From: Nitrospiria bacterium
GTDB lineage: Bacteria > Nitrospirota > Nitrospiria > SBBL01 > JAADHI01
Length of the DNA stretch: 64,000 nucleotides
Direction: 5' to 3'
NCBI GenBank assembly: GCA_046756865.1
Contig: JBHHXE010000001.1
Span: 288-64,287 of the forward strand
Below are positions 1 to 64,000 of the stretch, in pieces. Below the pieces are notes generated by a model. It saw only the letters and a program-made list of their open reading frames with translations. It had not been told where the DNA came from and did not search any database. The translations under genes and the position numbers were made by a program. Every line of letters starts with the position of its first letter. Position 1 is the first letter of the stretch.

Positions 1-108
1 CGAAATCAAGTACAGCCGTTGTAAAAGAGTAACCCTTGTTCCAGTAATTAGGGATCGCTGATCTGAACCGTGGTCATTAATCTTGACGGATTGGATGTGT
101 TCAGGTTA

Positions 109-543
109 TCAATTTGATCCGCCGCGCCCTCTGCCGCGACCACGCCCCCGTCCACGTCCTCTACCGCGATGGTTTTTCCTGAGTTTTTCAGGAACCTCAG
201 TCTGAACAACCACATCCCATGGACCTCGGAAATGTGTCGCCAATTCCCAATGACCCCCTGAAAACCTGAAATAGGCGTCGTTAAAGTAATAAACGTCTGC
301 CAAATCTGCCACCAAATAGACCCCAAGTACGCTGCTGAATACAAGATCGACACCATGATGGTGATGGTGGCGGTGCCCATGCCTGGGTGCGCGTGGGATT
401 TTGATGCGGCCATCTCGTTTGATCTTGACCATATGGCGTGTCGGGAACAAAACAAGATCATCATGATCGCTTACCACAATGCAGCCCAACATCCCGCTGG
501 ATAAAGTCATCAGGATAACGACAGTTGCAACACTCCTTCTCAA
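109..543 (-). CDS. Lipoprotein of unknown function, His-rich with C-terminal (Arg-Gly)8 tail
   Basis: ORF track gives 109..582 from a GTG. An AAGGAGG box 5 nt upstream of the in-frame TTG at 543 gives M-RRSVATVVILMTLSSGMLG|C, a classic lipoprotein signal peptide with lipobox Cys. The mature part contains HGHRHHHHHG and ends in RGRGRGRGRGRGRGRGG. Confidence 0.6.
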   Translation of the reverse strand: MRRSVATVVILMTLSSGMLGCIVVSDHDDLVLFPTRHMVKIKRDGRIKIPRAPRHGHRHHHHHGVDLVFSSVLGVYLVADLADVYYFNDAYFRFSGGHWELATHFRGPWDVVVQTEVPEKLRKNHRGRGRGRGRGRGRGRGGSN

Positions 544-750
544 AGGAACCTCCTTTTCAAGCGTACTTATGATTAAATCCACTTTTCATTATACCGGTAT
601 TTTTTTGTTTTTGGGTTAGTATAACCTGGTATAAAATCAAGATCATGGGAATATTATGCTTGCTGATGTCTTATACTGAGTCTGAAATTTGACCTGTGAT
701 ACAGAACCCTTTTTTATAGCATGACTCATAGATATTAGCCCCCGGTTGTA

Positions 751-780
751 TTGCTTACCAGGCAGTCTCTATGATATAAA
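751..780 (+). promoter_or_regulatory. Candidate sigma70 promoter for argF operon
   Basis: TTGCTT (751-756), 18 nt spacer, TATAAA (775-780) preceded by TGa (extended -10 like). Lies 19 nt upstream of the argF ORF. Confidence 0.3.
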
Positions 781-798
781 ACTAATTTTTTTAGAGGG

Positions 799-1725
799 AT
801 GGCGGTGATGCGGAAGTGTGATCTCCTGTGCCTGGGTCCGATTAGCAAGCGTGAAATTACGCAACTGATCAAGCGTGCAGGGGTTTATAAGAAAGGTGGA
901 CGCATGCGCCCTCTGGCGGGGCGCTCGGTCGGGCTTCTTTTTGAAAAATCCTCCACCCGGACACGGGTTTCTTTCGAGGTGGCTGTCTGGCGACTCGGAG
1001 GGCTCCCAATCTTTCTTTCTTTTGACGATATCCAGATCAAGCGGGGGGAGACCATTGCCGATACCGCCCGGGTACTCTCAGGCTACCTCGATGCCCTGGT
1101 GATTCGCACTTATGAGCAGGAAAAACTGGAGGAGTGGCGTGATTATGCGACGATTCCGGTGATCAATGGCCTGACCGATCTACATCACCCCTGTCAGGTT
1201 CTTGCCGATCTCTTTACCATTAAAGAAAAAAGGGGTCGGTTGAAGGGACTAAAACTGGTCTATGTCGGAGATGGGAATAATATGGCCCATTCCCTGCTGG
1301 AGGGAGGGGCGACGGTTGGAATGGAGGTCGTCATTGCCTCCCCCAGGGCTTATAAACCAGACCCGATGCTTGTGCAATCGGCGATGATTATGGCAAAAAA
1401 ATCTGGAGGAGCTATCTCGGTGTTAAGCGATCCACTTAAGGCGGTCAAAGGTGCTGACGTGGTTTATACTGACGTCTGGGTCTCGATGGGTCAGGAAGGG
1501 GAATGCAAAAAGAGGCTCAAAGTTTTGAAGCCTTATCAGGTAAACAAGAAGTTATTGGCAGGGGCGAGGAGTGACGTCATGGTGATGCACTGTCTCCCAG
1601 CCCATCGTGGTGAAGAGATTTCTGCGGACGTGATGGAGGATTCCCGATCGGTCATTTTTGAGCAGGCTGCAAACCGGCTTCCGATGCAGCAGGCCATTCT
1701 GGAGATGTGTATTGGCAAAAAGTGA
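799..1725 (+). CDS. argF: Ornithine carbamoyltransferase
   Basis: 308 aa with the carbamoyl-phosphate motif SSTRTRVSFE, plus HPCQ and HCLPAHRGEE, typical of anabolic OTCase. Confidence 0.95.
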   Translation: MAVMRKCDLLCLGPISKREITQLIKRAGVYKKGGRMRPLAGRSVGLLFEKSSTRTRVSFEVAVWRLGGLPIFLSFDDIQIKRGETIADTARVLSGYLDALVIRTYEQEKLEEWRDYATIPVINGLTDLHHPCQVLADLFTIKEKRGRLKGLKLVYVGDGNNMAHSLLEGGATVGMEVVIASPRAYKPDPMLVQSAMIMAKKSGGAISVLSDPLKAVKGADVVYTDVWVSMGQEGECKKRLKVLKPYQVNKKLLAGARSDVMVMHCLPAHRGEEISADVMEDSRSVIFEQAANRLPMQQAILEMCIGKK

Positions 1726-2968
1726 AAAGAAGATCAATAAGGTGGTTCTTGCCTATTCAGGGGGGCTCGATACATCTGTTATCATTACCTGGCTGAAAGA
1801 ACGGTACGGATGTCAGGTTATTGCTTTTTGTGCCGACCTCGGCCAGGGGGAAGATCTTTCGGAAGTCTCTGCGAAAGCGGAGAGAACCGGTGCGAGCAAG
1901 GTTGTCATTACCGATCTCAGAGAGGTCTTTGCAAAAGAGTATCTTTTTCCCATGCTCCGGGCCAATGCGGTTTATGAAGGATGTTATCTTCTGGGAACCG
2001 CGATCGCCAGGCCGCTGATCGCTAAAAAACAGATGGAAATTGCGAAAAAACATGGAGCTGGGGGTGTCTCCCACGGGGCAACCGGAAAAGGGAACGATCA
2101 GGTTCGCTTTGAGTTGAGCTATTTTTCCATTGATCCGACGATTGAAATTATTGCCCCCTGGCGGGACTGGGAATTTGAATCCCGATCCGATCTGATGGCC
2201 TACGCAAAACGGTATAAGATTCCCGTTACGGCGACAATAAAGAAACCCTACAGCATCGACAGTAATCTCTTTCATACCAGTTATGAGGGGGGGATTTTGG
2301 AAGATCCCTGGACTGAGCCGCCGGCGTCCATGTTTATGATGACCCAGGCTCCGGAGGATGCTCCGGAAAAGCCCGCGATCATTGAAATCGGCTTTAAAGA
2401 GGGGGATCCTGTTTCGATTAACGGAAAACAATATTCTCCCGGAAAACTTATAGCGGAATTAAACAAAATCGGTGGAATCCACGGCATCGGGCGTGTCGAC
2501 CTGGTGGAGAATCGATATGTCGGGATGAAGTCAAGAGGGGTATATGAGACTCCGGGCGGAACCCTACTGCATGCCGCCCATCGCGCCGTGGAGTCTTTGT
2601 GTGTTGACCGTGATGTCCTGCATCTCCGGGATAGTCTGATATCGCAATATGCCGAGATGATTTATTACGGATATTGGTTCTCGCCGGAACGTGAAATGCT
2701 ACAGACTTTAATGGACCGCGCACAGGAAGGGGTGACCGGTGTGGCCCGGTTAAAACTATTTAAAGGAAGTCTTACCGTTATCGGAAGAAAGGCACCTCGC
2801 TCCCTCTATCGCAAAGAAATATCAACTTTTGAAAAAGATTCCTGCTTTGTCCAGAAAGAGGCAGAAGGTTTTATCCGATTAAATGCTCTCCGATTAAAGC
2901 TACCGGTCTTGAGCCAAACGCAAGTGAAAGGATCCCGTGGCAAAGGGAACAAAAAGAATAGTCAATAA
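1658..2968 (+). CDS. argG: Argininosuccinate synthase
   Basis: Contains the VVLAYSGGLDTS ATP-PPase motif and homology-like sequence throughout. The true start is probably the in-frame TTG at 1712 (LAKSEKKINKVVLAYSGG), overlapping the argF stop, rather than ATG 1658. Confidence 0.93.
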   Translation: MSRLQTGFRCSRPFWRCVLAKSEKKINKVVLAYSGGLDTSVIITWLKERYGCQVIAFCADLGQGEDLSEVSAKAERTGASKVVITDLREVFAKEYLFPMLRANAVYEGCYLLGTAIARPLIAKKQMEIAKKHGAGGVSHGATGKGNDQVRFELSYFSIDPTIEIIAPWRDWEFESRSDLMAYAKRYKIPVTATIKKPYSIDSNLFHTSYEGGILEDPWTEPPASMFMMTQAPEDAPEKPAIIEIGFKEGDPVSINGKQYSPGKLIAELNKIGGIHGIGRVDLVENRYVGMKSRGVYETPGGTLLHAAHRAVESLCVDRDVLHLRDSLISQYAEMIYYGYWFSPEREMLQTLMDRAQEGVTGVARLKLFKGSLTVIGRKAPRSLYRKEISTFEKDSCFVQKEAEGFIRLNALRLKLPVLSQTQVKGSRGKGNKKNSQ

Positions 2969-4409
2969 GGGCAAAACTTCCGGGTCAAATAAAAGCGAGT
3001 GGAAAAATGCGGCTTGGGAAGGTCGATTCACCGAGGCCGTTGATCCAGATGTTGCGGCCTTTACCTCCTCTTTTCTCTTCGACCGCTGTCTCTACCCGTA
3101 TGACATTGAAGGGAGCATCGCCCATACCGAAGGGTTGGTCCGTGCCGGTCTCCTGACGCCAGCCGAAAAAAAGTGTTTGGTAAAAGGGCTGAAAGAGATT
3201 GAAGCGGAGATGGCAGAGGAGGGTCTCGTCGAACTGGCCCGAAACCGGGCGGTTTTGGATGAAGATATACATATGCATGTCGAACGCCGTCTTGTGGAGA
3301 AGGTTGGGGAGGTGGGTGGAAAACTGCACACCGGCCGGAGCCGCAATGACCAGGTTGCCCTGGATCTCAGGCTTTATCTCCGCAGTGAAATCAGGCAGAT
3401 TGTTGAACAGATTAACACGCTTCAAAGAAACCTTGCTGCTCAGGCGGAAGACCATGTTGATACGATAGTGCCCGGCTATACGCACCTGCAACGCGCACAG
3501 CCGGTTTCTCTGGCGCACACCTTGCTGGCTTATTATGAGATGCTGGAGCGCGACCGGACCCGCCTTCTCGACGGACTGAAGCGCATGAATCAAATGCCGC
3601 TGGGGGCCGGTGCTCTGGCCGGAAACAGTTTCTCTATTGACCGTTTGCATGTGGCCCGCTTGCTGGGTTTTTCTCAAGTCACGGCAAACAGCCTTGATAC
3701 GGTATGTGACCGGGATTTTGTCACAGAATTTCTCTCTTCAGCCTCGATCCTCATGATGCATCTCTCCCGCTGGGCAGAAGACTGGATTCTCTGGGCCTCG
3801 ACAGAGTTTGGCTTTATTGACCTTCCGGATCGATACTGTACTGGAAGCAGTATGATGCCGCAAAAGAAGAATCCGGATCTTCTCGAGTTGATCCGTGGAA
3901 AAACGGGGAGGGTCTATGGGGCTTTGCTTACACTCCTGACGGTACTTAAAGGGCTTCCCTTGTCTTACAACAGGGATCTCCAGGAAGACAAGGAGCCGCT
4001 TTTTAATACGGTCAATACACTCCAAAGTGGACTCCGGATCATGACAAACCTGACCAAAGAAGCCCGCTTTAACAGTGCAAAAATGAAGGCAGCCACTGAA
4101 GAAGGCGCCCTGCTGGCGACAGATCTGGCGGATTACCTTGTAGAAAAAGGCCTCCCATTTCGTCAGGCCCATCGCGTGAGTGGAAAGATTGTCCTTAAGG
4201 CACTGGATGAAGGCAAACCTTTCGAAGGCTGGACACTGGATGTGTTTAAAGCATTTTCTCCCTTGTTTGAGCAGGATCTCTTTGACCGGCTCACTCTGAC
4301 AGGGTCCATCGAAAAAAAAGGAGGAATCGGCGGAACATCCACAAAGTCCATCCGAATGCAGATCCGGAAGATAAAGCGAAGATGGAAAAATGAGGACAAG
4401 AAGATATAA
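2937..4409 (+). CDS. argH: Argininosuccinate lyase
   Basis: 490 aa from a GTG start. Has W-x-GRF near the N-terminus, GYTHLQRAQP and the fumarate-lyase signature GSSMMPQKKNPD. Confidence 0.95.
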   Translation: MAKGTKRIVNKGKTSGSNKSEWKNAAWEGRFTEAVDPDVAAFTSSFLFDRCLYPYDIEGSIAHTEGLVRAGLLTPAEKKCLVKGLKEIEAEMAEEGLVELARNRAVLDEDIHMHVERRLVEKVGEVGGKLHTGRSRNDQVALDLRLYLRSEIRQIVEQINTLQRNLAAQAEDHVDTIVPGYTHLQRAQPVSLAHTLLAYYEMLERDRTRLLDGLKRMNQMPLGAGALAGNSFSIDRLHVARLLGFSQVTANSLDTVCDRDFVTEFLSSASILMMHLSRWAEDWILWASTEFGFIDLPDRYCTGSSMMPQKKNPDLLELIRGKTGRVYGALLTLLTVLKGLPLSYNRDLQEDKEPLFNTVNTLQSGLRIMTNLTKEARFNSAKMKAATEEGALLATDLADYLVEKGLPFRQAHRVSGKIVLKALDEGKPFEGWTLDVFKAFSPLFEQDLFDRLTLTGSIEKKGGIGGTSTKSIRMQIRKIKRRWKNEDKKI

Positions 4410-4614
4410 GAACTATAAAACAGTATGTTACGTTGAAATTATCATCCTCGTCTTTATCTTTTTAGGGGGCTGTGGTCGAAAAGGGGATCCAGTTCCCCCT
4501 GGCAATCACACTCCGATGATAAGCTTTTCGTCCTTGCTGGTCGCACCCGATCCGCAGTGGGAATTGACGGGAGTAAAAGAAGTTGACTATATTGATGGGG
4601 TTCAATCGATCTAA
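4390..4614 (+). CDS. Small lipoprotein, LptM (YifL)-like
   Basis: 74 aa. A hydrophobic signal ends in the lipobox FLGG|C, followed by GRKGDPVPP. This is the C-G-x-K-G-P/D-L/V-x-x-P pattern of the small lipoprotein family found next to dapF/lysA in other bacteria. Confidence 0.6.
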   Translation: MRTRRYKNYKTVCYVEIIILVFIFLGGCGRKGDPVPPGNHTPMISFSSLLVAPDPQWELTGVKEVDYIDGVQSI

Positions 4615-4628
4615 CAGGGAATAAAAAC

Positions 4629-5894
4629 ATGAATGCATTTCGATATAAAAAGGGTCGGCTTTTTTGTGAAGAGGTCTCTCTTGAAGAAATGTCAGAGAAG
4701 GTGGGGACCCCTTTCTATGCATATAGCCATAAGGCCCTTCTCAGTCAAATTACAGCTTACAAAAAGGCCTTTTCCTCGGTTCCCCATTTAATTGCTTTTG
4801 CAGTCAAAGCAAATGCAAATATCGCGGTCCTTCGTGTTTTTGCTAACGCGGGTGGCGGAGGGGATATTGTTTCAACCGGAGAACTTCACCGTGCCTTAAA
4901 GGCGGGAATGGACCCTGAAAATCTTGTTTTTGCCGGGGTGGGGAAGACAAAAAAAGAGATGAAAGACGCCTTGCGTGCCGGAATCCTGATGTTTAACGTC
5001 GAATCGGCCCAGGAACTCGTCGCACTTGATGAGACGGCTAAGACGCTTGGCATGAAGGCTCCCGTCGCGCTTCGGGTAAACCCGGATGTCAACCCCAAGA
5101 CCCATCCTTACATTTCCACCGGTTTAAAGAAAAGCAAGTTCGGGATTGAAATTGTCAAGGCAGTGTCGCAATATCAGACGGCCTCCCTTCTTTCTAACAT
5201 TGAGATTGTGGGCGTCCATTCACATATCGGTTCTCAACTAACACAGGTGAAGCCCTTTGTTGATGCCCTGAAACGAATCTCGAAGCTTATCGACGCGCTT
5301 CGAAAGCAGGGTCTTGACATTCCATATTGGAACATCGGAGGCGGGCTGGGGATTACTTATAACGCCGAAAAACCTCCTATGCCGAAAGAAATGGCTGTGG
5401 CGGTTCTTCCCCTTTTGAAGAAAAGCGGCTGCAGAATCATTCTGGAGCCGGGGCGGTCACTCGCCGGGAATGCAGGGGTGCTGGTAACCCGTGTGATTTA
5501 CAACAAGGAAGGGGAGGCGAAAAACTTTCTGGTGGTAGATGCCGGGATGAATGACCTGATCCGTCCGAGCCTTTATGAGGCCTATCATGAGCTAAAACCC
5601 ATCGTAAAACGGCGGCGGAAGCCTAAAGTCGTTGATGTGGTTGGACCTATCTGTGAATCAGGTGATTTTCTAGCGCAGGACCGTGAGATCCCGGAGATGG
5701 GGCCTGATGATCTCCTCGCCGTCATGAGCGCGGGAGCCTACAGTTTCACCATGTCATCGAACTATAATGCCCGTCCCCGCCCCCCGGAAATCCTTGTTCA
5801 TGGCGATACGTATGATGTGATTCGCAAGCGGGAGACCCTGAGGGACCTGCTGCGCGGGGAATCTGTTCCTGAATTCCTGGGGAAGGCAAGGTGA
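4629..5894 (+). CDS. lysA: Diaminopimelate decarboxylase
   Basis: 421 aa fold-III PLP decarboxylase with AVKAN (PLP lysine), HSHIGSQ, GGGLGI, EPGRS and CESGD motifs. Confidence 0.95.
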   Translation: MNAFRYKKGRLFCEEVSLEEMSEKVGTPFYAYSHKALLSQITAYKKAFSSVPHLIAFAVKANANIAVLRVFANAGGGGDIVSTGELHRALKAGMDPENLVFAGVGKTKKEMKDALRAGILMFNVESAQELVALDETAKTLGMKAPVALRVNPDVNPKTHPYISTGLKKSKFGIEIVKAVSQYQTASLLSNIEIVGVHSHIGSQLTQVKPFVDALKRISKLIDALRKQGLDIPYWNIGGGLGITYNAEKPPMPKEMAVAVLPLLKKSGCRIILEPGRSLAGNAGVLVTRVIYNKEGEAKNFLVVDAGMNDLIRPSLYEAYHELKPIVKRRRKPKVVDVVGPICESGDFLAQDREIPEMGPDDLLAVMSAGAYSFTMSSNYNARPRPPEILVHGDTYDVIRKRETLRDLLRGESVPEFLGKAR

Positions 5895-6316
5895 GTCACC
5901 AGGGTATGGTCCAAAGGACAAAGGGCACTGTCTTTTCTGACAATGCAGGCTCACGAAAAGACAAGAAGGAGGGGCGTGTTTTTTTTCTTGCCCTTCTGAT
6001 CATCAGCGGCATAGTGATTCTCTGCATGAGCGTTGTATATTTTAAAGGGAAGGAAATCACAATTTTCACCTTTCAACGCTTTGTGGTCAACAAGGCATTC
6101 ATGTCTCTCCTTCCTGAAGAATACAGCCTTGAAGAGGCGGAGTCGGTCCGGCAAAAAGTCTTTGCCTTTTACGACACGGCAATGAGGGGAGATGTGAGCG
6201 AAGAGGAATTGTTGGCAGTCAGTACACGGATTCAGTCAATTCTGGCAGACGAGAAGGTTAAAGATGAAGAGGTCCAGTCCCTCTTAACCCTGATTGATAC
6301 GGGTGGCGGAAGATGA
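5891..6316 (+). CDS. Hypothetical single-pass membrane protein
   Basis: 141 aa. The GTG start overlaps the lysA stop (GTGA) and the stop overlaps the dapF start (ATGA). One TM helix (VFFLALLIISGIVILCMSVVYF) is followed by an acidic helical domain. I recognise no family. Confidence 0.55.
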   Translation: MSHQGMVQRTKGTVFSDNAGSRKDKKEGRVFFLALLIISGIVILCMSVVYFKGKEITIFTFQRFVVNKAFMSLLPEEYSLEEAESVRQKVFAFYDTAMRGDVSEEELLAVSTRIQSILADEKVKDEEVQSLLTLIDTGGGR

Positions 6317-7146
6317 AATTTCCAATTCCATTCTGGAAGATGAACGGCAGCGGTAACGATTTTGTGATGATTGATCATCGCAAGCCAACTATCCCTCAAA
6401 ACGAAATGGCCTCTTTCATTTCTAAGGTTTGCCGCCGTGGTCTTTCGGTCGGGGCCGACGGTCTGATTCTGGTGGTCCCTTCTTCAAGGGCGGATTACGG
6501 ATGGCACTTTTACAACGCCGATGGGGGAGAGGCAGAGATGTGTGCCAATGGGAGCCGCTGCGTTGCCCGCTTCGCTTTCCTAATGGGGATTGCACCTGCA
6601 AAGCACACCATTGAGACGATTGCCGGAATTGTTCGGGCAGAAGTGCGGGGAGAGGAGGGATGTCGTGTCCAGGTCTACCTTCCTGATCCCTTTGATCTTC
6701 ACCTGAATGTCGATCTTGAAGTGAATGGAGAAAAGGAGCGTGTCCATAGCGTCAATACCTCCGTTCCCCACGCAGTTTATTTTGTTGATGATACTGACAA
6801 GGTTGACCTGGTCAGCCTGGGAAGTGCGACGCGTTACCACGAACACTTTGCGCCGAAGGGAACCAATGTGAATATAGTCAGTTTTTCAGGGGATTCCCTG
6901 AAAATCCGGACTTATGAGCGCGGTGTAGAAGATGAGACTTTGGCCTGTGGCACGGGTGCGGTTGCAGGTGCCGTTATTGCCGCTTCTCTTGGAAAAGTCT
7001 CATCACCCGTGACACTCCTGACAAGGGGAGGGACACGCTTGGTTGTGACCTTTGCCCAAGACGGGGCTTCTTTTAAAAATATATCTCTGGAGGGAGACGC
7101 ACGTGTCGTTTCCAGAGGCGAAATTTCAGAAGATGCTCTTATATAG
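6313..7146 (+). CDS. dapF: Diaminopimelate epimerase
   Basis: 277 aa with MNGSGNDFVMID, and the two catalytic Cys contexts MCANGSRC and ACGTGA. Confidence 0.94.
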   Translation: MKFPIPFWKMNGSGNDFVMIDHRKPTIPQNEMASFISKVCRRGLSVGADGLILVVPSSRADYGWHFYNADGGEAEMCANGSRCVARFAFLMGIAPAKHTIETIAGIVRAEVRGEEGCRVQVYLPDPFDLHLNVDLEVNGEKERVHSVNTSVPHAVYFVDDTDKVDLVSLGSATRYHEHFAPKGTNVNIVSFSGDSLKIRTYERGVEDETLACGTGAVAGAVIAASLGKVSSPVTLLTRGGTRLVVTFAQDGASFKNISLEGDARVVSRGEISEDALI

Positions 7147-7231
7147 AATCCTGAAAAATAACATCTTGGTTGAACAATTTGATCGTGTTTTCGTAGTAAC
7201 ACATAAAGTCATTATATTCATGAGGTAAGGT

Positions 7232-8116
7232 ATGTTTAAAGGTTCGATTGTTGCCATTGTGACACCTCTAAAAGAAGGGCGGGTCGATGAAAAGGCAATG
7301 GCGGATTTGATCAATTTTCATCTCGAAGCAGGGACAAATGGCATTGTCCCGTGTGGGACAACCGGTGAATCTGCAACCTTGAGCCATGAGGAACACCGCC
7401 GCGTCATTGAGATGACCATTGAAGTGGTTGGCGGACGCGTTCCAGTGATCGCGGGAACCGGGTCCAACAGTACTGAAGAAGCAATTACCCTCACCCGGCA
7501 TGCCAAGTCCGTCGGCGCTGCGGGCGCACTTCTGATCACACCATACTACAATAAGCCGATGCAGGAGGGACTCTTCCGGCACTTCAAATTAATTGCGGAA
7601 AGGGTTGACCTTCCCCAGATTCTCTACAATATTCCCGGCCGTACCGGGGTGAATATGTTGCCGGAAACCGTGGCCCGCCTGACAGACTTTGAAAATATTG
7701 TCGGGATTAAAGAGGGAAGCGGCTCAATACAGCAGATGACTGAGGTAATCCGTCGTTGTGGTGAACGTTTGTGCGTTCTTTCGGGAGATGATGGTTTGAC
7801 ACTCCCGCTGATGGCCGTTGGCGGTTCAGGGGTCATCTCCGTTACCGCCAATATTGTCCCTTCCGAGATGGTGCAGATGACCTCGGCGGCAGAAAGAGGG
7901 GATTTTTCCGAGGCGAGAAAATGGGATGCAAAGCTCCATCCGCTTCATCGTGACCTATTTCTCGAGACCAATCCCGTTCCAGTTAAAGCGGCCCTTTCCA
8001 TGATGGGAAAATGCAGCAAAGAAGTTCGTCTTCCCTTGAGTCCTTTATCGGAAGAAAGCTTGCGTACCTTAAAAGGATCGCTAGAGGCTTATGGCCTTGT
8101 TTTAAAGGCAACTTGA
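7232..8116 (+). CDS. dapA: 4-hydroxy-tetrahydrodipicolinate synthase
   Basis: 294 aa with GSIVAIVTP, CGTTGES, YYNKP and the Schiff-base Lys context GIKEGSG. Confidence 0.95.
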   Translation: MFKGSIVAIVTPLKEGRVDEKAMADLINFHLEAGTNGIVPCGTTGESATLSHEEHRRVIEMTIEVVGGRVPVIAGTGSNSTEEAITLTRHAKSVGAAGALLITPYYNKPMQEGLFRHFKLIAERVDLPQILYNIPGRTGVNMLPETVARLTDFENIVGIKEGSGSIQQMTEVIRRCGERLCVLSGDDGLTLPLMAVGGSGVISVTANIVPSEMVQMTSAAERGDFSEARKWDAKLHPLHRDLFLETNPVPVKAALSMMGKCSKEVRLPLSPLSEESLRTLKGSLEAYGLVLKAT

Positions 8117-8170
8117 CTGTATATGCCAGGATCTATTTGTGGATCTTTGGAAAAACAATAAAGGAGATCG

Positions 8171-8971
8171 ATGAAGCTGACAATTTCAGGTGCAGCAGGC
8201 CGAATGGGTCGGGCCATACTCGAAAGTCTCTATGATGAAGAGGATCTTGAACTGGGATCGGCCCTTGAGAAAAAAAGAAATCCCTCCGTGGGCCGGGACG
8301 CAGGAGAGTTGATCGGTATCGGAAAGTGGGGTATCCCTGTTACAGACCGAATAAAAAAGGCCGTTCTTGATGGCGAGGTGATGATCGATTTTACCTATCC
8401 ATCAGAAACCCTCAAAATGGTTCAAGAAGCACAGCGCAAAAAAAAACCAATGGTGATCGGGACCACCGGGTTTTTGCGCGATCAGGAAAAAAAGATTAAG
8501 GATGCCTCTAAAAAGATTCCAATCGTCTGGTCTCCCAATATGAGTGTTGGTGTGAATGTCATGCTGAAATTCCTTGCGGACGCGGCCAACATCCTGGGGG
8601 AGGCCTATGATGTTGAGATCATGGAAATCCATCATCGGCATAAGAAAGATGCTCCAAGCGGAACAGCGCTTCGCATGGGTGAGACCATTTCCGCTGGGCG
8701 GGGCGCATCCCTTGCGCGTGTTGGTCGATTTTCCCGCCATGGAAAGATAGGTCCGAGAAAAACAGGAGAGATTGGATTTCAAAGCCAACGGGCGGGCGAT
8801 GTTGTCGGTGAACATACGGTGACTTTTGCTGGACCCGGGGAACGTATTGAAATGACACATCGAGCCCATAGTCGAAATAATTTTTCACGCGGGGCGATAT
8901 TGGCGGCAAAATGGGTGGCCGATCAACCACCCGGGTTGTACGATATGATGGATGTCTTAGGCCTGAAGTAA
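8171..8971 (+). CDS. dapB: 4-hydroxy-tetrahydrodipicolinate reductase
   Basis: 266 aa with the N-terminal GAAGRMG nucleotide-binding motif, and EIHHRHKKDAPSGTA, the DapB signature. Confidence 0.95.
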   Translation: MKLTISGAAGRMGRAILESLYDEEDLELGSALEKKRNPSVGRDAGELIGIGKWGIPVTDRIKKAVLDGEVMIDFTYPSETLKMVQEAQRKKKPMVIGTTGFLRDQEKKIKDASKKIPIVWSPNMSVGVNVMLKFLADAANILGEAYDVEIMEIHHRHKKDAPSGTALRMGETISAGRGASLARVGRFSRHGKIGPRKTGEIGFQSQRAGDVVGEHTVTFAGPGERIEMTHRAHSRNNFSRGAILAAKWVADQPPGLYDMMDVLGLK

Positions 8972-9185
8972 GGGTCTCCTCTCTATCTTGTTCCAATTCA
9001 GCGTTCCTGCGTCACAGATTATATTGGGTCGATCTGAACACGATAGTGGGCATAATCGCTCGCCTTTCCAGGGCTGGTTTGTAAGCACCGACAACGTGTT
9101 CTCCCACTTTTGTATCGGAAAAACCTCGCCACGATGGAGTGAAGTTCTTCAACAAAGATAATATCTACAACATGAAGGAGAGCAC

Positions 9186-10367
9186 GTGAAAAATATTGTC
9201 GTACAACAAGCAGATAGGATAAAAAAACTTCCACCTTACCTCTTTGCCGAGATTGATAAAATGAAGCAGGAAGCAATCCGGGAAGGAAAAGATATTATTA
9301 ATCTGGGAGTAGGTGATCCTGATATGCCAACTCCCGCACCGATCATCGAAAAAATCAAAAAAGCGGTTGAGGATCCGAGACACCATCAATATCCCAGCTA
9401 TGACGGGATGCCCTCCTTCCGGGAAGCGGTTGCCGCTTGGTATCGGCGTCGTTTTGATGCCACGCTTGATCCGGCGAGCGAAGTCCTTTCATTGATCGGA
9501 TCCAAAGAGGGGGTTGGACACCTCCCCTTAGCCCTAATCAACCCGGGCGATACCGTCCTGATGACCTGCCCGGGGTATCCTGTATACCACTCCGGAACCT
9601 TGTTTGCGGGCGGGAATTCGGTTACGGTCCCGCTCAAGAAAGAAAATGGATTTCTCCCGGACCTGGACGCCATTCCCGATGAGGTGGCAAAAGCCGCAAA
9701 GTTGTTTTTTATAAACTACCCGAACAATCCCACAGCCGCGACTGCCGACATTGCTTTTTTTGAATCTTTAATCGACTTTGCAGACCGTAACCAGATCATT
9801 ATCTGTCATGATGCCGCCTATACAGAGATTTATTATGACGGGAAACGCCCCATTGGATTTATGGAAGTTGATGGCGCTAAAGAAGTCGGGATTGAACTCC
9901 ATTCTCTTTCAAAGACCTACAATATGACAGGTTGGCGGGTTGGGTTTGCCGTCGGAAACAGGGATGTTCTGACCGCATTGGGAAAAATCAAGAGCAATCT
10001 CGATTCCGGTATTTTTCAGGCAGTTCAGGAAGCCGGAATCGCGGCCCTTGACCTGGACGACTCCTTGCTCGATGTCATTCGAAATATATACCAGGAGCGT
10101 CGTGATACGCTCGTTCCGGGGCTTCAGAAACTTGGCTTCCAGGTGGAACGGCCTGCTGCCGCATTCTACGCGTGGATACGGACACCAAAAGGGGTATCTT
10201 CGTCAGAGATGACGGCGACGCTGCTAAAAAGGGCGGCCATTGTTTCTACACCGGGAAATGGTTTTGGAGAGGCGGGAGAAGGCTACATCCGTATGACCTT
10301 GACGGTAAGCGTTGAACGCCTTGAAGAAGCCCTTGACCGCATGGAAAATGCCGGAATTTGTGGATAA
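9186..10367 (+). CDS. dapL: Class I PLP aminotransferase, probable LL-diaminopimelate aminotransferase (DapL type)
   Basis: 393 aa from a GTG start with LPPYLFAEID...INLGVGDPDMPTP, NYPNNPT and SLSKTYNMTGWRVG (PLP Lys). It sits with dapA/dapB/dapF/lysA, and no dapD/dapE is in the cluster. The fold assignment is secure; the DapL function is inferred from context. Confidence 0.7.
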   Translation: MKNIVVQQADRIKKLPPYLFAEIDKMKQEAIREGKDIINLGVGDPDMPTPAPIIEKIKKAVEDPRHHQYPSYDGMPSFREAVAAWYRRRFDATLDPASEVLSLIGSKEGVGHLPLALINPGDTVLMTCPGYPVYHSGTLFAGGNSVTVPLKKENGFLPDLDAIPDEVAKAAKLFFINYPNNPTAATADIAFFESLIDFADRNQIIICHDAAYTEIYYDGKRPIGFMEVDGAKEVGIELHSLSKTYNMTGWRVGFAVGNRDVLTALGKIKSNLDSGIFQAVQEAGIAALDLDDSLLDVIRNIYQERRDTLVPGLQKLGFQVERPAAAFYAWIRTPKGVSSSEMTATLLKRAAIVSTPGNGFGEAGEGYIRMTLTVSVERLEEALDRMENAGICG

Positions 10368-10935
10368 AGAAAGTCTAGGTGTCGGCAAACCGTGCATTGA
10401 TCCTGCCGAACGACTACGGCATCTAGCGTATATCGGGATTGGGTCAAACAAGGGAGATGCCCTCGCCTCCTGTCGAGGGGCTGTCAGGAAACTTTCAAGG
10501 CATGAGTCCATTTGGATTAGGAATATTTCTTCCCTCTATGAGACGGCACCGATGTGCGTTCTTGATCAAGACTGGTTTTATAACGCCGTGATAGAGCTTG
10601 AAACAACCCTTTCTCCTCACGCTTTGCAGGAGACCTCTCAGGAAATCGAAAATCAGATCGGAAAAAAGATTGTGATTCCAAAAGGCCCCCGGGAGATAGA
10701 TCTTGACCTCCTTTTTTACGATCAGGAGATCATCGACGAGCCGGGTTTGACTGTTCCACATCCAGGAATCCCCGTCCGACGTTTTGTCCTGGTCCCTTTG
10801 GTCGAGATCGCTTCCGGAATGCGTCACCCAACACTCGGTCAACACGTTGACACACTACTGGAGAAACTTGGGAAAGAAAGCGATTTCGCGGTGATCAAGA
10901 AGGAAGAAAGAGGATGGGAGAGGGAAACAGCTTGA
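10348..10935 (+). CDS. folK: 2-amino-4-hydroxy-6-hydroxymethyldihydropteridine pyrophosphokinase
   Basis: HPPK pattern AYIGIGSN...LYETAP...GPREIDLDLL...VPHP...RRFVLVPL. The start is ambiguous: ATG 10312, ATG 10348 or GTG 10360. The latter two overlap the upstream stop only slightly. Confidence 0.85.
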   Translation: MPEFVDKESLGVGKPCIDPAERLRHLAYIGIGSNKGDALASCRGAVRKLSRHESIWIRNISSLYETAPMCVLDQDWFYNAVIELETTLSPHALQETSQEIENQIGKKIVIPKGPREIDLDLLFYDQEIIDEPGLTVPHPGIPVRRFVLVPLVEIASGMRHPTLGQHVDTLLEKLGKESDFAVIKKEERGWERETA

Positions 10936-11588
10936 GTGAAAATCGCCTGATAGTCATTGAAGGCCCCATCGGCGTTGGCAAAACAAGTCTGGCAAGGCTT
11001 CTCTCACGTGAATTGAATGCCGAACTTCTCCTCGAAGATGTGGAAGAGAACCCTTTTCTTCACAAATTCTACCGGGATACTCAAAAATGGGCCTTTCAGA
11101 CGCAGTTGTTTTTCCTCCTTTCCCGCTCCCGCCAATTAGAGTCGCTTATTCAGCAAAGCCTCTTTTCTGAAACCACGATAACCGATTATTTTCTTCCGAA
11201 AGATCGGATTTTTGCTTATATGAATTTAACGGAAGAAGAGCTTGTCCTCTATGAACAGGTTTATAAATTACTAAATATGACAGCGCCAAAGCCGGACTTG
11301 GTTGTATTTCTTCAGGCGAATACCGATGCCCTCTTGAAACGGATTAACCGCAGAGGGAGGAATTATGAAAAAGCCCTCCATCCGGAATACCTGGTCGGAT
11401 TGAATGAGGCCTACAACCATTTTTTCTTTTATTACGAAGAAAGTCCTTTATTGGTGATACAAACAGATGATATCGATTTTGTAAACCATCCAGAAGATTT
11501 AGCCGACCTCGTGACACGAATTAAGGAAATGAAAAAAGGAAAAGCCTACTACCACCCTAATCGCGTCATTAAAAAAGATGATCCATGA
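10914..11588 (+). CDS. Deoxynucleoside kinase family protein
   Basis: 224 aa with the P-loop IEGPIGVGKTSL and dNK-like layout (ENPFL, FQTQL, RGR lid). An alternative TTG start at 10932 overlaps the folK stop (TTGA). Confidence 0.8.
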   Translation: MGEGNSLSENRLIVIEGPIGVGKTSLARLLSRELNAELLLEDVEENPFLHKFYRDTQKWAFQTQLFFLLSRSRQLESLIQQSLFSETTITDYFLPKDRIFAYMNLTEEELVLYEQVYKLLNMTAPKPDLVVFLQANTDALLKRINRRGRNYEKALHPEYLVGLNEAYNHFFFYYEESPLLVIQTDDIDFVNHPEDLADLVTRIKEMKKGKAYYHPNRVIKKDDP

Positions 11589-12427
11589 AGACCATTAAAC
11601 GCATCAGAACCCTGCAAGAGACGCTCAGGGGTCTACGGCCCGGACGGCGGATCGCGCTTGTCCCGACGATGGGGGCTTTTCATGAAGGGCATCTTTCCCT
11701 GATGCGGAAAGCAAAGCAAAGCGGGGATTTCGTTGTTGTCTCACTCTTTGTCAATCCGCTTCAGTTTGGCCCCGAGGAAGATTTGAAAGTCTATCCCAGA
11801 GACCTTCGCTCTGACCGGAATAAGGCAAAGAAATGCGGCGTAGATCTCTTATGGACCCCCGCTCCCGAAGAAATTCTGCCCTCTCCCTATCGAACATTTA
11901 TTAATGTGGAAAAGCTCAGTAAACGATGGGAAGGTGAGGCGCGACCGGGACATTTTAAGGGAGTGGCAACCATCGTTGCCAAGCTTCTGCAGTTGATCGC
12001 GCCAGATGATCTATATCTCGGCCAAAAAGATTTTCAACAGGTTCGGGTCATCCAACAACTGGTTCGTGATCTTCACTTCAAAACCAGCGTGCACCGACTC
12101 CCAACAGTTCGGGAGGCTGATGGGCTAGCGATGAGTTCCAGAAATTCCCGTCTTTCCTCTGCAGACCGAAAAGCCGCTCCGGTCTTATACCAGACGCTTC
12201 AAGCCGCACGGAAGATGATCCGTCAGGGGGAGAGGGAGAGCCAAGAGGTCCTTGAGGCATCTGAGACCAAGATCCGGATGGAGCCTCGCGCCCGGATCAA
12301 CTATCTGGCTCTCTGCGACCCGGAGACACTAGAACCTCTTAAGTGGCTGGAACGGCGTTCCGTTTTCCTCGCGGCTATCCAGATCGGAACCGTCCGCCTG
12401 ATCGATAATGTTTTCGTTAATATCTGA
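11585..12427 (+). CDS. panC: Pantoate--beta-alanine ligase
   Basis: 280 aa with VPTMGAFHEGHLSLM (HIGH-type motif), FVNPLQFG and SSRN. The ATGA start overlaps the upstream stop. Confidence 0.95.
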   Translation: MKTIKRIRTLQETLRGLRPGRRIALVPTMGAFHEGHLSLMRKAKQSGDFVVVSLFVNPLQFGPEEDLKVYPRDLRSDRNKAKKCGVDLLWTPAPEEILPSPYRTFINVEKLSKRWEGEARPGHFKGVATIVAKLLQLIAPDDLYLGQKDFQQVRVIQQLVRDLHFKTSVHRLPTVREADGLAMSSRNSRLSSADRKAAPVLYQTLQAARKMIRQGERESQEVLEASETKIRMEPRARINYLALCDPETLEPLKWLERRSVFLAAIQIGTVRLIDNVFVNI

Positions 12428-12594
12428 CCGGATGATCTTGCGACTGATACCTCTTGCCTTTTAAAAGTAATTTCGCTTACAAGCCGCTTCTGGCTGGAAG
12501 AAACGCCTCAGATCTGTTTCCTTTATCAAATGAGTAAGAATTATTTGTAATATACCCATAGTGAGTCCAAAAATTCTGCATAATTTCCAATACC

Positions 12595-12603
12595 TGTTAT
12601 AAT
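12595..12603 (+). promoter_or_regulatory. Candidate extended -10 promoter (TGTTATAAT)
   Basis: Exact TGnTATAAT at 12595-12603 in the AT-rich 383-bp gap after panC. It predicts a ~200-nt 5' leader before the ATG at 12811. Confidence 0.35.
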
Positions 12604-12810
12604 TAAACGCGCGTAGCCAGCCTAGTTCTTACCCTCCCAGGGAGGGGTAAGCGAGAAAACAAAATAGTGGGGTTTATCTTTTCGGGTCGGAAAAACGAAG
12701 ACATTACGCCGCTAAGGGAGTGATCTTCAAAAATTACGGACGCGTTCACTTCAACCTTACCAGTGAGGTTTGCGCTGGATTTATATGGTTAAAATCAGGA
12801 GGAGGAACGG

Positions 12811-13989
12811 ATGACTTACTCCAGCATGAAATGTAAGAAATGCGGGCTTACTCAAATGGCATCATCCGCTTGTAAATCTTGTGATGCTCCATCTTCGTTT
12901 TCATCGTCCGCCTCAGGCTTATCCACGCACAAAGAGACACTTGAAGAAATTCCAAAAACAGATGCGCCTTTTGATAAGGTATCGCCCCCAGACGTTGAGC
13001 CTGAACAAAGCTTAAGGGCTTCAGAGAATCCAACCGATGACTCAGATTTAAACCATACCCTTACATTTCATGGGCAGGGTGGAACACTTTTGGGAATTCA
13101 GGCTGTCAATATTTTCCTGACACTAGTCACCTTCGGAATATATTTATTTTGGGGGAAGGTTAATGTGAGAAAATACTTAATTGGACAAACGGCATTTAAA
13201 GGAGATCGCTTCGCTTATCATGGGACGGGAATGGAATTGTTTATCGGTTCTATGAAGGCCTTCCTGGTTCTCGGGGCAATGACCGCTTTGTTTCAGGCCG
13301 CACCCTTGATGCCGGGTGGAAAAGCGGTCAGCATCCTGGCTTTCACATCGGGATATTTAGGTTTTATGCTGTTTATCCCGATTGCGGTTGTCGGGAGCCT
13401 GCGTTACCGTTTGAGCAGAACTTCATGGCGCGGTATCCGTTTATCCTTTAGAGGACCGGTCAAGGACTACGTTAAAATTTCCATTCTGGGAGGGCTTTTT
13501 AGTTTTCTGACCCTTGGGCTTTATTATCCGATATTTCACGCCAGGAAGCGCTCCTTTTTGGTTTCCAATGCTTATTTTGGGAGCCTTTCCTTCGATTTTG
13601 ACGGAGAGGGGAAGGATCTTTTTAATAGCTTTCTACTGGCGCTCCTCTTGACCATTCCCACGCTGGGTTTCTGTTGGTTCTGGTATATGGCAGAACGTCA
13701 CCGTTATTATTGGTCTCATACAAAATTGGGATCTTCAAAGTTTAAATCGACGGTGACGGGCTCCCGGCTCCTGATCTTGAGCTTAACGAACATCTTGCTC
13801 TTGATTGTTACGCTGGGCTTTGCGTGGTCCTGGACCTCTATCCGAAAAGTACAATTCAATTGTTCAAACCTGCTGCTTGAGGGACGTCTTGATATGGAAT
13901 CCATCTTTCAGGATGCGCAGTCCGCCACAGCGACCGGTGAGGGTTTGGGCAACCTCCTGGAACTTGAAACCGATTTTGGAATTGGCTGA
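12811..13989 (+). CDS. Zn-ribbon / DUF898 (YjgN-like) polytopic membrane protein
   Basis: 392 aa with a strong AGGAGGAGG SD. It has an N-terminal CxxC-x9-CxxC (12832-12882), a low-complexity linker, then two repeated membrane halves with DUF898-like signatures (FHGQGG..NIFLTLVTFGIYLFWGK; FDFDGEG..TLGFCWFWY; TLGFAWSW). Confidence 0.85.
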   Translation: MTYSSMKCKKCGLTQMASSACKSCDAPSSFSSSASGLSTHKETLEEIPKTDAPFDKVSPPDVEPEQSLRASENPTDDSDLNHTLTFHGQGGTLLGIQAVNIFLTLVTFGIYLFWGKVNVRKYLIGQTAFKGDRFAYHGTGMELFIGSMKAFLVLGAMTALFQAAPLMPGGKAVSILAFTSGYLGFMLFIPIAVVGSLRYRLSRTSWRGIRLSFRGPVKDYVKISILGGLFSFLTLGLYYPIFHARKRSFLVSNAYFGSLSFDFDGEGKDLFNSFLLALLLTIPTLGFCWFWYMAERHRYYWSHTKLGSSKFKSTVTGSRLLILSLTNILLLIVTLGFAWSWTSIRKVQFNCSNLLLEGRLDMESIFQDAQSATATGEGLGNLLELETDFGIG

Positions 13990-15094
13990 CTCGCATCTAC
14001 AACTCACGTGGGAAGGTGATTATCTGGATGGCTGGTCGGCAAATCGCCAAAGGGTAGGGGTTTACCTTGAAAAACACCGAATTAGCATAAAGACTGAGTC
14101 GGGCGAGGTTTTTTACTTGCCCTATCAGGAACTCCGGCAAACCCAGGGATTCTATGAGGGTGAACCGGTCAGATTTGAGTGGGATGGAGATACCCCTCGG
14201 GCACTGGTCATACAAGATTCAGAGTTCCTTCCTTCCCTCCACCGAAATGTCGGAAACAAGGCTTCTCACATTCATAATCCTGCTAACCGCTCTCTCCGTC
14301 TGAAACTGACGTTTGCGGCGGCAGTTTCCAGCATTGTCATTGCAGCTTCCCTTTATTTATGGGGAATTCCGACCATCGCCTCTCTTGCGACCCACTATGT
14401 ACCCGTCTCATGGGAAAAGAAACTTGGTGCCGGCGTCATGTCTTATCTTGCTCCTCCGGAAAAGCTCTGTAAAAATAAGGAATTACGTCAGTCCGTTCAG
14501 TTGATTTTCTCAGGTCTTATTCCTGTAAATTCTGATATTCCCTACAGCTTTGAGATTTCTATTATTGATTCCCGGATAGTGAATGCTTTTGCGGCACCCG
14601 GAGGTTATATCGGTCTATACCATGGCTTGATTGAGCAGACCAAGTCTCCTGAAGAGCTGGCAGGCGTGCTGGCACATGAGGTGCAGCATATTGTCAAGCG
14701 CCATTCCACACGTGCATTGCTACAGCAGGCGTCCAGCAATATTCTGATGTCTGCCCTGACTGGGGATCTGAGCGGTGCACAGGCCTTTGGCCTGGCAAGC
14801 GCCGACAACTTTTTTCGTTTAAAGAACAGCCGAGAGGCTGAACGAGAGGCTGACGAAGAAGGCATGAAGATGATTCTTGAAGCTGGGATTGATCCCGAAG
14901 GTATGATTCATTTTTTTGACCATATAAAAGAATACGAAGAGAATCTCCCGGGAATTTATAAATACCTTTCTTCTCACCCCGGAACGCGAAGCCGCGTCTC
15001 TCATCTCAATATCCTTGCGAAACATGCACCCGAAGGAAAAACAACTAAACTCATTGGAAATGATCTTTGGGATAAAATCAAGAAGTCCTGTTAG
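13982..15094 (+). CDS. Membrane-anchored M48 family zinc metalloprotease
   Basis: HEVQH at 14675-14689 plus downstream EAEREADEEG (third-ligand region). One TM helix follows a ~95-aa soluble N-domain. The ORF track starts at ATG 13805 inside the upstream gene. I prefer the in-frame TTG 13982, which overlaps the upstream stop by 8 nt; the start is uncertain. Confidence 0.8.
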   Translation: MADSHLQLTWEGDYLDGWSANRQRVGVYLEKHRISIKTESGEVFYLPYQELRQTQGFYEGEPVRFEWDGDTPRALVIQDSEFLPSLHRNVGNKASHIHNPANRSLRLKLTFAAAVSSIVIAASLYLWGIPTIASLATHYVPVSWEKKLGAGVMSYLAPPEKLCKNKELRQSVQLIFSGLIPVNSDIPYSFEISIIDSRIVNAFAAPGGYIGLYHGLIEQTKSPEELAGVLAHEVQHIVKRHSTRALLQQASSNILMSALTGDLSGAQAFGLASADNFFRLKNSREAEREADEEGMKMILEAGIDPEGMIHFFDHIKEYEENLPGIYKYLSSHPGTRSRVSHLNILAKHAPEGKTTKLIGNDLWDKIKKSC

Positions 15095-15130
15095 TTTTTT
15101 CTAGGGAGGCCGTCTGTCCAAAACCCTAAA

Positions 15131-15160
15131 TTGACTTTGGACGGAAGAACTTGGTATCAT
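15131..15160 (+). promoter_or_regulatory. Candidate sigma70 promoter of the CHAP gene (predicts leaderless mRNA)
   Basis: TTGACT (15131-15136), 18 nt spacer, TATCAT (15155-15160). The ATG at 15167 lies 7 nt after the -10 box and has no SD upstream. Confidence 0.4.
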
Positions 15161-15166
15161 TCCTAA

Positions 15167-15763
15167 ATGTGTGTCGAAATATTTACGGTAAAGAAGCGCT
15201 CCCTCGGGGTGCTTTTTCTCGTCTTTTCCATTTCATTTGCAGCCCTTGCCTGCATGATTTCTCGTGTTGAAGCCGTTCCCTGCGCCACGCCGCTCTCCTC
15301 CTATAAAGATGTGCCTGCCCGGTCTAATGAGGATTATCCTTATGGCAGCTGCGACGGCCCTTCAGTCTATGGACTGAAATACCAGTGTGTCGAATATGTC
15401 CGGCGTTTCTATCACCTGGTCAAAGGGATTGAGACGCGAGGCGGAATGCCAGGGAGGGGATGGGACGGAAATGCAAACACCTACTTTAAGTCTGCCGGAG
15501 AGATGGGCCTGGAGGCCATGGAAAATGGCGGACCAACGCCTCCTCTTCCTGATGACATCATTTCTTTCACGGGAGGTGCGCACGGCCATGTTGCCATTAT
15601 CACAGCCGTGACCAATAATCACATCGAATTCATCGAACAAAACTTCTCCCTCAGCGGGAGGGGACGCGTCGCGTATAACCCACTCACCCACCATGTAGCC
15701 GGTCGCCATGTCCAGGGCGCTACCCTCTCCGTTGAGGGGTGGCTTCGCCCCCAGGTCCATTAG
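15167..15763 (+). CDS. Secreted CHAP-domain amidase/peptidase
   Basis: 198 aa with an N-terminal signal peptide (..ISRVEA|VP), a catalytic Cys context YQCVEYVRRFY and a His context GHVAIITAV, as in CHAP / glutathionylspermidine-amidase-like domains. Confidence 0.8.
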   Translation: MCVEIFTVKKRSLGVLFLVFSISFAALACMISRVEAVPCATPLSSYKDVPARSNEDYPYGSCDGPSVYGLKYQCVEYVRRFYHLVKGIETRGGMPGRGWDGNANTYFKSAGEMGLEAMENGGPTPPLPDDIISFTGGAHGHVAIITAVTNNHIEFIEQNFSLSGRGRVAYNPLTHHVAGRHVQGATLSVEGWLRPQVH

Positions 15764-15795
15764 CATCCCAGGTGATATGATGGTTCGCTCTCGTG

Positions 15796-16317
15796 TTATG
15801 GGCGATATGCGTCCATAACACGGTTCTGTCCATCCATTGACAGAGTAACCATCCTGCCTTTGGTGATTTTATTCAATTTTGTGGCAGCATCACCCTTAAG
15901 GGCGAGGCGTTTCACAACACCAAACTCAGTCTTAATGGAAATCCATTTCATCGGACCATTGAATTCCTGGACGATTCCGGAGATTTCATTGCCCATAAAA
16001 CCTCCCTTGCCCCCGGGTTCCGTGAGGTCGATGATCGTATTTCCTCTATCCAGTATGAGGGTGACTTCATCCCCCTCTTCCGGTGCCGAAAAACCTTCCC
16101 GAACCCATTCTTTTACCCCAAAACTGCGGAAGGTCCTTTCTTCCGTTTCCAGGATGACCATATCACCTTTCACCGTCCAGACAGAACTGTAGACACTCCT
16201 ATGCGAAGAAAGGTCATGCTGGGTGAGGGTCGGGTAACTCGAAGCATACACCGACGAAAATGAAATGCTCAAAATAAACAACAAAAACATGAGAAATGGT
16301 TTATGGTTATTCATCAT
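15796..16317 (-). CDS. Secreted hypothetical protein
   Basis: 173 aa with GGAGGAG SD and a clear signal peptide (FLMFLLFILSISFSSVYA|SS). The mature part looks beta-rich and I recognise no family. Confidence 0.6.
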   Translation of the reverse strand: MMNNHKPFLMFLLFILSISFSSVYASSYPTLTQHDLSSHRSVYSSVWTVKGDMVILETEERTFRSFGVKEWVREGFSAPEEGDEVTLILDRGNTIIDLTEPGGKGGFMGNEISGIVQEFNGPMKWISIKTEFGVVKRLALKGDAATKLNKITKGRMVTLSMDGQNRVMDAYRP

Positions 16318-16716
16318 ACTCCTCCTTCCTTATATGGCGGCGGAGTATTTGCAGGCAGGGGCTTATTAAGACAGATCGTGAAGTAAGGAGAGTATTTGCC
16401 GCCAGGATGATCTTTTATATTTGACTCATTTTCCCGCTTTCTCTGATACGGGGCAACGCCGAATAGATATAAAAAATGGTTTTTTTGATCGATAACATCC
16501 ACCCCTTTTTCAGAATTGCCCTCCGCTTTTATCCATTCCTTTAAAGAGGCCGAAACCCTCCAGGGCAAATGATATTGAGAACACTTTTCACACCCATATA
16601 TATTAAATAGTATTCCATTCCTGGAAGCGAAGTCAAGAAATCAGGGCTGAACCCGATCCAGTCTCTAGGAATAAGCATTTTATTTCAAGAGCCGATCTTT
16701 TATAAATGAAAGGGGA

Positions 16717-16746
16717 TTGACGAAAGTAAATCAAGCCGGTTATCAT
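16717..16746 (+). promoter_or_regulatory. Candidate sigma70 promoter of rhodanese gene
   Basis: TTGACG (16717-16722), 18 nt spacer, TATCAT (16741-16746). Lies about 40 nt upstream of the GTG at 16788. Confidence 0.35.
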
Positions 16747-16787
16747 CAGCTTGGCAGGGAGTAAAATCAACGGCAGGGAACGTAGAC

Positions 16788-17105
16788 GTGGATCAGATTG
16801 CACCACTGGAAGTTAAACGGCAGATGGAGGGCGGGCCGACATTTACGCTGTTGGATGTTCGGGAACGCTGGGAGTTTCAAATGGCACATATCCCAGGTTC
16901 TGTCCTGATCCCTCTGGGAGAGTTGCAGAACAGAATAGAGGAACTTGACCCGGATAGAGAGATCGTTACCTTGTGTCACCATGGGATCAGGAGCCAGTCG
17001 GCCCTGAACATCCTGAAGCAATCCGGAATTAAAGATGTTAAGAATCTGAGCGGCGGAATTGATGCCTATTCTTGCCTGGCAGATCCGAGCATCCCGAGGT
17101 ATTAG
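16788..17105 (+). CDS. Single-domain rhodanese sulfurtransferase
   Basis: 105 aa from a GTG start with LLDVRE..E....HIPGS and the active-site loop CHHGIRS. Confidence 0.88.
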   Translation: MDQIAPLEVKRQMEGGPTFTLLDVRERWEFQMAHIPGSVLIPLGELQNRIEELDPDREIVTLCHHGIRSQSALNILKQSGIKDVKNLSGGIDAYSCLADPSIPRY

Positions 17106-17117
17106 CCGTCGGCGGAG

Positions 17118-17594
17118 CTATGGGTGTTCTTCGACCCACACATCTCCCTGAGGCGTTGTTTCTTTTTTCCATATGGGTGTGATTCTCTTTAGTTCATCAA
17201 TAGACCAGGAACAGCCTTTGAAGGCATCTGCCCGATGCTCCGCGCCCACAACGATCAACACAATGTTGTCTCCGATAGACAGCTTTCCCACACGATGAAT
17301 AATGGTCACTTCAATAATATCGAAATCTTTCAGCGCCTGATCGCGGATCTCTGAAAGGCGCTTTTCTGCCATGCCGGGATAGTGCTCAAAGTCAATCTTA
17401 TGAATATCCCGTCCCTTTGAAAAATCCCGGGCAGCGCCAAGGAAGGCGACGATGCCGCCGATGCGCTTAGAAGATGCCTTCAATTTATTGATCTCGTCTT
17501 CGACACTAAAGTCTTCAAGTTGAATTCTGATTCGATCTGTATTATTTTTTGTGGTGATTGTCATTCCATTCCTTTCGTGCAGGAGAATCTTCAC
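17118..17594 (-). CDS. moaE: Molybdopterin synthase catalytic subunit
   Basis: MoaE-like GGIVAFLGAARD...HYPGMAEK...HRVG.L..GD..V.V.V.A.HR..AF and PIWKKE. The start is either GTG 17594, immediately after the moaD TAG, or ATG 17564. Confidence 0.9.
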   Translation of the reverse strand: MKILLHERNGMTITTKNNTDRIRIQLEDFSVEDEINKLKASSKRIGGIVAFLGAARDFSKGRDIHKIDFEHYPGMAEKRLSEIRDQALKDFDIIEVTIIHRVGKLSIGDNIVLIVVGAEHRADAFKGCSWSIDELKRITPIWKKETTPQGDVWVEEHP

Positions 17595-17918
17595 CTACCT
17601 TGGGCGGGATCCTCCAATGCTAAGATTTTGTTGTTCTGACAGATGACATTTGGTGATCTTTGACGATGAGGCGCCTCCGGCGAAAGGAGGCAGGAAGGCA
17701 ATTTCATCACCATTTTTAATGAGGCAACTCTTTTCTGCTGCTTCCTGGTTGACAGAGATCAGGATCCTTCTTTCGCTGAGCAGGTCTTTCAACGCGGGGA
17801 GGTTTTCCTGAAGCTTCTCGATCACTTGGGCCAGGGTTGTTTCCTCCTCGACTTCCAGGGAAAGCTCTTCTTTACCAACAAGGTGTTTTAGAACTGCAAA
17901 AAAACGCACTTTAACCAC
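17595..17918 (-). CDS. moaD: Molybdopterin synthase sulfur-carrier subunit with 25-aa C-terminal extension
   Basis: The first 82 aa are a ThiS/MoaD-like ubiquitin fold ending LPPFAGG (Gly-Gly codons at 17673-17678). The ORF then continues 25 codons (ASSSKITKCHLSEQQNLSIGGSRPR) to TAG 17595-17597. Confidence 0.85.
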   Translation of the reverse strand: MVKVRFFAVLKHLVGKEELSLEVEEETTLAQVIEKLQENLPALKDLLSERRILISVNQEAAEKSCLIKNGDEIAFLPPFAGGASSSKITKCHLSEQQNLSIGGSRPR

Positions 17919-17956
17919 GAGATGGACTCCAAAAATAAAATTTCTCCGGTTTCTGA

Positions 17957-18358
17957 CTACTTGACCTGAGACCTAGAGCAATTCCAGCCGCTTCCTTTTA
18001 ATTTTCTGACGATGGCGGCCATTTCTTCCGGCGTAACATGCTCACTCATATATCTAACCATGATGTACTTTCTGCCGCTGAAACCTTCAACAGATTTCAC
18101 ACCCATCTGTTTCATTAGGGCCTCCTGGATTTCTTCCGGGTGACGGTGGCAAAAGGGTCCAGAAAGGTTAATCCTTACGACCTTTTCACCCGGAGCCATC
18201 GCAGGCTCTTCTTTCTTTATTGAAGGAGAATGGTGATGCTCCATTTTTTCCTCCGGATGGGAGTGCTTCCCGTCGGCTGAAACGGGAGGGGGGAGTGTCA
18301 AGACACTGACGAGCATAGAAGCGAAAAATAATAGTGTAACCTTGTGTTGTATTATCAT
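17957..18358 (-). CDS. Periplasmic His-rich protein with HMA-like (ferredoxin-fold) domain
   Basis: I place the start at ATG 18358 (AAAGAGG SD, signal peptide MIIQHKVTLLFFASMLVSVLTL). The longer ORF-track start at 18472 would span the lptG terminator. His-rich KHSHPEEKMEHHHS is followed by VVRINLSGPFCHRHPEEIQEALMKQMGVKSVE....V.Y....T.EE....V.K, which reads like an HMA fold with CxxC replaced by C-H-x-H. Confidence 0.6.
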   Translation of the reverse strand: MIIQHKVTLLFFASMLVSVLTLPPPVSADGKHSHPEEKMEHHHSPSIKKEEPAMAPGEKVVRINLSGPFCHRHPEEIQEALMKQMGVKSVEGFSGRKYIMVRYMSEHVTPEEMAAIVRKLKGSGWNCSRSQVK

Positions 18359-18425
18359 CCTCTTTGCCTTTATTGTGTTGTTAAAACGCTCCACTTCCTG
18401 ATATTCAGAAGGGGAACCTAATGGG

Positions 18426-18463
18426 AACAAAAAGACACCCCCACATTCGGTATTCGGGGGTGT
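18426..18463 (-). terminator. Rho-independent terminator after lptG
   Basis: On the minus strand, ACACCCCC (complement of 18456-18463) pairs perfectly with GGGGGTGT (complement of 18435-18442). The loop is 13 nt and the stem is followed by CTTTTTGTT. Confidence 0.7.
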
Positions 18464-18534
18464 TGCGGACAATTAGCCATGATTGTATTGTGGTTTACCC
18501 AACTTGTCAACGCGTTTGGAACATTTTGGAGCAT

Positions 18535-19623
18535 TTATTGACGGATATTCAAAAAGAGATAGCATCCGATGATCAGGAGAAGGATATTTGCGCTCCAGGC
18601 CGCCAGCCAGGGAGAGAGGGCACCGATATGGCCCAGTGAGACCGTAACCGAAAAAACGAGCCAGTAGAAGAAGGCAATACCAAGACTGATTGAGATCCCC
18701 CTTGCTAGACCGGCGCTCCGCTTGTCTTTGAGTGCAAAAGGGATTCCTAGCAAAATCATCATGAAGTTGACAAAAGGAAAGGCCTCTTTCGCGCGCAAAT
18801 CGACCCTGTACCGTGTAGCATCAAAACCGTCCGCGGTTAGTTGATTAATATACGATTGAAGTTTATCTGATGTCATTTCACTTGTCTTTACAGAAATCTT
18901 TTGGAAATCCGCAGGTTTCTTATTAAGCTGAATGGGCTCTCTCTTAAAGGTTTTGAGCTCGATCGATCCATCTTCCTGAAATTTACGATGGACTCCGTTT
19001 GATAGAATCCATTTACCTCCTTCATAGGCGAGCCCCTCGGCTTCAATTTCTTCAGGAAGAGTGTAATCTTCTCCAAGGTAATAAATATGGATCCCCTGCA
19101 TGGCCTTTTTATCGGGATTGACCACTTGGATGTTAAAAATTGTCCGGTTATCGAGCCGGAGCCATATCCTGTTTTGAGCAAAATCACCAAATCGTTTTCT
19201 TCCCTCAATATCTTCGGAACGAATAATTTTTGCTCTTTCGTAGGAGGATGGAACAAGTGAGCCGTTCAAGAAATAAAAAAGAACGCTAATGGCAGCAGCA
19301 AAGACGAAAATGGGCAGGGATAGCCTTAGAACGCTGATCCCCGAACTTTTAAATGCGGTGATTTCGTTGTTCTTTGAAAGCCCACCAAAAGTGATCAGTG
19401 TGGAAATTAGAAGCGCGAGCGGTGTTAAATCAAAGATGAATCTGGGAAGACGATTCAGAAAGTATTGAAGGATCAGGATGATTGGGGGATGGTGGGCATG
19501 AAACTTCCTGATCTTCTCAACAAACTCAATGGAAAGATAGACCAGTACGAGTGCCCCGAGCGTGACAAAGAAAATCTTTAAGTATTCTCTTAGGATATAT
19601 CGCGTTGTCAGGCTCACCATCAT
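18535..19623 (-). CDS. lptG: LPS export ABC permease LptG (YjgP/YjgQ family)
   Basis: 362 aa with the N-terminal RYILREYLK motif, 6 TM segments and a central periplasmic beta-jellyroll-like insert. It is the second gene of an overlapping pair. Confidence 0.85.
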   Translation of the reverse strand: MMVSLTTRYILREYLKIFFVTLGALVLVYLSIEFVEKIRKFHAHHPPIILILQYFLNRLPRFIFDLTPLALLISTLITFGGLSKNNEITAFKSSGISVLRLSLPIFVFAAAISVLFYFLNGSLVPSSYERAKIIRSEDIEGRKRFGDFAQNRIWLRLDNRTIFNIQVVNPDKKAMQGIHIYYLGEDYTLPEEIEAEGLAYEGGKWILSNGVHRKFQEDGSIELKTFKREPIQLNKKPADFQKISVKTSEMTSDKLQSYINQLTADGFDATRYRVDLRAKEAFPFVNFMMILLGIPFALKDKRSAGLARGISISLGIAFFYWLVFSVTVSLGHIGALSPWLAAWSANILLLIIGCYLFLNIRQ

Positions 19624-20750
19624 GGCCTCTTATTCGAAAACTGAAGAAAATTTGGAAAAGATTCATTTGCCGTTATGTTTAGAAGGTAGATGCAGAATGG
19701 AATCAGAAAGAAATGGGGGAACGAGGCTCCGATAATAGGCGGAGCGAGGCGGATAGAAATGAGATAATCGCCAAAAGTCGTTAGCAAATAATACAGCCCG
19801 ATAATCGCGATCCCGACGGTAAACCCGCCAACCCGGGTAAGTCGGCCTGCAATGATTCCAAGTGGAACGCCGATGATCCCGAAAACCAGTGCGGCGAGGG
19901 AAAGCGCAAAATGTTTGTAAAAAGCGGAGAGAAGTTGGAGAGATTTAATATCTTTCCCTTTGGAGGCCTCAATCTGCTTCTTTATCTCAGAATAGGAAGT
20001 TTTTTTTGTCATGGCGTCCTGTCTTCCTGCGACAGAAGAAAGGTCGACCCTCAAGTCATAACGCTCAAAGGTCATACGTTGGTAGCCTAGACTGTCCCTT
20101 CCCCTTCTATGGAGGCTTCCATTATAGAGGTTAAAACCGAAGATTCCATTATTCGTCTCCGTGGTTAGGGTTCCCCGTTTTGCAACGATCATTACCGGAA
20201 TTTCCGGATTTCTACGGTCGATGATAAATACGCCTTGTAACTCTGAAAATGTCGGCATCGACTCAACATAAATCATCATCCTGGAAAAGGTTTCATTGAA
20301 GCGGCCTTCTTCCAATCCGACATTAATCCTCTTTTTGAGTATTTTTACGGCAAGTGTTTTAAACGATCCTTTACCGGGAGGTTGGGCGAGCATTCCCATT
20401 GAAAGGGTCAGCAGAGAAGCCAGGATCGAAAAGATAAGTACGGGTTGGATCAAACGGAAAAATCCAATGCCCACAGATTTAAGCGCGATGATTTCATTGT
20501 CTGAGGAGAGCCTGTCAAAGGTAACGACTGATGCCAGCATCACAGCCATAGGAATGGATAATAAAAAAAATGAAGGGAGAAGGGTGATAAAGATCTGGCC
20601 AACACTCAGCAGGTCGACGCCTTTTCCAACGATCAACTCCATTAACCTGAGCAACTGTTGAATGAGAATGAGGAAGGTAAGAATAAAGATCCCGATCAGG
20701 AATGGAACGGTTAATTCTTTTATAATATAGCGGTCGAGGGATTTAAACAT
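19620..20750 (-). CDS. lptF: LPS export ABC permease LptF (YjgP/YjgQ family)
   Basis: MFKSLDRYIIKELTVPFLIG is the family N-terminus, so I prefer ATG 20750 over the ORF-track start at 20804. Overlaps lptG by 4 nt. Confidence 0.85.
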   Translation of the reverse strand: MFKSLDRYIIKELTVPFLIGIFILTFLILIQQLLRLMELIVGKGVDLLSVGQIFITLLPSFFLLSIPMAVMLASVVTFDRLSSDNEIIALKSVGIGFFRLIQPVLIFSILASLLTLSMGMLAQPPGKGSFKTLAVKILKKRINVGLEEGRFNETFSRMMIYVESMPTFSELQGVFIIDRRNPEIPVMIVAKRGTLTTETNNGIFGFNLYNGSLHRRGRDSLGYQRMTFERYDLRVDLSSVAGRQDAMTKKTSYSEIKKQIEASKGKDIKSLQLLSAFYKHFALSLAALVFGIIGVPLGIIAGRLTRVGGFTVGIAIIGLYYLLTTFGDYLISIRLAPPIIGASFPHFFLIPFCIYLLNITANESFPNFLQFSNKRP

Positions 20751-20885
20751 GACGGTCCAAATATACATGGGTCGTACTTTGTTTGTAAATATACTCTGGG
20801 GCATGGTCGGTCCACGGATTTTTGTGTTGGATATTCCGCTTTTTCAAAACTTGGAATTTCACATAAAAAGCGATAGAATGCCCGA

Positions 20886-22418
20886 ATGAAAACGATAGGC
20901 GATCTTAAACCTCTCATGGAGATGTTTCAGGAGATTCAGTATCTCTCAAGTACATGTGCGCTCCTTTCCTGGGATCAAGAGACCTATATGCCCCCGGGGG
21001 GCGGAGAAGCACGGGCGGAACAGCTCTCTTTGCTTGGTGCCTTGGTCCACGAAAAACGGGTTGGTGAAGATATGAAAAGTCTCCTCTCAAGATGGCTTGA
21101 CCTGGAGACGGGGGCACTGCAAGGAGGAGATACCGACTGGGATGAGCCTGCGCGCGCACTGCTGAGAGAAGTCTGGCACGATTACGACAGGAGCATCAAG
21201 CTGCCTTTCTGCTTTGTTCGTAGGATCGGAAAAGCTGCATCCCTGTCACATCAGGCTTGGGTGGAGGCGAGACAAAGAAATGATTTTGCTTTATTTGCGC
21301 CCCATCTCAAAAAGATGGTCACTCTGAAGAGGGAAGAGGCAGGTTACCTGGGATATGATGATTCTCCTTATGATCCCCTTTTGGATTCTTATGAACCGGG
21401 GATGACGGTTAAACAGATTGTGCCGCTTTTTTCCGCACTGAAGGCCGATCTTATTCCCATTCTCGAAATGGTTGTATCGTCTCGAGTCAAAACCAATAAG
21501 GACTTTCTCTACCTCCATTATCCGGCAGAACGGCAGTTGATTTTTGGCAGGGAGATATTGAAGGCTATGGGATATATCTTTCAAAATGGAAGGCAGGATC
21601 TCTCTGCCCATCCTTTTACAACCTCCTTCCATCCAACGGACGTCCGTATTACAACGCGGGTTGATGAAAAAGATTTCTGTTCATCCCTCTTCAGTTCGAT
21701 ACATGAAGGAGGGCATGCCTTGTATGAACAGGGTCTTTCCCCGGAATACTTTGGGTCACCGCTCGGGGAAGCGGTATCGCTGGGGCTACACGAAAGCCAG
21801 TCCCGCCTGTGGGAAAATTGTGTCGGGCGCTCAAGACCTTTTTGGCGACACTTTTACCCGGTTCTCCAGGCCCATTTTCCAGATCAATTAAAAAAATTTG
21901 ATCTGGATGCGTATTATTCCGCGATTAATTTTGTTCGCCCTTCTCTAATCAGGGTTGAAGCGGATGAGTTGACCTATAATCTTCACATTATGGTTCGTTT
22001 TGAGATTGAAAAGGCATTAATCGAAGGGGATCTTGATGTTGATGCACTCCCGGGTATCTGGGGGGAAAAGATGAAGGAGCATCTTGGAATTGCTCCAGAA
22101 TCGGACACCGAGGGAGTACTTCAGGATGTCCACTGGTCCGGCGGGGCCTTTGGTTATTTCCCAACCTACACACTGGGGAATCTTTATGCGGCCCAGATTT
22201 TCCGACAGGCAAAAAAAGAAATCCCAGAATTCTATGTCCAGATTGAAAAGGGAGATCTCCTTCCACTTAAAGAATGGCTGAATAAGAAGATCCACCGCTG
22301 GGGGAGACAGTACAGGAGCGAAGACCTCCTCAGACGTGTAACGGGAGAACCACTGAACCCACACTACTTCATTGAAGGCCTGCATGAAAAGTTCGGCGGG
22401 ATTTACGGATTTTCATGA
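20886..22418 (+). CDS. Carboxypeptidase Taq-like M32 metallopeptidase
   Basis: 510 aa with HPFT and the HExxH context SIHEGGHALYEQG, plus HESQSRLWEN and DVHWS, as in the M32 family. Confidence 0.9.
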   Translation: MKTIGDLKPLMEMFQEIQYLSSTCALLSWDQETYMPPGGGEARAEQLSLLGALVHEKRVGEDMKSLLSRWLDLETGALQGGDTDWDEPARALLREVWHDYDRSIKLPFCFVRRIGKAASLSHQAWVEARQRNDFALFAPHLKKMVTLKREEAGYLGYDDSPYDPLLDSYEPGMTVKQIVPLFSALKADLIPILEMVVSSRVKTNKDFLYLHYPAERQLIFGREILKAMGYIFQNGRQDLSAHPFTTSFHPTDVRITTRVDEKDFCSSLFSSIHEGGHALYEQGLSPEYFGSPLGEAVSLGLHESQSRLWENCVGRSRPFWRHFYPVLQAHFPDQLKKFDLDAYYSAINFVRPSLIRVEADELTYNLHIMVRFEIEKALIEGDLDVDALPGIWGEKMKEHLGIAPESDTEGVLQDVHWSGGAFGYFPTYTLGNLYAAQIFRQAKKEIPEFYVQIEKGDLLPLKEWLNKKIHRWGRQYRSEDLLRRVTGEPLNPHYFIEGLHEKFGGIYGFS

Positions 22419-22603
22419 TCAGATGCAATCGGAATCAAGATCTCAACATCAAAATCTCCGACCTTGGCTGATAATTTGGATTTCCACTTCAAATTCCCTT
22501 TATCCATTGAAAAATCAATGGGTTTGTGATAAATTTTACGACGTGGTGGGGCTGGATACAGGATGAATAAAAGTTTGGACTGGGGGAATATTGCTCTTTT
22601 CTT

Positions 22604-22966
22604 ATGGATGAACTTGGAGAAAAGTTGGTTGAGGGAAAATCTCCGTCAGGGGATATAGAAAAACCCGGCACCACCGTCGGGGAAAAGGACTTTCATCAAA
22701 CGGCCGAAGGCTATCCTGTCAATTTCTCCTCTTTTATTCTTTCGCTGGCGACATCGGCGCTGATTCATCTCGGGGAAGATGCAAATCCTGCTACCGGAGA
22801 GAAATCGGTGCAGTTGCCGATGGCAAGGCAGGTCATAGATCTTCTCACCCTTCTCGAAAAAAAGACCAGGGGAAATCTGTCAAAGGATGAGGCCGGCCTG
22901 ATCTCTCAATTGCTTTACACCTTGAGGATGAAATTTGTTGAAACGGAAAAGAAAACCCATCCCTGA
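22604..22966 (+). CDS. DUF1844 family protein
   Basis: 120 aa. NFSSFILSLATSALIHLGE.....G......L..A...IDLL..L..KT.GNL matches my recollection of DUF1844. Confidence 0.65.
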   Translation: MDELGEKLVEGKSPSGDIEKPGTTVGEKDFHQTAEGYPVNFSSFILSLATSALIHLGEDANPATGEKSVQLPMARQVIDLLTLLEKKTRGNLSKDEAGLISQLLYTLRMKFVETEKKTHP

Positions 22967-23060
22967 TCTCTCTCCCTGTCATTAGTGATAAACTGTATGG
23001 AATAAGGCTTGTGTTGCTCATTCCATCTCCCCCGTTTACCTTTTGTAAGAGGAGCCCTGT

Positions 23061-26000
23061 TTGTCTAAGAAGTGGGTTCTAATCCCTTTAATCGTATTCA
23101 TTCTCCTTGTCATTGGTTCTCACTTATTCTTTCAGAGCGGTTATGTCTCGGAAAAAGCCCGGGAGATTTCTGAAACTCGCTTAAATAACCTGCTTGCCGG
23201 GGAGGTCCGGATTCGTTCTGCCCGGGTCAACCTTTTTTCCGCTTCTGTTTCCCTGAAGGGTGTTTCCATTGAAAGCCAAAAGTCCGAACCTCCTGCTAAA
23301 TTGATTGCTGAAAGGGTCCGGATGGCTTTCAGTCCCTGGTCTCTCTTTATGGAAGCCTTCATGATCGGGGAAGTTGCGATAGATTCTCCTGTCTTGGTCC
23401 TGACCGAACAGACCCTGAATGAGATAAGGTCTGTTTTCCCTCCTTCAGGCGCCGAAAAAAAGGAAGCTCCACCAAAAGTGGTCGTACGCTCTATTCTCAT
23501 AAGCAATGGAAGCGTTTCATACCAGGGGGGAAACGCGAATGAGAAAATTTCCCTTGATAAAATGAACCTTAAAATTGATCCAAATTTAAAAATGGACCGG
23601 TTCGAGGTCGAACTTTCAGGAAAAGAAGTTGCGCTCTCAACAGGCAAGGGCAATGGTCGACTGGACCGGTTTGAAGTGAAAATGCTGGTCCAGCCTGACA
23701 AAATCAACATCGAGAAGGCATGGTTCGCATCCAGGCAGTTTACACTTCTTTCTGAAGGCGTTTTCACCTTCGGCACACAAAAGCCACTCGATTTTAGTTT
23801 TGATGCCCAGATACCCATATCAAATTTTGATCCCACAAGGCAGGGTGCGCCGGAAGACATTTTTTTTAGGGGGAAAAAATTGTCTGGAGAGGCCGTTCTC
23901 CTTGGAAAACTTTCAGGTTCTCTCTCGAGTCCGGATTTGAAAGGGAGGCTAATGCTTTCACCTCTCTCCCTTGACGGAAAGGAAATCGGGACAGTCGGAG
24001 CAAATATTTCTTACCAGAAGGGATTGCTTTCCTTTGATTCTGTATCGGGGGAAGTCTTTCCCGGTTCTTTTTCCGGAAACGGACAGATGATCCTTCCCTT
24101 CGGGCCGCATCCTGATAAGGAGTCGAATGAAACATATCAACTTAATCTGAAGTATCGGGGGATATCACTTCATAGGGTGCTTCAGAATATCAGGGGAGAT
24201 GAAGCGAAGGGAAATGCGTTATCTGAAGGAATCTTTCTTGATGGCAACTTTACCCTATCGGGAAGCAAATTTGACAAGCAGGATTTTACCGCGAAAGGCC
24301 ATCTCAATGCAATAAGGCACCCTCTTTTTTCTCCGGCCCTTCCCGTAAAAGCAAAACGATTTCCATTGCTCATGTCCCTCTTCAGAAACGGATCGATGCA
24401 ATGGCTTTGGTCCAGGGGTCGGCTTCACTTGGAAAAGGGGAAGATCGCTTTTCCCGATGCGGGGGTAGACTTTTTTGGCAAATGGGATACAGAGTCCGGA
24501 TTGAAGCTCAACACGAAAGCCCAAAGCAAAGAGGTTAAAGTCCTTGCCAGCCGACTTCGAATTCCGCTCACCGGCCAAATGCAGCTCGAAGGGGTTTTAG
24601 CCGGACCGATGACACATCCTGCTTTTAAGGGAAATGTTTTATTTGAAAAGTGGGCGCTTAGGGGGCAATCTTTTGGAACGCTTTCCTCTCAAATCTCTTA
24701 TGCGAACAAGATTATCACTTTAAAGCGTGGAGAAGTAAAGGATTCAGCTCCGGGCTCCCGTCCCCGAACCATGAAACAAGGTAAAGGAAAAAGGGATGTT
24801 TTCCGCTATCAGTTTGAGGGGGATGTTGGCTATGAGAAATACCCGATTCCTTCTTTCGATCTCCGGGTTAACTTGAAATCGGCCGATCCTCTGGAGGTCC
24901 TGACTGTGTTTAAAAGACCGATCCCACTCAACACCTTGGTTACGGGCCATTTACACATTCAGGGAACGCCCAGGGCTTTGAACGTGGAAGGGCCTCTTAT
25001 ATTATCAAAAGGAGCGCTCTATGGAGAGTCTTTTGACCGGGGAAAGCTGGAGTTGACTGTAACTGAAAAAAAGGTCGGGTTTCGAAATGTCGTTCTTGAA
25101 AAAAAGCACACCCGTTTTGTAGGTGAAGGAGAGATGGGGTACCGGGGAAGCTATCGGCTTGCTTTGCGGGGGAAAAATCTCAATCTTCATAAGACCGCTT
25201 ATTTTCAATCGCGCCTCCCCTTCCTTGCTGGAGAGGTGGGGGTGAAGGTTTCGGGAAAAGGAAGTTTTAAGGACCCGGGATTAAAGGTGCTTGTCGACAT
25301 AAGCGACCTTCGTTATGGGGAGATGGAAGGAGGACAGGGAAAGCTAAGGATTGACTGGAAAGACCGGGAGATTAAACTGGAGGGGAAGCTTCCCCGGAAA
25401 AATCTTCAACTGGAAGCAAAGGTTGCCATGACGGGTCCTTACCCATTCTCTTTTAAAAGTCACTTTGACTCTCTTCAACTGGCTCCCTTTTTTAGAGCCC
25501 ACCTCAGGGGCCTTATTTCGGATGTCGGCATTCAACTCACTGGTAAAATGGAGGGACAGGGCGAATTTTCTCACCTCGAACATGTAAACCTGGAGGGAGC
25601 CTTCTCAACGATACTGGCCGATTTCAGTGGTTATGAGATTCAGAATGACGGTGACATCACGGTTCATTCAGAAGAGGGTGATTTTCAAATCAAGGACAGT
25701 CGTTTTAAAGGAGAGAATACCGCACTGTCCTTCTCCGGGAACATGGCTCTTCTCAGGAGTTGGGATATCTTGATGGAGGGGGAAGCGGATCTGAATCTGA
25801 TCAAGTTTTTCACAAAAGAGATTGCTTCAGGTAGTGGAAAGGCCCTGTTGAATCTCCGTGTTTCCGAGGATTGGGAAACCCCCAATATCAACGGGATCCT
25901 CCATTTGAAAAATGGCAAAATTCGAACCGCAACCTTTTCCAGAACAGTTCTTATTGATTCACTGGAACTCGTCTTCAATCAGGACCACCTCCTTCTGGAG

Positions 26001-27050
26001 ACATTTGAAGGAAAGGTGGGTGGGGGACGATTTCAAGGGAGTGGAAAAGCTCACATTTCCGGGTTTAACTTGAAGTCATTTGGATTTCTCCTTACACTGA
26101 AAAATGCGGGTGTCCAGATTCTGCCAAAGCTGGTTGCAACAGTCGATGGGGATCTCCTTTTCCAACGTGATGAAAAAGGGCAGTCCCTCAGGGGGGAATT
26201 GAAGCTGAAGCGGGCAGTATATGAACAGAGGACGGATCTGAAGTCTATTATTACAAAGTTCAACAAAAAGAAAGGGCAGGCACTCTGGCGAGATGCCCCA
26301 ATTTCCGGAAGGACCAAATTGAACGTCCATCTTTACGGGAGGGAAGGGGTTTGGATTAACAATAACGTCGCGAAGATCCCTCTATCTCTTGATCTCTTCC
26401 TGAAAGGCTCTAATGAAAGGCCGTTACTGCTTGGTCGGATAGATCTCCCCAGAGGAAAAATCTTTCTCAGAAGAAACCATTTCAGAGTGATCTCCGGAGC
26501 TGTCGATTTCCTTAACCCGGAAAAGATTGACCCGACGTTTGATATCCACGCAAAAACAGATGTCAGGAACTACGCGACAGACCAGACTTACAAAGTCGAG
26601 CTATCCCTAAGGGGAACACTATCCCAAATCACACTGAGTCTACAGTCATCGCCTTCTCTTCCTCAGGCAGACATCCTTGCCCTGCTCACACTTGGAAAGA
26701 CAACGGCAGATATTGCCGACGGCGGTGCAGGAGGGGAGGCGACTGCTTTTGTTGTTTCGGAGCTCCTGGAGGAACCTGTTCAGAAAGTCACCGGGGTCGA
26801 CCGGATTCAAGTCAATCCGACGATTGGAGAATCCAATGGTTCTAAAACAACGACAGGGACCCGCTTTACTGCGGAAAAGAGGCTCCTTGAGGACCGCTTA
26901 ATTGTGGTATATTCTACGACGCTTGATCCTTCCGAGGAAGATTTAATACGCATGGTCTATGAGGTGAATAAGAATGTTTCCCTGGTCGGAAATAGAGACG
27001 ACAGAGGAGAGATAGGAGGGGACGTTCGATTTCGATTCGAATTTCGCTAA
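23061..27050 (+). CDS. tamB: Translocation and assembly module protein TamB-like (AsmA-like/DUF490)
   Basis: 1329 aa from a TTG start. An N-terminal signal-anchor is followed by a long repetitive beta-rich body. The C-terminal DUF490-like end reads ...RFTAEKRL..RL.VVYSTTLD......R..YE.....SL.G.R...G..G.D..FRFEFR. Confidence 0.85.
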   Translation: MSKKWVLIPLIVFILLVIGSHLFFQSGYVSEKAREISETRLNNLLAGEVRIRSARVNLFSASVSLKGVSIESQKSEPPAKLIAERVRMAFSPWSLFMEAFMIGEVAIDSPVLVLTEQTLNEIRSVFPPSGAEKKEAPPKVVVRSILISNGSVSYQGGNANEKISLDKMNLKIDPNLKMDRFEVELSGKEVALSTGKGNGRLDRFEVKMLVQPDKINIEKAWFASRQFTLLSEGVFTFGTQKPLDFSFDAQIPISNFDPTRQGAPEDIFFRGKKLSGEAVLLGKLSGSLSSPDLKGRLMLSPLSLDGKEIGTVGANISYQKGLLSFDSVSGEVFPGSFSGNGQMILPFGPHPDKESNETYQLNLKYRGISLHRVLQNIRGDEAKGNALSEGIFLDGNFTLSGSKFDKQDFTAKGHLNAIRHPLFSPALPVKAKRFPLLMSLFRNGSMQWLWSRGRLHLEKGKIAFPDAGVDFFGKWDTESGLKLNTKAQSKEVKVLASRLRIPLTGQMQLEGVLAGPMTHPAFKGNVLFEKWALRGQSFGTLSSQISYANKIITLKRGEVKDSAPGSRPRTMKQGKGKRDVFRYQFEGDVGYEKYPIPSFDLRVNLKSADPLEVLTVFKRPIPLNTLVTGHLHIQGTPRALNVEGPLILSKGALYGESFDRGKLELTVTEKKVGFRNVVLEKKHTRFVGEGEMGYRGSYRLALRGKNLNLHKTAYFQSRLPFLAGEVGVKVSGKGSFKDPGLKVLVDISDLRYGEMEGGQGKLRIDWKDREIKLEGKLPRKNLQLEAKVAMTGPYPFSFKSHFDSLQLAPFFRAHLRGLISDVGIQLTGKMEGQGEFSHLEHVNLEGAFSTILADFSGYEIQNDGDITVHSEEGDFQIKDSRFKGENTALSFSGNMALLRSWDILMEGEADLNLIKFFTKEIASGSGKALLNLRVSEDWETPNINGILHLKNGKIRTATFSRTVLIDSLELVFNQDHLLLETFEGKVGGGRFQGSGKAHISGFNLKSFGFLLTLKNAGVQILPKLVATVDGDLLFQRDEKGQSLRGELKLKRAVYEQRTDLKSIITKFNKKKGQALWRDAPISGRTKLNVHLYGREGVWINNNVAKIPLSLDLFLKGSNERPLLLGRIDLPRGKIFLRRNHFRVISGAVDFLNPEKIDPTFDIHAKTDVRNYATDQTYKVELSLRGTLSQITLSLQSSPSLPQADILALLTLGKTTADIADGGAGGEATAFVVSELLEEPVQKVTGVDRIQVNPTIGESNGSKTTTGTRFTAEKRLLEDRLIVVYSTTLDPSEEDLIRMVYEVNKNVSLVGNRDDRGEIGGDVRFRFEFR

Positions 27051-27064
27051 TCTTCATAGTATTT

Positions 27065-29770
27065 TTGTTGATGGTCCCTGGCACGCTCCTTGCTGTTGAA
27101 TGGGAAGGACGTGTGATTGATCAGATCACCTTTGATCAGTCTGGCAATATTCCTGATGAGGACTTACTAAGAATTATCCGCATGAATCCCGGAGATCACT
27201 ACCGGAACTCTGAGATTCGGAATGCGATTAAACGTCTTTACCAGACAGGACACTACAAAGATATTCTGATAGAGCTTGAACCCGCCAGAGAGCGCCGGGT
27301 CGCGCTTCGCTATATATTAATCGAAAAACAGTATATTCACTCCATCAAGATCTCAGGAAATCATTCTATTTCAGAAAAGGATATTCTCAGTTCAATTTCA
27401 TTCAAGTCTGGTGACGCGTTTACAGAGGCCTATTGGCGTGAGCTGCTCTCTGAAATCGCTTCGTATTACCAGAAGGAGGGTTTTTTCCGGGTCAGGTTTT
27501 CGTCTGAACTCAAATCAGATTCCGGAGATCGAAGGAAAATTAAAGCCCTCCTCACCATAGATGAAGGGAATCGTGCGCGTATCCGATCCCTCAAACTAGA
27601 AGGAGAAAAGGCCTTTTCCGACTGGGTCCTTGCACTCCGTATTTTTTCCCATGAAGGAGAGTTTTATCGACATCGTATTTTTGAGGAAGATATTGATCGG
27701 CTGAGGACATTCTATATCTCGGAAGGCTATCTAAAGGCAACAGTCGGTCCTGCTGTAGTGACTTACATAGATGAGACCAACGAAATAGATATTCGTCTTT
27801 CTGTAAAGTCATTGAATAAGATTGAAATATTTTTTGAAGGTGAAAGCCTTCTTCCCAAGAAGCAACTTGAATCATTTGTGCTGATCCAGGAGGAGCGTCG
27901 AGATCAGGAAGATGTTATTGAGGAGAGTGCGCGTCAGATCGAAGCTTTTTACCGGCGGGAGGGTTACCCGTTTGCGGAAGTAACGTCAATCTCAGAGCGA
28001 TTTAAAGAGGAAAACCGGCATGTTGTTCATTTCAAAATAAAGAGCGGTTTCAGGGCAAAGATCCGGAAGATCCGATTTTCCGGAAATTATGCTTTCTCAC
28101 AAAAACGTCTTCTATCTCTCATTCAATTACGAGAGGAAGGTCTGATAAAACGTCAACTGTATACCCAGGAAGCCCTTGAGAAGGATGTTGCGATTTTATC
28201 AGAATTTTATGGTGAAAATGGTTTTCAGGATGTTGAAATACAAGGCATCCCGGAATTTGATACCCTAAAGCAATACCTGGTCATCACATTTAAGATCGAT
28301 GAAGGAATTCGCACCCGGATTGAAAATGTTAAGATCTCAGGGCGCCGGTCACTTCCCGAAAATGAGCTTCTCGATGTCTTGGGCGACCCGTTCCAAAGGC
28401 CCTACAATGAAAGTGTTGTGGAAGAGGGAAGAGAAAAACTGCTTTCAGCTTATTCTAGAGAAGGATATCTTCATGCCGATATAGCGCCAGCCATACATTT
28501 TTCTCTTGACCGGACCAAAGTGAGATTAACCTATCATGTAACTGAAGGTGCCTTGGTCCGATTGGGCCGGATTCACTTGAAAGGTAATCTTCGAACCAGA
28601 GATTATGTTCTTTTCCGGGAGATGACCCTGCAGAAAGGAGAGCCATATAACCCCGAGAAGATTCTGGAGAGCCAGCATAGGCTTTCAAAAATCGGGCTCT
28701 TTTCAGTTTTACATTTCGACCCCATCCGTTTTGAGGACAACCGGACGGTACAGGATGTTCAACTGACTGTTGAAGAAAGGCCAAGCGTTGCTCTTGACTT
28801 TGGATTTGGTTTTGGAAACAGAGAGCGACTTCGGGGCTTTGCAGAAGTTTCCCACCGCAACCTTTGGGGAACGAGCCGCTCGCTAAGCGCACGCGCTGAA
28901 GGGAGTCAGGTCGAAGAGAGATATCAACTCAAATACAAAGAGCCCTGGTTTCTGGGTGAAAAAATTAACGCGAAACTTATTTCCGTCTATGAAGACCTGG
29001 AGGAAGTTTCTTTTGATCTGGAAACCTTTAGCGGTGCGTTTGGTCTGGACAAATCATTTACGGACCGCACCAGCGGATCAATCCTTTACGAGTATGAACT
29101 CCGGCAGACGAGCAACGTGGCACCGACAACAACCTTAAGTCCTGAAGATATTGGACGATTTGCGATTGCGACAATGAACCTCTCGCTCGTTCGTGACTCA
29201 CGTGATGATCCTTTTAATCCCCGAACAGGATCAGTGAATGGTGTCACCGCAAGGAACGCTGAAATTGCTCTTGGCTCGGATGTCGAGTTGGTGAAAACAA
29301 CAATTCAGAGCCGGTGGTACCTCCCTCTGGGCACTCATGCTGTTCTCGCCCTTTCCGCCCGGGCAGGATTTGCAAGACGACTCGGAAAAACATCCATTAT
29401 CCCCCTGTCGGAGCGTTTCTTTGTCGGGGGGAGAAGTACGGTGCGGGGGTACGATGAAGATGAACTTGGCGTACAGAATGTTACCATTATCAACGGAGAG
29501 CCGACCGGTGGAGATGCAATGGTTATCCTCAATGAAGAACTCCGTATTTTTCTCCCTAAATCATTTGGCCTCGTCTTGTTTTTTGATCATGGAAACGTCT
29601 GGAAAAGACGCCGGGACATCTCCCTGCCCCAGGCAAAATCCAGCACGGGGATCGGATTACGGTATAATACTCCTATAGGCCCTTTGAGACTCGATTGGGG
29701 TTACAAGCTGGACCGTGAATCCGGCGAAGAGCCCTGGGTCCTCCATTTTACATTGGGACACGCATTCTAA
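27065..29770 (+). CDS. bamA: Omp85-family outer membrane protein assembly factor (BamA-like, multi-POTRA)
   Basis: About 900 aa with repeated POTRA-like units (I..I.F.GN......L......G..F), YxxxGY motifs and a C-terminal beta-barrel ending ...WVLHFTLGHAF (terminal aromatic). The true start probably lies upstream of the ORF-track TTG; see findings. Confidence 0.88.
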   Translation: MLMVPGTLLAVEWEGRVIDQITFDQSGNIPDEDLLRIIRMNPGDHYRNSEIRNAIKRLYQTGHYKDILIELEPARERRVALRYILIEKQYIHSIKISGNHSISEKDILSSISFKSGDAFTEAYWRELLSEIASYYQKEGFFRVRFSSELKSDSGDRRKIKALLTIDEGNRARIRSLKLEGEKAFSDWVLALRIFSHEGEFYRHRIFEEDIDRLRTFYISEGYLKATVGPAVVTYIDETNEIDIRLSVKSLNKIEIFFEGESLLPKKQLESFVLIQEERRDQEDVIEESARQIEAFYRREGYPFAEVTSISERFKEENRHVVHFKIKSGFRAKIRKIRFSGNYAFSQKRLLSLIQLREEGLIKRQLYTQEALEKDVAILSEFYGENGFQDVEIQGIPEFDTLKQYLVITFKIDEGIRTRIENVKISGRRSLPENELLDVLGDPFQRPYNESVVEEGREKLLSAYSREGYLHADIAPAIHFSLDRTKVRLTYHVTEGALVRLGRIHLKGNLRTRDYVLFREMTLQKGEPYNPEKILESQHRLSKIGLFSVLHFDPIRFEDNRTVQDVQLTVEERPSVALDFGFGFGNRERLRGFAEVSHRNLWGTSRSLSARAEGSQVEERYQLKYKEPWFLGEKINAKLISVYEDLEEVSFDLETFSGAFGLDKSFTDRTSGSILYEYELRQTSNVAPTTTLSPEDIGRFAIATMNLSLVRDSRDDPFNPRTGSVNGVTARNAEIALGSDVELVKTTIQSRWYLPLGTHAVLALSARAGFARRLGKTSIIPLSERFFVGGRSTVRGYDEDELGVQNVTIINGEPTGGDAMVILNEELRIFLPKSFGLVLFFDHGNVWKRRRDISLPQAKSSTGIGLRYNTPIGPLRLDWGYKLDRESGEEPWVLHFTLGHAF

Positions 29771-29788
29771 ATTAGTAAAGAGGGAAAA

Positions 29789-31174
29789 ATGACTAAATCA
29801 TCTCGTATCCGGCCCGTTTACCTTTTGATTCTTTTTGTGGTGATTCTCTTAATCTTTTATTTTAATGCGGGAGAGAATTCCCTTGAGATATTCAAACCAA
29901 GACCTACAAAAAGCGTAACTGTATTACCTGAAAATGGACTCTTGCCCCCACCTTCCTCTGATGGTCTCCCGGATGTTGTAGATGAGACATCAGAAGATAT
30001 TCCTGAGTGGGCTTTAATAAACAGAAAAGGCTTATCGGAATTTAATCAATCGAATTATCATGAGGCCCTTACCCTTTTCCAAAGGGCATTGAAGCTGAGA
30101 CCGCAAGATGCGATCCTGGGGAAAAATATCGCACAAACATATGCCCAGCTTGGCTGGGAGGCCATTCGGAGCAGCCGGTACCCGGAGGCAATCCTTAAAT
30201 TTGATCAGGCGATCAAGGGTGTTCCGGACGAGTCTGCCCATTATATTGGAAAAGCACTCGCGATGCATCGGCTCGAACGGGGAATTGAGGCGCTTGAAAC
30301 CGTCGAAACCGGACTTCAACTCAATCCGGCAAATGCGATCTTATACAGGATCGGGGGTGAGATCTATTATGATCAGAATGAATATGAGAAGGCAATTCAT
30401 GCCTGGGAAAGCTCGCTTCAACTCAATCCCGGAGACCGGGACCTTTCTGCTTCCCTTGAAAAACTCAAGCGGGAGCATCGCCTCTTTTCCGGCTTTCAGA
30501 GAGAAGGGACAAGTCACTTCACCTTATTGTTTGAGGGGCAGGAAGATCGGACCTGGATCAGGCCCGTGTTGCAGTCTCTGGAAGACGCATATCAGGAAAT
30601 TGGCCAGACGATGTCGTATTATCCTCAAAGGACGGTTTTTACCGTTCTATATACCGATCAACAGTTTCGGGATGTAACGAAAAGCCCGGCTTGGACCAAG
30701 GCCCTCTTTGATGGTAAAATCCACCTCCCGGTTGGGGGAAGCCCGGAGGACATGAAACTCTTGAAAAAGTTGATCTACCATGAGTATACCCATGCCCTTA
30801 TTCATCAACTTTCAAATGGAAAAGTCCCCACTTGGCTAAATGAGGGTTTGGCGATGTTTTTTGAGGAGGGCGGAATACAGGGGGAAGCAAGACGGGCAGG
30901 GGGCCGGAACGGAGCTTTGCAGTCGATCATTTCTCTGGAAAGACTTCATGGGTCATTTATGTCATTTGACGAAACAACGGCCGAAAAGGCCTATGCTGTA
31001 AGCGAGGTGGCCACGGCATATCTGATTCAGAGGCATGGGTTTTTCAGAATAAAACAACTCCTGGAAAAATTGTCTTCCGGCCTCCCTTTTCCCGTGGCTT
31101 TTGATGAAACCTTCCTGATTTCTTACGCTGATTTTCAAGCTGATTTATGGAGAGACTTTTCCAGTGTCAGGTAA
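29789..31174 (+). CDS. Membrane-anchored TPR protein with C-terminal HExxH (MA-clan) peptidase-like domain
   Basis: 461 aa with an N-terminal TM anchor and several TPR-like repeats (NYHEALTLFQRALKLRPQD..., EYEKAIHAWESSLQLNP). These are followed by YHEYTHALIH (HEYTH at 30779-30793) and WLNEGLAMFFE, a gluzincin-type third Glu. Confidence 0.75.
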   Translation: MTKSSRIRPVYLLILFVVILLIFYFNAGENSLEIFKPRPTKSVTVLPENGLLPPPSSDGLPDVVDETSEDIPEWALINRKGLSEFNQSNYHEALTLFQRALKLRPQDAILGKNIAQTYAQLGWEAIRSSRYPEAILKFDQAIKGVPDESAHYIGKALAMHRLERGIEALETVETGLQLNPANAILYRIGGEIYYDQNEYEKAIHAWESSLQLNPGDRDLSASLEKLKREHRLFSGFQREGTSHFTLLFEGQEDRTWIRPVLQSLEDAYQEIGQTMSYYPQRTVFTVLYTDQQFRDVTKSPAWTKALFDGKIHLPVGGSPEDMKLLKKLIYHEYTHALIHQLSNGKVPTWLNEGLAMFFEEGGIQGEARRAGGRNGALQSIISLERLHGSFMSFDETTAEKAYAVSEVATAYLIQRHGFFRIKQLLEKLSSGLPFPVAFDETFLISYADFQADLWRDFSSVR

Positions 31175-31781
31175 TCGAGAACAGGACAAAATCCAGAGGC
31201 GGTCAAGTCTTGTTTTTCTATGGATAGTCCTTGCATTCCTGTCTGCCCCGCCCAGGGCCATTGCGGACGGACCTGAAAGGATTGAGAACGTCAAAGTGGA
31301 AACACTTCGTGAGAAGATCCTTATTTCCGCCCGGCTTAATGAGGGTTTTCGCCCAAAGATCGTTCGTGAAATCAACAATGGTATTCAAAAGGAATTTTTC
31401 TACTACATTCTCGTCAAACGAAAAGAGACGAATTGGATCTTTGACGAAGAGATTCTTTCCAAGAGCCTTCTCTACACGGTCAAATTCGACACGCTCAAGA
31501 AAAAATACAAGGTTGTTTTCAGTGACGGAGAAAAGGTAATTGAGAAAACCTTTGATGATTTTGAAGCAATGAAAGAAATGGTCATGCAGGTAAATCGTGT
31601 AGAGCTTCCTTTGACCGATATTAAAAAATCGCCCGATCGCTATTATGTCAGCGTGAAGGTCCAGATGAAGGCTGCCAAGTTGCCACTTTATCTCGATTAC
31701 TTTCTGTTTTTTATCCCCTTTCTGGAAATTGATACGCCCTGGTCTGATTCTGAGATCATTTCTTTTCAAGGCGGGAAATAA
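31164..31781 (+). CDS. DUF4390-like periplasmic protein
   Basis: 205 aa from a GTG start with a signal peptide (..LSAPPRAIA|DG). Both the sequence pattern and the position directly upstream of ntrY match my recollection of DUF4390. Confidence 0.6.
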   Translation: MSGNREQDKIQRRSSLVFLWIVLAFLSAPPRAIADGPERIENVKVETLREKILISARLNEGFRPKIVREINNGIQKEFFYYILVKRKETNWIFDEEILSKSLLYTVKFDTLKKKYKVVFSDGEKVIEKTFDDFEAMKEMVMQVNRVELPLTDIKKSPDRYYVSVKVQMKAAKLPLYLDYFLFFIPFLEIDTPWSDSEIISFQGGK

Positions 31782-31793
31782 GGGGGGCAGTCG

Positions 31794-34016
31794 GTGAATC
31801 ACTCTCTATTAACACAAAAGTCAAAAAAAAAGAATGTCTTCCGTCCGGTGTGGATCACTGCGCTCTTTCTGGGTTTATCAGCATCGCTCACCTTTCTTAT
31901 CTTTCGAGGCATCGAACACCCCTCTCAATTCTCAACAAATATCCTCGTACTTACTCTTGTGAATGTAAATATCACGTTGACGATTGTCCTGGTGCTTCTT
32001 CTCTCCAGAAATCTGATTAAAGTCTACTTTGAAAGGAAACGGGAGCCCGGAAAGTCGAAGTTCAAGAGCAAACTTGTCGGGGCATTTCTCGGCCTTTCTC
32101 TGATTCCTTCTATCTTATTATTTGTTGTTGCCAGCGGCCTTTTGACGAGCAGTATTGAAAACTGGTTTTCTATCCAGGTGGAAAAATCACTTGACCAATC
32201 TCTGGGTGTCGCCCAGGATTACTATGAGCAGAATCGCCAGCATGTAACGCGTGCTTCAAATGAGATCAGCCGATCTCTTCTTGAACGGAATATAATGAAG
32301 CGTACTCGGAAAAGACTAACCGGATTGCTTGAACGACGCCGGGAAGAATATGGTATCCAGGCTGTACACCTGTTTACACCGGAACTCCGCCTGATTGCCG
32401 GGGCTTCGGAAAAAGGATCGGCTGTTATTCCCCCGTCTCCGGATTTCCTGGAAGATATACTTGATGCGAATATGGCGCGCAAAGACAGAGAGCAAGGGCT
32501 TCTTCCACTGTCTATAAAATCAACGCTGGACGGAGACCTCCTCCGTGGCATCATCCCATTACGTTCAAATAAGCGCCTCACTGCGCTTCTTGTGGTAGAC
32601 CACCTGATCCCAATTGATGTTGTTCAGAAGATGGAGGGAATCAAAAAATCGGTTGAAGAATACAAACAGTTGAAGGCCTTCAAAAATCCGATTAAAGGGA
32701 GCTACATCCTTTCCTTCCTCATCATTGTCCTCTTGATCATCTTTTCTGCGGTATGGTTCGGCATTTACTTTTCCCGCACCATTACCGTTCCGATACAGCG
32801 TCTTGCCGAAGGGACACAAGCTGTTGCCGATGGAGATTTGAACTTCCAGCTCGATGTGCGGGCAACCGATGAGCTAGGCGTCCTGGTGGATTCGTTTAAC
32901 CGGATGACCTCTGACTTGAGGCAGGGGCAGGAGAAAATTAAAGAGGTCAATCGCTTTCTCCTGGAATCGAACCGGGAATCTGAAGGACGTCGGGCTTACA
33001 TGGAGGGTGTCCTTCAAAATATCGGGGCAGGCGTTATTTCGGTCGATGAAAAAGGGATGATCGCAACTTTTAATCCATCGGCAAGCAAGATTTTCAGTAT
33101 CCAGCCCGATAAAGCCATTCAGCAGGATTTTATTGATTTCTTTTTATCCCGAAAAATGAGGGGAATTACCGACCTGTATCAGCAGATGCAAGCCGGAGGG
33201 GAAGAATCTCTGGAGGAAGAAATTATCGTCGAAGTCAAGAACAAACTGTTGACCTTACGCGTCACGCTTTCTGTTCTACAGGGACATGACCAAAGGCTGC
33301 TGGGCTTTGTTATCGTATTTGACGATTTGACTGAACTCATCCGGGCTCAAAAAGTTGCGACCTGGCAGGAGGTGGCACGTCGGATAGCCCATGAAATTAA
33401 AAATCCCCTGACCCCGATTCAACTTTCCACCGAGCGTCTTCGGAAAAAATATTTTCAGCGGCCCTCTGATTTTGATAAGATATTTGACGAATCGACCCGG
33501 ATCGTGATCAACGAAGTCCAAGGGCTGAAACGCCTTGTTGATGAGTTCTCAGAGTTTGCCAGACTTCCCCCCCCTCACCGGACCCTTCAAATGATCAACC
33601 CGATCTTACAAGAGGTCATTCTGCTTTATCAGGCGAGTCAAAAAGATGTCGTGATCACTTCTCAGCTTGATGAAAAGATGCCTTCTTTAAATTTGGATCG
33701 TGACCAGATCAAGCGTGTATTTTTGAATCTGTTTGAGAATGCGTTTGAGGCCATGGAAGGGAAGGGCGGGGTTTATATTGCGACGATATATGAACAGGCT
33801 CAGCAAAAGGTTCGTATCGAGATTTCTGATGAAGGCGTCGGGATTGCTCCTGACGATATTGAGAAGCTCTTTCTTCCTTATTTTTCCAGAAAGAAAACCG
33901 GGACAGGGCTAGGATTGGCCATTGTCAATCGCATTGTGACTGATCACAATGGTCAAATTCGAGTCGCGCCACGGCATCCAAAAGGAACAACATTCACAAT
34001 TGAATTCCCTGTATAG
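31794..34016 (+). CDS. ntrY: NtrY-like sensor histidine kinase
   Basis: 740 aa with N-terminal TM segments, HAMP, a PAS-like region, the H-box HEIKNPLTPIQLSTERL, and N/G boxes (NLFENAFEA, DEGVGI, GTGLGLAIV). Confidence 0.88.
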   Translation: MNHSLLTQKSKKKNVFRPVWITALFLGLSASLTFLIFRGIEHPSQFSTNILVLTLVNVNITLTIVLVLLLSRNLIKVYFERKREPGKSKFKSKLVGAFLGLSLIPSILLFVVASGLLTSSIENWFSIQVEKSLDQSLGVAQDYYEQNRQHVTRASNEISRSLLERNIMKRTRKRLTGLLERRREEYGIQAVHLFTPELRLIAGASEKGSAVIPPSPDFLEDILDANMARKDREQGLLPLSIKSTLDGDLLRGIIPLRSNKRLTALLVVDHLIPIDVVQKMEGIKKSVEEYKQLKAFKNPIKGSYILSFLIIVLLIIFSAVWFGIYFSRTITVPIQRLAEGTQAVADGDLNFQLDVRATDELGVLVDSFNRMTSDLRQGQEKIKEVNRFLLESNRESEGRRAYMEGVLQNIGAGVISVDEKGMIATFNPSASKIFSIQPDKAIQQDFIDFFLSRKMRGITDLYQQMQAGGEESLEEEIIVEVKNKLLTLRVTLSVLQGHDQRLLGFVIVFDDLTELIRAQKVATWQEVARRIAHEIKNPLTPIQLSTERLRKKYFQRPSDFDKIFDESTRIVINEVQGLKRLVDEFSEFARLPPPHRTLQMINPILQEVILLYQASQKDVVITSQLDEKMPSLNLDRDQIKRVFLNLFENAFEAMEGKGGVYIATIYEQAQQKVRIEISDEGVGIAPDDIEKLFLPYFSRKKTGTGLGLAIVNRIVTDHNGQIRVAPRHPKGTTFTIEFPV

Positions 34017-34041
34017 CTGAATCATTACCGAAGGAGTCCCC

Positions 34042-35421
34042 TTGGCTGAAAAGATACTAATCGTAGATGATGAACCGGCAATCCTTTCCACGCTTTCGGG
34101 CATTTTGAGTGATGAGGGCTATGATGTCCTTGAAGCCGGGAATGGACTTGATGCGCTTCGTCTGGTACAGACGACTTCTCCGGAGATCGTTTTACTCGAT
34201 ATCTGGATGCCAGACCCAGATGGCCTCATTACATTGGAAAAAATCAAAGACTCTTCTCCAGATGTTGTTGTTGTCATGATGTCCGGCCATGGTTCCATCG
34301 AGACGGCCGTTAAAGCGATCAAACTTGGCGCTTACGATTACATCGAAAAGCCCCTTTCACTGGATAAAGTGGTTTTAATGGTAAAGCATGCCTTGACCGA
34401 GCGGAGGCTCCATCAGGAAAACAAGACGCTCAAAAGAATTGTGGAAAAGAAATATGAAATGGTTGGCGCAAGCCCGGCCATTCTTGAGCTCCTTCAGCAG
34501 ATCAAAATGGCGGGTCCATCCCAGGGCAGGGTATTAATCTCGGGAGAAAACGGAACAGGGAAAGAATTGGTCGCCAGGATGATTCATGCTCAGAGCCACA
34601 GACGGGAAGGGCCTTTTCTGGAGATCAACTGCGCCGCGATTCCAATCAATCTTATAGAAAGTGAGCTTTTTGGATATGAAAAGGGTGCTTTCAGCGGGGC
34701 TCAGCGCCAGAAAAAGGGGCAGTTTGAACTGGCACACGGCGGGACACTCTTTCTGGATGAAATTGGAGACATGGCCCTTTCGACTCAATCGAAAGTCCTC
34801 CGGGTATTACAAGATCAAGTCTTTTACCGGGTCGGTGGGGGAGAACGTATTAAGGTTAATGTACGTGTGATTGCCGCATCGAATAAAGTTCTTTCAAAGG
34901 AAATCAGAAAAGACACCTTCCGGGAAGATCTTTATTACCGTTTGAACGTAATTCCTCTGCACGTTCCCCCTCTCAGGGATCGTGCAGAAGATATCCCCCT
35001 CCTGGTTACCCACTTTATGAAAGAACTTTCTCAAGAGCAGGGACTAAAGCCCAAAAAAGTTGACGAGGAAGCCTATGATTTAATGAATAAATATGCCTGG
35101 CCGGGCAATGTAAGGGAACTCAGGAACATTACGGAGCGCCTGATGATCATGGTGCCATCGCAAGTCATTGCCCCTAAGGATCTTCCTGCCTTTCTCCAGG
35201 GCGGGGAGTTCATGGAAGGGCAATCCCGGGCCATGGAATCAATATCAGGAGTCTCTTCCCTGAAGGAAGCTCGCAGTCTCTTCGAAAAAAAACATATCTT
35301 GGAAAAACTCGATGAAAACGACTGGAACGTCATTAAAACAGCCGAAACGCTTCAGATTGAGCGGACTTATCTATACCGTAAGATGAAGTTTCTCGGAATA
35401 GAGGCACCCGAGGAGAAATAA
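34042..35421 (+). CDS. ntrX: NtrX-like sigma54-dependent response regulator
   Basis: 459 aa from a TTG start. It has a receiver domain (DDEP...LLDIWMPD), an AAA+ domain (GENGTGKE, LFLDEIGDM, ESELFGYEKGAFSGA) and a C-terminal Fis-type HTH. Confidence 0.9.
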   Translation: MAEKILIVDDEPAILSTLSGILSDEGYDVLEAGNGLDALRLVQTTSPEIVLLDIWMPDPDGLITLEKIKDSSPDVVVVMMSGHGSIETAVKAIKLGAYDYIEKPLSLDKVVLMVKHALTERRLHQENKTLKRIVEKKYEMVGASPAILELLQQIKMAGPSQGRVLISGENGTGKELVARMIHAQSHRREGPFLEINCAAIPINLIESELFGYEKGAFSGAQRQKKGQFELAHGGTLFLDEIGDMALSTQSKVLRVLQDQVFYRVGGGERIKVNVRVIAASNKVLSKEIRKDTFREDLYYRLNVIPLHVPPLRDRAEDIPLLVTHFMKELSQEQGLKPKKVDEEAYDLMNKYAWPGNVRELRNITERLMIMVPSQVIAPKDLPAFLQGGEFMEGQSRAMESISGVSSLKEARSLFEKKHILEKLDENDWNVIKTAETLQIERTYLYRKMKFLGIEAPEEK

Positions 35422-35432
35422 ATCCAGTTTTT

Positions 35433-37886
35433 TTACGCTGACCGGAACCATCGTAGCCTAAGGGCATTGATGACGACACTCACCGAAGAAAGTCCCATCG
35501 CGGCAGCAGCCAGGATAGGGGAGAGGAGGATTCCCGAGAACGGATAGAGGACTCCTGCTGCGACCGGGATCAGGATGATATTATAAATAAAAGCGAAAAA
35601 GAGATTCTGCCGGATGTTCCGCATGGTTTCTTTTGAAAGCCTGAGTGCGGTGACAATTCCCCGCAGATCTCCCCCGACAAGTGTAATGTCCGCGGCCGCC
35701 ATGGCAACATCGGTCCCGGTACCTATTGCCATTCCGATATTGGCCTGCGCCAGCGCGGGCGCATCATTTATTCCGTCCCCCACCATGGCTATCCGGTGCC
35801 CCTGTTTCTGAAGTTCTTTTATTCTTCGGGCTTTTTCATTTGGAAGGACCTCCGAGATGACTTGATCAATCCCAACAGCCTGAGCAATAACTTCTGCAGT
35901 TTTCTTTTGATCTCCTGTGAGAAGCAGGCTTTTTAAGCCAATCCGGTGTAGAGCTGCAACAACCCCGTTTGCATTTTCTTTTACGGTATCGGAGACGGCA
36001 ATAATTCCAACACATTCCATCCCGACAGCGACAAACAATGGGGTTTTTCCCTCTTCTGATAGACGAACTCCTGCCTTTTGAAATGTCCTAATGGAGATCT
36101 CTTTTTCCTCAAACCATCGGGCCGTTCCGAGGAAAACCGTTTTTCCCTGAATGACTGCCTGAATCCCTTTGCCGGGAATGGCCTGAAAATTTTCCGGGTC
36201 GGACAGTTTAATCTTCTCATCTTTTGCCGCTGTTAAAATCGAATGAGCCAAGGGATGTTCCGATCCCTGCTCAGCGCTTCCGGCATAAAAAAGAAGTTTG
36301 TCCCGGTCTTCTTTTTTGCTGATAATGTCGGTGACGGAAGGCCTGCCATGTGTGAGGGTCCCCGTTTTATCAAAGACCACCATATCCACCTTCTGGGCCA
36401 TCTGTAATGCTTCGCCGCTACGTATCAAAACGCCGGATTCGGCCCCGCGGCTGATTCCAACCATGACAGAGGTCGGTGTGGCGAGACCGAGGGCGCAAGG
36501 GCATGCGACAATCAGGACGGCGACGGATGCAATAAGGGCATGGGTCAAGTGTGGAGGCGGGCCAACAAAAAACCAGATTATAAAAGATAAGAACGCAATC
36601 CCCATCACAGACGGAACAAAGAAGGAAGCAATTCGGTCAGCCAGTTTTGCAATCGGTGGTTTACTTCCCTGTGCTTCTTCAACAAGACGGATGATCTGAG
36701 AAAGAACTGTTTCTGAACCGACTTGCGTCGCCTTAAAAACAAATCGCCCCGTTTGATTTAAGGTTCCGCCGATCACAAAGTCTCCAATCTTTTTTTCGAC
36801 CGGAAGGCTCTCCCCCGAAATCATGGATTCATCGATCGAGGTATAACCCTGAATAATTTCACCATCTACGGGGATTTTTTGACCAGGCCGAACGACAACA
36901 TGAGCGCCTACCTGGACATCAGCTAAGGGAACTTCTATGACTTCGCCACTGCTTTGTAAGATCGAAGCAGTCTTTGCTTGAACGCCCATCAGTTTATGAA
37001 TTGCCTCAGATGCTTTACCCCGAGCGCGTGCTTCCAATGATCTTCCGATCAGAATGATACTGACAATCGCAGCAGAGGTATCGTAATAGACCGCCGGGCT
37101 CACCCCTCCTTCTGCAAAGAGCGTCGGGGCAAAAGTAGCTATGCAACTGTATGAATAGGCGGCAGATGTTCCAACGGCGATCAGCGTATTCATATCAGAG
37201 GTCCAGTGCCTTGCCGCAGCCCAAGCACCTTTATAAAATTGTCTTCCAAACCAGAATTGGACCGGTGTTGCCAGGAGGAATTGCACCACCAGATTTGTCA
37301 TTGAACGGGACGGAAAAAGAAAGCCCAAGCCAAAGAAGTCGGCATGCATGACAACAGCAATGGCAAGGGTCAGGGAGAGAGATGAAAGAACTTTCGCATT
37401 AAAGACTGCAGCAGTCTTATCTCCCGGCAGGGCACCTTCAGGCCGCATTACTTCTGAATCGGGCAGTTGATAACCAAGGCTTTGGATAACATTTTTTATT
37501 TTATTGATCGTTGTTAGTGTCGGCAGATATTCTACTGTCGCCTTTTCAGAGGCTAGGTTGACCGAGGCCATGAAGATCCCAGTCTGACTTTTTAAAACCC
37601 TTTCAATTTTTGCAACGCAGGAGGCACAAGACATGCCTTCTATCGAGAGTGTCGTCTTCTCTGTTTTGAGGTCATAGCCGATCCGTTTAATGACGGCAAT
37701 AAGTGCAGTCGGTTTTTCGCCTTCTCTCAGATATACCGTTGCTTTTTCGGTGGCAAAATTAACCGACGCGGAGAGGACTTCATCCAGGGCCAACAAGGTC
37801 TTCTCGATACGAGAAGCACATCCCGCGCAAGTCATTCCTGAAACAGGCAGGTCAAATCGTGTCTCGGCATGATTGTCGACTGTCAT
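35433..37886 (-). CDS. copA: Copper-exporting P1B-type ATPase
   Basis: 817 aa with two N-terminal HMA domains ([24 protein letters not shown]), the CPC motif in [11 protein letters not shown], plus DKTGTLT, SEHPLA and GDGINDAP. Confidence 0.96.
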
Positions 37887-37907
37887 CGAAACTCCTGAAT
37901 AAATCGT

Positions 37908-38618
37908 TTACGAATGATACCATTTTGCCAAGCTCAAAGGAGAGACGCCTAGATAATATAAGACAAACAGAACGATATTGCGAAAGCTGGTGTAATAGTA
38001 TCCTTTACGGTCCCATCTGCGCGGTGAAGTTGATATTGATTCCTTCAGGAGAATGATACGACCACATTTCTTTAAGCGACGGATAAAGTCAATATCTTCC
38101 ATAAGCGGCATAGAATGATACCCTCCCATCTTTAAAAATATGTCCCGGCGAACAAAGTATCCCTGGTCGCCATAAGGAAGCTTGAGAAAGGAAGATCTTA
38201 AATTCGCCATCGCCGAGATTACCCTCAAAAAGAAGAGCGGGGAATCGATCCTGAGACGAAATGCACCCCCCAGTGTCGAGTTTGATTGGAGCGCTAAGCG
38301 GATCGCTTCAAATCCTTTTGGTGGAAAACCCGAATCTGCATGAAGAAAAAGGAGAACATCTCCTCTCGCCTGCTTTGCCCCTGTATTCATTTGTTCCGCC
38401 CGGCCGGGTGGTGAGGATATAACAATCCGGCGGGTCTGGTCTTTGGAGCCCTTGTCCCAATTTATCAGGATCTTGGCTGTATTGTCGCAGCTCCCTCCAT
38501 CAACAAATATCAACTCGTCAACGGAAAATTGGTCCATCTGTTCTAGAAAATGAGGTAGTATTTTTTCCTCGTCTAAAACCGGGACAATGACAGAGATGCT
38601 TCTCATTTTAAGCTGCAC
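37908..38618 (-). CDS. Family 2 glycosyltransferase (resembles TIGR04283-type)
   Basis: 236 aa with SVIVPVLDEE...ELIFVDGGSCDNT, GRAEQMNTGA, LLFLHADS, PYGDQGYF, LMEDIDFIRRL and TSPRRW. Start is GTG 38618 (overlapping the csoR TAG) or ATG 38606. The subfamily assignment is from memory. Confidence 0.8.
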   Translation of the reverse strand: MQLKMRSISVIVPVLDEEKILPHFLEQMDQFSVDELIFVDGGSCDNTAKILINWDKGSKDQTRRIVISSPPGRAEQMNTGAKQARGDVLLFLHADSGFPPKGFEAIRLALQSNSTLGGAFRLRIDSPLFFLRVISAMANLRSSFLKLPYGDQGYFVRRDIFLKMGGYHSMPLMEDIDFIRRLKKCGRIILLKESISTSPRRWDRKGYYYTSFRNIVLFVLYYLGVSPLSLAKWYHS

Positions 38619-38893
38619 TATTTACCAAGTTTAGAAAACATGGTCATCAGTTCTTCTATCTTCTTCTCCCGTTCGGGTTTGTTTTTCGATTGAAAGGCAT
38701 TTACAACACAGCCTTCGAGATGGCGCCGCATTGTTTCTTTTGCCACCCGTTCAAGAGCGCCCTGTACGGCTGAGATCTGATGTAGGGTATCCACACAGTA
38801 GCGGTTATTTTCGATCATCCTGCTGATCCCCTTGACCTGTCCTTCAATTTTTGCGAGACGGTTCAGGACTTCTTTTTTTATGTCATCATCCAT
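38618..38893 (-). CDS. csoR: CsoR/RcnR-family metal-sensing repressor (Cu-type C-H-C ligand pattern)
   Basis: 91 aa. LNRLAKIEGQVKGISRMIE..RYCVDTLHQISAVQGAL......MRRHLEGCV shows the Cys/His/Cys positions of copper-sensing CsoR. It is the first gene of an operon ending in copA. Confidence 0.88.
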   Translation of the reverse strand: MDDDIKKEVLNRLAKIEGQVKGISRMIENNRYCVDTLHQISAVQGALERVAKETMRRHLEGCVVNAFQSKNKPEREKKIEELMTMFSKLGK

Positions 38894-38907
38894 CTGCCTT
38901 TCCCTCC

Positions 38908-38935
38908 AATATACACTACCATAGTAGGGTATATT
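38908..38935. promoter_or_regulatory. Imperfect palindrome, putative CsoR operator
   Basis: AATATACACTACCATAGTAGGGTATATT matches its own reverse complement at 24 of 28 positions. It lies immediately upstream of the csoR SD (GGAGGG) and has GGGTAT/ATAC-type half sites, as in described CsoR operators. Confidence 0.55.
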
Positions 38936-39088
38936 GGCATCCTACAGTAAAGGCTAAGTCCTGTCAAGTTTCGACTGCATAGGAGAGGCTATCAATTTCA
39001 AAAGGAACATTTATCGATATGATACAAAGCAAAAAAACCTTATAATAATACACATGGCCTAAGAACGATCCTGTTATGGAGAAAGCAC

Positions 39089-40504
39089 ATGGAAGAAGAA
39101 ATTCATCGACGCAATAAGGCGGAAACCGGTTTTCGTACAATCATTGAGCCTTTCAAGATCAAGTCTGTGGAGCCGATCCGGATGACGACACGAATCGAGC
39201 GTGAAAACATCCTCAGGAGAGCACATTTCAATGTATTTCTTATCAAGGCTCGGGATGTCATGATTGACTTGCTCACGGACAGCGGGACAAGCGCAATGAG
39301 TTCTGAACAGTGGAGCGGGTTGATGCGGGGGGATGAGGCCTATGCCGGGAGTGAGAGTTATGAGCGATTTGAAAAGACCGTCAAGTCGATCTTTGGTTTC
39401 AAACATGTGATTCCAACACATCAGGGTCGGGCTGCCGAGCGTATTCTCTTTACTTCCGTCTGTAAACGAGGAGACGTGGTGCCGAATAACAGCCACTTCG
39501 ATACCACACGGGCAAATGTGGAGTCCCAAGGCGCCATCGCTGAGGATATCCTGATTGCAGAGGGACTCGATCCCGCTTCCCCCTATCCGTTTAAAGGAAA
39601 CATGGATCTTAAAAAGCTGGAGGCCTTGATTCACCGTTTCGGTAGAGCGAGAATTCCGCTTTGCATGATTACGATAACGAATAATGCGGGTGGGGGACAG
39701 CCTGTTTCCATGGAAAATATCCGTGCAGTCAAATCGCTCCTCTCCAAATATCAGATCCCCCTCTATTTTGATGCATGTCGCTTCGCTGAAAATGCCTACT
39801 TCATTAAAATGCGTGAGGAGGGTTATCAGGAACGGCCTGTTCATGAAATCGTTCAGGAAATGATGGGCTATGCGGATGGCTGCACCATGAGCGCCAAGAA
39901 AGACGGACTGTCAAATATGGGAGGCTTCCTTTGTACAAATGATGATTTTTTGGCTAAACGAGAACGTGAGCTCCTGATCCTAACGGAGGGTTTTACCACT
40001 TATGGCGGCATGGCGGGGAGAGACCTGGAGGCGATTGCCATTGGACTGAAAGAGATCTTGAAAGAAGATTACCTGATATATCGGGTCGCGGAAACGGAGT
40101 ATCTTGGGGAAAACATTGAAAAAGCGGGTTTTCCGATCGTGCAGCCGCCTGGAGGCCATGCAATTTACATCGATGCAAAGGCAACATTGACTCACATCCC
40201 GCCCTCAGAATACCCAGGACAGGCCCTGGCTGCAGCTTTTTTTCTTGCCGGCGGCATTCGGACTGTAGAGATCGGCTCCCTTATGTTCGGAAAAGTCGAT
40301 CTGAAGACAAACAAAGAAATCCCTGCTGGAATGGAGCTGGTCCGGCTGGCAATTCCAAGACGGGTGTACACACAAAGCCATATCGATTATGTCATTGAAG
40401 TTGCCAGGCAGGTCTGGAAAAACCGTGAATGTCTCAGGGGTTTTAAGATTGTGGAGCAGGCAAAGGTGCTAAGGCATTTTACTGCCAAATTGGAGTCCTG
40501 TTAA
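39089..40504 (+). CDS. Beta-eliminating lyase: tryptophanase / tyrosine phenol-lyase family
   Basis: 471 aa with EPFKIKSVEPI, DLLTDSGTSAMS..QW.G.M.GDEAYAGS, FGFKHVIPTHQGRAAE and the PLP-lysine context SAKKDGLSNMGG. I cannot separate Trp from Tyr specificity by eye. Confidence 0.9.
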   Translation: MEEEIHRRNKAETGFRTIIEPFKIKSVEPIRMTTRIERENILRRAHFNVFLIKARDVMIDLLTDSGTSAMSSEQWSGLMRGDEAYAGSESYERFEKTVKSIFGFKHVIPTHQGRAAERILFTSVCKRGDVVPNNSHFDTTRANVESQGAIAEDILIAEGLDPASPYPFKGNMDLKKLEALIHRFGRARIPLCMITITNNAGGGQPVSMENIRAVKSLLSKYQIPLYFDACRFAENAYFIKMREEGYQERPVHEIVQEMMGYADGCTMSAKKDGLSNMGGFLCTNDDFLAKRERELLILTEGFTTYGGMAGRDLEAIAIGLKEILKEDYLIYRVAETEYLGENIEKAGFPIVQPPGGHAIYIDAKATLTHIPPSEYPGQALAAAFFLAGGIRTVEIGSLMFGKVDLKTNKEIPAGMELVRLAIPRRVYTQSHIDYVIEVARQVWKNRECLRGFKIVEQAKVLRHFTAKLESC

Positions 40505-40584
40505 GCTGAAGAGAGACAGGTCACATCCTTCCATTTACCAAGCGATATGACAATATCAGGAAAGCGTTTTACCCCCGATTCTTT

Positions 40585-40613
40585 TTGACAACCAAGGCTA
40601 AAATCAATATAAT
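40585..40613 (+). promoter_or_regulatory. Consensus sigma70 promoter of lepA
   Basis: TTGACA (40585-40590), exactly 17 nt, TATAAT (40608-40613). Both hexamers match the consensus perfectly. Confidence 0.65.
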
Positions 40614-40641
40614 TCAATGTTTTATATTTCAGGAAATTTCA

Positions 40642-42438
40642 TTGCAAAAACATATCCGGAATTTCTCCATCATTGCCCACATTGATCACGGTAAGTCGAC
40701 ACTTGCCGACCGCCTGCTGGAAGAGACGGGTGCCATTGACCCGCGTGAATTTAAGGATCAACTCCTGGATGATATGGACCTCGAAAGAGAAAGAGGGATT
40801 ACGATCAAGTCCCATGCCGTACGACTTCGGTACACTGCAAAAGACGGGATAGAGTATATGATGCACCTGATTGATACACCCGGCCACGTTGACTTTTCCT
40901 ATGAAGTGTCTCGAAGTCTCTCTGCCTGTGACGGTGCTTTATTGGTTGTTGATGCCACACAGGGCGTCGAAGCACAAACCATTGCAAATGCCTACATGGC
41001 CATTGATAACAATCTGGAAATCATACCGGTGATCAATAAAATAGATCTCCCAAGCGCGGACATTGAAAAGACAAAAAATCAGATTGAGGAAATCCTGGGA
41101 TTGGATGCCTCCGGGGCCATTGCCACGAGCGCCAAGGAAGGGAGGGGAATCAAAGAAATCCTGGAATCAGTTGTTCTGAATGTCCCTCCCCCAATGGGTG
41201 ATCCGAATGCCCCCTTACGGGCGCTGATTATTGATTCCTGGTTTGACAATTATCAAGGGGCCGTCATCCTCATTAAGATTGTGGATGGAAGGGTTCAAAA
41301 AGGGACCCGCATTCGACTCATGTCAAACGATACGGAACACGAAGTCCTCTCCATGGGCGCCTTTCTTCCAAAGCCGAAAGAGGTCCCGTCCCTCTCTGCG
41401 GGGGAAGTCGGCTATCTTGTCTCCGGGATTCGGGAAGTCAGCGAGACCAAGGTTGGAGATACCGTGACAGATGCCAAATCTCCGGCTTCTGATGCAATCC
41501 CGGGTTACAGGGAGGTCACGCCTATGGTTTTCTGTGGCCTGTACACCATTGACACGGACCGATTTGAAGACCTCCGGGAAGCCCTTAAAAAATTACAGTT
41601 GAATGATTCCTCATTTCAGTATGAACCAGAGACTTCTTTGGCGCTTGGTTTCGGATTTCGCTGCGGATTTCTTGGCCTGCTCCATATGGAAATTATCAAG
41701 GAACGGCTGGAAAGAGAATATCGCCTTGCACTGATCGGCACGGCGCCGACCGTGGTCTACCACATCACGACACAAAAAGGAGGGATTCTCAATATAGAGA
41801 ATCCGGCCAAGCTGCCGCCGCCCGGCGAGATCACCCGATTTGAAGAACCTTTTATCGAGGCGGTGATTATTACGAGAGACGAATATTTAGGGGCTATCAT
41901 CCGTTTGTGCCAGGAAAGGCGCGGCACACAAAAAGACATGAAATATCTCGATGTTGGCCGGGTGATGCTCACGTATGATCTACCACTCAATGAGGTCATT
42001 CTCGATTTTTATGATCGACTGAAGTCCCTGTCTAAGGGATATGCCTCTTTGGATTACGAATTCAGCGGATATCAGGACGCCCATCTGGTTAAAGTGGATA
42101 TCCTGCTCAATGGAGAGCGTGTCGATGCGCTTTCCTTTATTGCGGACCGGGAGAAGTCACAGTTCCGGGCCAGACAACTTGCTGAAAAGATGAAAGAGAT
42201 TATTCCGAGACAGATGTTCGAGGTTGCCATTCAGGCGGCAATCGGAGGCAAGGTGATTGCGAGAGAGACCGTTGGGGCCTTGAAGAAGAATGTGACGGCA
42301 AAATGTTATGGTGGAGACATCACCCGAAAAAGGAAATTATGGGAAAAACAGAAGGAAGGCAAAAAAAGAATGAAGCAGGTTGGCCGGGTGGAGGTACCGC
42401 AGGAAGCCTTCCTGGCAGTCCTGAAGGTTCAGGATTAA
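40642..42438 (+). CDS. lepA: Translation elongation factor 4
   Basis: [21 protein letters not shown] lies near the N-terminus, with [12 protein letters not shown] and the LepA C-terminal domain. I prefer TTG 40642 (599 aa, AGGA 7 nt upstream), because the ORF-track start at 40585 is the -35 box of the promoter. Confidence 0.93.
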
Positions 42439-43061
42439 TCTTATCTAAAGATAAGAAGAAAAAATCTACCTTTCGGGAATATGCCGAGACGCTTGTAATC
42501 GCCATCGTACTGGCCCTTTTTATCCGAACATTTGTCGTACAGGCCTTCAAGATTCCCTCGGGGTCGATGATTCCTACCCTGGCAATCGGGGATCATATCC
42601 TCGTCAGTAAGTTTATTTATGGCGTTCGGCTTCCGTTTACAGACATCGTGTTGATCCCCTTCCAAAAGCCGGACCGGGGAGACATCATTGTTTTCCGCTT
42701 TCCCAAGGATGAACGAAAAGATTTTATCAAGCGTGTTGTTGGTATTCCAGGCGACACCATTGAAGTCAAGGAAAAGGCCCTGTATCTGAATGGGATAAAG
42801 CAGGAGGAGTCCTTTGCCATACATGATGAGGCAACGATACCCTTGCGATCCCTTGATAACCGTGATAATTTTGGACCCATATCCGTTCCTCAGAATGCCT
42901 ACTTTGTGATGGGAGACAACCGGGACCACAGCCTCGATTCGCGCTTTTGGGGTTTTGTCGATTTCTCAAAAATTAAAGGACAGGCCTTCCTGATCTACTG
43001 GTCATGGGATAAAGAGACAAGTTGGGTGCGATGGAAGCGACTTGGGAAAATTCTTCACTAA
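42339..43061 (+). CDS. lepB: Signal peptidase I
   Basis: Contains [10 protein letters not shown] (catalytic Ser), the Lys box RGDIIVF..P......[11 protein letters not shown], and [14 protein letters not shown]. The start is uncertain: the only canonical in-frame starts (ATG 42303 and 42339) overlap lepA by 100 nt or more. Confidence 0.85.
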
Positions 43062-43087
43062 CAATCTGATCTCAGAAGGAAAATGAA

Positions 43088-44043
43088 TTGAAACGGTTTT
43101 TAAAGCGTTTCTCCAGACAAAAAGTCCTTATACTGGGGGACATGATGCTCGATCATTATATCTGGGGGAGCGTACGCCGAATTTCGCCTGAAGCGCCGGT
43201 CCCCGTCGTGAATGTGCAATCCGAATCAGTCTTGCTTGGCGGTGCGGGAAATGTCCTTCATAATATCCTGACCCTGGGAGGGGGAAGTATGATCTGCAGT
43301 GTCGTTGGGTCAGACGATGCCGGTGAATGGATCCGGTCTGAAATTTCTTCAAACAATGTTCCCCTTGAGGGCGTGGTCGTAGAGGATGGTCGTCCGACCA
43401 CCAAGAAAACACGTATTATTGCCCACCAACAACAGGTTGTCCGCTATGACCATGAGGAACGCGCTAAAATCAAACTCAAAACCGAGAGAAAAATATCAGC
43501 ATTTATTTCAGATCATCTCATGGAAATTAATGCCATTGTTGTCTCGGACTATGCAAAAGGCGTCGTGACCGAAGGGCTTATGAACAATATCATCTCATGT
43601 GCAAAGAAAAGAAGAATTCCTGTTGTGGTTGATCCAAAGGTAGATCGTCTATCTTATTACAAGAACGTCACCATGATTACACCGAACCATCTTGAGGCAT
43701 CCCAGGGGTCGGGGATTGAAATCGAAGATGAAAAGACCCTGTGTAAAGCGGGAAAAATACTCTTAAAGAACCTCAAGTGTGAGGCCGTACTCATTACAAG
43801 AGGAGAACATGGGATGAGCTTGTTTGAAAGAAATGGAAAGATCACACACATCCCGACGGAAGCCAAAGAGGTCTACGATGTCACCGGTGCTGGAGATACA
43901 GTCGTCGGGACAATTTCCCTCGCCCTGGCGGCGGGTGCGCCTTTTGCGACTGCGGCCAAAATGGCAAATCATGCGGCAGGCATTGTTGTGGGGGAGGTGG
44001 GTACCGCGGCCATTCACAAGGAGAGATTGGAGCAGGTTCTCTA

Positions 44044-44044
<1 letters not shown>
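43088..44044 (+). CDS. hldA: D-glycero-beta-D-manno-heptose-7-phosphate kinase (RfaE domain I type, PfkB family)
   Basis: 318 aa from a TTG start with VLILGDMMLDHYIWGSVRRISPEAPVPVV and the C-terminal DVTGAGDTV. It is kinase-only, with no fused adenylyltransferase domain. Confidence 0.82.
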
Positions 44045-47343
<3,299 letters not shown>

Positions 47344-47446
47344 TATTAAATTGTAGGTCGTCGGTATTTTTCTTCAGGGCAAGAGGCAAGCCACACAGGA
47401 AAGGCCATCCTGGAATAAAAGACGGGTCCTGTCAAATGAAAAGAAT

Positions 47447-48424
47447 ATGGATGTGAGCATAGAAGAAGGAAGGCGAGTCATCCGGATAGAGGCAGATGCC
47501 CTTTCCACACTCGAAGAAAAGATCGATGACCGTTTTGTTACCGCGGTCAAATTCTGCCATGACTGCAAAGGTCGCGTAGTGGTCATCGGTATGGGGAAAT
47601 CCGGACACATCGGAAAAAAAATCAGTGCAACAATGGCGAGCACGGGGACCCCGGCTTTTTTTCTTCATCCCTCTGAAGGAATTCATGGGGACTTGGGAAT
47701 GATTTCCAAGGATGATGTCGTGTTGACCATTTCCAACAGTGGTGAGACGGAAGAAATTCTCCGAATACTCCCTGCCATTAAACGTCTCAACCTGAAGTTG
47801 ATCACCATGACAGGAAAAATCGACTCAAGTCTTGCGAAAGCAGGTGATGTTGTCCTCGATGTGTCTGTTCGCGAAGAGGCCTGCCCTCTGGGCCTGGCCC
47901 CGACAGCAAGCACCACGGCGGCCCTCGCCATGGGGGATGCCTTGGCCGTAGCCCTGCTTCAAGCGAAAGGATTCCGTAAAGAAGATTTTGCTTTCTTCCA
48001 TCCCGGAGGTTCTCTGGGACGCAATCTGCTTTTGAAAGTCAGAGATGTTATGCATACAGGAAGGGAAATCCCGACTGTTCAGGAAACAATGCCGATGCGG
48101 GAAGTTGTACTGGAAATGAGCGCAAAGAAGCTGGGGATGACAACCGTCGTCACAGAGCAGGGCACGCTCTCAGGCGTTGTGACCGATGGAGATTTGAGAA
48201 GGTTGATCAGGGATGCGAACCGTGAGCAGGAGGATATTTTCTCTTTACCTGCCGCAGAGGTAATGAATCCGAAACCAAAGACCATACTGCTAGAGGCTTT
48301 GGCCGCAGAGGCCATTCACACGATGGAAACCTATTCAATTACCTCCTTAGTCGTTCTGAATAGGGAAGGCTTTGTGAAAGGAGTCGTCCATCTGCATGAC
48401 CTTCTTAAGAAAGGAGCCCTTTAG
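47447..48424 (+). CDS. kdsD: Arabinose-5-phosphate isomerase (SIS + tandem CBS)
   Basis: 325 aa with VVVIGMGKSGHIGKKI.AT..STGTPAFF.HP.E..HGDLGM and a C-terminal CBS pair. Confidence 0.93.
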   Translation: MDVSIEEGRRVIRIEADALSTLEEKIDDRFVTAVKFCHDCKGRVVVIGMGKSGHIGKKISATMASTGTPAFFLHPSEGIHGDLGMISKDDVVLTISNSGETEEILRILPAIKRLNLKLITMTGKIDSSLAKAGDVVLDVSVREEACPLGLAPTASTTAALAMGDALAVALLQAKGFRKEDFAFFHPGGSLGRNLLLKVRDVMHTGREIPTVQETMPMREVVLEMSAKKLGMTTVVTEQGTLSGVVTDGDLRRLIRDANREQEDIFSLPAAEVMNPKPKTILLEALAAEAIHTMETYSITSLVVLNREGFVKGVVHLHDLLKKGAL

Positions 48425-48926
48425 CTTGAACAAAGACCTTATTGAAAAAGCAAAAAAGATCAAATGCCTCTTATTGGATGTCGATGGGGTCATGACAAAT
48501 GGAATGCTCTACTTTGACGAGAACGGAAAGGAAATAAAGGGCTTTTCAATCTATGATGGTTTGGGTGTTGCCCTCTGCCGCCGTGCCTCTATTCTAGTCG
48601 CGATTATTTCCGGACGCCACTCTGAAGTCCTTTCGTGGAGAGCGAAGGAGCTTCAGATTGAAGAGGTCCATCAGGGCATTCGTGATAAAGTCAAGACCTA
48701 CGAACACATTGCGAAAAAGCATAAATTGGAAAGGCAGTCAGTCGCTTTTATAGGGGATGATCTTATTGATCTCCCCCTGCTTCGGGAAGTCGGTTTTTCT
48801 GTCGCTGTGGCCAATGCTGTTGAGGATGTCAAGAAGGAGGTTGATTGGGTCACTCAACGCCGGGGAGGGGAGGGCGCAGTGAGAGAGGTTGTTGACCTTA
48901 TTTTATCCGCTCAGGGAGTTCATTGA
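48396..48926 (+). CDS. kdsC: 3-deoxy-D-manno-octulosonate 8-phosphate phosphatase
   Basis: HAD motif LLLDVDGVMTNG......G.E.K.F...DG.G and GDDLIDL. The start is ATG 48396 or TTG 48426, just after the kdsD stop. Confidence 0.9.
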   Translation: MTFLRKEPFSLNKDLIEKAKKIKCLLLDVDGVMTNGMLYFDENGKEIKGFSIYDGLGVALCRRASILVAIISGRHSEVLSWRAKELQIEEVHQGIRDKVKTYEHIAKKHKLERQSVAFIGDDLIDLPLLREVGFSVAVANAVEDVKKEVDWVTQRRGGEGAVREVVDLILSAQGVH

Positions 48927-49837
48927 AAGTTTCAAAAAAATTAACACGTTCCATCATTTTTCTTGCATTGATGACTGTGTCCGGCACAACAAAATATTTG
49001 CCATGGCGCCTTGGTGTACGATTTGGCGGGATGCTGGGGGAAATTGCCTTTTACCTCCTGCGCCGGGAAAGAGGCCGGTCACTTGAGGGCTTGCGGCTTG
49101 CCTTTGGTCAGGATAAATCGGAGAAAGAATTAAACAAGATTGCACGACGGAACTTTCAAAATCTTGGAAAAGGCCTCATTGAAATTCTAAACTTCCGATA
49201 CCTGACGCCCCGTCGAATCAAATCACTTATTACGATTGAAGGAGAAGAATACCTGAAGGCGGCAGAGGCGAACGGGAAAGGGACCGTCTTGATCACCGGC
49301 CATATCGGAAATTGGGAGCTTATGGCTGCAGCCCTGTCGCTCAAGAGTTACCGTCTGAATGTGATCGCCGCACCGCTTTACGATCCGAGAATCGATGCCT
49401 TGATTATTCGCCTCCGTTCAAGATTTAACATAGAGACCATTAGCCGAGGGAGCCCCTCATCATCAAAGAAAATTCTTAATGTTTTAAAAAAGAAGGAAAT
49501 CCTCGGTCTATTGATCGATCAGGATACTCAGGTCAATGGGGTTTTTGTTAATTTTTTCAATCAAAAGGCCTATACGCCAGCCGGGGCGGCTCAACTTGCC
49601 TTAAAGAGTAATGCGGCAACAATCACTTGCTTTGTCACCCGGCTTCCGGATGATCGCCACAAAATTACGATAAACAAACCGATCACACTGGTCAGGAGTG
49701 ACGATAACAAAAAGGATATTGAAGTGAACACCGCAATATTTACAGCAAAGATTGAGGAGCATATCAAGCTATATCCCGAACAGTGGGTCTGGATGCACCG
49801 GCGCTGGAAAACGCAGCCTCCACCCAACAAAGGATAA
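48923..49837 (+). CDS. Lipid A biosynthesis (Kdo)2-lipid IVA acyltransferase family (LpxL/HtrB-like)
   Basis: 304 aa from a TTG start with an N-terminal TM anchor and the H-x4-E/D-type motif GHIGNWEL, in the position and length typical of late acyltransferases. Confidence 0.72.
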   Translation: MKVSKKLTRSIIFLALMTVSGTTKYLPWRLGVRFGGMLGEIAFYLLRRERGRSLEGLRLAFGQDKSEKELNKIARRNFQNLGKGLIEILNFRYLTPRRIKSLITIEGEEYLKAAEANGKGTVLITGHIGNWELMAAALSLKSYRLNVIAAPLYDPRIDALIIRLRSRFNIETISRGSPSSSKKILNVLKKKEILGLLIDQDTQVNGVFVNFFNQKAYTPAGAAQLALKSNAATITCFVTRLPDDRHKITINKPITLVRSDDNKKDIEVNTAIFTAKIEEHIKLYPEQWVWMHRRWKTQPPPNKG

Positions 49838-49840
49838 GCT

Positions 49841-50383
49841 GTGAATCTACCGAATACACTTACAGTCACACGCGTCCTCCTGATCCCTTTTTTTATAGGA
49901 TTTTTCTACCAAAGCACCGTGCAGAGTTCGATTATTGCGGCAGGCATATTTTCAATCGCATCAATCACAGATATGCTCGATGGCTATTTTGCCCGGCTTA
50001 GGTCAGAAGTCACTCAGTTCGGAAAGTTTCTTGATCCTGTAGCGGACAAGTTATTGGTACTTTCGGCATTGATTCTTCTTGTCGGCTCGAATCGCGTTCC
50101 GGCGTGGATTGCCATTGTGATTATTGGAAGAGAATTTGCTGTGACCGGTTTCCGTGCAATCGCTTCGTCAGAAGGTGTTGTTATTGCAGCCGAGAACCTG
50201 GGTAAATACAAGACCGTCTTGCAAATTCTTGCAATTATTTTATTAATCATTGAATTCAGCTCTGAAATGTACCATCAAATTGGCATGCTCCTTCTACTGG
50301 CTTCGATGATCCTGGCACTCTATTCCGCAGTACAATATTTTGTAAAATATGGGCGGAGCCTGAATATTTTGAAGGTAAAATGA
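49841..50383 (+). CDS. pgsA: CDP-diacylglycerol--glycerol-3-phosphate 3-phosphatidyltransferase
   Basis: 180 aa from a GTG start with the CDP-alcohol phosphatidyltransferase motif DMLDGYFAR....T.FGKFLDPVADK. Confidence 0.92.
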   Translation: MNLPNTLTVTRVLLIPFFIGFFYQSTVQSSIIAAGIFSIASITDMLDGYFARLRSEVTQFGKFLDPVADKLLVLSALILLVGSNRVPAWIAIVIIGREFAVTGFRAIASSEGVVIAAENLGKYKTVLQILAIILLIIEFSSEMYHQIGMLLLLASMILALYSAVQYFVKYGRSLNILKVK

Positions 50384-50970
50384 ACGTACAGTTTACTGGA
50401 TTCGGGATGGTCTTTGCCGCCTATTTTTTCGGGGCAGTCCCTTTCGGCCTCTTGTTCTCGAAGCAGATAGAAGGGATTGATCCGAGAAAAAGGGGAAGCG
50501 GGAATATTGGCGCTACCAATGTGTTGCGCACCGTCGGGAAGAAAGCGGCCGTTTTGACCCTGGTATGCGATATTCTGAAGGGAGGTATTCCCATTGCGTT
50601 GAGTCGTGCTATCGGGATAGGCGAGAGAACACTTCTCATCGTTTCGCTGGCAGTGGTTCTGGGACATATCTTTCCCGTGTACCTTCGGTTTAAGGGAGGA
50701 AAGGGCGTTGCAACCGCTTTTGGGATGTTTCTTGTTCTTTCTCCTCAAATCGCGGCAGTCGCGTCATTTTTCTGGTTAGTCGGTCTCCTCTTGTCTAAAT
50801 ATGCAGCCGTCGCAGCCCTGGTCGCTTTTGGGGCGCTTCCTTTTGTCTCTGCGTACTTTACAAGTGAACCAGGGTTTATCCTGCTTGCATCCAGTGTTTC
50901 CTTACTCGTCTGTTTCAGGCACAAGGATAACGTTCGACGACTCTTAGATGGAACCGAAAAAGAGGTCTAA
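50380..50970 (+). CDS. plsY: Acyl-phosphate:glycerol-3-phosphate acyltransferase
   Basis: 196 aa with GSGNIGATNVLR and FKGGKGVAT. Confidence 0.93.
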   Translation: MNVQFTGFGMVFAAYFFGAVPFGLLFSKQIEGIDPRKRGSGNIGATNVLRTVGKKAAVLTLVCDILKGGIPIALSRAIGIGERTLLIVSLAVVLGHIFPVYLRFKGGKGVATAFGMFLVLSPQIAAVASFFWLVGLLLSKYAAVAALVAFGALPFVSAYFTSEPGFILLASSVSLLVCFRHKDNVRRLLDGTEKEV

Positions 50971-52780
50971 AATCAAATCACAACTAAGATCTGAGGAAAT
51001 CAAGCGCCTTATAAAAGGTTCGATCATCTGTTGTTTCTTGTTCCTTACGGCATTTTGGCTTGCAGGAACAGCTAAAGCACAGAAGCCTTCCATTGAGAAA
51101 CTTTTTCAGCTTGACAGCCTTGAACGATTAAAAAATGACCGAGGATTTGAGCGTTCCGATCTTGTCTCGAAATCTCTAATGTATCAGGCGGATGAGGCAC
51201 TGCGTCGGGGGAGGACGGATGAGGCGATCCGCCTTGGAATGTTGGCCCTTGAAATATCGCCGGCATCGCCTGCGCCCCACTTTTTCCTTTCACGGGCCTA
51301 CTGGGCCAACAACAAAACAGATATTTCAAATATTTTATCCCAATATCTGGCTGGGTTACGCCTCGTTCCACAAGATTTCTGGTTCTTGTTCTCCACCCTG
51401 GAAACCGTTATCCTACTGGTTCTTATCGCTTTCCTTTTGAGCCTGGGTTCTTTTATTTTTTATTCTGCATATGCCTACGGTGCGCTCTGGATCCACCAAA
51501 TATCAGAAAGTACCAAGGGAATACTTCATCCTGTTTCGGCAGGTTTCGTCTTCTTTGCAATACTTCTTTCTCCCTTTCTTCTTGGAATGCCGCTCTTATG
51601 GTTTGCTCTTTTTTCATTTATCATCTTTTGGCGGTTTTACCAAAAATCAGAAAAATGGACTGTTGCGCTCTTTCTGATCATCATGGGAACCTCAACCTGG
51701 CTGATCCCTTTCTCACTGACATTTTTTACGGCAAAACGCGCTGATCTTTTGAACGAGATGGTTAGGAACCATCAATCCGATTATTTTTGGCTATCACCCG
51801 CCTTTGATCAAAAAAATATGGACTGGAAAGGATTGGCTTTGCTTGCGTCTTATGAGGCCCAGGAGAAAAACTATAATAAAGCGAAGGAACTTTACGAAGA
51901 TGCGCTAAGGACAAACCCTAAATCATCGATGATTTTAAATAATATAGGGAATATTTTTTTCTATCAAAAAAAATATCAAGATGCCATAAACTATTACGAA
52001 CAAGCGGTTCAATCTTCACCAAAACTTGTTTCTTCATATTACAATATCAGCCAGACCTATCGGGAAATGCTTTCATTTGATCAAGGTGAAAAATTATTTA
52101 ATGAAGCCCTTCATCTCGACAAGAATCGTGTTGAACGATTCTCCCAGAGAACGTCAAAATATCCGGGATTTCCAGTGATTGATGAACGGTTTTCAGAAAC
52201 GGAACTCTGGAAAATGGTGCTGGAAGAATACAAGACTGAAAGCACTGAGGCAGAAATCATATGGCGGGGATGGGCCGGAAATATCCCCATACAATATGCA
52301 ACGCTGATTTCTATCGGTTCGTTGATCACGCTCAGCTTGTCAGGCTTTATTTTCGATCGATTCGCTTCAGTGCGCCCTTGTGCATCCTGTCATAAATCCA
52401 TCTGCCGCCGGTGTCTGGAAAAGATATTCAGTTACCATGTTTGCAAGGAGTGTGGGCACCACTTCCGATCCGTAAAGAAAAAAAGTGACTTTGTAATCAT
52501 CGAAAAGGCGGTGAAGAAAATCCCTCGAAAATTTTATCCTTTTTTCCTGCTCCCGGGTGGCGGGCATCTTTCCATCCGAAAGTCGGGGAGAGGGGTCCTT
52601 TTCATGGGTCTCTTTTTCTTCTTAACAACATACCTGTGTTTATCCGATTCATTCTTCCCCTCAACGCCATGGCGCCTTCAGGGAGCAAAGTGGATATGGG
52701 TTCCCCTGGGTCTTATTGGCCTTTATTTTATATCACTTTTTGATCTTAAGCGTGCCTGGAGCAAGCGGCTATGGCCCTAG
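50948..52780 (+). CDS. Polytopic membrane protein with TPR repeats and a cysteine-rich Zn-ribbon-like module
   Basis: 610 aa with at least 8 predicted hydrophobic helices and central TPR-like repeats (NYNKAKELYEDALRTNP, KYQDAINYYEQAVQSSP). Three CxxC pairs occur in CASCHKSICRRCLEKIFSYHVCKEC (52379-52453). The start overlaps plsY by 23 nt. Confidence 0.7.
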   Translation: MEPKKRSKIKSQLRSEEIKRLIKGSIICCFLFLTAFWLAGTAKAQKPSIEKLFQLDSLERLKNDRGFERSDLVSKSLMYQADEALRRGRTDEAIRLGMLALEISPASPAPHFFLSRAYWANNKTDISNILSQYLAGLRLVPQDFWFLFSTLETVILLVLIAFLLSLGSFIFYSAYAYGALWIHQISESTKGILHPVSAGFVFFAILLSPFLLGMPLLWFALFSFIIFWRFYQKSEKWTVALFLIIMGTSTWLIPFSLTFFTAKRADLLNEMVRNHQSDYFWLSPAFDQKNMDWKGLALLASYEAQEKNYNKAKELYEDALRTNPKSSMILNNIGNIFFYQKKYQDAINYYEQAVQSSPKLVSSYYNISQTYREMLSFDQGEKLFNEALHLDKNRVERFSQRTSKYPGFPVIDERFSETELWKMVLEEYKTESTEAEIIWRGWAGNIPIQYATLISIGSLITLSLSGFIFDRFASVRPCASCHKSICRRCLEKIFSYHVCKECGHHFRSVKKKSDFVIIEKAVKKIPRKFYPFFLLPGGGHLSIRKSGRGVLFMGLFFFLTTYLCLSDSFFPSTPWRLQGAKWIWVPLGLIGLYFISLFDLKRAWSKRLWP

Positions 52781-53910
52781 AAGGTGCAATACAGGAGTTT
52801 GAGCTCGCTGAAATCTTTCAGATGATTCAGCGACAGAAAAAAGAAGGCGTCCTTGCTCTCGTGAAAGGGAAGGAGGGTGTCCTCGTTCAGTTCAAAGAAG
52901 GCCAGATTGTCCGGGCTGCGGATGCAGAAGAGGAAGATGCCCTTTTAAACCTTCTTCTGAAAGCCGAACAAATCAACCTGAAAGATGTCAAAACAGCGCT
53001 GGATGAACAAAAAAAAATAAAGAGAAGCTTGGCCGAAACCCTGATTTCACTTGATATTATTTCTATCCACCAATTAAAACGAATAACCCGTCTCTATACC
53101 GAAGAAATGGTTTTTCAACTTTTTGAATGGAAAACGGGAAAATATAAGTTTGAACAGAAAAAGGTCTCATATTCACCTGAGCTCGTCGAACCCTTAAGCA
53201 TTGAGTTTATCTTGATGGAGGGGGTTCGACGGATTGACGAGTGGCCGAATTTCCTCAAAAAAATACCTTCCCGCCAAATTGCTTTTGAACTCACAGCAGC
53301 CCTTTCAGGAAAAACGTCCCAGAAAGGTGCTCCTCAAGAGGATGATGAAGCCTCTTTTTTATCCGTAGGAGAAGCCTCCGCACCCGAAGAAGTTGGAGAA
53401 GAAGAGGAGTGGCTTCTCGCTCAGGTCAAAGAAGACAGAAACGTCCAGGAAATGATTGATTTGGCGGAAATGGGATCCTTTTCAGTCTACAAAGGGCTTG
53501 TGGATCTTCTCTCCCAAGGCAAAATAAAGAAGATTGGAGACCATGAAGTCAAGGTTGTTTCAGGATCACTTTCAATAAAAGATATTGAACGTCGTCAGAA
53601 AATGATGACGATTGGCTCCGGTTTGCTTGTCTTCGCTTCAATAGTCTCTTTGCTGGTGCTTTCTTTTCCCTCCATTCAAACAACCTTTCTAACGACAGAT
53701 CAAACTATTCAGGAATTCAGGAAGTTGAGTGCCTGGAAAGGAGTTGATTCAATACGGCATCAACTTGAAATTTATCACTTACGAACAGGTCATTATCCGG
53801 CCACACTACAGGAACTCTTTCATGGAGAAGGAACAAACGAGAGGGGAATAGATCCTGGACGGTGGCACTATCGGCTTCAAGGTGATCACTATCGCCTTGA
53901 GCTCAAATAG
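52771..53910 (+). CDS. DUF4388 (PATAN-like) domain protein with TM helix and pseudopilin (GspG)-like C-terminal domain
   Basis: 379 aa whose start overlaps the upstream gene by 10 nt. It has N-terminal LEGAIQEFELAEIFQMIQRQKKEGVLAL...FEWKTGKYKFE (DUF4388 pattern), an acidic linker and the TM helix MMTIGSGLLVFASIVSLLVLSF. The C-terminus reads IRHQLEIYHLRTGHYPATLQEL....DPGRWHYRLQGDHYRLE. Confidence 0.7.
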   Translation: MALEGAIQEFELAEIFQMIQRQKKEGVLALVKGKEGVLVQFKEGQIVRAADAEEEDALLNLLLKAEQINLKDVKTALDEQKKIKRSLAETLISLDIISIHQLKRITRLYTEEMVFQLFEWKTGKYKFEQKKVSYSPELVEPLSIEFILMEGVRRIDEWPNFLKKIPSRQIAFELTAALSGKTSQKGAPQEDDEASFLSVGEASAPEEVGEEEEWLLAQVKEDRNVQEMIDLAEMGSFSVYKGLVDLLSQGKIKKIGDHEVKVVSGSLSIKDIERRQKMMTIGSGLLVFASIVSLLVLSFPSIQTTFLTTDQTIQEFRKLSAWKGVDSIRHQLEIYHLRTGHYPATLQELFHGEGTNERGIDPGRWHYRLQGDHYRLELK

Positions 53911-53940
53911 CTTACATAATATATCTTATCAGACACTAAA

Positions 53941-54510
53941 ATGATAGAAGGAATACAGCGACTCAGAAAAGACCTTAAGCTTGTTCTGGCAGGATTCCAG
54001 GAAGCAACAGTGACCGTTGCAGACCATGTCAGCAGCCATGTCAAGACTGTTAAAACGACAATGGATGCACGTGCTCTCGAAGAGCAGATCAAAAAGGAAA
54101 GAGCCATTCTGGGCAGGAAAGTCTATGAACAAGCCGATACGAGCATCGATACCCTGTACAAAGAGAATAAAATCAGGGAACGCGTCACATTCATCGAAGA
54201 ACTACAAGAAAAACTCGAGACCATTGAAGGAAGTGTTTCTCCTCTGGAAGCGCTTCAGGATTTCGAGCGGCTTCTGATCAGGTCTAAATTTGCAATCCAA
54301 CAGGTCATCGTTCCGGAAGATTTTCATGGAAACGGAAAAACCATCCGCCAGTTGGCTTTTCCCTCGCAGATGCTGATCTTTTTCATCAGAAAAAAAGGAG
54401 AGACTGAAATCGCTCAGGGCGAAACTGTTATCTCTGCCCGGGATGAGATTACGTTTTTATGTGACAAGGAAAATACAAGCAAATACAGGATGTTCTGGAG
54501 AAATACTTAA
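53941..54510 (+). CDS. Coiled-coil protein with TrkA-C (RCK C-terminal)-like domain
   Basis: 189 aa. A helical N-terminal half is followed by VIVPEDFHGNGKTIRQLAFPSQMLIFFIRKKGETEIAQGETVISARDEITFLCDKEN, which resembles TrkA-C. Confidence 0.55.
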   Translation: MIEGIQRLRKDLKLVLAGFQEATVTVADHVSSHVKTVKTTMDARALEEQIKKERAILGRKVYEQADTSIDTLYKENKIRERVTFIEELQEKLETIEGSVSPLEALQDFERLLIRSKFAIQQVIVPEDFHGNGKTIRQLAFPSQMLIFFIRKKGETEIAQGETVISARDEITFLCDKENTSKYRMFWRNT

Positions 54511-54818
54511 TCCATATCTTCAGTATTATCAGTTCGGGATATTTCCTTTAAAAGCTCCTCTTCTGTAATAATACCTTTCTTGACCAGAAGAGACACCAGC
54601 GACTCAAGGTAAAAGACATCATGACTTTGTTTCGACGCGGCTTCCACACTTTTTTTATAGGTGTGCCCCGGCAGACTTTCAGTTTCTGTGAATTCCCTCT
54701 CGCGGGGCATTGTCTTAGAAGCAAGTCGGGCAATAATGATAATGCCCAAAATCCCGAAAAATATCGCGTAGAATAAACTCAATTTAATTCCTGTAAAAAT
54801 GCCGGATGAGAAGGTCAT
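54507..54818 (-). CDS. Small membrane protein with SHOCT-like C-terminal helix
   Basis: 103 aa with one TM helix (LSLFYAIFFGILGIIIIARLA) and LESLVSLLVKKGIITEEELLKEI, which resembles the SHOCT motif. It overlaps convergently with the previous gene by 4 nt. Confidence 0.4.
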   Translation of the reverse strand: MTFSSGIFTGIKLSLFYAIFFGILGIIIIARLASKTMPREREFTETESLPGHTYKKSVEAASKQSHDVFYLESLVSLLVKKGIITEEELLKEISRTDNTEDMD

Positions 54819-55632
54819 CCAATAAATTTAAGCCCAAAGACTCCTTTGCATTTCCGAATGGAACAAAAATTTCCAGCTGTCCTGAGCTATTCATAATCAA
54901 ATTTCCGCCTTCTCTCTCCCCTTCTGAATAATTCCCTTTTAATCCCCGCAAGATGTGCCCTCTTAACTCCAGCTTAAAATCGTCTCTATTTTGAATAACC
55001 TGATCGTTTAAATTTGTGATCGCATTTCCGAAGTGGTCAAAATAAACGATTTTCCCTGCCAAATCCTGCCCTGAGCGCTCTGGAAAGAGTTCATGCATGA
55101 GTAGATAATCCGAGATTTCCCGGCCCAGGCCCTCAGGTGGCCTCCCACCGGCCAATAGAGCGGCTATCGGCGCGAAATGATCCCGCCCGGCAAATGTCGG
55201 GCTACGCTTGAGACGAAGAATCTCTGTATCCAGAACCTCAAATGCAAGACTCCCCGCCTCCTGATAGATATAGCTCAAGACGCCATTATCCGGAGCAACA
55301 AAGAACTGTCCCTCTTTGACAACGATCAGATTTCTCCGAGTGGTTCCGACTCCGGGATCAATCACAATCAAGTGAATTGTACCTTGCGGGAAATTTTTGA
55401 TAGTTTCTTTTACAATAAAGGCAGCGCTGACGACATCATGGCGTCTAATTTCATGTGTAATATCAATGATTTGCGCCTCAGGAACCTGGGACAGGATAAC
55501 GCCCTTCAGGCTTCCGACAAAGTAGTCCTGCAATCCAAAATCAGTGGTGAGGGTGATCAGTGGCCTGTGGTTTCGCTTCTGAGCCTTTTGGAAAGAACCC
55601 TGGTTACTCAAATTCAATTTTGAGGATTTCAT
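54784..55632 (-). CDS. SAM hydrolase / SAM hydroxide adenosyltransferase family (DUF62)
   Basis: 282 aa with ITLTTDFGLQDYFVGSLKGVI and VIDPGVGT, typical of the family. The start is ambiguous: ATG 55632, TTG 55617 or TTG 55611, all overlapping the greA 3' end. Confidence 0.82.
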   Translation of the reverse strand: MKSSKLNLSNQGSFQKAQKRNHRPLITLTTDFGLQDYFVGSLKGVILSQVPEAQIIDITHEIRRHDVVSAAFIVKETIKNFPQGTIHLIVIDPGVGTTRRNLIVVKEGQFFVAPDNGVLSYIYQEAGSLAFEVLDTEILRLKRSPTFAGRDHFAPIAALLAGGRPPEGLGREISDYLLMHELFPERSGQDLAGKIVYFDHFGNAITNLNDQVIQNRDDFKLELRGHILRGLKGNYSEGEREGGNLIMNSSGQLEIFVPFGNAKESLGLNLLDDLLIRHFYRN

Positions 55633-56074
55633 ATTCGACTGTCTTCACCGGCGTCGTGACCTCGACAAAATCGCCGACCCGATGGCTGATCAGTGCCCGT
55701 CCGACAGGCGACTGCACCGAGATCTGTCCATTCGATAAATCGGCCTCATCCTGTCCGACCAAGGTGTACTTCTTCTTCTCGTCCGTCTCAATCGCAAGGA
55801 GATGGACCGTGGCCCCGAAAACCACTTTTTCACTTGAGACCTTGCTCGTATCAATAACCTCCGCATTAGCCAGTTTGCTCCCGATTTCCAGGATCTTTCC
55901 CTCAACGAAGGCCTGTTTTTCTTTGGCGGCTGAATATTCCGCGTTTTCAGAAAGATCACCGTGCGCTGCGGCTTCCGCTATCGCCGCAATCACATTCGGA
56001 CGTTCAACTTTTTTGAGCCGTTCCAGTTCTTTTTGAAGTTGATCAAACCCTTTTGGGGTCATGGGGACCTTCAC
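55604..56074 (-). CDS. greA: Transcription elongation factor GreA
   Basis: 156 aa with PMTPKGFDQLQKEL..L.....P.....I.EA...GDLSENAEY.AAKE and the C-terminal SPVGRALI. Confidence 0.95.
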   Translation of the reverse strand: MKVPMTPKGFDQLQKELERLKKVERPNVIAAIAEAAAHGDLSENAEYSAAKEKQAFVEGKILEIGSKLANAEVIDTSKVSSEKVVFGATVHLLAIETDEKKKYTLVGQDEADLSNGQISVQSPVGRALISHRVGDFVEVTTPVKTVEYEILKIEFE

Positions 56075-56075
56075 A

Positions 56076-59000
56076 TTATCCTCCTGATTCCTGATGATAT
56101 TCCTGAAGCGATTTCACAGCAAGCCCGCCTTCCTCGCGTAGGGCCGTAATCCCGCAAACAGCGGCCCTGGCACCTGCAATGGTTGTAAAATAGGGCGTAT
56201 TATATTGAAGTATTGTTTGGCGAATCGAATAGGAATCAATCTGAGCGGCCTTGTCTCCGGCTGTATTGATCACCATATCGATCTCTCCATTCTTTAGGAA
56301 GTCAACAATATGCGGTCTCCCCTCTTTTACTTTCTTGATCTTCTCCACAATCATGCCCTTCTCATTCAGATAGGCTGCCGTGCCTGCCGTTGCCGTAAGC
56401 TGGAAACCCAAGTCTCCCAGGCACCTTGCAATCGGCGCGACAGCATCCTTGTCCCGGTCCTTTACACTGATAAAGACTTTTCCGTTAAGTGGAAGCGGGT
56501 TATCAACTGCAGCCTCCGCTTTTGCATAGGCCCGGCCGAAATCCAGGTCGATCCCCATAACCTCACCTGTGGACTTCATCTCCGGACCCAGGATGGAATC
56601 GACATTCAGCCTTTTAAAAGGAAATGCCGCCTCTTTTACGGAAAAATTTTTCACAACCTGACTGCGTTCCAGGATGCCTTCTTCGCGAAGCGTGCCTCCT
56701 AAAATCACCCTTGTGGCAATTTTGGCCAAAGGAAGGCCGGTTGCCTTGCTGACAAAAGGAATGGTTCTTGATCCTCTGGGATTGACTTCCAATATAAAAA
56801 CTTCTTTATCTTTGACCGCAAACTGGATATTCATTAATCCTATGACTGAGAGCGCTTTCGCCAATACAGTTGTTTGATGTCGAATGGTCTCAATAAGCGA
56901 GGCATCAAGTGAAAATGGCGGAAGCGAACAGGCGGAGTCTCCTGAATGGACACCGGCCTCCTCTATATGTTCCATAATCCCGGCAACAAAAACATCAGTC
57001 CCATCCGAGACGGCATCGACATCAATTTCCACCGCATCTTCGAGGTATCGATCTATCAAAACCGGGTGCTCCGGGGAAACCTTTACGGCATGAGACATAT
57101 AATGTCTGAGCCCCGAAGCGTCAAAAACAATTTCCATGGCCCGGCCACCCAATACATAAGAGGGGCGGACCAGAATCGGGTACCCGATGGCTTCCGCGGC
57201 CGCTTCCGCCTCAGAGAGTGTCCGTGCCAGACCACTCGGCGGTTGTTTAAAGCCCACTTCCTCAAGTAATGCTTTAAATCTCTCTCTGTTTTCAGCGCGA
57301 TCAATCGCATCAGGAGAGGTCCCCAAAATACGAATACCTGCTTTTTCCAGAGGGACCGCCAGCTTCAGGGGCGTCTGCCCGCCAAACTGGACCACCACCC
57401 CGACCGGTTTTTCCCGCTCAATAATATGAAGGACGTCTTCGAAGGTCAAAGGTTCGAAATAAAGCCGGTCCGAGGTATCATAATCGGTACTGACTGTCTC
57501 AGGATTGCAATTTACCATGATACTTTCGCAACCAACCTCTTTTAAGGCCATTGACGCATGCACACAGCAATAATCAAATTCGATGCCCTGCCCGATCCGG
57601 TTTGGACCGCTTCCCAGGATGACCACCTTTTTGTTCCCGGTCGGCCCCGCTTCACACTCATCTTCATAGCTCGAATAAAGATAGGGCGTATGCGCCTCAA
57701 ATTCGGCCCCACAGGTATCAACCCGCTTATAGACAGGCACAATCCCTTTTTCTCTCCTCCAAAGCGCAATCTCTTCTTCAGAAAGATCAAGCAACGCACT
57801 GATGCGCCGGTCTGAGAACCCGGATTTTTTGGCCAGTTGAATAAGATCCAGCTGTTGGCCCTCTTTCTCTAAACGGTCTTCAAGATGGATGATCTGCTCA
57901 ATCTGATGAATAAACCAGGGGTCTATGTGGGTCAGGGAATGAATTTCTTCTCGGGTCATCCCGAGCCGAATTGCGTCTCCAAGCTGCCAGATGCGATTAA
58001 ATGTCGGTGTGCTCAAGTGTGCCCTTAAGTCCTTCCCCTCCCCTTCAAGGGACCTGAAATGGGGTTCCATACTGTCGCGGCGCACCTCCAACGATCGGAG
58101 CGCCTTCATAAGTGCCTCCCTGAAGTTTCGTCCAATGGCCATCACCTCTCCGACCGATTTCATCTGGAGCGTCAAGGTCGGGTCAGCCTTTGGGAATTTC
58201 TCAAATGCGAAGCGGGGAATCTTCACAACAACATAATCAAGGGTCGGTTCAAATGAGGCCGGTGTAACCCGCGTGATGTCATTTTGAATTTCATCCAGCG
58301 TCAAACCAACAGATAATTTTGCCGCAATCTTGGCAATAGGAAACCCGGTGGCTTTTGAAGCCAGAGCCGAGCTTCTGGAAACACGCGGATTCATCTCAAT
58401 GACGCGCATATCGCCATTTTCTGGGTTCAGGGTGAACTGGATGTTCGCCCCCCCTGTCTCAACGCCCACGCCCCGAATCACCCGAATCGCGGCATCCCGC
58501 ATCTTCTGATACTCCAAATCGGTCAGGGTTTGTACCGGAGAGACTGTAATCGAATCGCCCGTATGCACTCCCATCGGATCGATGTTTTCAATCGAGCAGA
58601 CGATGACAACATTGTCATTTTTGTCGCGCATGACTTCAAGTTCAAATTCTTTCCAACCGATGACGGATTGCTCAATGAGAACATCATGTATCGGGCTGCT
58701 TTCTAATCCGGCTTCTACATATTCCTTGTATTCTTCAAGATTGTAGGCCACACTGCCGCCCAAACCGCCCAGGGTAAATGAAGGCCGGATGATGGCGGGA
58801 AAACCCGTCTTTTCCACAATCGCCAGGGCTTCGTCCAGGCTCTTGGCGCTCCCGCCTTCGGTACAGAGCAGACCGGCCTTCTCTACAACTTTCTTAAAAG
58901 ATTCCCGGTCTTCCGCGTGCTTTATCGATTCATAATTCGCGCCGATCAGGGAAACCCCGAATTCTTTCAGGACCCCTTCTTCGCTTAAAGAGATGGCCAT

Positions 59001-59291
59001 GTTCAGGGCCGTCTGTCCCCCCATGGTCGGGAGAAGGACATCGGGACGCTCCCGTTTAATAATCTCTCTTAAAACCTCAAGGGTAATGGGTTCGACATAG
59101 GTCCTGTTGGCCACTTCCGGGTCTGTCATAATGGTTGCGGGATTGCTGTTGACCAGGATTACTTCATATTCTTCTTCCCGCAGGGCTTTACAGGCCTGCG
59201 TTCCAGAATAGTCAAACTCGCAGGCCTGCCCGATGACGATGGGTCCCGGGCCGATAATTAATATTTTTTGAATATCTGTTCGCTTCGGCAT
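56076..59291 (-). CDS. carB: Carbamoyl-phosphate synthase large subunit
   Basis: 1071 aa with duplicated ATP-grasp halves ([24 protein letters not shown] and [22 protein letters not shown]) and a C-terminal MGS-like domain. Confidence 0.97.
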
Positions 59292-59309
59292 CTTTTGTTT
59301 ACGACCCCC

Positions 59310-60302
59310 TCAGGGCATCCATAGATAAAGAAATTCCGGGGACTCCCCTTTCAGGGGGTGTGCGGCCTGAATTCCAAAAATGGACAGGGAGGGCTTCAAA
59401 CCTAATAAATGATTCGAGTAGATATTGTCCTTGTACTCCTCGGGACGGCGATACAAGATGACCTTGGCCTCATCAATGCCAGCTTCCGATTTGGCCAGTT
59501 CAAGCGCCTCATCAAGATAAGCGATCCGGTCAATCAGGCCAAATTTTCTAGCATCATCCGCCGTATAAATCCGCCCATCAGCCAGAGTCCGGATCTCATT
59601 AAGACTGAGGCCGGGCCTCCCGGTCGAGATAACCTTGAGAAATCGTTCCTGCATACTGTCAATGACGCCCTGCAATATCCTGCGCCCTCCGGGAGAGAGC
59701 GGCTTTACCGGAGAACCAAGATCCTTATTCTCCCCTGACTTGATCGGCTCGGCGCCAACGCCGATCTTTTCCATGAGGCCCGCTACATTCACATGGACCA
59801 GTATGACACCGATGCTCCCGGTAATCGCAGTTGGATTCGCAACAACCTGGTCTGCCGCCATGGCAATATAGTAGGCGCCCGATGCCCCGACACTTCCGAT
59901 GGATGCGATCACTTTATTTCCTGATTTTTCCTTATAGCGGAGAAGTTCATGGTAAATAATGTCCGAACCGGTGATGGTCCCGCCGGGGCTGTTGATCCGC
60001 AGCACAAGGGCCTTGACCGCTTTATCATTTGCGGCTCGCCGAAGCGTTTCTTTTATCCGTGCAACCATACTGGGCTTTTCGACCAGGCCCTTCCCGGCTT
60101 GTGCGGAGATAAAGCCTGAGATGTCAATCAGGAGGACTTTGTTTTCTCCCTTTCCCTCAATAACCTTTTCCTGAAGCGGTGCGGGGGTGGGAAAAAGCGA
60201 CATTGAAATCTTATTAAAACATCCAGACATCATCAGGAAAAACAGCAGAAAACCGGCGACCTTTATTCCCATGCGTATATTCTGCCTCGCTTGCTTTTCC
60301 AT
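59310..60302 (-). CDS. sppA: Signal peptide peptidase SppA (36K type, S49)
   Basis: 330 aa with an N-terminal anchor, INSPGG and AASGAYYIA-like GASGAYYIAMAAD, plus TGSIGV (nucleophile Ser). The ATG overlaps the carA TAA (TAATG). Confidence 0.88.
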   Translation of the reverse strand: MEKQARQNIRMGIKVAGFLLFFLMMSGCFNKISMSLFPTPAPLQEKVIEGKGENKVLLIDISGFISAQAGKGLVEKPSMVARIKETLRRAANDKAVKALVLRINSPGGTITGSDIIYHELLRYKEKSGNKVIASIGSVGASGAYYIAMAADQVVANPTAITGSIGVILVHVNVAGLMEKIGVGAEPIKSGENKDLGSPVKPLSPGGRRILQGVIDSMQERFLKVISTGRPGLSLNEIRTLADGRIYTADDARKFGLIDRIAYLDEALELAKSEAGIDEAKVILYRRPEEYKDNIYSNHLLGLKPSLSIFGIQAAHPLKGESPEFLYLWMP

Positions 60303-61420
60303 TATCGTTCCCCGCTTGATAAAGACCGAACAAATTCATCAAAAAGATAGGCTGCATCGTGTGGCCCGGGCGAGGCCTCCGGATGGTACTGAACGGAAAA
60401 GGCCGCAAGACTTCGGTGCCGCATGCCCTCAACCGTGTCATCGTTCAGGTTTCGGTGCGTCACTTCCACCTCTTCCCCGGCCCCCGAGAAATCAATCGCA
60501 AAGCCATGATTCTGGGCCGTGATCTCAACCTTGCTTGTTCTCAGGTCAATCACCGGCTGGTTCCCGCCGTGGTGTCCGAACTTTAATTTATAGGATCGGC
60601 CTCCAAGCGCAAGCCCGAGGAGTTGATGGCCGATACAGATGCCAAAAACAGGCTTTTTCCCCAGGAGTTTCTCAATCTCCCGGACCGCATAGCTGAGTGC
60701 GTCCGGATCTCCGGGACCGTTTGACAGGAGGATACCGTCCGGCGCCATCTCCAGGACCTGCTTCGCTGTAGTCCTTGCCGGCACAACCGTCACACGACAG
60801 CCTCTTCGGTTCAGGCTTCTCAGGATATTGCGTTTGATGCCAAAATCATAGGCGACGACATGGCGCTGAGGGGGAGCGAGCCTTTCTCCCGGCTTCCGAT
60901 GTGTCTGCTGCCCATCCCACTGATAAACCTCGGCACAACTGACCTCTTGCACAAGATCCCGTCCAACCAGGGGCGGGGCCGCCTTAAGTTTCTTCATTAA
61001 TCGATCTGTATTATTTTCCAAATTTGAAAGGACGCCCTGCATCGCCCCGCCCTTCCGGATTCGCCGTGTCAGCGCGCGCGTGTCAATCCCCTCAATGGCG
61101 ACAATCTTGTTCCGCTTTAGCAATACATCAAGCGCTTCCTCAGAACGCCAGTTGCTTGGAAAAGCGCTGTATTCTTTCACGATCAAGCCTTCGAGCCAGG
61201 GTTTTTCAGATTCGGCATCTTCGGCATTGACGCCGTAATTTCCAATCAGGGGGGTCGTCATTGTCACCAGTTGCCCCTTGTAGGAGGGATCGGTGATGAC
61301 CTCCTGGTAGCCGGTCATGCTGGTGTTGAACACCACTTCGCCGATGGACACTCCGTCTGCGCCAAAAGACCTTCCGCAATAGGATGTTCCGTCTTCCAGT
61401 AAGAGTATCGCCTGTTTCAT
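60302..61420 (-). CDS. carA: Carbamoyl-phosphate synthase small subunit
   Basis: 372 aa with LEDGT...[13 protein letters not shown], and a glutaminase domain carrying GICIGHQ and QYHPEA. Confidence 0.96.
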
Positions 61421-62733
61421 AACGCCTCGATGACTTTTCCCGCGACGATCACGGTTTTAGCCCGACCCTTCATGTTCCAACCGAGAAAAGGAGAATTTTT
61501 GCTCTTCGACTTGATATCATCTTCGGACACATGCCACTCCACGTCAGGATCAATGATGGTCACATCGGCAACATCGCCGATCCCGAGCTGACCAATCTTC
61601 TTCCCCAGGATACGGGCCGGTTGGCTTGTCATTTTTCCAATGAGTTCCGGCAGGGTCAAAATCCCCTCGTCCACAAGGTTCATAGAGAGGGAAAGCGCCG
61701 TTTCCAGGCCGATAATTCCGAAAGGTGCATGATCTATCGCCTGATTTTTCTCATCAGCGGCGTGCGGGGCATGATCTGTGGCAATGGCATCGAGCGTCCC
61801 ATCCGCCAGACCTGCCCGGACTTCATCCATATCCTGGCCCGTCGCAAGCGGTGGCTTCATCTTCGCGTTGGCATCGAAGCCCATCACCCGCTCATCGGTC
61901 AAAACAAGATAATGCGGGCAGGTTTCCGCCGTCACCGGAAGCCCCCGGCGTTTTGCCTCCCGAATCAGGCGAACCGACCCTGCGGTGCTGATATGTGCCA
62001 GATGAATGTGTCCTCCCGTAAGCTCGGCAAGGGCAATGTCCCGTGCCACCATGACGGTTTCGGAAGCGGCTGGAATCCCCTTTAAACCCAAAAAGGTTGA
62101 AACCGTGCCTTCAAAGATTACCCCGTCGCCCGTCAGGTTGAGATCTTCGCAATGGTCAATCACCGGCACATCAAAGATTTTGGCATATTCCATCGCGCGG
62201 CGCATGACCTCGCTGTTCATCACGGGAAGACCGTCATCAGAGACCGCGACACAGCCGGCGGCAACAAGTTCTCCCATCTCCGCCAGTTCTTTGCCCCTGG
62301 ATCCTTTGGTGATCGCCCCGATGGGCAAAACATGGACAATGCCCTCCGTCCTGGCCTTATCCAGGATCAATTCTGTCACGGACTGATTATCATTGACCGG
62401 ATTCGTGTTCGGCATACAGCAGACCGTCGTGAAGCCTCCCGCTGCAGCTGAAGCCGTCGCCGTTGCAACTGTTTCCTTGTATTCAAAGCCCGGCTCGCGC
62501 ACGTGTGTATGCAGATCAACCAGACCCGGAACAACCAGCATGCCTTTCGCGTTTATTTTATGAAAGCCCTCTTGCGGGCTCTTCGAGGCGGCGCTCCCCT
62601 CTTTTCCGGAGGAAGGAGAAATCTCACGAATAACCCCGTCGTCAATCAGAAGATCCCCGACCTTGTCTCTTCCATGTGCGGGATCAATGATTCTCCCGCC
62701 CTGAATCAGGATTTTTGTCGTTTGCTCAGGCAT
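61417..62733 (-). CDS. pyrC: Dihydroorotase (long, multifunctional-complex type)
   Basis: Contains [22 protein letters not shown] and TDHAPH. I prefer ATG 62733 ([21 protein letters not shown] overlap with the pyrB stop) over the ORF-track start at 62781. Confidence 0.93.
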
Positions 62734-63658
62734 TTTTACCCCCTGCAAGAAGAAAGAGAAGCGCCATTCGAACTGCAACACCGTTTGTGACTTGCTCCAG
62801 GATCATGGAGGACAGGCCGTCGGCAACATCCGAGTTGACTTCAACCCCCCGGTTGATCGGACCCGGGTGCAAAACCAGGACTTCCTTATCCGCAAGGGAA
62901 AGCCGTGAACGGTTCAGGCCGTAAAGCTGCGCGTATTCCCGCAGCGTCGGAAAATATCCGCATCCCTGGCGTTCCAACTGGAGCCGAAGGAGGATGATGA
63001 CATCAGCCCCCTTGATCGCCTCATCCATGCAATAAGAGACCGATACGCCCCATTCATCGATACCTTTCGGAATCATTGTCGGCGGCGCAAGAAGTTGAAC
63101 CTCAGCCCCGAGCTTCTTTAAGCCCCGGATGTCGGAGTGGGCCACACGGCTGTGAAAGATGTCGCCAACGATAACAACCTTCAGTCCTTTGACCGCCCCT
63201 TTTTTCTCCTTGATCGTAAAGAGATCCAGGAGGGCCTGGCTTGGATGCTCATTTAAACCGTCTCCGGCATTTATAACGGACGATTTCATGGAACGGGCCA
63301 GTAAGGCGGGCACCCCGGAGGACGCATGGCGTACAACCATGATATCTGCCTGCATTGCCTCGATATTCCTGGCCGTATCCACCAGGGTTTCCCCTTTTAC
63401 CGTGCTGCTCGATGAGGCAGAAATATTGACAACATCGGCTGAAAGGCGCTTGCCCGCCAGCTCAAAGGACGTACGCGTTCGGGTACTGGGCTCAAAAAAG
63501 AGATTGACCACGGTTTTTCCCCGAAGAGCCGGGACTTTTTTGATCTCCCGCTGAGAGACCTCCTTGAAAGATTCAGCCGTTTGGAGGATGAGGTTGATTT
63601 CTTCCCTCTCCAACTCAGCAATCGACAGGATATCTTTCCGCTTCAATCCCATAAGCAT
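62726..63658 (-). CDS. pyrB: Aspartate carbamoyltransferase catalytic subunit
   Basis: 310 aa with [17 protein letters not shown] and HPGPINRG. Confidence 0.96.

Positions 63659-64000
<342 letters not shown>

Follow-up and report, generated by a model that had tools for sequence, protein, structure and literature searches.

The window analysed here, a stretch of 64,000 nucleotides from a Nitrospiria bacterium, carries two overlapping plus-strand genes (Table 1). ORF1 encodes a membrane protein of the DUF898/YjgN family (256.2 bits against a cutoff of 28 in the Pfam profile search, E 5.7e-76), and ORF2 encodes a membrane-anchored metalloprotease that matches Peptidase_M48 (PF01435; 106.8 bits, cutoff 20.3, E 1.6e-30). 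Both families had been named in a first-pass annotation of the sequence, and both profile-HMM searches gave strong matches; its coordinates for the two genes, the Zn ribbon, the TTG/TGA overlap and the HEVQH site were all borne out by a check of the sequence. A homologue search with ORF1 retrieved 1795 proteins. The identical NCBI protein is named 'YjgN family protein', and its deposited model has 377 aa and lacks the first CxxC. The true start is 12811, because ORF1 of the closest relative (locus L083) begins with the same MTYSSM(R)CKKCG; AGGAGGA lies 5' of this equivalent start in L083.

Table 1. Features of the DUF898-M48 locus (positions in the window)
Feature	Position	Strand	Basis or remark
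Conserved non-coding block upstream of the operon	12488..12606	+	alignment with L083; 3' end is the extended -10
Extended -10 promoter element TGTTATAAT	12595-12603	+	conserved in L083
Shine-Dalgarno AGGAGGAGG of ORF1	12797..12805	+	sequence reading
ORF1, DUF898/YjgN-family membrane protein, 392 aa	12811..13989	+	Pfam PF05987; ATG 12811, TGA 13987-13989
CxxC-x9-CxxC zinc ribbon (C8/C11/C21/C24), presumed cytoplasmic	12832..12882	+	alignment
Low-complexity linker after the ribbon	up to 13050	+	
DUF898 core, residues 81-357	13051..13881	+	AF2, BLAST repeats, cross-phylum conservation map
Only long helical hairpin, helices 140-166 and 170-202, turn MPGG	13228..13416	+	AF2, conservation map
Arg-rich motif RYRLSRTSWRGIRxSFRG, residues 198-215	about 13402-13455	+	conservation map
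C-terminal acidic-hydrophobic tail, Q367 ... ATGEGLGNLLELETDFGIG	13909..13986	+	proposed docking motif
ORF2, membrane-anchored M48 metalloprotease, 370 aa from TTG 13982	13982..15094	+	M48 profile
N-terminal PH-like domain, residues 9-94, seven strands and C-terminal helix	14006..14263	+	AF2, Foldseek
Single long helix, residues 100-139, hydrophobic 108-136	14279..14398	+	AF2, alignment
M48 catalytic domain	14405..15079	+	alignment, Foldseek, profile
Cys163	14468-14470	+	
HEVQH (H232-H236)	14675-14689	+	
Flexible lid, about residues 261-283		+	
E287	14840-14842	+	D291 nearby in the M48 domain
Plug HPGTRSR (H332-P333-G-T-R-S-R338)	14975-14995	+	
Cys370	15089-15091	+	

The promoter was located by conservation with L083 alone. 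In the pairwise alignment ACCTGTTATAATT is identical in the window and L083, and conservation collapses 3' of it, while a standard sigma-70 -35/-10 scan of the intergenic region returned no plus-strand site and no -35 element. The promoter of its own that had been attributed to the pair is retained as the extended -10 element; the long leader attributed to it is unstructured and not conserved in length, with that of L083 being ~100 nt shorter. A structured leader or riboswitch was ruled out (fold z = 0.11, no Rfam match in the whole window).

In-frame TTG codons of ORF2 are found at 13964, 13976 and 13982, and no start codon occurs from 13982 to the conserved W10 (14009). A TAA closely precedes the TTG in the protease frame of L083 (the aligned codon of the window is CAT), which fixes the protease start of that locus. 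The nearest start open to ORF2 is therefore TTG 13982, with an 8-nt overlap, and a distant, independent start of the protease is excluded. The two genes overlap by at least 8 nt, and by 26 nt from the NCBI start at 13964. The ORF2 start has no Shine-Dalgarno sequence, and together with the overlap this suggests termination-reinitiation coupling, in the window's genome only: across the paired loci the overlap is not conserved, with estimated gaps from -10 to +285 nt.

None of the four ribbon cysteines varies among 20 homologues, and in a set of 115 their conservation is 90% or higher. The ribbon is lineage-specific, being confined to members of the Nitrospirota, Methylomirabilota, Rokubacteria and Desulfobacterota, and is absent in most paired lineages, including the Acidobacteriota, Verrucomicrobiota, Nitrospinota and Alphaproteobacteria. 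A profile search of PDB sequences gave only weak similarity to the L32 and Nop10 ribbons (E about 0.2). In the AF2 model of ORF1 (mean pLDDT 86.3), secondary structure and BLAST comparison with YjgN divide the core into five tandem units, each with a beta-hairpin and a helical hairpin; the family assignment thus stands, and the 'two duplicated halves' first proposed do not. The long hairpin is poorly conserved across phyla and would be the single full membrane-spanning hairpin of the protein, and the secondary-structure pattern alone suggests a single beta-platform with short, half-spanning hairpins. Basic loops are distributed on one side only. The protein is predicted to expose only a 3-6 residue turn on the side of the protease active site, and almost the entire chain probably lies on the opposite side of the membrane.

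The most conserved parts of DUF898 are the arginine-rich face and the acidic C-terminal tail, in which Q367 and E377 reach 90% conservation or more in the cross-phylum map. AF2 gives the tail a low pLDDT and a short helix (375-383). Across phyla, each paired DUF898 protein with an intact 3' end carries the tail motif at its very C-terminus, in a count that leaves out L041 and L079, which are frameshifted or match poorly; the motif is absent from E. coli YjgN, the sole unpaired DUF898 compared. The ORF1 model had no match among solved structures, and profile searches of PDB sequences returned no solved relative of the DUF898 core or of the protease N-domain. The literature searched yielded no characterised DUF898 member, no characterised paired M48 protease and no publication on the pair. 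The Pfam family Urate_ox_N was formerly DUF989. PuuD was rejected as a characterised DUF898 protein: the urate-oxidase study PMC4562309 writes 'DUF898' once and 'DUF989' twice for the same 8-TM domain, and the former is almost certainly a typo. OG1RF_10877 of E. faecalis ('DUF898 family', 101 aa), of which a transposon mutant formed little biofilm, is a single-unit mini-protein and was set aside as not comparable.

The AF2 model of ORF2 agrees with the N-domain of ~95 aa and the single helix described earlier. The N-domain (strands 9-77, helix 82-94, pLDDT about 90-95) is, in the predicted model, a seven-stranded beta-sandwich closed by a C-terminal helix, the arrangement by which a PH-like fold is recognised. 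Its Foldseek matches are PH/PTB domains, namely those of GRK2, ASAP1, Sin1 and X11, at target TM-scores of about 0.5, and at the sequence level none of the solved PH domains matches significantly. The window's N-domain scores below the cutoff of DUF7092 (PF23368; 16.4 bits against 24.5, E 0.014), full-length ORF2 homologues at 45-50% identity carry PF23368 with the domain aligned throughout, and one homologue gives a weak bPH_11 match (E 0.043). An N-domain profile run against 1.84 billion representatives retrieved no more than 428 clusters, each with the domain at the N-terminus; those that are full-length or were checked all carry M48, and the shorter matches look like fragments. The sole other architectures are C-terminal additions of Sel1 and ankyrin, fn3 or M54-like domains.

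The helix that follows is modelled as one continuous helix of 40 residues with a 29-residue hydrophobic core, is immediately preceded by NRSLRLK and contains a conserved LYLWGIP motif. With its basic residues on the N-terminal side, as in the positive-inside rule, it would be an N-in/C-out membrane anchor. In the catalytic domain, H232, E233, H236, E287, D291, H332, P333 and R338 are invariant in 51/51 paired proteases. By analogy with H136, H140 and E201 of BepA (PMC7950410), H232, H236 and E287 are assigned as putative zinc ligands; the HPx4R active-site plug motif was defined in the same study, and the roles of plug and lid in M48 proteases are treated there and in bioRxiv 10.64898/2026.07.01.735768. 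ORF2 is thus a predicted zinc endopeptidase with invariant catalytic and plug residues. Cys163 and Cys370 are 84% and 90% conserved, and form a putative pair at a distance taken from the secondary-structure pattern alone. Both are lost together in the Nitrospinota, which points to a periplasmic M48 domain; the basic residues before the helix and the nearest structures, BepA and 3c37, are consistent with this placement.

Both genes are found side by side far beyond the Nitrospirota. DUF898 lies directly upstream of the protease on the same strand at 50/55 N-domain M48 loci, each from a distinct species, compared to 2/25 M48 genes without the N-domain (Fisher p = 1e-14). Conversely, all informative metagenome loci found through DUF898 (65/65) have an N-domain protease directly downstream. 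Pairing occurs in the Methylomirabilota, Nitrospirota, Chloroflexota, Binatota, Acidobacteriota, Verrucomicrobiota and Latescibacterota, and likewise in the Gemmatimonadota, Nitrospinota, Desulfobacterota, Armatimonadota, Bacteroidota and Alphaproteobacteria. In more than 12 phyla the two genes stay adjacent and in the same order, with variable flanking genes; over 90 natural pairs were collected, and the culturable carriers include Szabonella alba (L063). The exceptions include a few N-domain proteases of the Bryobacterales and Solibacteraceae without DUF898 within 3-5 kb (L047, L049) and two loci with DUF898 at 1.2 kb and 3.4 kb from the protease (L035 and L043, respectively). The partner-less proteases L047, L049 and L055 have divergent N-domains; a loss of motifs in these proteins was considered and dropped, as they form one clade with no clean pattern, in which L049 keeps DG. 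Clustering of flanking ORFs revealed no third conserved gene, as the clusters held nothing but antisense shadows of the two genes and synteny limited to particular lineages, and no DUF898-M48 fusion was present among the homologue and N-domain profile matches.

The distance matrices of the two proteins correlate with r = 0.89, and DUF898 and the protease are therefore inherited as a unit. Partial correlations (r(core,PH|M48) = 0.25 versus r(core,M48|PH) = 0.62) did not mark the PH-like domain as the segment that co-evolves with DUF898, and were rejected as a locator of the interface, as all segments correlate by shared descent and the approach does not discriminate. The neighbourhood of DUF898 and M48 genes in other phyla, which the first-pass annotation had put forward, is hereby confirmed and narrowed: pairing belongs to the M48 subtype with the PH-like N-domain and not to M48 proteases generally, and this N-domain is almost exclusive to the protease of the DUF898 pairing. 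Nor is pairing a property of all DUF898 proteins, since E. coli yjgN is unpaired. DUF898 and the N-domain M48 protease are a real two-part system, because a dozen or more bacterial phyla have the two genes together. The earlier view of a conserved but uncharacterised membrane system is supported, and none of the checks run spoke against it.

Several known systems share single elements with the pair. The closest solved catalytic domain is that of Geobacter sulfurreducens Q74D82 (PDB 3c37, structural genomics; profile E 9e-45, Foldseek E 1e-9, TM-score 0.71 on the target), for which the solved structure is limited to the catalytic domain (253 aa), with neither a PH-like domain nor an assigned function. 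BepA (YfgC, PDB 6ait and 6sar) has the M48 fold in common with ORF2 (profile E 2e-31, Foldseek E about 5e-6), as well as the HExxH, the Glu ligand, plug-holding residues of the D205/R252 type, the HPx4R plug and, ahead of the Glu helix, a flexible lid. Unlike BepA, ORF2 has no TPR domain, signal peptide or BAM link, but a PH-like domain, a membrane anchor and a near-obligate DUF898 partner; the BepA equivalog NF052400 of NCBIfam reaches 103 bits against a cutoff of 570, and its match covers positions 24-261 of 483, the protease domain. HtpX, the M48 protease of inner-membrane quality control, is membrane-bound like ORF2 but has its active site on the cytoplasmic side, between membrane helices, and its NCBIfam equivalogs score 15-24 bits against cutoffs of 245-422. 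E. coli YjgN, the founder of DUF898, has the same repeat unit as ORF1 (31% identity over residues 81-220, BLASTP E 3e-14; its unit 1 aligns to three ORF1 units), but lacks the Zn ribbon and differs at the C-terminus, and its gene stands alone between yjgM and valS, without an M48 neighbour. Bacterial PH-like (bPH) domains resemble the ORF2 N-domain in combining a seven-strand sandwich and C-terminal helix beside membrane helices, but that of ORF2 is fused to a protease. The same logic of a membrane protease with a largely monotopic partner that scaffolds or regulates it is known from HflK/C-FtsH and stomatin-NfeD (STOPP); neither has a sequence or fold relation to the pair, and the protease classes differ.

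We consider it about evenly balanced whether the operon encodes a two-subunit inner-membrane protease with DUF898 docked on the cytoplasmic side. The protease subunit would be a latent M48 zinc endopeptidase of the BepA/LoiP type, with an autoinhibitory plug and a lid, held by its single transmembrane helix on the periplasmic side of the inner membrane and carrying its PH-like N-domain on the cytoplasmic side. DUF898 would reside mainly in or on the cytoplasmic leaflet, with one full transmembrane hairpin, and display an arginine-rich cytoplasmic face and an acidic-hydrophobic tail, with the Zn ribbon as an addition in the window's lineage. The PH-like domain, probably with the membrane helix, would dock on this face or tail, and DUF898 would anchor or regulate the periplasmic protease, by positioning or licensing it, and not serve as its substrate. 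In this scheme we infer the topology, that the two proteins bind each other, by which surfaces they do so, and which of them regulates the other. The first-pass annotation had offered substrate, adaptor or sensor as roles for the partner; 'substrate' becomes the least likely of the three, since the DUF898 chain is probably located mostly opposite the active site. A more specific version, in which DUF898 is a hitherto unseen, largely monotopic inner-leaflet fold whose tail and Arg face bind the PH-like domain and gate plug and lid 'inside-out', is rather unlikely.

Cleavage of DUF898 itself would suit a latent, plug-controlled protease, the strict pairing and a cytoplasmic Zn ribbon on a flexible linker: as a substrate or anti-factor it would be cut on an envelope signal and release its ribbon region as an effector. 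Release by cleavage has precedents in anti-sigma factors and BlaR1. However, most paired lineages have no ribbon, no sigma factor or regulator is conserved near the pair, and only the 3-6 residue turn would be within reach on the active-site side, and we regard this regulated proteolysis as improbable. The conserved motif at the extreme C-terminus of DUF898 could also be read as a protease target if both soluble parts of ORF2 were cytoplasmic and its helix monotopic or packed in DUF898, so that the M48 domain processes or binds the tail, much as the NfeD/STOPP protease acts on stomatin and Ste24 on C-terminal motifs; the turn motif TLGxY of the DUF898 hairpins, which resembles LYLWGIP of the protease helix, fits this arrangement. 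Against it are the continuous 40-residue helix, the positive-inside rule and the co-lost cysteines, the periplasmic location of the closest protease relatives, and variants with Sel1/fn3-like modules, which are typical of exported proteins, making a wholly cytoplasmic protease a distinctly improbable reading.

A complex may be dispensable altogether if both proteins are merely co-expressed in a common pathway, for example membrane or envelope homeostasis, with the N-domain binding a lipid or another ligand, as PH-like domains often do. Co-inheritance alone would explain the mirror-tree signal, but adjacency and order that persist across phyla despite variable flanks, and an N-domain found in no other context, are typical of physically interacting subunits, and we judge co-expression without contact unlikely. 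The compact two-gene module with flanking genes that differ between phyla might finally recall a mobile defence or toxin-antitoxin-like cassette inserted in housekeeping DNA. Such an origin is already disfavoured and appears highly implausible: neither protein has a PADLOC match, the closest relative has the same synteny around the pair, the borders are free of mobile-element genes and repeats, and the matched divergence of the two proteins is expected of a stable, co-inherited unit.

M48 proteases, among them BepA, HtpX, Oma1 and Ste24, have a central part in the quality control of membranes and envelopes; work on how their autoinhibitory plug is released is recent, with BepA as the one case so far. 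If the two-subunit model is true, the pair would represent a distinct and widespread M48 subtype, present in nitrifiers, NC10 methanotrophs, Acidobacteriota and others, that is regulated through a membrane partner of its own and a PH-like domain in the cytoplasm. DUF898/YjgN is a large family, including an E. coli protein, with no known role and no solved structure, and the model would offer the first functional handle on it. 'Inside-out' gating, if true, would mean cytoplasmic control of an envelope protease and would be the first function to be assigned in the DUF898/YjgN family.

One genome per GTDB species was scanned with the protease alignment as query, and six-frame ORFs of the resulting 80 loci were searched with HMMs from both protein alignments. 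When the M48 match includes the PH-like N-terminal domain (N-domain, related to Pfam DUF7092/PF23368), a DUF898 gene is located directly upstream on the same strand in 50 of 55 loci, with estimated gaps of -10 to +255 nt, and within 5 kb in a further two. Without the N-domain, DUF898 stands beside M48 in 2 of 25 loci (Fisher p = 1e-14), namely a full pair with a frameshift and a locus with a diverged N-domain. In the reverse scan of metagenome contigs with the DUF898 alignment, the N-domain M48 gene comes next in all 65 loci that extend 300 nt or more beyond the 3' end of DUF898.

The first-pass annotation had described the two families as neighbours in other phyla, and carriers indeed comprise Methylomirabilota, Nitrospirota, Chloroflexota, Binatota, Acidobacteriota, Verrucomicrobiota, Latescibacterota, Gemmatimonadota, Nitrospinota, Desulfobacterota, Armatimonadota, Bacteroidota and Alphaproteobacteria. 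This co-occurrence holds for the N-domain subtype but not for M48 genes without that domain or for E. coli yjgN, the DUF898 founder. Since yjgN stands alone, the association belongs to a single subfamily of DUF898 and a single subtype of M48. The flanking genes vary from phylum to phylum, and no third conserved gene was found among them. Distances of the two proteins correlate (r = 0.89), so both genes are passed on together. Adjacency is lacking in three Bryobacterales/Solibacteraceae loci (L047, L049, L055) with divergent N-domains and no DUF898 in the available flanking DNA; in two acidobacteriotal loci (L035, L043) DUF898 is located farther upstream, at 1.2 kb and 3.4 kb.

Features of the pair and its surroundings in the window (ORF1, DUF898/YjgN-family gene; ORF2, M48 protease gene; L083, closest relative locus, from JGI)
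Feature	Position	Strand	Details
Conserved non-coding block (~115 nt)	12488-12606	+	Kept in L083; leader 3' of block not kept
Imperfect inverted repeat	12528-12545 / 12569-12586		Within the block
Extended -10, TGTTATAAT	12595-12603	+	End of block; perfectly conserved in L083
GC-rich hairpin, CTTACCCTCCC A GGGAGGGGTAAG	12628-12651		Near-perfect; in leader; no T-run after; not conserved in L083
Shine-Dalgarno of ORF1, AGGAGGAGG	12797-12805	+	Sequence
ORF1	ATG 12811 to TGA 13987-13989	+	392 aa; DUF898
CxxC-x9-CxxC (Zn ribbon)	12832-12882	+	Cys8/11/21/24 of ORF1; sequence, homologue alignments
HEVQH site of ORF2	14675-14689	+	Sequence
Promoter-like site of CHAP gene	15131-15160		TTGACT-18-TATCAT, with TG
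CHAP-domain protein gene	15167-15763		Directly downstream of pair; Pfam E 1e-12; hydrophobic N-terminus
173-aa ORF	15796-16317	-	Signal-peptide-like N-terminus; no Pfam/NCBIfam match; 164-aa gene without Pfam match at this position in L083

ORF1 matches Pfam DUF898 (E 5.7e-76) and carries the annotated Zn ribbon, whose cysteines are invariant in 20 homologues and at least 90% kept in an alignment of 115; among paired DUF898 proteins the ribbon is limited to some lineages. Its ATG, supported by the Shine-Dalgarno and by conservation, is the true start, because L083 shares the opening MTYSSM(R)CKKCG behind AGGAGGA. The deposited models are too short (NCBI, 377 aa from Met16; JGI relative, 375 aa, starting later still). 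Both lose the first CxxC of the ribbon (window 12811-12858).

ORF2 matches Peptidase_M48 (E 1.6e-30), and its frame contains TTG codons at 13964, 13976 and 13982. All overlap ORF1, by 8-26 nt, which leaves no distant independent start and agrees with the overlap annotated at 13982. No start codon occurs between 13982 and the conserved Trp10, where the alignment of all homologues begins. In L083 a TAA in the protease frame leaves as start a TTG located 7 nt past the ORF1 stop (aligned window codon, CAT), which makes TTG 13982 the most economical candidate in the window. No Shine-Dalgarno precedes ORF2.

The spacer between panC and ORF1 is 383 nt long. The pair had been credited with its own promoter and long leader: the promoter is the extended -10, and the leader of ~205 nt (~100 nt shorter in L083) shows no unusual fold or Rfam match. 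The promoter scan gave no -35 element for this -10; the conserved block may serve as an operator or as a regulatory region of UP type. No convincing terminator was seen 3' of ORF2. Synteny with L083 extends over 10300-17600 (dapA-dapB-aminotransferase-folK-dNK-panC, pair, CHAP, rhodanese, moaE, thiS, lptF/lptG); in other phyla the pair occurs without the CHAP gene.

The protease model (AlphaFold2, 108 sequences, mean pLDDT 86.7) reproduces the annotated architecture: an N-domain of seven strands and one helix (residues 9-94), a single 40-residue helix (100-139; hydrophobic core 108-136) and the M48 domain (142-366). Foldseek places the catalytic domain nearest to 3c37, an M48 structure from Geobacter, and to E. 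coli BepA, in agreement with a profile search of PDB sequences, and groups the N-domain with PH and PTB domains; the profile search gave no PDB match for the N-domain. Pfam DUF7092 is assigned to it in homologues, the window's own copy scoring 16.4 bits (cutoff 24.5). The N-domain is essentially private to this protease, since its profile finds just 428 clusters among 1.84 billion representative proteins, always N-terminal (full-length matches, 354-393 aa), and the few longer proteins carry extra modules only after M48. These include P0357 (913 aa; Sel1 and ankyrin repeats), 551-560 aa variants (P0039, P0270; M54-like domain and an acidic DDLDxxxEDF tail) and P0299 (fn3-like stretch).

H232, E233, H236, E287, D291, H332, P333 and R338 are invariant in 51 paired proteases. 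Their BepA counterparts bind zinc, form the HPx4R plug or, as an Asp/Arg couple, hold that plug (PMC7950410; bioRxiv 10.64898/2026.07.01.735768), and a conserved, low-confidence Gly/Ala-rich stretch (~261-283) occupies the place of the BepA lid. By this correspondence, the enzyme is predicted to be active but latent. The PH-like domain would be cytoplasmic and the M48 domain periplasmic, given the absence of a signal peptide, the basic NRSLRLK ahead of the helix, periplasmic nearest relatives, and Cys163 and Cys370 (conserved in 84% and 90% of sequences), whose joint loss in Nitrospinota is as expected for a disulfide. Nitrospinotal loci L045, L046 and L050 have no Cys after the membrane helix, and their DUF898 tails differ too (GEExxDxxDVPIDFG).

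In place of the two duplicated halves proposed for ORF1, its AlphaFold2 model (115 sequences, mean pLDDT 86.3, core >90) has five units in tandem, in each of which a beta-hairpin precedes a pair of helices. Four have short helices, a first, hydrophobic one of ~17 residues and a second, aromatic and basic one of ~14, joined by a conserved TLGxY turn; the remaining unit has long helices of 27 and 33 residues and a turn of only three. The strongly basic loops all lie between units, so a membrane crossing by every hydrophobic segment would violate the positive-inside rule; read most simply, one hairpin would be truly transmembrane and the other four half-spanning. On this reading the cytoplasm would hold the ribbon, the C-terminus and every beta-hairpin. 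No solved structure resembling this model was found. Conservation between phyla is poor in the long hairpin and lies instead in the turns, an Arg-rich stretch (R198, Y199, R200, R203, R207, R210) and tail residues Q367 and E377. All paired DUF898 proteins with an intact C-terminus, Alphaproteobacteria and Nitrospinota included, end in an acidic-hydrophobic motif, roughly [ST]-G-E-G-[LM]-x-x-[FL]-[LF]-D-x-x-[FL]-D-[LFI]-G, unlike unpaired E. coli YjgN.

That the two proteins function together is close to certain; the complex, its docking surfaces and the direction of control we infer. The best-supported reading is a two-subunit complex, with DUF898 as the putative anchoring, organising or licensing partner of a latent periplasmic M48 protease. 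The features that track pairing, the PH-like domain of the protease and the face and tail of DUF898, are probably cytoplasmic, and almost no part of DUF898 would lie on the active-site side, so the subunits would be joined within the membrane and on its cytoplasmic side. Binding of short acidic-hydrophobic peptides is common among PH, PTB and related domains, and the tail is thus an obvious candidate ligand of the PH-like domain.

Co-expression of both proteins without contact we consider unlikely, given an adjacency kept across more than 12 phyla and an N-domain seen in no other context. DUF898 as substrate or anti-factor of the protease is less probable again, with so little of it predicted on the active-site side. 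A cytoplasmic M48 domain processing the DUF898 tail is slightly more doubtful still; the topology signals point to a periplasmic enzyme. A defence cassette is highly improbable, and the synteny with L083 indicates that the pair is a stable chromosomal resident in this Nitrospiria lineage.

Full-text literature searches turned up no work on the pair or on the two subfamilies, and database labels are only 'YjgN family protein' and 'M48 family metallopeptidase'. The one apparent functional link, urate oxidase PuuD, was rejected: in section 7 of PMC4562309 its membrane domain appears once as "DUF898" and twice as "DUF989", and the single "DUF898" is very probably a typo that could mislead text mining. 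Membrane proteases with dedicated membrane partners are a known kind of system; new here are the private PH-like domain and a partner fold without solved structure. The finding is solid, and the pair is widespread and offers a testable entry into M48 regulation and the DUF898 family.
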